Positions 1 to 64,000 of a stretch of DNA of 64,000 bases are shown piece after piece. This DNA is from Somniosus microcephalus (lineage: Eukaryota). The stretch lies in NCBI GenBank assembly GCA_052327205.1, contig CM126230.1, positions 16,740,001 to 16,804,000 of the forward strand, given 5' to 3'. The translations under genes were made by a program, and so were the position numbers. Position 1 is the first letter of the stretch, and each line of letters opens with the position of its first letter. The notes under the pieces were generated by a model. The model did no database searches and was not told where the DNA came from. It worked only from the letters and a program-made list of their open reading frames with translations.

Positions 1-1068
1 GAGGCTGCGTGACTGAAATTTTAGCGTGTTTTTACATTTAACGGCTGCGGGCCGGGTTTTCCAGGGCTCGGGAAACCCGGCAGCTGAAGGGAGGTGAGAA
101 GGGCTGGATCCAGCAGGTAAGTGCCTTTCCAGCACTGCTTGTGGGCCAGGAGCAGGAGTGCTTTGCCCCGGCCCTCCAAACTAACCTGCCGCAATCTGCA
201 GGCCCCCCCACAGCACGATCTCTCCCTCCTTCCATTCCGCTCCCCAGCTGGGGCCTACCAGCCCAGGCCTTCCCGCTCGACAGCCAGCTGGCCTTTCAAT
301 CTGGCCGGCTGGGAAACGGAGACAAAAAATTCAACTGAGGTTCTGCCATTAAATTCGGGAAGACCTCCAGGTTACTCGTATTTTGCGGGCGCTCCAATCC
401 CCCGCTCCCACCCTGTAACTATCAGGGCCAATGTGTAGACATCGCAGGAAGAGATTTATAAAGATGTCTTTCTCCACGAGAAGGGCAGTGATATTGAAAG
501 AAGTGGTGAGGATTGAACAGTCACAGTATTGCAAACCGGCAATGGCTCATTGAGATTGAAGCCCTATCTTTCATTCTTGGATCTGTTGCTACTTTGAGTG
601 GAATGGTCACCATATCTCTCTGGAAAGGTTGTGCCTACTAAGCAGCTCCACATTTTACTTCCAAATACGGCAGCGCTCCGAGCAGCTGCAAGTGTAACTG
701 TAGCCGAGTGAGGCGGGAGTCCAATTTCTTTCAGACTGATGGCAGTGAACACGCAAAACACTTCAGCCTTCCCCAGTCCAGCAGGGGACAATTCAGAGAG
801 ATGAAGAGGGTGGGAGGGTCGACCTCATGGAGACGGAGGGAGGGGGCAAGTGAAAGGGAGGATTCTGAGACACAGAAAGCGAGAGCTTGTGTAACTATGG
901 AAAAAGCAACTGAACCCAGATCACTTTCAACGTTGTGAATAATTGTAAACAACTCCTTAAGAGTAACTTTTTTTTTTAAACAGTATTGGCTGAGAAAGCG
1001 TTGCATGTTGTAATGAAGATTTAATATCTGTAATTTTGCACTGTTTCTCTGCTGCTCTCTATTTGTTC

Positions 1069-1582
1069 CATAAGAACATACATAAGAAATAGGAGCAGGA
1101 GTCGGCCATTCGGCCCCTCGAGCCTGCTCCGCCATTCAATAAGATCATGGCTGATCTTCTACTTCATCTCCACTTTCCTGCACTGTCCCCATATCCCTTA
1201 ATATCCAAAATTCTATCGATCTCTGTCTTGAATATACTCAACGACTGAGCTTATCCACAGCCCTCTGGGGTAGAGAATTCCAAAGATTCACCACTCTCTT
1301 TCTCCTCATCTCAGTCCTAAATGGCCGACCCCTTATTCTGAGACTGTGACCCCTGGTTCTAGACTCCCCAGCCAGGGGAAACATCCTCTCTGCATCTACC
1401 CTGTCAAGCCCTGTAAGAATTTTGTATATTTCAATGAGATCACCTCTTATTCATCTAAACTCTAGAGAATACTGGCCTAGTCTACTCAATCTGTCCTCAT
1501 AGGACAATCCCCCCATCCCAGGAATCAGTCTAGTGAACCTTCGTTGCACTCCCTCTATGGCAAGTATATCCTTCCTTAGGTA
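1069..1582 (-). mobile_element. CR1/HER1-type LINE 3' fragment
   Basis: Reverse complement of the CR1 3' tail (ggccgactcctgctcctatttcttatg) plus decayed RT C-terminus. Similar to 16494-16903 and 52480-52872. Confidence 0.85.
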
Positions 1583-1804
1583 CGCTGAGTGTGTGCAGGA
1601 GAGATGGAGAGAGATAATGGAGGGAGAAACTGTACCTGCCTTTGTTATAAGTCTTTATTACAGAGGCTCTCCGTTGTAACTGCTGCTTTTGGGATGTCAA
1701 ACTAAAACAAGGCCTGAAAAGCACGGTGGGCCTGTAGAAGATGGTGATGCAGTACCTAACCCGTGCCACGGGGTGGCGCTAGAACACCAGCGTTGATTAT
1801 TAGC

Positions 1805-1920
1805 AAAATACTGCAGATGCTGGAAATCTGAAATAAAAACAGAAAACGCTGGAAATACTCAGCAGGCCAGGCAGTATCTGTGGAGAAAGAAACCGAGTTA
1901 ACGTTTCAGCTCGATGACCC
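1805..1920. mobile_element. Penelope-like repeat fragment with 12-bp flanking duplication
   Basis: ctgcagatgctggaaatctgaaataaaaacagaaa...aacgtttcag, flanked by TTGATTATTAGC at 1793-1804 and 1921-1932. A related copy lies at 53280-53410. Family call from recall. Confidence 0.55.
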
Positions 1921-3166
1921 TTGATTATTAGCCCCTGGTGGCCATATTGAAGTACTGCAACAGTAAAATTCTTTAATCCTGGACAGCTACATCAGCAGAA
2001 ATTGTACTGAAAGACATTCCCCCAGCTGTGTAATCATCTTGAGTGTAATCGTCTTGTTGCTGGTTGGTACCGTAAGGCGCTAACTCCAGGGATACAAGCG
2101 CTGCCCCAGTCTGAGCCAGCTTGTTTGCCCGGTCGGCCATTTGCTCAGTGGGCTCCGAGGGTGATGGGAGTCGTCGGGGGGGGGGGAAGAGAGGGGCGTG
2201 GGGGCTGGAGTCGGGGGGGTGGGAGTCGGGGGGGCAGGAGTCTGGCCCACTCTTCTCCTGCTCTTGACGTTACAGATTGCCTTGTAGCTCTCGGATTGGC
2301 GTCTGTGGCTATGGTCGCACGGTGCACTTTGACCCCACTGTGGATGGGCTTCTCATAGGAATGAACCCGGCCACTTGCCAAACGCCGAGTTTTGAGTTGA
2401 CGTTGTGCCAGAGACTCCTCTCCTGGAGATCTGAATGTGGCTGGACGCGGCGGGGTGCAGGTGGGGGGGGGGGGGGGCAGCCACAGTCACCTGGAGTAAT
2501 ACGAAGGGAAATAAATTCAGCACAACCCGTGACAGTCTCAGCTGGCTATATGCTGCCATTGATGCCCTGTGTACACAGAGTCAAACACTACAGTACGCTA
2601 GTCCCAACCGTGGCTCGCTGACTCTTGGTTTCCAAAGGCTAGTCCTGAATCTTTCAGTCTGTAAAAGTTGTGTCTCTCTGCCCGTGGTAACGCTCTATCA
2701 TTTCCTATTTAAGGGTCAGGTTGGGTACCTGATGTGTTGGATGTGTGATGTACCCCAGTCCTACCCGTGTTCTGCACAGGTCCCGTGCTCATGGAGTCTA
2801 CATTGCTAATGGGTCCTAGTGTGTTTGATAACTGGACCATCTGTAGTGAGTTCACGCCTGGTTGTCCGAAGGTTGGTTTCTCCAGCTCCGATCAGATCTG
2901 TTGCTGCAGTCACACAATGAAAAAAGGAACCCTCCTGTCTTCAATCCTGTGCAATCAAGTAGAATCCAGTCATAGCAGAATATTTTCTTTGCTGATGTAT
3001 TGAGTGAAAATTGATGAGCGCCCCTCTGTAGGGGTGGGGGGTAACACATGGGAAAATTCGTTCCCCACCAGAAGAGGAGCTGCGACAGGTCGGGTTATTC
3101 CGCAGTGTGCTGCACTTCAATGCGATTTGAGAACTAAACCATCTTTTTAATTCTTTCCTCCCACAG

Positions 3167-3186
3167 ATCATCAACACTGCAGCCAA
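3167..3186 (+). CDS. LDB3: LDB3 20-nt microexon (IINTAA[N]), equivalent of the skeletal-muscle microexon preceding the second ZM exon
   Basis: Pyrimidine tract ttctttcctcccacAG, exon ATCATCAACACTGCAGCCAA, donor GTTAGT. It ends in phase 2 and joins 9024 in frame (AA|T = Asn). It resembles mammalian VVVNSPA(N) as recalled. Confidence 0.8.
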
Positions 3187-3783
3187 GTTAGTGGGCCGCC
3201 ATATTGTGGTAGTGTGTTGTGTGGTGTGACCTACTGACGGGCAGCATGAAGAGCCCCCCTGTCGCTCCAACCTGCTGTGTTTGCTCCTTCTCGAGAGTTG
3301 CTGTGCAGCATGAACTCGATGCGAAGTTGTTTTCTCGGAGATTGAAGTCCGAGCTGCTTTACAGAGTCATTGCTGTGGTGTAATATTTCCTTTCATCCTG
3401 AACACCGAGAAACAGTGCAGGGTTTAAAATCTTGTAGTTTGTCCCATGCTTACACATCAGAAACCGAGGAAGGGGGAGCCTTTTTTCCCCTTATCAGAAT
3501 TCCTGCGATTTGAGCATCAGTACGGATATTTCTTGAATCTACTATTCTAACAGAATTTTTGGAAATGATCCGGTTTAAGATGAAGGACACTTGCCTGGGT
3601 TATGAAGTGAGAGCAGGGTTGCGGGATACGTTTTGGTCCGATCTAGCAACGAGCCGGCACAGGCACGATGGGCTGAGTGGCCTCCTTCTGTGCTGCAAGC
3701 TTCTGTGGTTCGGCAAATCCACCAAAACTGTGATTCGCCGAGGACGTTCGCGAGCGCTCCGATCCCCTTTTTTATGCAGTGGC

Positions 3784-4275
3784 AACTTGCATTTATATAG
3801 CGCCTTTTAACGTAGGAAAACATCCCAAGGCACAGGAGAGTAATCAGACAAAGCATGACACCGAGCCAAAGAAGGGAATATTAGCCTGGATGACTAAAAG
3901 CTTAGCTAAAGTGGTGGGTTTTAAGGAGGGTCTTAAAGGAAGGTAGAGGCAGAGAGGTTTAGGGAGAGAATTCCACAGCTTCGTGCCAAGGAGCAGGAGC
4001 TGAAGCTCCGGCCGCCTATGGTGGGGCAGAGGGATTGGGGCATGCGCAAGAGGCCAGAGTTGGAGGAAACGCAGAGTTCTCGGAGGGTTGTAGGGCTGCC
4101 GGAAGCCACAGAGATAGGGAGCGGTGAGCCCATGGAGGGATCTGAACACTTGTATGAGAATTTTAAGATATAGGCCTTGGTGGACTGGAAGCCAATGTAG
4201 GTCAAGGAGCACAGGGGTGATGGGTGAGCGGGACTTGGTGCAGGTTAGGATACGGGCAGCAGAGTGTTGGTGTTT
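3784..4275 (-). mobile_element. L2-clade LINE 3' fragment
   Basis: Minus ORF AARILTCTKSRSPITPVLLDLHWLPV...LKIL...LWNSLP and L2 tail (aaggcgctatataaatgcaagtt). Confidence 0.85.
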
Positions 4276-7200
4276 ATGCAGTGGTGTTGCTGGTGCATAG
4301 CCCATGGGTGGAACAACAAGGGGATGGGAGAGAAAGAGTAGGGACAGCAATAAAGAGAGAGAAAAAATGAGTGACAGAAGGAAATGGGATAAAGTTAACA
4401 ACGAGGAGAAAGGGACAAGATTGAGAAAAGAAGCTGAAGGCAAGAGATGATCCAAGGGACGGATGGGATCGTAGACTCGGCCACAACAAGCCTGCACGGA
4501 CGGGCTGATGAGTAGAGAGAGGATGTCCAGTACACAATGCTTAACGAGGGTCACACGGAGAGACAATTAACAGACAAATGTCGGAAATACACAGCAGGAG
4601 AATCCGTATTTAAAATGGAAGTTAGTTGATGTCTGACGCTGTGTACTTCCAGTGTTTTCTGTATAAATGTGTGTAGTTTTAGATTGGGATTTTCCTGTGT
4701 GCCGCCTGTAAAAACACGCCAAGAAAACCCCCAAAACTGTGTCACTCTTTCCACCCTCTTCCTGGTGTGTTCCGACCTCTGTGCACAGGCAAATTGGAAA
4801 TAAACTGAAGAAAAATGATCGATGTATACAAGGTAAACGCTGGTGGAGACCACTCGTGGCTTTATCGTGCGAGGCTATAATTCACTGTCATAAACTCCTT
4901 GTTTGCATTCTGTTACACATTGCCCCCATATTTCCCGGGACTGGAGAGGACGTTGGTCACATTACCTGCCTGGGCGGGGGGAGCTGAAACCCGACTCCAA
5001 CAGCATTCGGCACCGTTTAGACTGAACCCTTAAATTCTGGCTGGGCGGCCATTGGCAGATCTTGCATTCCCTCCTCCTCACTGTCTTGGCCGTGTTGGAG
5101 TGAGTTCCCAGGTTTCTCTGAGATAATTGTTCCCTTTACTCCCCTGAAAGGCCTCAGTGGAACCCAGGTCAGTGGAGACCTACTGTGAGTCTCTTGGAGG
5201 CCTTCTCAAGGCCCCCGAACCTTCACTAGAGTACGGTGATCGATCCCAGAGGGGATTGATTATCACTGTAGTCTAGAGTGGCTCCAGTCACCGCTGAAGA
5301 ATTTTTATATATAATTAAATATATTTCCTTTGGGCCTTGGGAGGACTCACTCACCCTTACAAGGGCCGACTGTCTCGAGCTGGGGGTGGCCTGGCCCGGC
5401 TAGGCAAGTGACCCCAGCCCCTGGATTTTGGTAAGAGCAGACAGGGTATCACTTAACACCAGTGGAGCGGGGCTGCAGGATTTTCCAGGCCCTTGTGTTT
5501 ATATCGCCGCCAGGTTATGAGTTTACTGCCTGATTTAATTTTTAAAAGAACATTCTGTGATTGGGTGACACCGTCTCCCACTGGTGCTCTCAGGGAAGCA
5601 AGAATGGCCTCCTGTCCGTTGGGTTCAAGATGGCTGCTCGGTAATTTTCACAACGCCAAGCTGGACAACAAAACAGCGCGTGTGTGGAAACAGACTGACG
5701 CCGGGGTCTTCATGGAGTGGGCTCTGTGACCGTCACCTGCCCATGAACCCACAGCCCTGCCCCCTAGCCAGAGCCCTGCCTCTGCTTCTGGACAGTGCTC
5801 GCAGAATGGGGTATTGATCCGAATTGCCGGTCAGCAGCATGTTGAGGCTCTCCTACACCGCCGAGGCTGGTGCTCCTGCTCAAGGTGCGTCTATGCGCGG
5901 GAGCCGGATGAGAATCGGATTGGTGCAGCTGCAGTACCTCCCGTGGTTGAAGAGCCCGCTGACCCTGTCTAGTTTCACAACTGAAAATGGCCCGTTATGT
6001 GAGGGACTGGAGGGAGGCCCATGTCCCGAATGAGTCCATTGACTTCATCGAGCATGTTGACGGGTTGGTGTTTGGATTTGAAGCATGTTCTGTGGGGTTT
6101 TGATAATGGGGTGATGGTGTGAGGTTTTACTGCTGATACAGAGCTTTCCCAATGGTGGTGATGAGTCAGAGAATAAGCCTCCTGTCCCAATCTCTGACCC
6201 GTGCTCACATCTCTCGAGACTCTGCCTCAGCACCAGAGTCTGAAGTAATTACTCCTATTATATCTCCGCCTCAGTGTATCTAATCTGCAAAAAACCCCAG
6301 AGGCAAAGAGGAGCTTTGTGTAGAATTCAGCAGATGCGAAACACAATGAGCTCGTAGGGAATCCCAGTTCAGATTGAGCCCTCGCTGAAAAGAAAGCTTT
6401 TCCGTCCTCCATGTCTGGCTGGGGAATTAGAATATTGCATTGGTTCAGTAGGACCTGTTCCCAGGTTAGAGCTGGGATGGTGTCGAGGGAGCTCCAACCC
6501 ATCCTGTACCTGACCTAGTGAGTGAGGTCATCTCAAAACACAAGGGCTTTCCTCACTTGGTGAGAACTCCACTTTCACAAAAATAAGCGGAATCCATTGC
6601 GGGCGCATTACCCAATCTGTCTAACATTGTAATGTCACCTCCCTGGTCATACAGTATTACGTTGTGTTCCTACTATTCCAGAGGCCACTGCCCTCTGCCA
6701 TAGTTCATCAACCATCCAGGATTGCCCTGGAGTCTCCAGGAATTGAAGATTAATTTCCGGGACACTACCCCGAGCAACATCAGGGGAAAACTCATCGGGC
6801 AGTTACAGATGGGAGGTCATGTGATGAAACGTCCAGAAATACATCCAACTAGAGCTGCCAACCCAACTCTGCCCTTTGCTTTTCAAACGCTTCTGGCTTC
6901 AGGCCAGAGAACAGGACCGTCACTTGTCACTGTCCATCCTCCGCTGGATAGAGCCGTAGGGCGAGCAGGCTCATTCCCAACCATTGAGTCTCTGGCCAGG
7001 CCAGCAGGATGGTGACACCAAACTTGCCACCATTGATCCTCCTCTTGCTGAGACTCCAGCCAAGGCCGGGCACACCTCACCTTTTTATTTGCCATACCCC
7101 TTGTTTTGGGTGCGAGTTGGAGTTCAACAGACTAGGCCCGAGCTGAGTCCAGTCTATCCCCTACCTGGTACATGCTACATTTTAACTTCAAAGAGCTGCC

Positions 7201-7447
7201 AAGATTTTGAGAGGGAAAAGAATTAGCAGCTGTGCATGTGACGTACACATGCAATTAGTTTTTTATGAAATCGGAGCTGCCCATTCAAAAACTGTTGACA
7301 TTAAGTGCAGCCAAATGTAGTTGGGACATTGGGACAGTGCTGGGGTTTGAAGCAGGGGGAAGGGGGGCTACAAAAATAAACTGGAAGTAACATACCTGCT
7401 CATCTCCACCCCTTGCCCAATGGTGGCTTTAAGCTAGATATCTGCAG

Positions 7448-7710
7448 TGCATGCTGGTTTAAAAAAACAGGTTTTCTAGTTTGTATTCTGGGTAATATGG
7501 CAGGGCTGCGCAATGCATGCTGGGCATTATGACGGCTGCACAATGCATGCTGGGCATTGTGGCAGGGTTGCGCAATGCGTGCTGGGTAAGATGGCAGTGT
7601 TGCGCAATGCATGCTGGGCAGTGACCTTTCTGCCTTGTCCTTGGGCAATGCTGGTGTGAGCCGTGCATGCTGGATAATGGGGCGAGTTTGTGCAATGCAT
7701 GTTGGGTATT
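7448..7710. repeat. Degenerate ~30-32-bp tandem array (GCGCAATGCATGCTGGG core)
   Basis: Core recurs at about 7509, 7539, 7570, 7602, 7662 and 7690. Six perfect TGCATG. Confidence 0.8.
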
Positions 7711-9023
7711 GACTGATCATCGTAAAGGGGTTCCGTGCTAGCTCAGCATTTTAATGCCTCTGGCAGGGATTCAAAACAAGTTTCTTTCATAAAGGGGAAA
7801 AGCAGAAGTGTTTTAGTTAAGTGCCGGTGACCGCAGATTGAAGAGGCAATGGTCGGTTGGCATTCCGCCCCTTCATCTTTACATCTGAAGGCTTTCTCTA
7901 ACATCCTGGAATTGAGTTGCTGATGGTTTCTTGCATGAAAGTACTGCCGAGTTACCACAGCAAATGCAAGAAACTGTTCTGTTTAAATCACTTGACTTTT
8001 TATTTGAGAAGGGGCTGATAGAATGTAGTGCAAACTTTAAAGGCCCCGTTAAACAGCTCCTAGTCAGCTAGTGACCTGCATGGCCTGCTCTTTCCCGTGA
8101 CAATATGTAGATGTTGGGTAAGGATAAGCAGAGGTTTCAGCTACTTGGTTGCTTCTTTCCTGTATCTGTAGGTCTCCCTGGTTGTAGCCTCGTTTCCCAC
8201 TAAGTGGGTCCGTCCGACTCAACTGCCCTTCACCAGCGAATCCCTGCAAATGGATACTGGGCTCTGGGGGACCTACCCTCTATCGAAGGGCATTGTTCCC
8301 TCCCCACCCCCAGCAGGAAGCTGCCACGCCTGTCTAACTGTCTCCCTCGAGATGGTGGAGGTCAGGAATACAGTGGGTGAGATCTGTGGCCGCTCTGCTG
8401 ACATGACACCATTAACCTATTTTAAAATCACTGTGAACCATGGATTTTAAGTATTAGCTTTGGTGGCATTGCAGGCCATTGAGCTTTTTATCTTCTGTGT
8501 TTATGTTTATCTTTTTTTGTTTTGTTTTTAACGTGTTTGGCCGTTCACTCCCCACTGAGGGGGCTACTCGGTGATGGTCTCCAGGGTGCCTTCCTGTACC
8601 TCTAGCTGTCCAGTACAAGAGTTCGGACAGAGCTGCCCCCGTGCTTGCTCCTTTCCTCCCCTCGGTGAGTCACGGGCAGACTTGACCACTTTTAAGATGA
8701 GTCCCAAAATCACCCTGTCATCCTTTACTCCAACCCATCAGTGGGCATTTGAAGGTAGGGGCCCAAAACGACACACGCTGGGGATTCCATATTCAGAATA
8801 TTGTAAGAGAATTGGGGTGGGGGTGCAAAGGGAAGATTGGCAGGCGGCCTTTTCCTCCTGGGACTTGCATTTGGACTTTCAAACGGGGATGTAAATTTAG
8901 AATAAGTAGCTTCTGCTTACCCATCCCCACCCCTCTCCATCACTGGCTATACTTTTCCCTGCATTGTTCTCTTCCCTTCACATTTTACTCTCCTCTCCTC
9001 TCCTTTCTCACTCCCACAAACAG

Positions 9024-9227
9024 TAGTGATTTTGCGGAGCGTTTCAACCCCAACGTCCTGAAGGACTCCGTGTTGTCTACACACAAGCCCATCGAAGTGA
9101 AAGGCCCTGGTGGGAAGGCCACCATCATCCATGCCCAGTATAACACCCCCATCAGCATGTACTCCCAAGATGCCATCATGGATGCCATTGCTGGCCAGGC
9201 TCATGCCAGGGGCAGTGATCTTTCAAG
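9024..9227 (+). CDS. LDB3: LDB3 exon encoding the ZM (ZASP-like) motif
   Basis: Translates SDFAERFNPNVLKDSVLSTHKPIEVKGPGGKATIIHAQYNTPISMYSQDAIMDAIAGQAHARGSDLS, near-identical to the LDB3 skeletal ZM exon. Long pyrimidine tract + cAG, donor AG|GTAGGC, 204 nt, phase 2-2. Confidence 0.97.
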
Positions 9228-11207
9228 GTAGGCCAAGAAAAACTAAGATCTGTTGCTTGCATACAAAACCTTGAGGAGCCATTGTATGTCTCTGAAATTC
9301 ATAAACAAGGAGAGTATATTAAATGAAACCATTTCACAGAAAAATAAATGATTAACATTTAATTGAAGGACAGTGATTGATTAAAGGGTGTTCAATGAAA
9401 AGTAAACTTCTGGCCTGATGGGAGCCATTTATGGGTTTACTCCTTCCTCTGAACACCTGGCCTTTCAAGCTCTGCAGATGCATCTGCCGTGGGAGTCTTG
9501 GCAAGCAGCTGTAGACTAGTAGTAGAAACAGTCCTGGACACTTGGAGAGGTGTCTGGCCTGAGAAATATCAGTCCCCACCATGGGCCAGTGAGTCCACTG
9601 GCACACTGGATTGCATCAGCCATGGGATGCGGGTTTGATGTATTTTATCCCACCTTCCCTCCCTGCTTTCCCCCCCCACTCCTCCCCGTGACAGGTGCTG
9701 CTCAACTCCCAATCTCAGCCAGGCTGCCTCTCCACACAAAGGGCAGAATCGAAGGGCATTGTTCCTGAGACATTTACACATCTCCGCAGGACCCTCTGAG
9801 TGGCATGAGCTGGGGCTCAACACCAGATCTCCCACCCATCCTCTCAGGTGGAGGTGTCTGAGCGAAACCAAAGGGACAACAGCTGATCAGTAAAATACTG
9901 GCTGGTTTATGTGATTTTTATAAGACAGCCATTTTCAGTTTACAGATAGGAATGAGCTTAGTTTTCAGAATTTGCTCAGGAATTCTTCGATCCCATGACT
10001 ACCAGGAGAGCGAGCCTCTCTGTGTGCCGCAGCTTCACGCAACCCATTGAACTAGTACAACAAGAGAAGCGTTCCGCGACACATTAGGAGCTTCCTGTAA
10101 ATGCAGCCTGTGTGTCTGTCTATGTATGTATGACTGTGTGTGCACAGCGCGGATCTAAGCAGAGAGCTGCAGGTGTTGGACACTGTGGGAGGAGCTGTTT
10201 CCCCCTTCACCTTTCCGCCCATGCCGAGGAGGTTTCTCAGGTGTCAGTCAGAGGTTGAAGGTCATCATGTGCTTGCTTTCTTTGCAGCCTTGACCCTGGG
10301 GAAGGGGCTGTGGGCCTTCTCCATCAATGGAATTTGAGGCCTAGCTAGATTTTAGATGGGACTTAAAAGTCCACACTATGAAATGAGATTCTTACTGAAA
10401 ATCATCAAGTATTATTGTTTAAAAAGAAACCTAGATTTGGGCGCAGGCTTCGATTTGTTTTGAAAGACTCCATGTTGCTTCCATAGAGTCAGCGATAATT
10501 GGCGCTTGTACTCCATGAGCATGGATTCCATGTATTCTCCACTACAGGTTTAAATGTTACAGTCAATCACTGAAATCTATCTTTGAGAAGAGCTTGGCAA
10601 AGCCAGAATCTGCCGGGTACAAAAAATGATCCACCACTAGAATCGAGCACAAGAAATAAAAATGGACCCCAAGTTTCAAGTGCGATCATCGTATAAAAGA
10701 TTTTTATGCAAGGGTCATATTTTTCAAACTGTGGGGAAAAAAATGCTTTATAGTATGACATTCTTCAGAGGTTTCCACACTGCGGTGATATCTGAAATGG
10801 GGTCTTGCCTGATGCTGCGGTGACGGTGCCGTCACTATGGTAACAGTTTACGTGGTGTAAGCGCTTGCAATAATTGTGTGATCTCCCCTGTGGATGGCTC
10901 ACTGAAGCCTCTTGAACTGTTGCCAATGTGATATCCTCTGTAGACCAGGGATTAGTATTGCAGCTCTTTCATTTTGATTGGTAGAGCAGTGTTTTATTCT
11001 AATTGTATGTTGCTTCTCTTTCTCCACCTTCACCCCCACCCCCACCCCACCCACACCCCAATCACTCACCCCCTCCACCACTCCCATGTCTAACACACAA
11101 CTGTCATTGTCATTTTTTGTTACCCGTCAATCAAACCGACCTACCTCCTAATAATCTCGGATACCAATGATCAATACCCTGGTGGTGTTTGATCATCTGA
11201 CCCTCAG

Positions 11208-11228
11208 TGGCCCTGAACCTCCATTTGC
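11208..11228 (+). CDS. LDB3: LDB3 21-nt alternative microexon ([S]GPEPPF[A])
   Basis: ccctcAG|TGGCCCTGAACCTCCATTTGC|GTAAGT: consensus donor, symmetric phase 2, keeps frame between the 9227 and 17393 junctions, preceded by a 216-nt AG-free zone. Confidence 0.8.
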
Positions 11229-12099
11229 GTAAGTAGGTCCATCTTTCATAACCAGACTATCGTTTCTTAACCAAATCTGTACTAAACTCACATGGGCCAG
11301 AGACACCATTTCAATCACACACACATGAGGTGGGAGTTTCCCCTTTCTTGGTTCCTTGCCATTTTACATTGAAATTGTGTCGGGACATCTTCATTTTTGG
11401 TTTTCTATTTTTAGAAAAAAAAATTCCAGGAATATTTTGTAAAAGTACTTCACCTTCCTCACCCCCACCACCACCGCCGAGTACATTCAGAGGGTGATCA
11501 TTTGTTAGACTGTTAGGTTATCGGACCTGTGCCAGCATCAAGACCTTTGGGAGATGGTGCGAAACTTCTGCTGCCAGCTGTTTGATGCTAGTCGCAGTAG
11601 TTGTAATTGAATGGGGCACAAGGAACCCTGGTGTCATGCGAAGTAGCGTGGCACTGCTGCCAACCAGTCATGGTTTTGTGCCTGGGCAGCCTGTTGCACT
11701 AGCTCACCTGCCTCCTAACTTGGAAGCTTGCATTGTAGAGAGGGAGCTCAGTCTGTCTGTGTCCATGTGAGGTGCTGCAATATAAAGCTAACCTCTGGTT
11801 GATTATCCGATAGTATGAGGGCATTGTGTGCAGTTGCCTCTCTGTATTTCCCTAAACCCTCAAAATGGGACAAAGGTGGAAAATCATCAGCTATTTGTTT
11901 TACCTAGAGACAGACTGTGTTTCAGAATTGTCATTTTATAGGCATTCTATTCACATTGCAGTCAGATCCGATTCAAAAAAATTTGCATCTTGAACCATCA
12001 ATGGTAAGCACAGTTTAATGTAGATAAACATAAAATAACTAGTAAGGAACTAGAATATGGGTTGAATGGGACAGTCATGCAGCATATTCATTGGGAAAG

Positions 12100-12662
12100 T
12101 GAATTTATGGTCATTGTGAAAGTCATCAATGAGTTAGGCAAACAAGGTATTGGGTTGCATTTGTAGAGGGGCAGAATGCAAATCAGAAAAACCAGTAGAT
12201 ATGAGAAGAACAGGTTTGCTGGATTACACCTGGAGTATTGCTTGCATACCATAGGAAAGATGTTATAGCCCAAGAGAGGATAAAGTGTAGGGCAACAAAG
12301 TTAACCTTTGGTCTCGGGAATTTAAAGTATAAGGAAAGGTTAGTGAAACTGGACATGCTTTTATCAGAAAGGAGAAATGAAGGGACATCAACAAAGTCGA
12401 TCATGACATTTAGATCCCACTGACAAAGATTTCAAAATTGGGAAACTTAGAAGAAAACAGTGAAGTCTGGTCAATCTATTTCACACACAATAATAGACTA
12501 ATGGAATAAGGTACCAGCGAAGTCAATGGTATAAATGGGCCAGAGAGGTAACTAGATGTGTTTGTAGCGATGTGGTGGGAAGGTGGATTCCAGCTTAACC
12601 ACAGCTTGGTGGGCTTGTTGGACCAAATGTTCTTCCCCAGTTCCTAAAATGTCCTACATTCC
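12100..12662 (+). mobile_element. Old, degenerate CR1 3' fragment
   Basis: Translation remnants (HRKDV...LKYKERLVKLD) and a CR1-like tail near 12620-12660. Confidence 0.6.
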
Positions 12663-14984
12663 TAACACATACCTTCAACACCCATTGGATGAGTTCAAGT
12701 ACTGTCCTGAAAAATGATGAATTATTGTTCCAGGAATTTTTTTTGCACTTGATTTAATTTGGTAAAAATCAGTGTAAACCTAAAATGCTGATGTCTGCCC
12801 TTAAAGTTCTCTACCATGTTGCATGGAATGTGGAATTGAGTGTGCAATATATACTCGTATATTAAAATCATTGAGCTAGTCTATAGGTTTCCCTGGACTC
12901 TTGACTCTTTCACTAGCAAAGCCAGAAATTCATTTGTTTTTGATGTTTGCTAACCTGAGCTAACTACCACGGTCAATGTTTTGTGTCGTGGTTAAGAACC
13001 TACCTGTGAGAAAATTAACTTTTGTATACATTACAATTGCTCTGATGTTTTGGAGTGGACTATAATCAGGAATGCACTCAAGAATGTCTTGAGTAAAAGG
13101 GTGGAGCCTGTTTTGTTGGAACGTTGTGTGCAACCAATGTTACAGGTTGTTTAATCATAAGGTTGTGTACCTGAGGGGGACAAACGTCACAGTACATTTA
13201 CCCAAAAGAAACAGTATGTCACCAATTGGCAGAAAGCTGTGCTTTTAGACTGAACTTTGCAAAGAAAATGTTTCAATGTTGTCAAAAAGGACAACAAGGA
13301 TGGTGGAAGAGACACAGTTGCCTAAAATGCAGCAAGATATCACTGGGAAAAATCAGTAATGTCATCTATAGGGACATTGGGGAGAGGGGGAAGGGGTCAT
13401 GTAGGAGCGATGCAAGATGGTTGGAGACTGAAAACTTGAGTTGGGGCTGTCCTACCTAACCATAAAGGAATTTCCTTTCCAAATTAGTCCGCTATATACA
13501 TATTTTCCAATATCGCTTACTAATTCTACTGACATCTGCTTAATGGAAGTTGACTATATTTCTGTGAAATATGTACAGCGAATAAAGTAAAAACTGCGAG
13601 GCTGTCTGTACGATCTACTCCTGTGTATCTGCTGGCTTTCTCAGTGCTGATGTTCCCTATTGACGGGGATAGTGACGGGGCTTCACTCTGGTGCTGTCAA
13701 ACAATTGCGCTCAACAGTTTTATAATAAAATCTTCAGACAAGCAGTCGGCCCTCTTTTTTTCCGGTGCCATTGACCTTTCCAGAGGAAGCCACAGACACT
13801 CCCATCAGGCTGAAGTTTGCACCAACAAACTGATGGTAAAGCCTGTCTGGGCATGAAGTGGCAGCAACTGGGCATTGCCAATAGCCAGTGGGACTTTAGG
13901 CAAAAGTGATTAAAGAGAGGTGACAACGAAAGTAATCTTCAGAATGCAAAACATGTGCTGGTTAGATGTACTGAGTAACGGTCACTGAGAGTGAGTTAGT
14001 GTGTGTATCTTACACATCTTTGAGGGCTGGTCAGTAGAGCACAGAGCTAGCTATCTGTGGTCCAGCCTCTGATAGTGGACTGGGTGTGAGTTATATAGCA
14101 AAACTGCGATGTTTGAAGGATGACTCTGAAGATTTAAAACTTGTAGCCTGTTCTCGTTTGGGTCACGTGTTACACACACTGCCTATAATTGTTCACTGAT
14201 AATTTACCGGAGGTACAGACGGTCCTTTGACCACATGATTGACCACAATTCTTCTTTTCTATTCATTTACTGACTCTTGGCTGCTAAGGAAGATTCGGTT
14301 GGGTGACGTGTCCATTAAGGTTGCATTGACTGACGATTGTCCCAGCACTTGATGGAATCCAATTTTATTTTCTGTTTTGGAAGTTCATCTGATATTTCAG
14401 TTCTGATTCTCAGCCCCTTAGCGACTGTAAAATACTGACTGGTTTTAATTTTCAGTGTCTCGGTAAATTATTTCAAGGTTCCAACTTGGAAGTGTTATTG
14501 GCCTAAAAAGCCGAGCCTGGCAGCTATTTGTAATATTTCACGGTCCTCTTTACTGCACAGGTAACTGCCTCTCAGTCCCACCCATCAATGCTTCGCAGTC
14601 CGCTTTTAGCTTCAATACTACGCGCATTTTTAAAAGTTACATCATTATTATAAACTCTGTATTCCGTTTAGATGGCTCTAATGTGCCTGGGATGTTTATC
14701 GTACAGAATAAATTTGTGTTCCCAGACTATCTTGGCCTGATTCAGTTTAGGAGCCTCACTTACACACGTGTGATCGAGGCCCAAATTATAGGTGAAAAAA
14801 ATACACTTTTTAATGTGGAAGGGAGCAAATCTGAAGATGCGTTGAGGCTGGAATCCAAACTCCGAATCCCTGGGTTGACGGCAACTTCTTTTCTTTGCCA
14901 GTGGGTTGTTTTGCCTTCAGGAACGGATGTACACACCAGACAGCAGCATCACGATTACACAAATTCCATTTCTTATCCACTAAG

Positions 14985-15106
14985 GGAATTGAGGGATATG
15001 GGGATAGGGCGGGAAAGTGGAGTTGAGGTAGAAGATCAGCCATGATCTTATTGAATGGCGGAGCAGGCTCGAGGGGACGTACGGCCTACTCCTCCTGTTT
15101 CTTATG
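14985..15106 (+). mobile_element. CR1 3' tail fragment
   Basis: gatcagccatgatcttattgaatggcggagcaggctcgagggg...ggcctactcct...ttcttatg. Confidence 0.8.
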
Positions 15107-16493
15107 GAATTCCGCCCACCCCTTTCAAGAAACGGGGAGGGGTAAAAGCTTACCTGCAGTGACTGGTCCGAAGAGTGCAGTCGGTGTCTGGACACTGGAC
15201 ATGATTTGGTTAGTCGCTCACCATGCTCTTGTCCCTGTTCATTGGCACCTGCAGGAGGGGGGGCGAGGTGCCAAGGAGATCAGCATGTTATCTGTTAGCA
15301 TCCATAGGCAACCTAGAAGAATGCGGCCATTTTGCTAGGAGTTGTCTTTAGAACCGCCTACAACCATCTGATGAGCCCCAATCTGGAACAGACCAACAGG
15401 TGACCCACCAGTGATGTGGAGGTGAGTACTTAACTAAAAAGATTTCAAGGATTGACTTCATATAAAGTTAGCCCACACTCCACATACCTTTTCATTTCCC
15501 ATCATCTCTTCTATATATTCACCCTATATTCTCCTCCTTCTTCCCCCTTGCTCTCCAATCCTCCTGTTACCTTAACAGCTGAGTAAGTTGGCCAACTCAC
15601 TGCTTCACAACCACCATCAGAAGTGCCGCTCTGCACTAAGCCCACAGAAAGCACCATTTAGAGACAACAGATTTTTTTCCCCCCTCCCTTCCTCCACAAC
15701 TCCAGTGGCTCCACTCAGCCTACCACCTGCCCGCTAGACGTGCTGCCCGGTTAACAGTCGGCTGCCACTGGGACTTGACTCTGTGCACCAGGTGTGTGAA
15801 GCGAGGGTGTTCACCATTAAATGTGAAGTAATTGAATGGAACCACCGCCGTTGTAGAAGTTTAAACTTGTGCGTATACAAATTGTAGCGAACGGAAAACA
15901 AAGCCGAATGTCTTTTTTTTTGAAGGTGAGGAATATATGTTTTTTGAAAGAAGAATTGGAATATCTCTCATGGGACCAGATAAGATTATTGATGTACAAC
16001 TTTTTTTGGGAGGGATGGGTGGGGAATAAGTTTATTATCTTGAAGATTTCCCCTCTCTCTGTCTAGGGGCACCTCTACTGCTACCCTGGGAAATATCAGC
16101 TACCTCAGCATAGACCAGTATTTCCTGGTCTGTACTTAGTGGCACCACACCAGGCCAGTGCTTTTACCCTTGGAACCAATAGCAAGGGGAGGGAGCGTGC
16201 GTGAAATCCACCTTCAATCTGAGCTGAGTTCTTTTAGCTGCTACTTGGTTTGTTTAATTCCATTCTTGACCCTTCTGTAGGTTTACTGAATGGGCCATGA
16301 ATGTATTGATAAACCATTGAGAACTCTACCACATGTCCAACAATAAAGTTACAAACTACGCCATCCTGACTCCAACACACCGGGATACCATTGAATTTTG
16401 ACGTTAGATCAAACTTGTTGATAAAAGGCCCGCTGAATTTCAAAATCTAGAATATTTTATTGATTTTTTTTAAATCAAATTTTGCACATTATA

Positions 16494-16903
16494 TAGAAAC
16501 ATGGAAGATAGGAGCAGGAGTAGGCCATTCGGCCCCTCGAGCCTGCTCCACCATTCAATGAGATCATGGCTGATCTTCCAAATTCAGTACCCGGTCCCTG
16601 CTTTCTCCCCATATCACTAGATTCCTTTAGCCTTAAGAAATATATCTAACTCCTTCTTGAATATATTTAATGAATTGGCCTCAACTGCCTTGTGTGGTAG
16701 AGAATTCCACAGGTTCACCACTCTCTGGGTGAAGAAATTCCTCCTCATCTCAGTCCTAAATGGATTACCCCTTATCCTTAGATTGTGACCCCTGGTTCTG
16801 GACTCCCCCGTCATCGGGAACATCCTTCCTGCATCTAGTCTGTCTAGTCCTGTTAGAATTTTATAAGTTTCAATGAGATCCCCTCTCATTCTTCTGAACT
16901 CCA
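16494..16903 (-). mobile_element. CR1 3' fragment (young)
   Basis: Minus ORF LEFRRMRGDLIETYKIL...FFTQRVVNLWNSLP plus tail. Nearly identical to the end of the large CR1. Confidence 0.92.
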
Positions 16904-17392
16904 ACACATTTGTGCAAAGCAGATGAATGGTAGGGTAACGTTTGAGCTGGAACGTACAGTGTCACTGAGCATCCCAGAGGAAGTGACAAACAAAGGTTGC
17001 CTGCTTTAAACTGGAGGGCAGCCACCCCAGGGTACCACTGTGGTCCTCCCAGTGACCTGCTTTGGAGCATCACCAGCACAGGCCTTAGAGGGCTTACCCA
17101 CCATTCTTGATGGCCGAAGTTGGGAAACCCCTTGGGGGAGAGCCGATGGGCGAACATGCCAGGGTTCTGAATCCTTGCCAAAAAAAATCTGTTTTGTTAT
17201 TGGCCAAAGGGAATCTACAGACCCTTAGAACTGAGTTGCCCAGAGGAGAGCTAGAAAATGTCTTGCTGCACCTGAATAGACTCCACCACAGACCTGTGGC
17301 GGATGCTGGGGTTGGCAGTGGTGAGGAGTCACGGTGATAGGCTGGGAGTTCGGAAGTTTTATTGTAAAATGAAACTCTCTGTGTTATTGCAG

Positions 17393-17574
17393 TAACCTAC
17401 ATGTTAAAGATGCTCTAGTGGACAGTGCCTCTCCAGTCTACCAGGCTGTCATTCGTAACACTAACCAGCCCCATCAGAGTCACCAGCAGGAGCTGGATGA
17501 GTGGACCCGCAGGGCTGCTAATTTGCAGTCCAAATCTTTCCGGGTCCTTGCTCAGATGACTGGAACGGAATACT
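17393..17574 (+). CDS. LDB3: LDB3 exon ([22 protein letters not shown]...[24 protein letters not shown])
   Basis: Matches LDB3 [12 protein letters not shown] and [15 protein letters not shown] motifs. Acceptor ttattgcAG, donor T|GTAAGT, 182 nt, phase 2-1. Confidence 0.96.
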
Positions 17575-17869
17575 GTAAGTATAGAAAAGCTTCCATTCTG
17601 TTAGGTTAAATGGGGAGAAGTGAGTGGTGCATTTAATTAGCCAGCTACCCTGTTACTAATGATACCTGGAGTTAGATCCAGCCCAGACTGCTGAGATGAA
17701 AGTCTCCTCTCTTTCTGCAGGTCCTAAGTGAGCTGCTGTAGTATTAGCCCAGTGCTCACTGGGTACAGGTCCACAGAATGAAATGGCCTGTAATTGACAC
17801 CAAATGATCAGTCTCACTATGGGAAATGGTGCAGTCAGGGGTGCTTCTATGAGGTTGGCACTGAAGCAC

Positions 17870-18115
17870 ACTGTCGGGCAGAGTAGAGGGAGCTTTACTC
17901 TGCAGCTAACCTTTACTGCAACTGACCTAGAAGTACTTGATGGGACAGAGAAGAGGGAACTTTACTCTGTGCCTGATCTGCAAGTGCTTGATTTACCAGT
18001 GCTGAAGGAGTTTTGCCTTTGATCTAACCCACACTATACCTGACCCAGGGTGCTTGACGGGGCAGTGTAGAGGGAGCTTTACTCTGCGCCTTACTTGGGA
18101 TTGCTCGATGGGAGC
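17870..18115. repeat. Degenerate ~65-bp minisatellite (gggacagtgtagagggagctttactctg...)
   Basis: Unit agagggagctttactctg recurs at about 17886, 17952 and 18069. Related remnants near 6475-6525 and 28315-28385. Confidence 0.65.
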
Positions 18116-20397
18116 AATTACTTGAACAATGTCTACTGCCGTAAGCTAGTCACTTCTTTCTTCTAAGTTCTGTGGAAATGTTTATTGGTTGAATGAAAAA
18201 CACCAGATAATTATGCTAAACTAGTAGATTTTTCTGTAACACTTTGTGGGGCATGTACCAAGTATCGCAGGGGAAGGGGAATGGGAACACATTGGCTGAC
18301 ATCTGGCACCAGTGTAGCATTCAAGCCATTTTCTGTATGACAGTTTTGACTGCTAAAGTATTGTTATGCCAGGTTGGCAGGGGTTTAAGTCATCTGCTGC
18401 CACCTCTGCAAAACAGACTTGCAGATGGATGAGCGTACACGCCCACTATGTTCATCCAGGAGGCTGGTGCTTCTCCGCGCTACTCTGGTACAGTTATACT
18501 GTAGCACTGGTGATGGTCTGGGAGCAAATGATTAACCCCGGTCTGCTGCTAGCCTGTTCCAGCCGCCTCCCGGGATTGGCTTCCCACCAGGACTTACCTG
18601 CTGGCTGGCACAACGTGATTCCCACCCTCCCAGAACCAGTGAGCTGCAATGCGGCGCCCACCTAACGCTCGCAGGCCCGGCACCAATGGGCGGACACAAA
18701 ATAGTTCAATCCCAAGGAATGTTGTAAGGAGGGTTGAGGTTAATTATTATTGACAATTATTTGCTTGTTCCCTGGAGGTAATGTGTTCCTGATGATTTCT
18801 GTACTGTGGTGCTCAAAGGCTAAATGATGGGGATGAGTAGATGTGTTTTTATTGAGCTGGAGGCAAGTGCAAATGGTAGTGTCAATGTGAATGGCTAGTA
18901 TCTCTGCTCTCTCCTCCAGCGTTTGGAGCAACTCCCCTAGAATCTGTTACAAGTTCCAGTAGCCAGTTTAAGAGCAAGACTAGCAGAATCCGAGAGCAGC
19001 TTATCCGCCTGTTGCCTCGGTAGAAGAAAGGGGACATAACTTGTGGGGACTAAGTAGTTGAAGGAATATTACAAAGTGGGGGAAGGGAGAGTTGAAATTG
19101 AGGGGCTGAAAGCCAAGAAGCTGTGTTTTGGCTCCATTTGCTCATCTCTCATCTGGATGCATGAGAGTCACATGGGCATCAACATCTAGCCAATGCATGT
19201 ATGGAAGTCATCGCCAGTTAGGGACCCAGTACAGTTCCAGCATTGATCCCAGTGAGCAGCCACGTTGCAGCAGATCTACCATTCCTGCTATGATGGGATG
19301 TGCTGCAGATTGCCACTGAGCAGAGTGCACAGGTGAGCAGGCATTGAGGGGGTTTAACAAATTATTAATAGAGGAATGATATCAGCAGGAGAAAATTGCA
19401 GGTTTGCTCTTACTGCACATTTTGATGTCAAAATTCTGAAATTGCAATTTTTCCTCACCCAAAAATAAGTTTTTAAAATCCTGAAATATGTCAGGACTCA
19501 AAGTTAATGAGCTGGTTATAAAGTGATTATTTTATAAATATTCTTCTCTTTTGCCATCTCTCTCACCACTCTCTTGTCATACACCGGTCTCCAAGTTAAC
19601 AATAGTGCAGTGTAATATATTCTGTGCACCCTTTATTTTTTTTAATTATCCATCTGCCATTCTGAAGATTAAAATTTTTGAAGTATTCGTTATATACCGC
19701 GTGAAATAAATCCACTTTAGTGAAAACAGAAATGGAAAACTTCTGTAAAACTGCAAATCCTACATTTGTGTGTCTGATCTAACGGTCCCGTTCTAATGTA
19801 TGCCATGAATTTTTCACCATGAAGTTCTGATCTTTGTTGTTCTCCTCTTCCCTTTTTAAGCAGAAATGTGAAGCCTTCATGGGCTTGTTTCTAATGGAAC
19901 TGGGTGGTGCAGTGTGATAACCTGCTGGAGCCTGGCTTCAGTGCAGCCCAGGAATAGAGTGGAATGGTCATCTCTCTCTGATGGGATTGGGTGGGACAAT
20001 TGATTCGACACCACCCTTTATCCTCAAATCTAGCTCACCAAGATGCAGGGTTTAGTTTAGTTTTTCATCCTTTGGTATTGCTGTAAGATGCCGGTAACGG
20101 TATTCACCAAACTGAACCTTAGCTGCTCCCTGTGCAGATTTTGTAATCTCTTCCCTATTGCTGCCAAAGTTTTGCCTATGTTGTGATTCGACAGTGTTTA
20201 GACCCATCGTTGAGGTTAAGTTTCATGAAGACTAAATCCTCAGACGTTTAGAACTGGCACCGCTGCCATCTTCTAATGAAACTCCCGCTGTAAACGGACC
20301 ATTAGGATCCCCGTTTAACTTGGAGCCCTGTGGATGTCAAGGAGCATAGGCTTGTTTGATTGGGCATGGTAATTCATTTACATCTTCTGTTTTGCAG

Positions 20398-20434
20398 TGC
20401 AAGATCCGGATGAGGAAGCTATGAAAAGATCAAG
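20398..20434 (+). CDS. LDB3: LDB3 37-nt exon (LQDPDEEAMKRSR)
   Basis: ttctgttttgcAG acceptor, AG|GTAGGC donor, phase 1-2, matches LDB3 QDPDEEAxxRS. Confidence 0.95.
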
Positions 20435-21131
20435 GTAGGCTTCTAGCAACAGCAGCAGTCATTTGGCCTACTTAACACATACTTCAGACATTTTACTGTT
20501 AAACACATTAATACAATACATTTAACCCTCAGCGTTAATTAATTTTAGAAATGTGTGGTTTTTAAGATAACAGATAGTTAATTTCAACCTTTGGTTGACA
20601 ATTTTGAAATTGGACCAAGAATATTCTCCATCTAGCTCTGCTTCGACAGACATCCAGGGCTCTGTAGGTGCGGGTATGTGCCGACAGTTACAGGGGATAA
20701 TTCTCTGAGTACACGTTGTTTAATGGGCTGGTCCTAATTTGGTAGACCACAGTGAGACATGGGTATTATAATGTGGTGCTACCCAAGTGATCCTCCCCCA
20801 GAGAATGTGGTCTGTCAAATCTACACTACTGAGTAGGTTGCTTTGGTTTCATATATAGCTTCTTAACCCAGAAAGGGCAAAGTTTGTTTGATGTGTAAAG
20901 GGTAGCCATCTTAAGGGTCTTAATGCTTCAGAAACCAATTTGCAAAGCAGCTTCCTCTCTTTGTCGTCGTAGCAACAGATCAATTGGGGATTTTTTGGGC
21001 CTTGTCATTTGGGTAATGCATTGGTTGGTTTGTGTGTTATACAGTTATAAGGTCAGGAGAGTGGAGGCCATATTCCCTAATCCCTTACTCTTCTCCTCCT
21101 CTCTCTCTTTCTCTCTTTCTCTATGCCACAG

Positions 21132-21228
21132 GGAAAAGTTTGAACATGAAGTAAAAGGTCCACGCTTTGCCAAATTGCGCAATTGGCATCATGGTCTGTC
21201 TGCACAGATCCTTAATATTAAAGGTTAA
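21132..21228 (+). CDS. LDB3: LDB3 terminal coding exon of short (LIM-less) isoforms, EKFEHEVKGPRFAKLRNWHHGLSAQILNIKG*
   Basis: CT-rich tract + cacAG, phase 2 entry, matches the short ZASP/Cypher C-terminus PRFAKLRNWHHGLSAQILN, stop TAA ends at 21228. Confidence 0.96.
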
Positions 21229-23680
21229 ACTGCCCACGTGTAATAAGACACTTCAAGATAGAATTACTAAACAAAGAAAAAGGGCGTATTACTGTCATAG
21301 TGGCTATAAAAAAAAAAGTAGTGTGAGAACATCAAATCTTCTTAAAACAAGTTAAACAAAGTGCTTGTTGAGTGTCCTTAGCCTTGTATCCCTCCTCTGT
21401 TGTAATGTTGTGCTCCTAGCAGCACAGTTCATCTCCATGTATGAAGGTTTCTCTGCCAATAAAATGCTAAAAGTCCTGTTTCTGTATAAAGAGTCAGCTT
21501 CTGTATCTCTGAATTCCTTTCAAAGAAATGTTAGGGAATTAATAAACTGTTAACTTCCTTGTGTTGGAGCGAGAGTGCAGTTTGAAAGGACTGTTGCTGT
21601 CTCGATGATGGAAGTCTAAATAGTGGGTGCTGTTTAGCCTGAGGGAGTGCTCGCATAACACAGTTGAACCTGGCAGTAGGTCCGACAATGAGGCTTCGGG
21701 GGAGATCAAGGATTTGAAGAAAATGGGGAATGATTTTCTGGGGCATATAATAATGGGCAACACATCTCATTGAAATTCTGAATTAGTTTATTTTACCAAA
21801 TCACAGGTAGCTGCCTGGGGATTGCTGAACAGATTATCGATGTGGGCAATGAAACATCTCTGATAAAACCTTGTTCTTATTTACTGCTAGTGCCCATTGC
21901 TGCCAAAACCCTGGCCCACAATCCCTTGCCCTGCCTGAGGCCTACAGGAAATAAGCAGATATCTGTCCATGTGATTAATTACTTCACCAATATTTTCAGG
22001 TGCAAATATTGGACGTCCATTGTTGGATGCTCCTCGTCAAACCTCATTCCCATCACATAGTCCAAGTCCTTGCAGAAGTCAACCACGATTCCCATAATAT
22101 TCTGTTTAAATAATTGATCTGTTATTGCTTAGCTTCTCTCACATTGCAGCCCAGCATGACAGGAACTTCCGTTTTCAGTCTGGGTTTCTGATTGGATTCA
22201 GATTCTGGGACAAGTATTTTTAAGATTGAGACATGGGACTGAAAAGGGAAACATGGAACCATCCCGAATAATTCAGGCTGAATCCCACCAGGTCTGGGTA
22301 ATGTACAGTGCATTCGGGACGTGAGAGCTGTGTCCCCTGACCCAAGTTCAATAACGGCAGAAGACAAACAATGCACCCAGACAATTGATTGACAAATGAA
22401 TCCAAATCCCCGTTACAAGGAGGGTTTTTCTTTTGGACAGTGACGGCGAGGGGCTATTACATTGAATTTAGATGAATGTATATTACAGTTATGCAGTCTT
22501 TCTGAAATTACTTCCAGTAACCAGATTAGGCAAAATTATTCTTTGGTAATTGTATTGTGTGAGCATTCCATCAGAAGGGGGAAACTGCAAATATTTCATC
22601 AATTATTTAACTTTTAGAGGTAATATGCAAAATTTAGCTAAATTGAGCTGAAAGTAAATGATCGAATTAGGATGGCGAGATTTGAGTAAAGACTGTGATA
22701 TTTATAACACATCTCGCAGCAATTTTGCGAAGAAAAAATTCTGGCATGAGAGTGCGATATATTTCCACTCGTTCCCCCCCCCCGCCCCCCCCTGCCATTT
22801 TCTCCCTTTCTCTGCTGAAGGTGCTGATTTGTGCGCTGGTCCACTTCTCCTTGTGCCCATAGTGCTCCTGAGAACTCCTCCAAGTGGTCATTTTTCAGGG
22901 CTGAGTCTCGACCGTGATTGCCAGCAAGCGATTCAACTGTGGGGCCTAGAGTTTCCTCCTGACGCCCACATCCGTGCGCCTTGCAGCCTGGGTCACTGGA
23001 CGGTAATCGGGAGAGGGAAACCGAACTGCAGATTGTTTTTCCCTTTCCCCCCCCCCCCCCCCCCCATACCTCCCTTCCCTGATCTGAGGCACCCGTCACT
23101 TAGCTAACTCCGCACTTGACCCATTGCTGATCTGTAAAGGTGAGCTTCACACTGCATTTTTGCAGTTGCACTGTTTTGATTGCGACAAGGAGGAGAAAAC
23201 AAATTTTTTTTTAAGAATTGTAAAGTAGACCACTCCATGTTCCAAGAAACAAATGCTCCCCAATTAAAAAATAATTTCATTAAAAAATCAGTTGAATTGC
23301 AAAATATAAGTGGGGTGTGTTATATTTTGTTTAAAGACAAATCACTGCTTTGTAGTGGTAATTTGGGACCTTGAGTAAATGGCACTGGGGTCCGAGGCGT
23401 ACCTGCAGTTTCCCATCATCCCTGACTGTCCCGTACGATCGTGGCCTGTTAATACGATTGTTTGTGAACGATTTGAGCTGAGTAGACGAGGGTTGAAGTA
23501 GTTTGGAGATGAGTAATATATATAAAACCTGGGTTGTGGTGTAGTGAGATTGTTTGGTGAAAGGCAGGGTTTGATCATTTGGTTCCTGTATTCTGTGCTT
23601 GGCTGCTTTGGTTTGCAATCTCTCTGTATATATCAGCACTTTTTCTCTGAAATAAAACAAAAATCAAGTTTTAAAAAAGA
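21229..23680 (+). other. LDB3: Probable 3' UTR of the short isoform with alternative poly(A) signals
   Basis: AATAAA at 21458-21463, 21541-21546 and 23651-23656. The last has upstream TGTA motifs. The true end is uncertain. Confidence 0.45.
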
Positions 23681-24789
23681 CAATTAGCTCCTCTTCCAGT
23701 CTCTTTCTATACTGATTAGCTCTAGCACTGAGACACTCACTAAGAATCGCAATCTCATTACTGGAGTCGGATTGTTCTGCAGTTGCGTTGAAGAGACAGT
23801 ACCTGGGTGGGGAGCTACAAAGGGGTTGCACCTAACTGTTGAGAAGATGAAGCCACCACACCTATAGTGATAGATGACTTAAGAGGGTAGACATTCCAAT
23901 TGGCAGATTTTCTGTACATATGCTCTACAGACTCGTACTACAGTACAGTGTGCTTTATTTTTACATGTGATTTAAACCGTTTCACTGCTTCAGGTCAATG
24001 TTGTAAAAATAGCTCACGTGGGATTGTAGTACGAATGCATTAAATCTTCATACGTAAATGTCGCTAATCAAAGTTTCTACCGTTTCTGTCACTACTGGGT
24101 GCAAAGAAGGTTGATGGTCTAATGTCCTAAGAACAGAAAGTAGGCCTCCCTCTTCCTCCTCTTCCCTCAGGAAACCCTAGGTTCTCAAAGTTCTCCCAAC
24201 CTTTTCTTAATGTTGCAGCGACTGGATCATTCCACTTCTCAAAGGAAATCAGCACCAGGCCCTTAACACAGGCTTAAAGCAATGCTGGCAGACATTGTTT
24301 CACTAGGATGTTAACTTGGTTGATTGTTCGATTACAGTTTACTTGTACCATTCCATGACCCCAAGTGAAAGATCAGTAATGCTGATCATCCTGTGTGCCT
24401 GAGCTCTGGAGAATCTCCAGTTATGGTCCACTGATTTTCAGTTTGAAATGGCTTGTATGGTAACTATGGTGGCCAGTAAGGTTGACTTTGTTTTTTCCAT
24501 ATGATGAATGAAATCCAAGTGGTGGCTTTAAATCTAGAATACAGGGGATATTTCAAGATGAATTGATTGATAGAAGACTTGGTGTAAGTAGGCTGACTCG
24601 AAGAGGTACTGTCTCTTTAAAATGCATAAGAACTGTAATATCGGCCAGCGTTGCGCACAAACATTAAAGTCAACCTTACGGTAAAATAATTGCCCTGTTT
24701 GGCATAATGGTGGACTGACCAAACATATGCGTGCGCGCGTACGTACGTATATATGGTTTGGTTTATGTAGGTGTCGTTTTTTTAAAAAG

Positions 24790-25135
24790 CTATTTGCGTT
24801 TATATAGCACCTTTCACATGGATATTTTATAGGGCAAGGGATAGACACTGAGGAGGCAGCAGGGGAGGTGATCAAAGAGGTAAGTATTGAGACAGCGAGG
24901 CAAAAAGGGGGTTAAGGAAGAAAACTCCAGGTGGCAGGAGCATGGTAGTTGAAGGCTTTGCCACCAGTGGAGGGAGAGGGACTCATGTAGATCAGAGTTG
25001 TAAGAGCAAAAGGTGTGTGCTGGGATGGAGGGCCAGAGAAGTTTGCAGGGTCATGGAGGAACTTGAGGGTGAGAATTTGAAATCATGACACTGGGAGTCA
25101 GGGAGCGAGTGGAGGTAGGTGAAGACAGGGGTTTT
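24790..25135 (-). mobile_element. Degenerate L2 3' fragment
   Basis: ttgcgtttatatagcacctttc tail and body similar to 3784-4275. Confidence 0.55.
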
Positions 25136-48700: not shown

Positions 48701-49739
48701 TGTCAGAGCTGCATGAGTCGATTAGTGCACTCAAAATGTGTCCATTTACCGAAACCTTCGTGGCTGCATGGGACAGGCTTTGGGGAAAAACAACTGTGAT
48801 GGGAGGAGGAGCAGTTTTACCCTTGACAGTTGTAACCTTAGTAGTGGCTCTTGGGGGAGGAGCAGTTTTATAGATAGCAGCTGTAACCTTAGTAGTGGCT
48901 CTTGGGGGAGGAGCGGTTTTATAGGTAGCAGCTGCAAAATGAACAGGGGCTCTTGACTGGTATACCTTAGAAAAGTAACCTTTCTTACTGCAATGATTGC
49001 AGGTTGCGTTACGAGCAGGACAAAATTTCCTAGGAATGCACCTCCATTTCCTTCCAGATTGCCAAGATGCCACTAGGGCAGGGTCGTCATCAGTGAGGGC
49101 TTCTAGGGTAGGGTCATCATCAGCTAGGACAGAGTCGTCATCAGTAAGGGCTTCCGCCCGAGGCCCATTGGAGGAGTCACCAAAAGTGATAGCAGTTGGC
49201 CGTGCACATGGTAAAAGATAGGCATCTGCAATTTTTTTGCTGTCCAGAGAACATGCTTGGTCATAGGCAACTTGTAACTTGAGGGTTTTATTCTCCAACA
49301 GACGCTGGCGTATGAAGGGAGATGCAATTCCATTAATAAAGGAATCACGAATTACCTCCTCCTGGTACTGCTCAGCTGAGACAGCTTTGAGATTACAATC
49401 CTTGCTGAGCCTGCGAAGCATTTGAAGGAATTCGTCAAGTGATACCTCGGGTTGTTGTCGAGTTGTGGCCAGTGGATGCCAAGCAAAAATGTTGTTTCAG
49501 GCCTTAACATATAATTGCTGTAGTATTTGGATAGCGGAGTCACAGTCTACACAATCTTCGATATAGTCAAACACATGAGGGGATACATAATTGGCAAGTA
49601 TCTCTAACTTATCAGGAACATTCTCGCCACACACCCTGAAGAAGTTGCTGAAGGTACGATACCAGTGTTTCCATACCTTAGCAGTTGTAGGTGAATTGGG
49701 GTCCAGGTCAAGACGGGCAGGTTGGAGTCGTTTCTCCAT
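45781..49739 (-). pseudogene. Gypsy gag-pol, disrupted by frameshifts
   Basis: gag MEKRLQPARLDLDP...WKHW, knuckle CNHCSKKGY, PR ALIDSCSSDSFI, RT RLCIDY/FDLKSAYHQ/YRDN, RH CDAS...TDQ, IN HTDLCH...CRIC, IDFKGP, SDRG, NGQVER. Confidence 0.93.
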
Positions 49740-49800
49740 GATGGATTGATTACTACCTCTGGTTCCCTTCTACCGTTTCAGTCATAGCTGTCTGTTCCCA

Positions 49801-49903
49801 AAACATAGAAACATAGAAGCTAGGAGCAGGAGTAGGCCATTCGGCCCTTCGAGCCTGCTCCGCCATTCAATGCGATCATGGCTGATCATCCAAGTTCAGT
49901 ACC
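49801..49903 (-). mobile_element. CR1 3' tail inside the Gypsy 5' leader
   Basis: aaacatagaaacatagaagctaggagcaggagtaggccattcggccc... is the reverse complement of the CR1 tail. Confidence 0.85.
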
Positions 49904-49955
49904 AAGTACCCGGTCCAAAACCACTCAGTGTGGAGCAGCAAACAGTAGATTAAAT

Positions 49956-50182
49956 TGATGTAAGAAAACTACTAGGTACTTGGTCTGAATATTAAACAAG
50001 GCTTTAATCAACTGTTTCACAACATGGAGGTCTAGTTGTCCTTCACTAGATCCTGTTTACAAAATGTCCTGAGCAAGCTGGGACCGTGCCCGAGTATTTA
50101 TACTCTCCCTGGACAGCGCCACCAGCAGGCTGCCCAGTATTATTTCATAGTTATTTCTACATGAATGGCAAGATTCATGTCA
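49956..50182 (-). repeat. 5' LTR of the Gypsy element
   Basis: TG...CA termini, - strand TATAAATA at 50095-50102 and ATTAAA at 50003-50008. Confidence 0.95.
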
Positions 50183-53100
50183 GTAGCATTGCTGGTTAAA
50201 GAGGAGATTAACACAATAGTAAGGAAGGATATCAGCTCTGATGATGTGGAATCTGTATGGGCAGAGCTGAGAAATACAAAGGGGCAGAAAACATTAGTGG
50301 GAGTTGTATACAGACCCCCAAACAGTAATGCTGAAGGTTGGGGATGGCATTAAATGGGAAATTAGAGACGCGTGCAATAAGGGCACAGCAGTTATCATGG
50401 GTGACTTTAATCTACATATAGATTGGGCTAACCAAATTAGTAACAATACTGTGGAGGAGGAATTCCTAGAGTATATACGGGATGGTTTCCTGGACACTAA
50501 TGTCAAGGAACCAACTAGAGATCAGGCCATCTTAGACTGGGTATTATGTAATGAGAAAGGATTAATTAGCAATCTTGTTGTGCGATGACCCTTGGGGAGG
50601 AGCGATCATAATATGATAGAATTCTTCATTAAAATGGAGAGTGAAGTAGTTGACTCAGAGATTAGGGTCCTGAATTTAAATAAAGGAAACTGCAATGGTA
50701 TGAGGCACGAGTTGGCTAGGATGGATTGGGGAATGTTACTTAAAGGGTTGATGGTGAATAGGCAATGGCAAACATTTAAAGATCGCATGGATGAACTACA
50801 GAATTTGTTCATCCCTGTTTGGCATAAAAATAAAACAAAAAAGGTGACTCAACCGTGGCTAACAAGGGAAATTAGGGATAGCATAAGATCCAAGGAGAGG
50901 TCATATAATTTGGCCAGAAAAAGCAGCAAACCTGAGGATTGGGAGCAGTTTAAGATTCAGCATAGGAGGACAAAGGGATTAATTAAGAGGGGGAAAATAG
51001 ATTATGAGAGTAAGCTTTCAGGGAACATAAAAACTGACTGTAAAAGCTTCTATAGATATGTGAAGAGAAAAAGATTGGTGAAGTTAAGCGTAGGTCCCTT
51101 GCAGTCAGAATCAGGGGAATTTATAATGGGGAACAAATAAACGGCAGACCAATTAAATACATACTTTGGTTCTGTCTTCACAAAGGAGGACACAAATAAC
51201 CTCCTTGAGATGTCGGGGAACATAGGGTCTAATGAGAGGGAGGAATTGAATGAAATCAGTATTTGTAGGGAAATGGTGTTAGGGAAATTGACGGGATTGA
51301 AGGCCGATAAATCCCCAGGGCCTGATAATCTACATCCTAGGGTACTTAAGGAAGTGGCCCTAGAAATAGTAGATGCATTGCTGGTCATCTTCCAAAATTC
51401 TATAGACTCTGGAACAGTTCCCATGGATTGGAGGATAGCTAATGTAACCCCACTATTTAAAAAAGGTGGTAGAGAGAAAACGGGGAATTCTAGACTGGTA
51501 AGCCTGACATCGGTATCTGGGAAAATGCTGGAGTCCATTATAAAAGATGTAATAGCAGAGCACTTGGAAAACCGTGACGGGATCGGACAAAGACAACATG
51601 GATTTACAAAAGGTAAATCATGCTTGACTAATCTACTGGAATTTTTTGAGGATGTAACTGGTAGAATAGATAAGGGAGAACCAGTGGATGTGATGTATTT
51701 GGACATTCAGAAGGCTTTTGATAAGGTCCCGCATAAGAGATTAGCATGCAAAGTTAAAGCACACGGGATTGGGGGTAAGGTACTGTATTGGATTGAGAAT
51801 TGGTTGGCAGACAGGAAGCAAAGAGTTAGAATAAACGGGTCTTTTTTCGAGTGGCAGGCAGTAACTAGTGGGGTACCGCAGGGATTGGTGCTAGGACCCC
51901 AGCTATTCACAATATATATAAATGATCTAGACGAGGGAACTAGATGTAATATCTCCAAGTTTGCAGACGACACAAAGCTGGCTGGGCGTGTGTGCTGTGA
52001 GGAGGATGCAGAGAAACTCCAGTATGATTTGGACAGGTTGGGTGATTGGGCAGATGCATGGCAAATGCAGTATAATGTGGATAAATGCGAGGTTATCCAC
52101 TTCAATGGCAAAAACAGGAAGACAGATTATTATCTGAATGGCAATAGATTGGGAGAAGGGGAAGTGCAACGAGACCTGGGTGTCTTGTGCACCAGTCACT
52201 GAATGTAAGCATGCAGGTGCAGCAGGCGGTTAAGAAGGCAAATAGTATGTTGGCCTTCATAGCGAGAGGATTTGAGTACAGGAGCAAGGATGTCTTGCTG
52301 CAGTTGTACAGGGCCTTGGTGAGACCACACCTTGTGTGCAGTTTTGGTCACCTTATCTGAGGAAGGATGTGCTTGCCATGGAGGGAGTGCAGCGAAGATT
52401 CACCAGGCTGATACCTGGGATGGCAGGAATGACGTATGAGGAGAGATTGGGTCGATTGGGCTTATACTCGCTGGAGTTTAGAAGAATGAGAGGGGATCTC
52501 ATTGAAACTTATAAAATTCTAAAAGGACTAGACAGACTAGATGCAGGAAGGATGTTCCCAATGGTGGGGGAGTCCAGCACCGGGGTCACAGGCTAAGGAT
52601 AAGGGGTAAGCCATTTAGGACAGAAATGAGGAGGAATTTCTTCACCCAGAGAGTGGTGAACCTGTGGAATTCTCTACCACACAAGGCAGTTGAGGCCAAT
52701 TCATTAAATATATTCAAGAAGGAGTTAGATATATTTCTTAAGGCTAAAGGAATCAAGGGATACGATGAGAAAGCAGGTACTGAATTTGGATGATCAGCCA
52801 TGATCTCATTAAATGGCAGAACAGTCTCGGGCCGAATGGCCTACTCCTGCTCCTATCTTCTATGTCTATGTTTATATTCTATACCTCGGGATAAAACTAG
52901 AATTCCATTAGCTTCGTTTTTTTTACAGCCTTATCAACCTGTGGTGCTGCCTTAATGTCCTGTGGACCGGTGACCCAAATCCCTCTGCTCTTCCCCAGCA
53001 CCGAGCCTACTTCCATTCAGAGTATAATTACTGCTGTTCTCTTTTACCAAAATGTATCACCTCACACTTATTCTTCCGTATCTCAGATTTTACAAGTGGA

Positions 53101-53279
53101 CTGGATTACTTTGGGTCAGATTTGGGCCATCTCAAGTTTTCCAGATTCTGTTTGTACAGTTCGTGAGGGCAGAGGATATCTGAGCTAGTGCCACAAATGT
53201 TCCCAAAGTGCCGTTTAGGCGATTCCTTATTTGGGGCAAATTCATTTCCATCGCGGGGCCCCAGCTGACAGACTTCGCT

Positions 53280-53410
53280 AATATAAAAATAGAAAATGCT
53301 AGAAACACTCACCAGCTGAAGCAGCATCTGTGGAGAGAGAAACAGAGCGAACGTTTCAGGTCGATGACCTTTTATATCAGATTTCCAGCATCCTCAGTAT
53401 TTTGCTTTTG
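53280..53410. mobile_element. Penelope-like repeat fragment
   Basis: agaaaatgctagaaacactcacc...gcagcatctgtggagagagaaacagag...aacgtttcaggtcgatgacc, similar to 1805-1920, with an inverted tail. Confidence 0.55.
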
Positions 53411-53689
53411 TGACAGATTTCTCTGTAGCAGTAATCATTTCTAAGTATTTATGAGCTTTGTGGCTATGGTGTTGCGACTGGCGCAAAAGAAATGACTCAA
53501 GTGGGGAAAATGTCGCCATTGCTTAAGAGAGTTTACGTGACCATCTTAGTCACCAGCCAGAGGATAAGTAACAGATGTCAGTACGTAACGGGAGCTCTGT
53601 TGGTGTATTCATGCCTACAGGGTTGGTGGAGTCTTGTCATTTTCACACTGGTTAAAATGAGCTGTTCCAATGGTTTTAGTGGGTCGCAC

Positions 53690-53920
53690 TGAACCTTACA
53701 GCCCAGAAGGTCGCAGCTTGCACTCCTCATCTGTTAGCTGATCACAACTGGGCGAACTGCTGGGGCTCAACAGTAGGCCTGGGCTGGGCTGGGGGTGGGG
53801 GGGGAGAGGACAATAGCCAGCCTGTGCTCCTGCTGCTGACCACCATCCACTGCCCCCTGCTGGAAGTGCATGGGTGTGACGGTGTCCAGCTTGGCTGCCA
53901 GCATTCTCTGTCTGGACTGG
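53690..53920 (+). mobile_element. AmnSINE2-like SINE remnant
   Basis: gttagctgatc...ctcctgctg...ccccctgctggaagtgc blocks shared with 59560-59920. Confidence 0.45.
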
Positions 53921-54089
53921 CGCGTGAAAGATTGCCACTTTGGTGAAGTATTGGAAGGCTGCAGATACTCAGAATGGAGGCGCGATTGCTGAGTCGGTGC
54001 CGGGAGGAGAGGGGAGGGGAGGGAAGAGTAGAGAAGCAAAATCAATGCAGTCGAGAGTGCTATTTTTAGGCAAGTACAGTACTGGCATG

Positions 54090-54255
54090 CAGTGTTCCCA
54101 TTAAGCTGCGTGGCCGTGCAGTGGTCTGGAGGTCCCGCGCAGGCCGCTCGCCGGCGTTTAAATGGAAAAAAACCCGCGCATGCGCGATAATTTGAATGGG
54201 CCACACAACTCGTTTAAAGGGGCTGTGCACCCAAAAAACATTAGTGAGAACATTG
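54090..54255. mobile_element. hAT-type MITE, copy 2
   Basis: TIRs CAGTGTTCCC / GAGAACATTG, 8-bp TSD ctggcatg/ctggaatg, shares internal gcgcatgcgcg...tttgaatgggcc with copy 1. Confidence 0.82.
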
Positions 54256-54344
54256 CTGGAATGCTTTAGCAGCTGTCTGGGGGTGTGTTGCTGTGAGCCA
54301 ACACTGCACCACAGGAGACCCATGGAGTAGCTGTGACACAGTTA

Positions 54345-54598
54345 CACAGAACACAGAAACCCCACAGTGCAGATAGAGGCCATTTCGGCCCATCGAGCCT
54401 GCACCGACACATATCCCACCCGATCCCCATAACCAACACATATCCCACCCTATCCCCGTATTTAATCCCCCTAACACTAAGGGTCAATTTATCATAGCCA
54501 ATCAACCTAACCCGCACATCTTTGGACTGTGGGAGGAAACCGGAGCACCCGGAGGAAACCCACGCAAACACGGGGAGAATGTGCAAACTCCACACAGA
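54345..54598 (-). mobile_element. HE1-type V-SINE (5'-truncated)
   Basis: V domain gtggagtttgcacattctccccgtgtttgcgtgggtttcctccgggtgctccggtttcctcccacagtccaaagatgtg plus CR1-like tail gggccgaaatggcct. Confidence 0.9.
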
Positions 54599-55446
54599 TT
54601 ACATCCAAAAGCTTCATTGTCTGTAAGAAATATTCCACCAAACTCTGTGGTGTTTGTGTAAATCCTTGACTTAGTTTACAATCTGCACTCAAGGCTCCTC
54701 TTCCAGATTGTGAAACTATTGTAGGGATTACAGGGGCTCAGTAGTGATATCCTCCATTGCTCTCCTGTGTTGCTGAGGCAAGAATGAATAAAAAGATGGG
54801 CATTATTGATGGGTTTTGGCACACCAGCAGCCCCACTCTCCCGCCACATTCTGGTGAGCTGAATTCCGGATAAAGCATGCCTTTTGATTTATTGTTGTTA
54901 GATTATGGGTGCATAGAATCTATCCTTCATAACAGTTCTCAACAGAACTCCTCCTCCATAATATCTCCCTTCTATATCAGTGGAGGTGATATCATAAATT
55001 ATCCTTTATTAATCAGACTATCTTCAGAAATACAGAGAAGATGGAAATTATTTTTTGAAAAAAGGCTCGAGAACCAGGAAGTAAAAATTGGAACTATCTG
55101 ATTGGGCTGTCCGTGGAGGGGACAGTTGCCTTGGAAACAGGGCACATTTCGCGCAAGGCTGTGTATGCTTGCGACCGCTGCAGGCATCATTCCCAATTGA
55201 TCAAAAATAAATCACTCGACAGATTAAAAGGGTCAGAGGCTCCTGAAACCATCTGACTTGTGATGAATTTTACAAGGTGTTTCAGCCAATCAGAGCACTC
55301 TAGTTCCTGCCCATAATCTAATGCTGTTTTATTCAGTAATGCTCTTGTCTAATTGGTGTCTGCTGATGTTAGCTGTTGTGTTGAGCTGTGTATGTCATTG
55401 TAGTGTTGATGCCTTTCTCTCTCTTTCTGCTCTGTGTCCTCTTCAG

Positions 55447-55557
55447 AGTGGGTGCCCCTTCCATTGCTTCATCCATGCAGCCCGGAATGCTTGCTGGGCC
55501 CAGGACCACATCCCTGGCCGCTGCCACTGTAACTGCTGCTCTCTCTGCGCAGATTAG
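55447..55557 (+). CDS. LDB3: LDB3 cassette exon ([R]VGAPSIASSMQPGMLAGPRTTSLAAATVTAALSAQI[R])
   Basis: Very strong pyrimidine tract + ttcAG, donor AG|GTAC, 111 nt symmetric phase 2, open frame, Ala/Ser/Thr/Pro-rich like the LDB3 linker. Confidence 0.72.
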   Translation, partial: SGCPFHCFIHAARNACWAQDHIPGRCHCNCCSLCAD

Positions 55558-56504
55558 GTACATCATCTCCCTTCACCTTCTTCCCATCTGTCTATGTCTA
55601 CAGAAAGGATGTCACTAACAATAAAACTGGAGGCCCAGAGTGTACCAGGCAATAAATGGCTCCAGCGCACTGTGGACCACACTAATTTAACCCCTCCACC
55701 CCCAGACTCCGAGTTGATGCAAGAATCTCTTCCTTGACTATTCCAAAACTTGGAAAAGCCCCATAAATCTCCTGGAGAATGGGAAGAACCGCTCTAAATC
55801 CACCAGAATGCAGGTGAAGGTGGAAATTGAACAAGACCATCCAAACGAGCCTCCCTGCAGTTGACTGTAGGAAATTTACTTGAAAACGTGGGCCCCGAGC
55901 TACAGGGAGAGAACGTGCCTACAGCACCTGCTGAGTACTCACTGACGCTCCTATGTTTATTGCTGTGAGACGAGGTGTTAAGTATTAACAATACTCAGGC
56001 CTTTTTATAAAAGAAAAATGAATACATCGGAGAAGGCAATGGGGAGTGACTTGGTGCAGGGATGGGTGTGCCAGGTGGCAGTGGGTGGCTCATGCCAGGT
56101 GCTTCGGCTGGGTGGGGAGGTCAGTTGATTTCATGCAGGGGTGTGTGGGCTCTGTGGTGAGGGTTGCTGGTTCGGGGGCGGATGGGGGGGATGCTGGTTC
56201 GGGGGCTGGGAATCCGGTGTGCTGGTTCGGTGGTAGTAATTTTGATTTGAACCTTTTACTTAAAATGTCATGGCTTCAGGGGGGGTGAACTGGCTGCAGT
56301 GGGACTGAGCTCAGCAATACAGTAAACTGGATTAATACACACACACACAGCAGAACTTGCTTGATTGCTGAAATACCCTGGATTATAGGCTGGAAATGCC
56401 TGTTTCTGATTTTAGCAAACATTTGACACAATTGAATGAGGTCTTCTAGTTAGTGTGGGTGCGAATCATTCAAAATAAATGGTGCTGTAAGTGGAATAAT
56501 TCGC

Positions 56505-56858
56505 ACTAGGCGATGGTAATGCCATGGAATATCAAGGGGCGGTGGCTAGACTCTCTCTTGTTGGATTGTCTGGTGCAAATGTTATTTGCCACTTATCAGC
56601 CCAAGCCTGGATGTTGTCCAGGTCTTGCTGCATGCGGGCACGGACTGCTTCATATCTGTGGCATCATGAATGGAGCTGAGCACTGTGCAGTCATCAGTGA
56701 CCAGCCCCACTTCTGACTCTATGATGGAGGGGAGGTCATTGATAAAGCAACTGAAGATGGTTGGGCTTAGGACACTACCCTGAGGAACTCCTGCAACAAT
56801 GTCCTGGGGCTGAGATAATTGGCCTCCAATAACCACAACCATCTTCCTTTATGCTAGG
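56505..56858 (-). mobile_element. LINE RT internal fragment (CR1/L2 group)
   Basis: Minus ORF AGVPQGSVLSPTIFSCFINDLP...TDDCTV. Confidence 0.85.
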
Positions 56859-59559
56859 TAGTTTAGTTCTGAATTGCTCTAGCAAACAGGCAGCATAGAC
56901 ACAATGGGCCGAATGGCCACCTCCTATGCTTTTAACTTCTATTGTTTTGTGGTTCACTACACAAATGTATACACAATAGAGCACTGCTAAGTCTCCGAAG
57001 GGGTGCATAGTACAAAGGATGCAACCCGATATAATAAGGATTGTTCTTCCATTGTGAGGTTGATTGTTGAGGGAAGTGTTCCTCAGTCTACCTGATCTGA
57101 GAGTGCCTGATGGTGTCTCTGGCTTAAACAACAATCCCTAAAAATTATAAAAAATAACTTTATTGAAAACGACTGCCCAAATCCAAGTGGATTTGGGTTG
57201 AACTGGACTTGTTCAAACTGACTATAAATTTAGTTTGGTTTGGATTCAGAACCTGGATTACAGCCTACTCTTAAGATTTTTGTGACTCTGAATCTGAGGG
57301 AACAGTACTCTTAAACAAATCAGCACAAATCTCAGGTCATGTTGTGGAAGGAAGGTGTGGGAAATCCCAGGATGGGAACTCAATGTGACAGAGCACATGA
57401 AGTACTTGTTTGATCAAAATCAGACGTTAGTTTTCTTCGATATATCTGACAAATTCGGGTGTAAATAATTTCCTGCTCACTTTTAAACAGCAGGGCTACA
57501 GTAAGAGGAGTCTGTGCTCAAAAAGTTTCCAAATCCCTAGATCGTTTTTCTTTACCATCACAATGAGAATTAAAGGCGTGCAACAAAATGTTTTAATTGA
57601 GAATTCTTGAAGAGCTAAGGCCCACAGTGCAAGATCAGGGTTGAAAACAGTAGAACAAATGAGGTCAATTAAGAAATGGCCATCCGAATGGATCTTACAA
57701 CCTGGAGATTGTAAAAGGAAATGAAAACTGTGGAAAGGTAACGAGTTCCCAGTTTGAGGTCTGGGGAAACAAAGAGTTAGACAAGGGTATGTAATGCGCG
57801 TCCCCATGGCTACATAAGGGGTTGCCAAATCTGGTTGCATGTATTCTTGGAGGTTCCTCTACTCTTTCGTTTCCTCAGTGTGGGGCATGAAGCAATAGGT
57901 ACGCACGTTTGTTCCCACATTGAATTCTCATTCTCAGCTGTGCACCACCAGAGAAAGATGCGTCCCAAAACGTTACCAGCTGACTCCACATATCTTTGCA
58001 ACGCCCAGTTTGTGTCAGCGCTGCTGGCACGGGGTGCTGGTGACACCCAGTGGCAGAAGCCCAGTACTGCAGGGCTGTGCATTGACTCAAGCCCAATACA
58101 AAAGGGCTCATTCTGGGAGGCTGTCCTTCTGGCAGGGAGCCTCGCGAGAGGCAAGTGCAGGTCAGTAGCCCCAACTGCCCACTCCTTGATACCACCAGGG
58201 ATCCATGGAGCAGCGTTACCCCATCGATCTCAAAACTGATGAGTTGTGAAGCAAAGTTGTCATAATCTATGATGACACAGTAGCAAGTTTTGGCCGATGT
58301 GTTGTTTGTTGCCTTCCTGGAAGCTTCAAGCTGCTTAAAAGAAAAAATCCCAACTGTAGGCTCCTTTTTATATTGGTGCCAGGGCTCTGTGAAAGAGGAA
58401 GCCTTCAGTGTCCGAGCACCACTCTCCCTATTTAATGAGCGTGTGTGCCCTTGACTCTGCTGGAGGGCCAGTCAAATGAAACCTGCATCTCTGACTTGAA
58501 AAAACAGCTATTGGGCCACGTCGTTTGGCACAGGGTTTGGCCCCTGGGTGTGCTGCCACCGGTTGTCCGTGGCATGCAGGCAATGTCCCTGGCACCCCGG
58601 TCACATCACTTCACTCTGGCCCTTGTTAATGTCTCTGCCACAATAACTTGGCAGAATCGAGCGGCCGCAATCACTTCACCTCACCGCTATTGTCAGCCTC
58701 ACTCTCCAGCTTGGCTGTATTTTTTAATGTCATCACTCTTGTCTTCACCGGCTAGTCTGATGGCTACCACCGCACAAGCAGAGCACAGTCACCAGACTGG
58801 AATCAAAAAACAGTCCTCCTTATCTGTGCCTTCCTGAGAATTCTGAATGGAGCTAATCTAAGGGAAGGAAACGACAGGGGATTGTCAGGAAAAAGCCCAG
58901 CATCTTCTAAAACATGAAGCACATTACTGCACTAAAAATTATCTTATCACACTGCCTATTTACAATATTTCTGTGGGAACAGTGTCCTTTAAATGTAACG
59001 CTCCTTAAGCAAACAACTGTTTCTCTTCATTTTGTTGCCAGCTTAAAAATGTGTTTTTTACTCTCTTCAAAATTCAGTGAACAAATGATGCAATGCGTTT
59101 AAACTAAAAAAAAAAAGGTTTCCATTTTGGGGTTTTACTGGGGTTGTACCTGCGTGTGATCTGACCTCTCCATCGATAGATCAGCATGGTCAGGAAGCAA
59201 ACCATCCTTGTCCTTTTTAAGCCAGATGTTCACCAGAAGAAAGTTGTGATTTTTGGGGGAGTTGGATGCTGTGTGTGCATTGTCTGACAATTAATGCAAC
59301 TGTTGCCGTCCAAGAATCTGGAACAAGGTCTGGTCAAAGTATAGCATGAATGTTTTATTTTATGGGGTTTATCGTTTTATCCCTGAAAGGTTGTCCTTTC
59401 TTGTTGCATATTGGGCCTTTTCTGCCCCCTTCCACCATGCACCATTCCTAAATCAAGCAAGGGTCCTGCTTGCATGCTATTATGAATGGTGTTCTTGAGT
59501 TGGCTGTGAAGAGATGTCGAGAGCACGTTGAGTCCAAGGAGACATCTGGTGGCTGTTTG

Positions 59560-59920
59560 TCAGCTGGGAAATCCTCACTCGTTCAGTGAGGGTGCAAAGT
59601 TTGTTGTGCTACTGCGCCACACAGACCAGGATTGTCCTGTGTTGAATTCCTGGTCTTTGCCGAGTTATCTGAGCTCGGCTGGGGGCAGCAGTTGGGTTGT
59701 GACAGTTGGCCTCAGTGCCCCTGGGCTGGGTTCCTTCTCCTGATGGTTGTCTGGTGACCCCTGCTGGACCGTACGTTTGAGTGCATGTGAGGCGGAGGGC
59801 TGGATTGGGCTCAGCTGTGATGCCCTCGATGGTCAAATAGCCTGGCAGCACTCACGATCTAGGGTCACTGATAAAGAACGGTTGCTTAAGCTTGGTACTG
59901 GAGGGTAGTGTGTGCCAGCA
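59560..59920 (+). mobile_element. AmnSINE2-like tRNA SINE
   Basis: B-box-like gttgaattcc, gagttatctgagctcggctggg, ttggcctcagtgcccctggg, gtgacccctgctgg, gctcagctgtgatgccc. Family name from recall. Confidence 0.6.
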
Positions 59921-60010
59921 AAAGTCAGGAGAGCAACGAACCAAACTGGTGAAATGAATGTTATCATCTTCATAATACGTGTGTGTTTTTCTTTAATTCT
60001 TTGTGGGTAG

Positions 60011-60139
60011 ATTCGGTGTCAGCCCACCCAAACCACGGACTGCCTTGGAGGCGATTCGTATAACTCCACTCATCAACGCGCCTTCTTTACCCAAACGAAC
60101 CAGGCCTAGTTCTATTCCTCCGGGAAAAGCAAACCTGAG
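60011..60139 (+). CDS. LDB3: LDB3 cassette exon ([R]FGVSPPKPRTALEAIRITPLINAPSLPKRTRPSSIPPGKANL[R])
   Basis: ttttctttaattctttgtgggtAG acceptor, AG|GTAC donor, 129 nt symmetric phase 2, open and Pro-rich. Confidence 0.7.
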
Positions 60140-60525
60140 GTACCACGAATCCGTGGAAATTAATCCTATAAAAGGCCACATGTGCAGAGCATATATGGAT
60201 ATATACGGATAAACATGGATTTTTAAATGTATAGCAAGCCCTAGATGTAAATCTGTAAAGAATTCATTATGAATTGTATCTGTAATGAATATACATATAA
60301 TCAATATCAGTGTATGCTAACATATTAATTGATGTGTTGCAGATATATTGAAGTTTAGCAGGCAGAAACTGTCCACTGACTAAGTTTTCAACATCCTCCT
60401 TTGGAAAGTTGAGTAGGGTAGCTCCCCAATGTTTGTGTTCCTCTTCCTCCCCTGTATTAGACCTTGCTCCCTACATCAGGCACCATTCCCCATTGAAATG
60501 TCTTCTGCTGCCATCCCACAGTCAG

Positions 60526-60946
60526 TGCCAGCTGTGGCTCAGTGGGTAGCACACTCGCCTCCGAGTCAGAAGGCTGTGGGTTCAAGCCCCACTCCGGCGA
60601 CTTGAGCAGATAATTCAGGCCGTCACTCCGGTGCAGTGCTGAGGGAGTGCTGCACTGTCGGAGGTGCCATCTTCCAGATGCGACGTTAAACCCGAGGCCC
60701 CCTCAGGTGGACGTAAAAATCCCATGGCATTATTTCAAACAGGAGCAGCGGAGTTTTCCCTGGTGTCCTGGACAATGTGTATCCATCAACCAATACCTCA
60801 AAACCAGATTATCTGGTCATAATCCCATCGCTGTTTGTGGGACCTTGCTGTGTTTCCTCCATCACAACAGTGACTACACTTAGCTGTAAAGTGCTTGGGG
60901 ACGTCCTGAGGTTGTGAAAGGCACTATATAAACAGAAGTTCATTCT
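60526..60946 (+). mobile_element. DeuSINE (SacSINE1-like), full length
   Basis: tRNA head (A box tggctcagtgg, B box ggttcaagccc), Deu domain ggaggtgccatcttccagatgcgacgttaaacc, L2-like tail tgaaaggcactatataaa. Confidence 0.85.
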
Positions 60947-61255
60947 TTAGTGGTGTTGAGACGTAGAGTGCAGACTGAGATAACTTGTCCTCATATTTTT
61001 CCCCTTCCTGTGTGGAAGCTCCTGGCTTGGGCTCCTGCATGTCCAATTTAGGGAAATTGCTGTTTGGAGGGTAGCGGCGGTAAGGTAGGGAACAGTGGAT
61101 GCGAACCCACGTCCTGCTGCTACCAAGTATAGAACGTTGGCGCACAAAATGGTGCGGCCACCGATTTGTACTTTTTACTGCTGACTGGCGTGTAGAGGAT
61201 TAATGTGTCTGGAAATGAAACATCGAGGACAAAATTGGAGCTAAAAGACACACTG

Positions 61256-61617
61256 GTTGGGAATTTCCTCTAAGCTGCTCCCGCTCTGCCACCGTAAAGT
61301 CGCCAGAAATGCGGCGGAAACCCCATTCATGCCCGTGATCACGGGAGCCCATCAGAAATGCCATTACAGAGACAGCTCAAAGGTCTGATTGGTTCGGTGG
61401 ACAGGTTGAAGGAACATTGGTTCTGGGATCTGATCTGGTTGATGCTCTGGGGTTCGGCACCATATGATTGGTTGAAGGGACTCTGCATCACTACAGCGCA
61501 CAAATGTGCAGTCCCAAGCGGCTGTGGGAGTTCTCCCGATCTCCCACTGTAACCTCCCACCGTTTACACCAAGGTTATGGCAGGAGACCGGGAGAATGCC
61601 ACGGAAATTTTACCCCA
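61256..61617. mobile_element. Non-autonomous DNA transposon-like element
   Basis: Imperfect inverted ends (ggttgggaatttcc / ggaaattttacccc). Similar GC-rich elements at about 1-430, 4680-5490, 18530-18712, 28455-28820, 31705-31876 and 37500-37672. Confidence 0.45.
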
Positions 61618-62483
61618 AGATTTTACTCAAAGATTTTCAATATACACTGCTGGTTCCCCTGAGGCATGGGTTGTCTATGCTTTGGAGCCCGGTTGTAATG
61701 CTTAGTGCTAACCTGTCCTGTCCGTTTGAGGCCACAGCCCTTAATAGGCAAATCTGAGTAATCGTAGCTGAGGTAGATCAGAAGGCAGTTGTAACTGTTT
61801 GCAAATTGTAGGTTTCCTTGCTACCAAAAAAAGTTCTGTGGTGTACAGCCGCCATGTATATACTCCTAAAATATCTCTGTAATCCCATATAATTAATACA
61901 TTGAAAATGGACTAATTCACAACAAAATCACAAACATACCCATAAACTTCCCTATCCACCTTCCAATATCTTCCCATCCCCTTGCAAAATTAATGCCTCA
62001 TCCCTGGGTACACCCTCTCTCGCTAGTTGATAGTACCAGACTTGCCTAGACCCCTGTTCTCCACGGTCTGGCCCAATGCAGACCTGCCATGTGAAGAATG
62101 CAGAGGCATGTGCCACTGAGCATCCATCCCCACCCTGTGGTTGCAGCCGTGGCCATTCCACAATTAGAGTGAGGTTGTTAAAGAAATAAGGAGAAGGGCA
62201 GGCGGAACCGAAACATATAAGGGAGTATTAGAGAGATGGTGGCTGATTAGAGGGAGAGTAACAAAGATACAGGAAGAGAATAATATAGTAGAGTTCAAAC
62301 ACTGGGACAGATTAAGAAAGAAATAGAGAAAGAAGGGTTGCACGTGGGCATTCAAGACCAAGTATCGTCTTCAGGTGAAGCAAGGTTAGAGAGCACGGGA
62401 TAATTGGACCAGGGTATGCAGATGTAACTTGGTCCCCATTTTAAACTCCTGTACATCTTTTTTTTTTAAATTTCTTTTATTAT

Positions 62484-62666
62484 AAGTTCCTATGTCCATA
62501 TTTATAATGGAAACTGGCTATGTAAACTTGTCACTGTAATTACACCCTCATGTCAGTGGTGGCACTGTAGTGCCTCACTGTAGCACCTCCACTGGTGGGA
62601 AGGTATAGTTACAGCATGACAAGTTTACATAAGGCCATTTCCATTGCAAATTTGGCATAGGAACTT
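62484..62666. repeat. Long imperfect palindrome (MITE-like)
   Basis: Arms aagttcctatg...aatggaaa...tatgtaaacttgtca...tgtaa match their reverse complement across about 85 bp with a loop of a few nt. Confidence 0.85.
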
Positions 62667-64000
62667 CTAATGCCGAAAGCTTACAGAAAGTGCACATAGA
62701 TGTCACTTTTCAATATATTATGGATATGTATATCTGCAACACCATTCACCTGTAAATAACAATACTTTAAATATATTTAGGAATTTCTTATTTCAAGTAA
62801 TGATTACTTTACTATATTTCAGAGTGTATTTTTCTTCAGTGTTTGGAGAATTATTTAGCGGTGCTATATTTTCCATATATAACCTCCCCATGTGGACAGC
62901 ATGACTGCAACAATTCCATAATTCCCCCTCCTCACATATTTTGCCTAACTTGAACCATTAACACCCTAAGTCAAGAACTGTCTAACTTTTCCCACTCTGT
63001 GGGGTATTTCTGTGGTTTTTATATTCGCAGTAACTGAGTTTTTATAAAAAATATATATTTTTCATAATCACACATTTCTTAAGCCTTGGTTGCACTGATT
63101 ATTTTGGAATCTGCTTTTTTCGCCTGTGTTTAATACTGAGGGGTGTAAGAAACAGTCCTCTTGTATCCTACTTTATAAAAAAAAACTCTGTTGTCAAAGT
63201 TTTATCTGTTCCTTTTTCCAATAACATTTTGGTATTCTTTAAAATCTTAATTTAAGATTGGGGTTTGAATCTAAATAAACACAATGTCTCATCACTCTTC
63301 TGGGAGTTGGGTGGTGGAGTATGTTGGGACATAGTTCTTTCACCTCTGGGACGTAGGTTGAAATTCAGCCCACACAGACACGTTGAGGGTACCTTTCTCT
63401 GACTGGGGGAATTGGCAGTGCGCTGTGCACTTCCAGTAGGGGTCATTGGATCGTGATTAGGACCAAACACCCTAAGCAAGCCTGAGGACACTGAAGCTGA
63501 CTGTAATAGCGGACAACTCATTGAAAATGACTCAACAGTACGTGGGTCGTTCACAAGACAATTGTAGATGTACACCTCGTATCAAACTGTACCAGGTGTA
63601 AATACATTATCAGCAACATTCTGAAATGTGTGTGCAAGGTACAGCATATCAGGACAAAAAAGAAAATGACTCCACCACACAACACTTGACTTTCAAGAAC
63701 TGTAGTGGTTCTACACTAAGCAAAGAGTTAAGTATTGTCTGAGAGCTAGGACATCAGGGTAAATTTGGTACAGCTCCACTCCCAGCACAGAATTTTGTTA
63801 GATAGGAGTGCGGGTCAGAGATGGAGCTTATTGGGCCAATTCTGTGAAGTGCATTCCCATCTTCTGTGCTGGGAGCTTCAAACTGCAGTTACAAGGACCA
63901 GCTCCAACACGCATTATGTCTATCTGTTCTGAAGCTGCTTTTACAGTTACTAAATTATAGGTAACAGAAACCGCACACTGCTCTGGCCACATAAAAATAA

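Follow-up and report, generated by a model that had tools for sequence, protein, structure and literature searches.

The window, i.e. the whole 64,000-nucleotide stretch analyzed here (Somniosus microcephalus, assembly GCA_052327205.1, contig CM126230.1, positions 16,740,001 to 16,804,000), carries on its minus strand a 4.6-kb Ty3/Gypsy LTR retrotransposon (Table 1). The element has a pair of TG...CA LTRs, a 5-bp target-site duplication, and a polypurine tract, as expected of this group, and the domain order protease–RT–RNase H–integrase is that of Gypsy elements. Among solved structures, the RT of Ty3 is the closest. The copy is decayed. Its gag-pol frame is disrupted by an in-frame stop ∼80 codons into gag and by several frameshifts, and the RT active-site motif is altered. 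A 117-nt insertion (49921-49805), which begins 19 nt downstream of the primer site, is private to the window copy. It matches the end of a neighboring LINE at 52776-52865, and we take it to be of the CR1 type.

The LTR element itself sits inside a CR1-type LINE (45155-45552 and 50183-52865) of opposite orientation, with endonuclease-like ORF pieces in the flank on one side and RT-like pieces on the other. The spacer between gag and protease contains tandem 51-nt and 21–30-nt repeats (48802-48954 and 49073-49154). Directly upstream of the TATA box, at 50111-50128, lies a motif that resembles the CTCF consensus; CTCF-like motifs also occur in the LTRs of unrelated Gypsy families of the same genome (L252, L258, L260, and L202). 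Elsewhere in the window, a plus-strand ORF piece (39128-39469) resembles the Myb/SANT-like protein of Harbinger-type transposons.

Table 1. Features of the LTR retrotransposon, in window coordinates
Feature	Position	Strand	Remarks
5' LTR (TG...CA, 227 nt)	49956..50182	-	216/228 identical to 3' LTR
3' LTR (228 nt)	45553..45780	-	segment copy at 45614-45600; no primer site downstream
Target-site duplication GCTAC, 5 bp	50183..50187	-	partner at 45552-45548
Polypurine tract	45781..45795	-	–
gag-pol (gag, protease, RT, RNase H, integrase)	46070..49739	-	broken ORF
Secondary insertion: 3' end of a presumed CR1-type repeat, 117 nt, short tandem tail, 8-nt duplication	49805..49921	-	foreign to the element
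Non-tRNA primer-binding site	49940..49954	-	position-8 mismatch private to window copy
One-base spacer A between LTR-terminal CA and primer site	49955..49955	-	1 nt in 26/27 families
First part of loop, starts GCC	49976..50002	-	predicted bulged hairpin directly after predicted cut
LTR segment pairing with primer site, candidate self-primer 3' end	50003..50017	-	12-nt core 50014-50003; ATTAAA 50008-50003 at end
Predicted transcription start GCTCAG	50069..50074	-	28 nt past first T of TATA box; from spacing rule and sushi-like control
TATA box TATAAATA	50095..50102	-	TATAAA 50102-50097; 89 nt before A at position -11 of segment

On the minus strand, the 5' LTR ends in CATCA and is followed by a single A (49955) and by the primer site TTTAATCTACTGTTT (49954-49940). 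A segment of the same LTR, AAACAGTTGATTAAA (50017-50003), is the reverse complement of this site at 14 of 15 positions. This arrangement, first reported in a preliminary description of the locus, was reproduced here, and 14/15 is not reached in any of 5000 dinucleotide-shuffled versions of the window LTR. In a sister LTR, the match is perfect over 15 nt, whereas perfect matches of at least 13 nt occurred in 0/20000 shuffles. The duplex lies 1 nt from the LTR end, a geometry that is compatible with minus-strand priming, as had been proposed. The segment copy reported for the 3' LTR is also present, with coordinates one base off the earlier figure (Table 1). When the region 50075-49900 is folded freely, the duplex does not form (z = −0.84); this fold includes the mismatch and part of the insertion.

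We searched the 6.4-Gb genome for further copies of the window family. The LTR query gave 3761 first-look candidates, of which 40 were scored. The same non-TGG type of site is found in 29/29 sister copies chosen by gag alone and likewise in 29/29 copies chosen by LTR plus site, none of which starts with TGG; the two sets share 7 loci, and some loci are segmental duplicates. Because all of the gag-chosen sisters carry the non-TGG site, nothing has been deleted in the window copy, and the earlier statement that the primer position lacks a TGG-type tRNA site extends to each of these sisters (TGG-type start in 0/29).

The length of the duplex varies by subfamily, being 12 or 15 nt in the window family and 13, 14, or 15 nt in family F28. 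The 15-nt pairing first described thus stands for the window copy, whereas the core that is constant in the family comprises only 12 nt and positions 13–15 vary by subfamily. Pairing is kept by compensatory change, both at position 8 and through the family-specific segments described below. In 46 copies of the family, the LTR/site combination at position 8 is T/A in 32, C/G in 9, T/G (wobble) in 4, and C/A in 0, the window copy being the one case of T/T. This covariation is weak by itself, since it probably reflects a single subfamily event and a CpG is involved.

A broader comparison started from 89 metagenome or MAG-contig loci, of which 51 include the gag start and 50 of these also upstream DNA. 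Searched with no preset motif, 42 of the 50 loci have a perfect inverted repeat (at least 10 bp) at the primer position; the other eight are three mismatched copies of repeat-bearing families and five loci without a recognizable LTR end. Grouped by eye, the loci represent 26 families, or 27 with the window family. Perfect pairing spans positions 1–11 in all 27 and includes position 12 in 25, position 13 in 23, position 14 in 17, and position 17 in 8, counts that are due in part to selection, as we took the longest repeat and did not use three imperfect copies to represent their families. The primer site begins 1 nt past the CA in 26/27 families, with the LTR end backed by a paired LTR in about nine of them and taken from the CA elsewhere.

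Two more families of the same genome (40 loci) self-pair likewise, as do two divergent elements, L144 and L107, so that the total comes to 31 families. In every one of them, the site pairs perfectly over 11–18 nt with a segment of its own LTR, the sequence differing from family to family, and in none does it start with TGG. TGG-type (tRNA-primed) loci of the same genome served as a negative control and show self-pairing of at most 5 nt (20/20). Protein relatives of the clade occur in crustaceans, insects, a soft coral, and cartilaginous fish; the viral contigs searched contained no relatives. Contigs from bacterial MAG records (L141–L147 and L149) hold eukaryote-type LTR retrotransposons, which are probably host contamination, and several 4-kb contigs (L061, L107, L141, L142, and L144) are whole elements in circularly permuted form.

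The decay of the window copy and its insertion 19 nt downstream of the site would fit a coincidental match or the loss of a tRNA site from that copy. Both versions are refuted by the shuffles (0/5000 and 0/20000), the 29/29 gag-chosen sisters, and the 31 families, which leave this explanation a practically negligible probability. The site is a clade-wide trait.

Cellular RNAs were also considered as primers. The tRNA comparison gave at best 8/12 matches to the primer site, within a set of just four distinct tRNA sequences (Cys and Lys), the tRNAs retrieved being almost all of one isotype, and Rfam gave no match at E ≤ 1 in 49700-50250. The site changes family by family together with the family's own LTR, which argues against a shared cellular RNA as the primer. 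The same observation weighs on the idea that the duplex only hides the poly(A) signal of the 5' LTR while a cellular RNA or some other route primes, as does the Rfam result. This idea draws on the segment carrying AATAAA or ATTAAA in 19/31 families (counted by eye) and on the downstream partner being exclusive to the 5' LTR. However, the duplex is formed without a hexamer in the other 12/31 families, and masking does not need a duplex 1 nt past the CA, yet this position is kept in 26/27 families. We therefore regard masking without self-priming as highly improbable. The ATTAAA noted earlier in the pairing segment is indeed there, but the hexamer is dispensable in the clade, and with only 19/31 families bearing it, poly(A) masking is not the core function of the pairing. 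Two of the families, L095 and L107, keep a duplex of 14–15 bp whose LTR segment lacks a poly(A)-like hexamer, and they should be useful for separating priming from poly(A) masking. As judged from the sequence comparisons, priming by the element's own RNA is very likely.

The place of the primer within the RNA can be approached through the spacing of the TATA box. In the window family, TATAAA lies 89–91 nt before position −11 of the segment in 40/44 copies, and in two other families of the same genome, which belong to another subclade, it lies 74–75 nt before −11 in 39/40 loci. For comparison, we used six sushi-like elements of the same genome found by PF24626 (four with paired LTRs, two without a usable pair), which represent one or two families only. 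Three of these elements have a perfect 11-nt self-primer, and in three, TATTTAAG is found exactly 30 nt before the primer. One sushi-like family (L202, L204, L205, and L207) displays a textbook 11-nt self-primer 30 nt past a TATA-like box; it is young, since one copy has identical LTRs.

By the usual TATA spacing, transcription of the self-pairing elements is inferred to start ∼45–60 nt before the segment. The preliminary description had put the segment ∼50 nt past the TATA-predicted start; the distance now stands at ∼55 nt and is backed by three families and the sushi-like control from the same genome. Because TATAAA is 74–91 nt away, as against 30 nt in the sushi-like control, the primer is probably internal to R, a placement that we favor modestly. 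Moreover, the pairing runs past 11 nt and fades gradually across families, which suggests that the bases upstream of the core belong to the RNA.

As in Tf1, transcription could instead start at or just before the segment, with an initiator at AGT, so that the first 11–18 nt of the RNA are the primer and the TATA box is unused or serves another transcript. The minimum duplex is exactly 11 nt, positions −11/−10 are mostly AG (A in 20 and G in 24 of 27 families), and the metagenome/MAG consensus around −11, TTAGTT, resembles an initiator. A conserved TATA is absent from the 26 metagenome/MAG families; TATAWA is found anywhere upstream in 6/26, at scattered positions, and one of these six cases, at −32/−34, would suit a start at the segment. 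A short capped primer would also solve the termination of the plus strand. These points have to be set against the TATAAA kept at 74–91 nt in three families of two subclades, where the sushi-like control has 30 nt, and against the pairing beyond −11 in most families, which often ends on a pyrimidine. A start at the segment is thus rather unlikely in our view, and it may apply to some families and not to others. The AG at −11/−10 was also considered as a splice acceptor and dropped, as it is lacking in at least seven families and the window family has no pyrimidine tract.

Two raw RNA-seq runs, which carry the species label of one of the two best match sources, were compared with a sister copy. 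Their reads extend over the LTR and through the primer site. Among the matches listed, there is neither a pile of read starts or ends in the LTR nor a poly(A) loose end, and many reads stop at the LTR edge, as expected of solo or 3' LTRs.

The loop that follows the segment is conserved at its start. It opens with a purine, C, C, and T in 25, 24, 23, and 24 of 27 families, respectively. When the stem is counted from the first loop base, its length summed over families is 115, compared with 77.7 ± 5.6 in shuffles that kept the four opening bases (0/2000 shuffles). In the window family, the strict junction stem has just 2 bp and the fold gives a bulged stem; the enrichment is one across families. 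In the model, this junction stem and the primer duplex would be stacked on each other where the cut is predicted.

The preliminary description had considered two sources of the primer, an internally cleaved 5' R and the RNA's own 3' end. The TATA spacing favors the former, and the latter is the less likely. A 3'-end primer would come from the segment copy in the 3' LTR of the genomic RNA, or from short transcripts that terminate within the 5' LTR, and would be trimmed to the edge of the duplex. It would account for a segment that is found in both LTRs and has A as its final base in 27/27 families, and trimming to the duplex edge would yield the same 3' end. Yet the 5' copy, just 24–68 nt away from the site, would be expected to pair earlier, trimming of the genomic 3' end would remove the R stretch that is required for strand transfer, and the conservation of a stem where the loop begins better suits a cut at the junction. 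Taken together, this makes priming from a 3' end improbable.

We return to the internally cleaved 5' R. Here, the LTR segment would fold back on the primer site during transcription, and, on the model of Tf1, a cut by the element's RNase H between AAA and RCC would leave a 3'-OH; an RNase H domain, which the predicted cut would need, is present. The cut would free a capped leader of ∼55–70 nt, which would resemble a tRNA in being long and paired at its 3' end only. Strong-stop DNA would then copy the loop of 24–68 nt, and strand transfer would proceed through the part of the 3' LTR that lies between RCC and the poly(A) site. In hexamer-bearing families, pairing would, as a side benefit, also conceal the poly(A) signal of the 5' LTR; the 3' LTR would be exempt since no primer site lies downstream of it. 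One point counts against a long, unmodified primer: plus-strand copying has to stop where the primer site ends, and no means for this is evident. On balance, we lean toward a capped fragment of the element's own RNA, probably freed by a cut inside R, as the primer of reverse transcription. The complete scenario is put forward more tentatively, at somewhat under an even chance: a widespread animal Gypsy clade would make its substitute for a tRNA by a cut inside R directly past the poly(A) signal, producing a capped leader of 55–70 nt and a duplex that silences the poly(A) signal of the 5' LTR. If true, this would be a mode of priming distinct from tRNA priming and from the first-11-nucleotide primer of Tf1.

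A large clade of animal Gypsy elements that does without a tRNA and is abundant in the genome would broaden the known range of self-priming. Such a clade would presumably escape control by tRNA supply and by tRNA fragments, and its primer site will be overlooked by annotation tools that require a tRNA match. An internal primer would mean that RT can use a long capped RNA, cut from the very template it copies, and that priming is coupled to the choice of the poly(A) site. The mechanism of self-priming itself is already known, with experimental evidence in fission-yeast Tf1 (PMC7175516) and predictions for its relatives and for one plant copia lineage (PMC6317226); new here are the TATA contrast within one genome and the junction stem. 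No description of the clade's primer site was found in the literature searched, and an earlier remark on the site in subscription-era papers or Repbase is quite possible. Within the portions covered, PMC6934838 and PMC2864245 do not describe this site, PMC3601003 models Mag LTRs and mentions hairpin priming for some chromoviruses only, and the term "PBS" is absent from the main text of PMC6238403. A search of the Atlas gave no name for the clade.

A quick RT–RNase H tree of 49 rows unites all self-complementary families in a single clade (SH-aLRT 100) on a long branch, nested neither among the sushi-like nor among the TGG-type shark elements; the outgroup rows L264 and L270 were dropped because they have no RT, and the sushi-like references are unnamed shark elements retrieved through PF24626. 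The RT of the clade is 28–33% identical to that of sushi-like and of tRNA-primed shark elements (28–29% to the sushi-like ones). With BEL RTs as the root, neither a sister relationship to the sushi-like elements (p-AU 0.28) nor one to the TGG-type shark elements (p-AU 0.37) is rejected. The clade appears to be separate from the Tf1/sushi group though working like Tf1, and a common and an independent origin are both compatible with the tree. The label "Mag-like", given earlier on the basis of gag, does not hold as a statement of nesting, given the RT identity of just 28–33% to tRNA-primed shark elements and the long branch of its own. The reported lack of a chromodomain is borne out more widely: neither a chromodomain nor SH3_Tf2-1 is present in the window pieces, in 5/5 full-length relatives, or in 120 listed relatives.

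Among animal elements, Cigr-1 offers a lead only: it has one ORF of ∼1200 codons and LTRs of ∼245 bp, reminiscent of the 1175–1204-amino acid relatives of the clade. The Cigr-1 clade and the Mag lineage of animal Gypsy elements (PMC6238403) are likewise compact and without a chromodomain. Self-priming outside the Tf1/sushi group has been predicted from sequence for the plant TAR/Houba/Osr-1 lineage of Ty1/copia elements, which share a self-complementary site with the window clade (PMC6317226). In contrast to the window clade, these unrelated elements have the copia domain order and plant hosts.

The closest functional parallel is provided by Tf1 and Tf2 of Schizosaccharomyces pombe, Tj1, Tosmo/Tcry, and the vertebrate sushi elements, which also lack a tRNA site and have instead a site that pairs with their own LTR near the end of U5. 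In Tf1, the RNA's first 11 bases are the primer, released by an RNase H cut between bases 11 and 12 (PMC7175516 and PMC4600332), and Tf2 transcripts initiated downstream of the LTR are unable to support reverse transcription (PMC5341516). Shared features are a duplex of at least 11 bp, flanking RNA structure, and a 1-nt spacer past the CA, which is seen in the sushi-like control. Unlike the Tf1/sushi group, the window clade forms a separate RT–RNase H clade devoid of a chromodomain or SH3_Tf2-1, its duplex extends over 11–18 bp rather than the first 11 nt, and its TATA box lies 74–91 nt instead of 30 nt upstream. The poly(A) hexamer is usually part of the segment, whereas it is found ∼80 nt further downstream in the sushi-like control. 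Finally, as far as the primer-site folds and the junction stem examined here are concerned, the stem of the window clade is local and situated at the predicted cut, whereas the Tf1 primer is part of a "pretzel" structure of three duplexes (PMC10085805).
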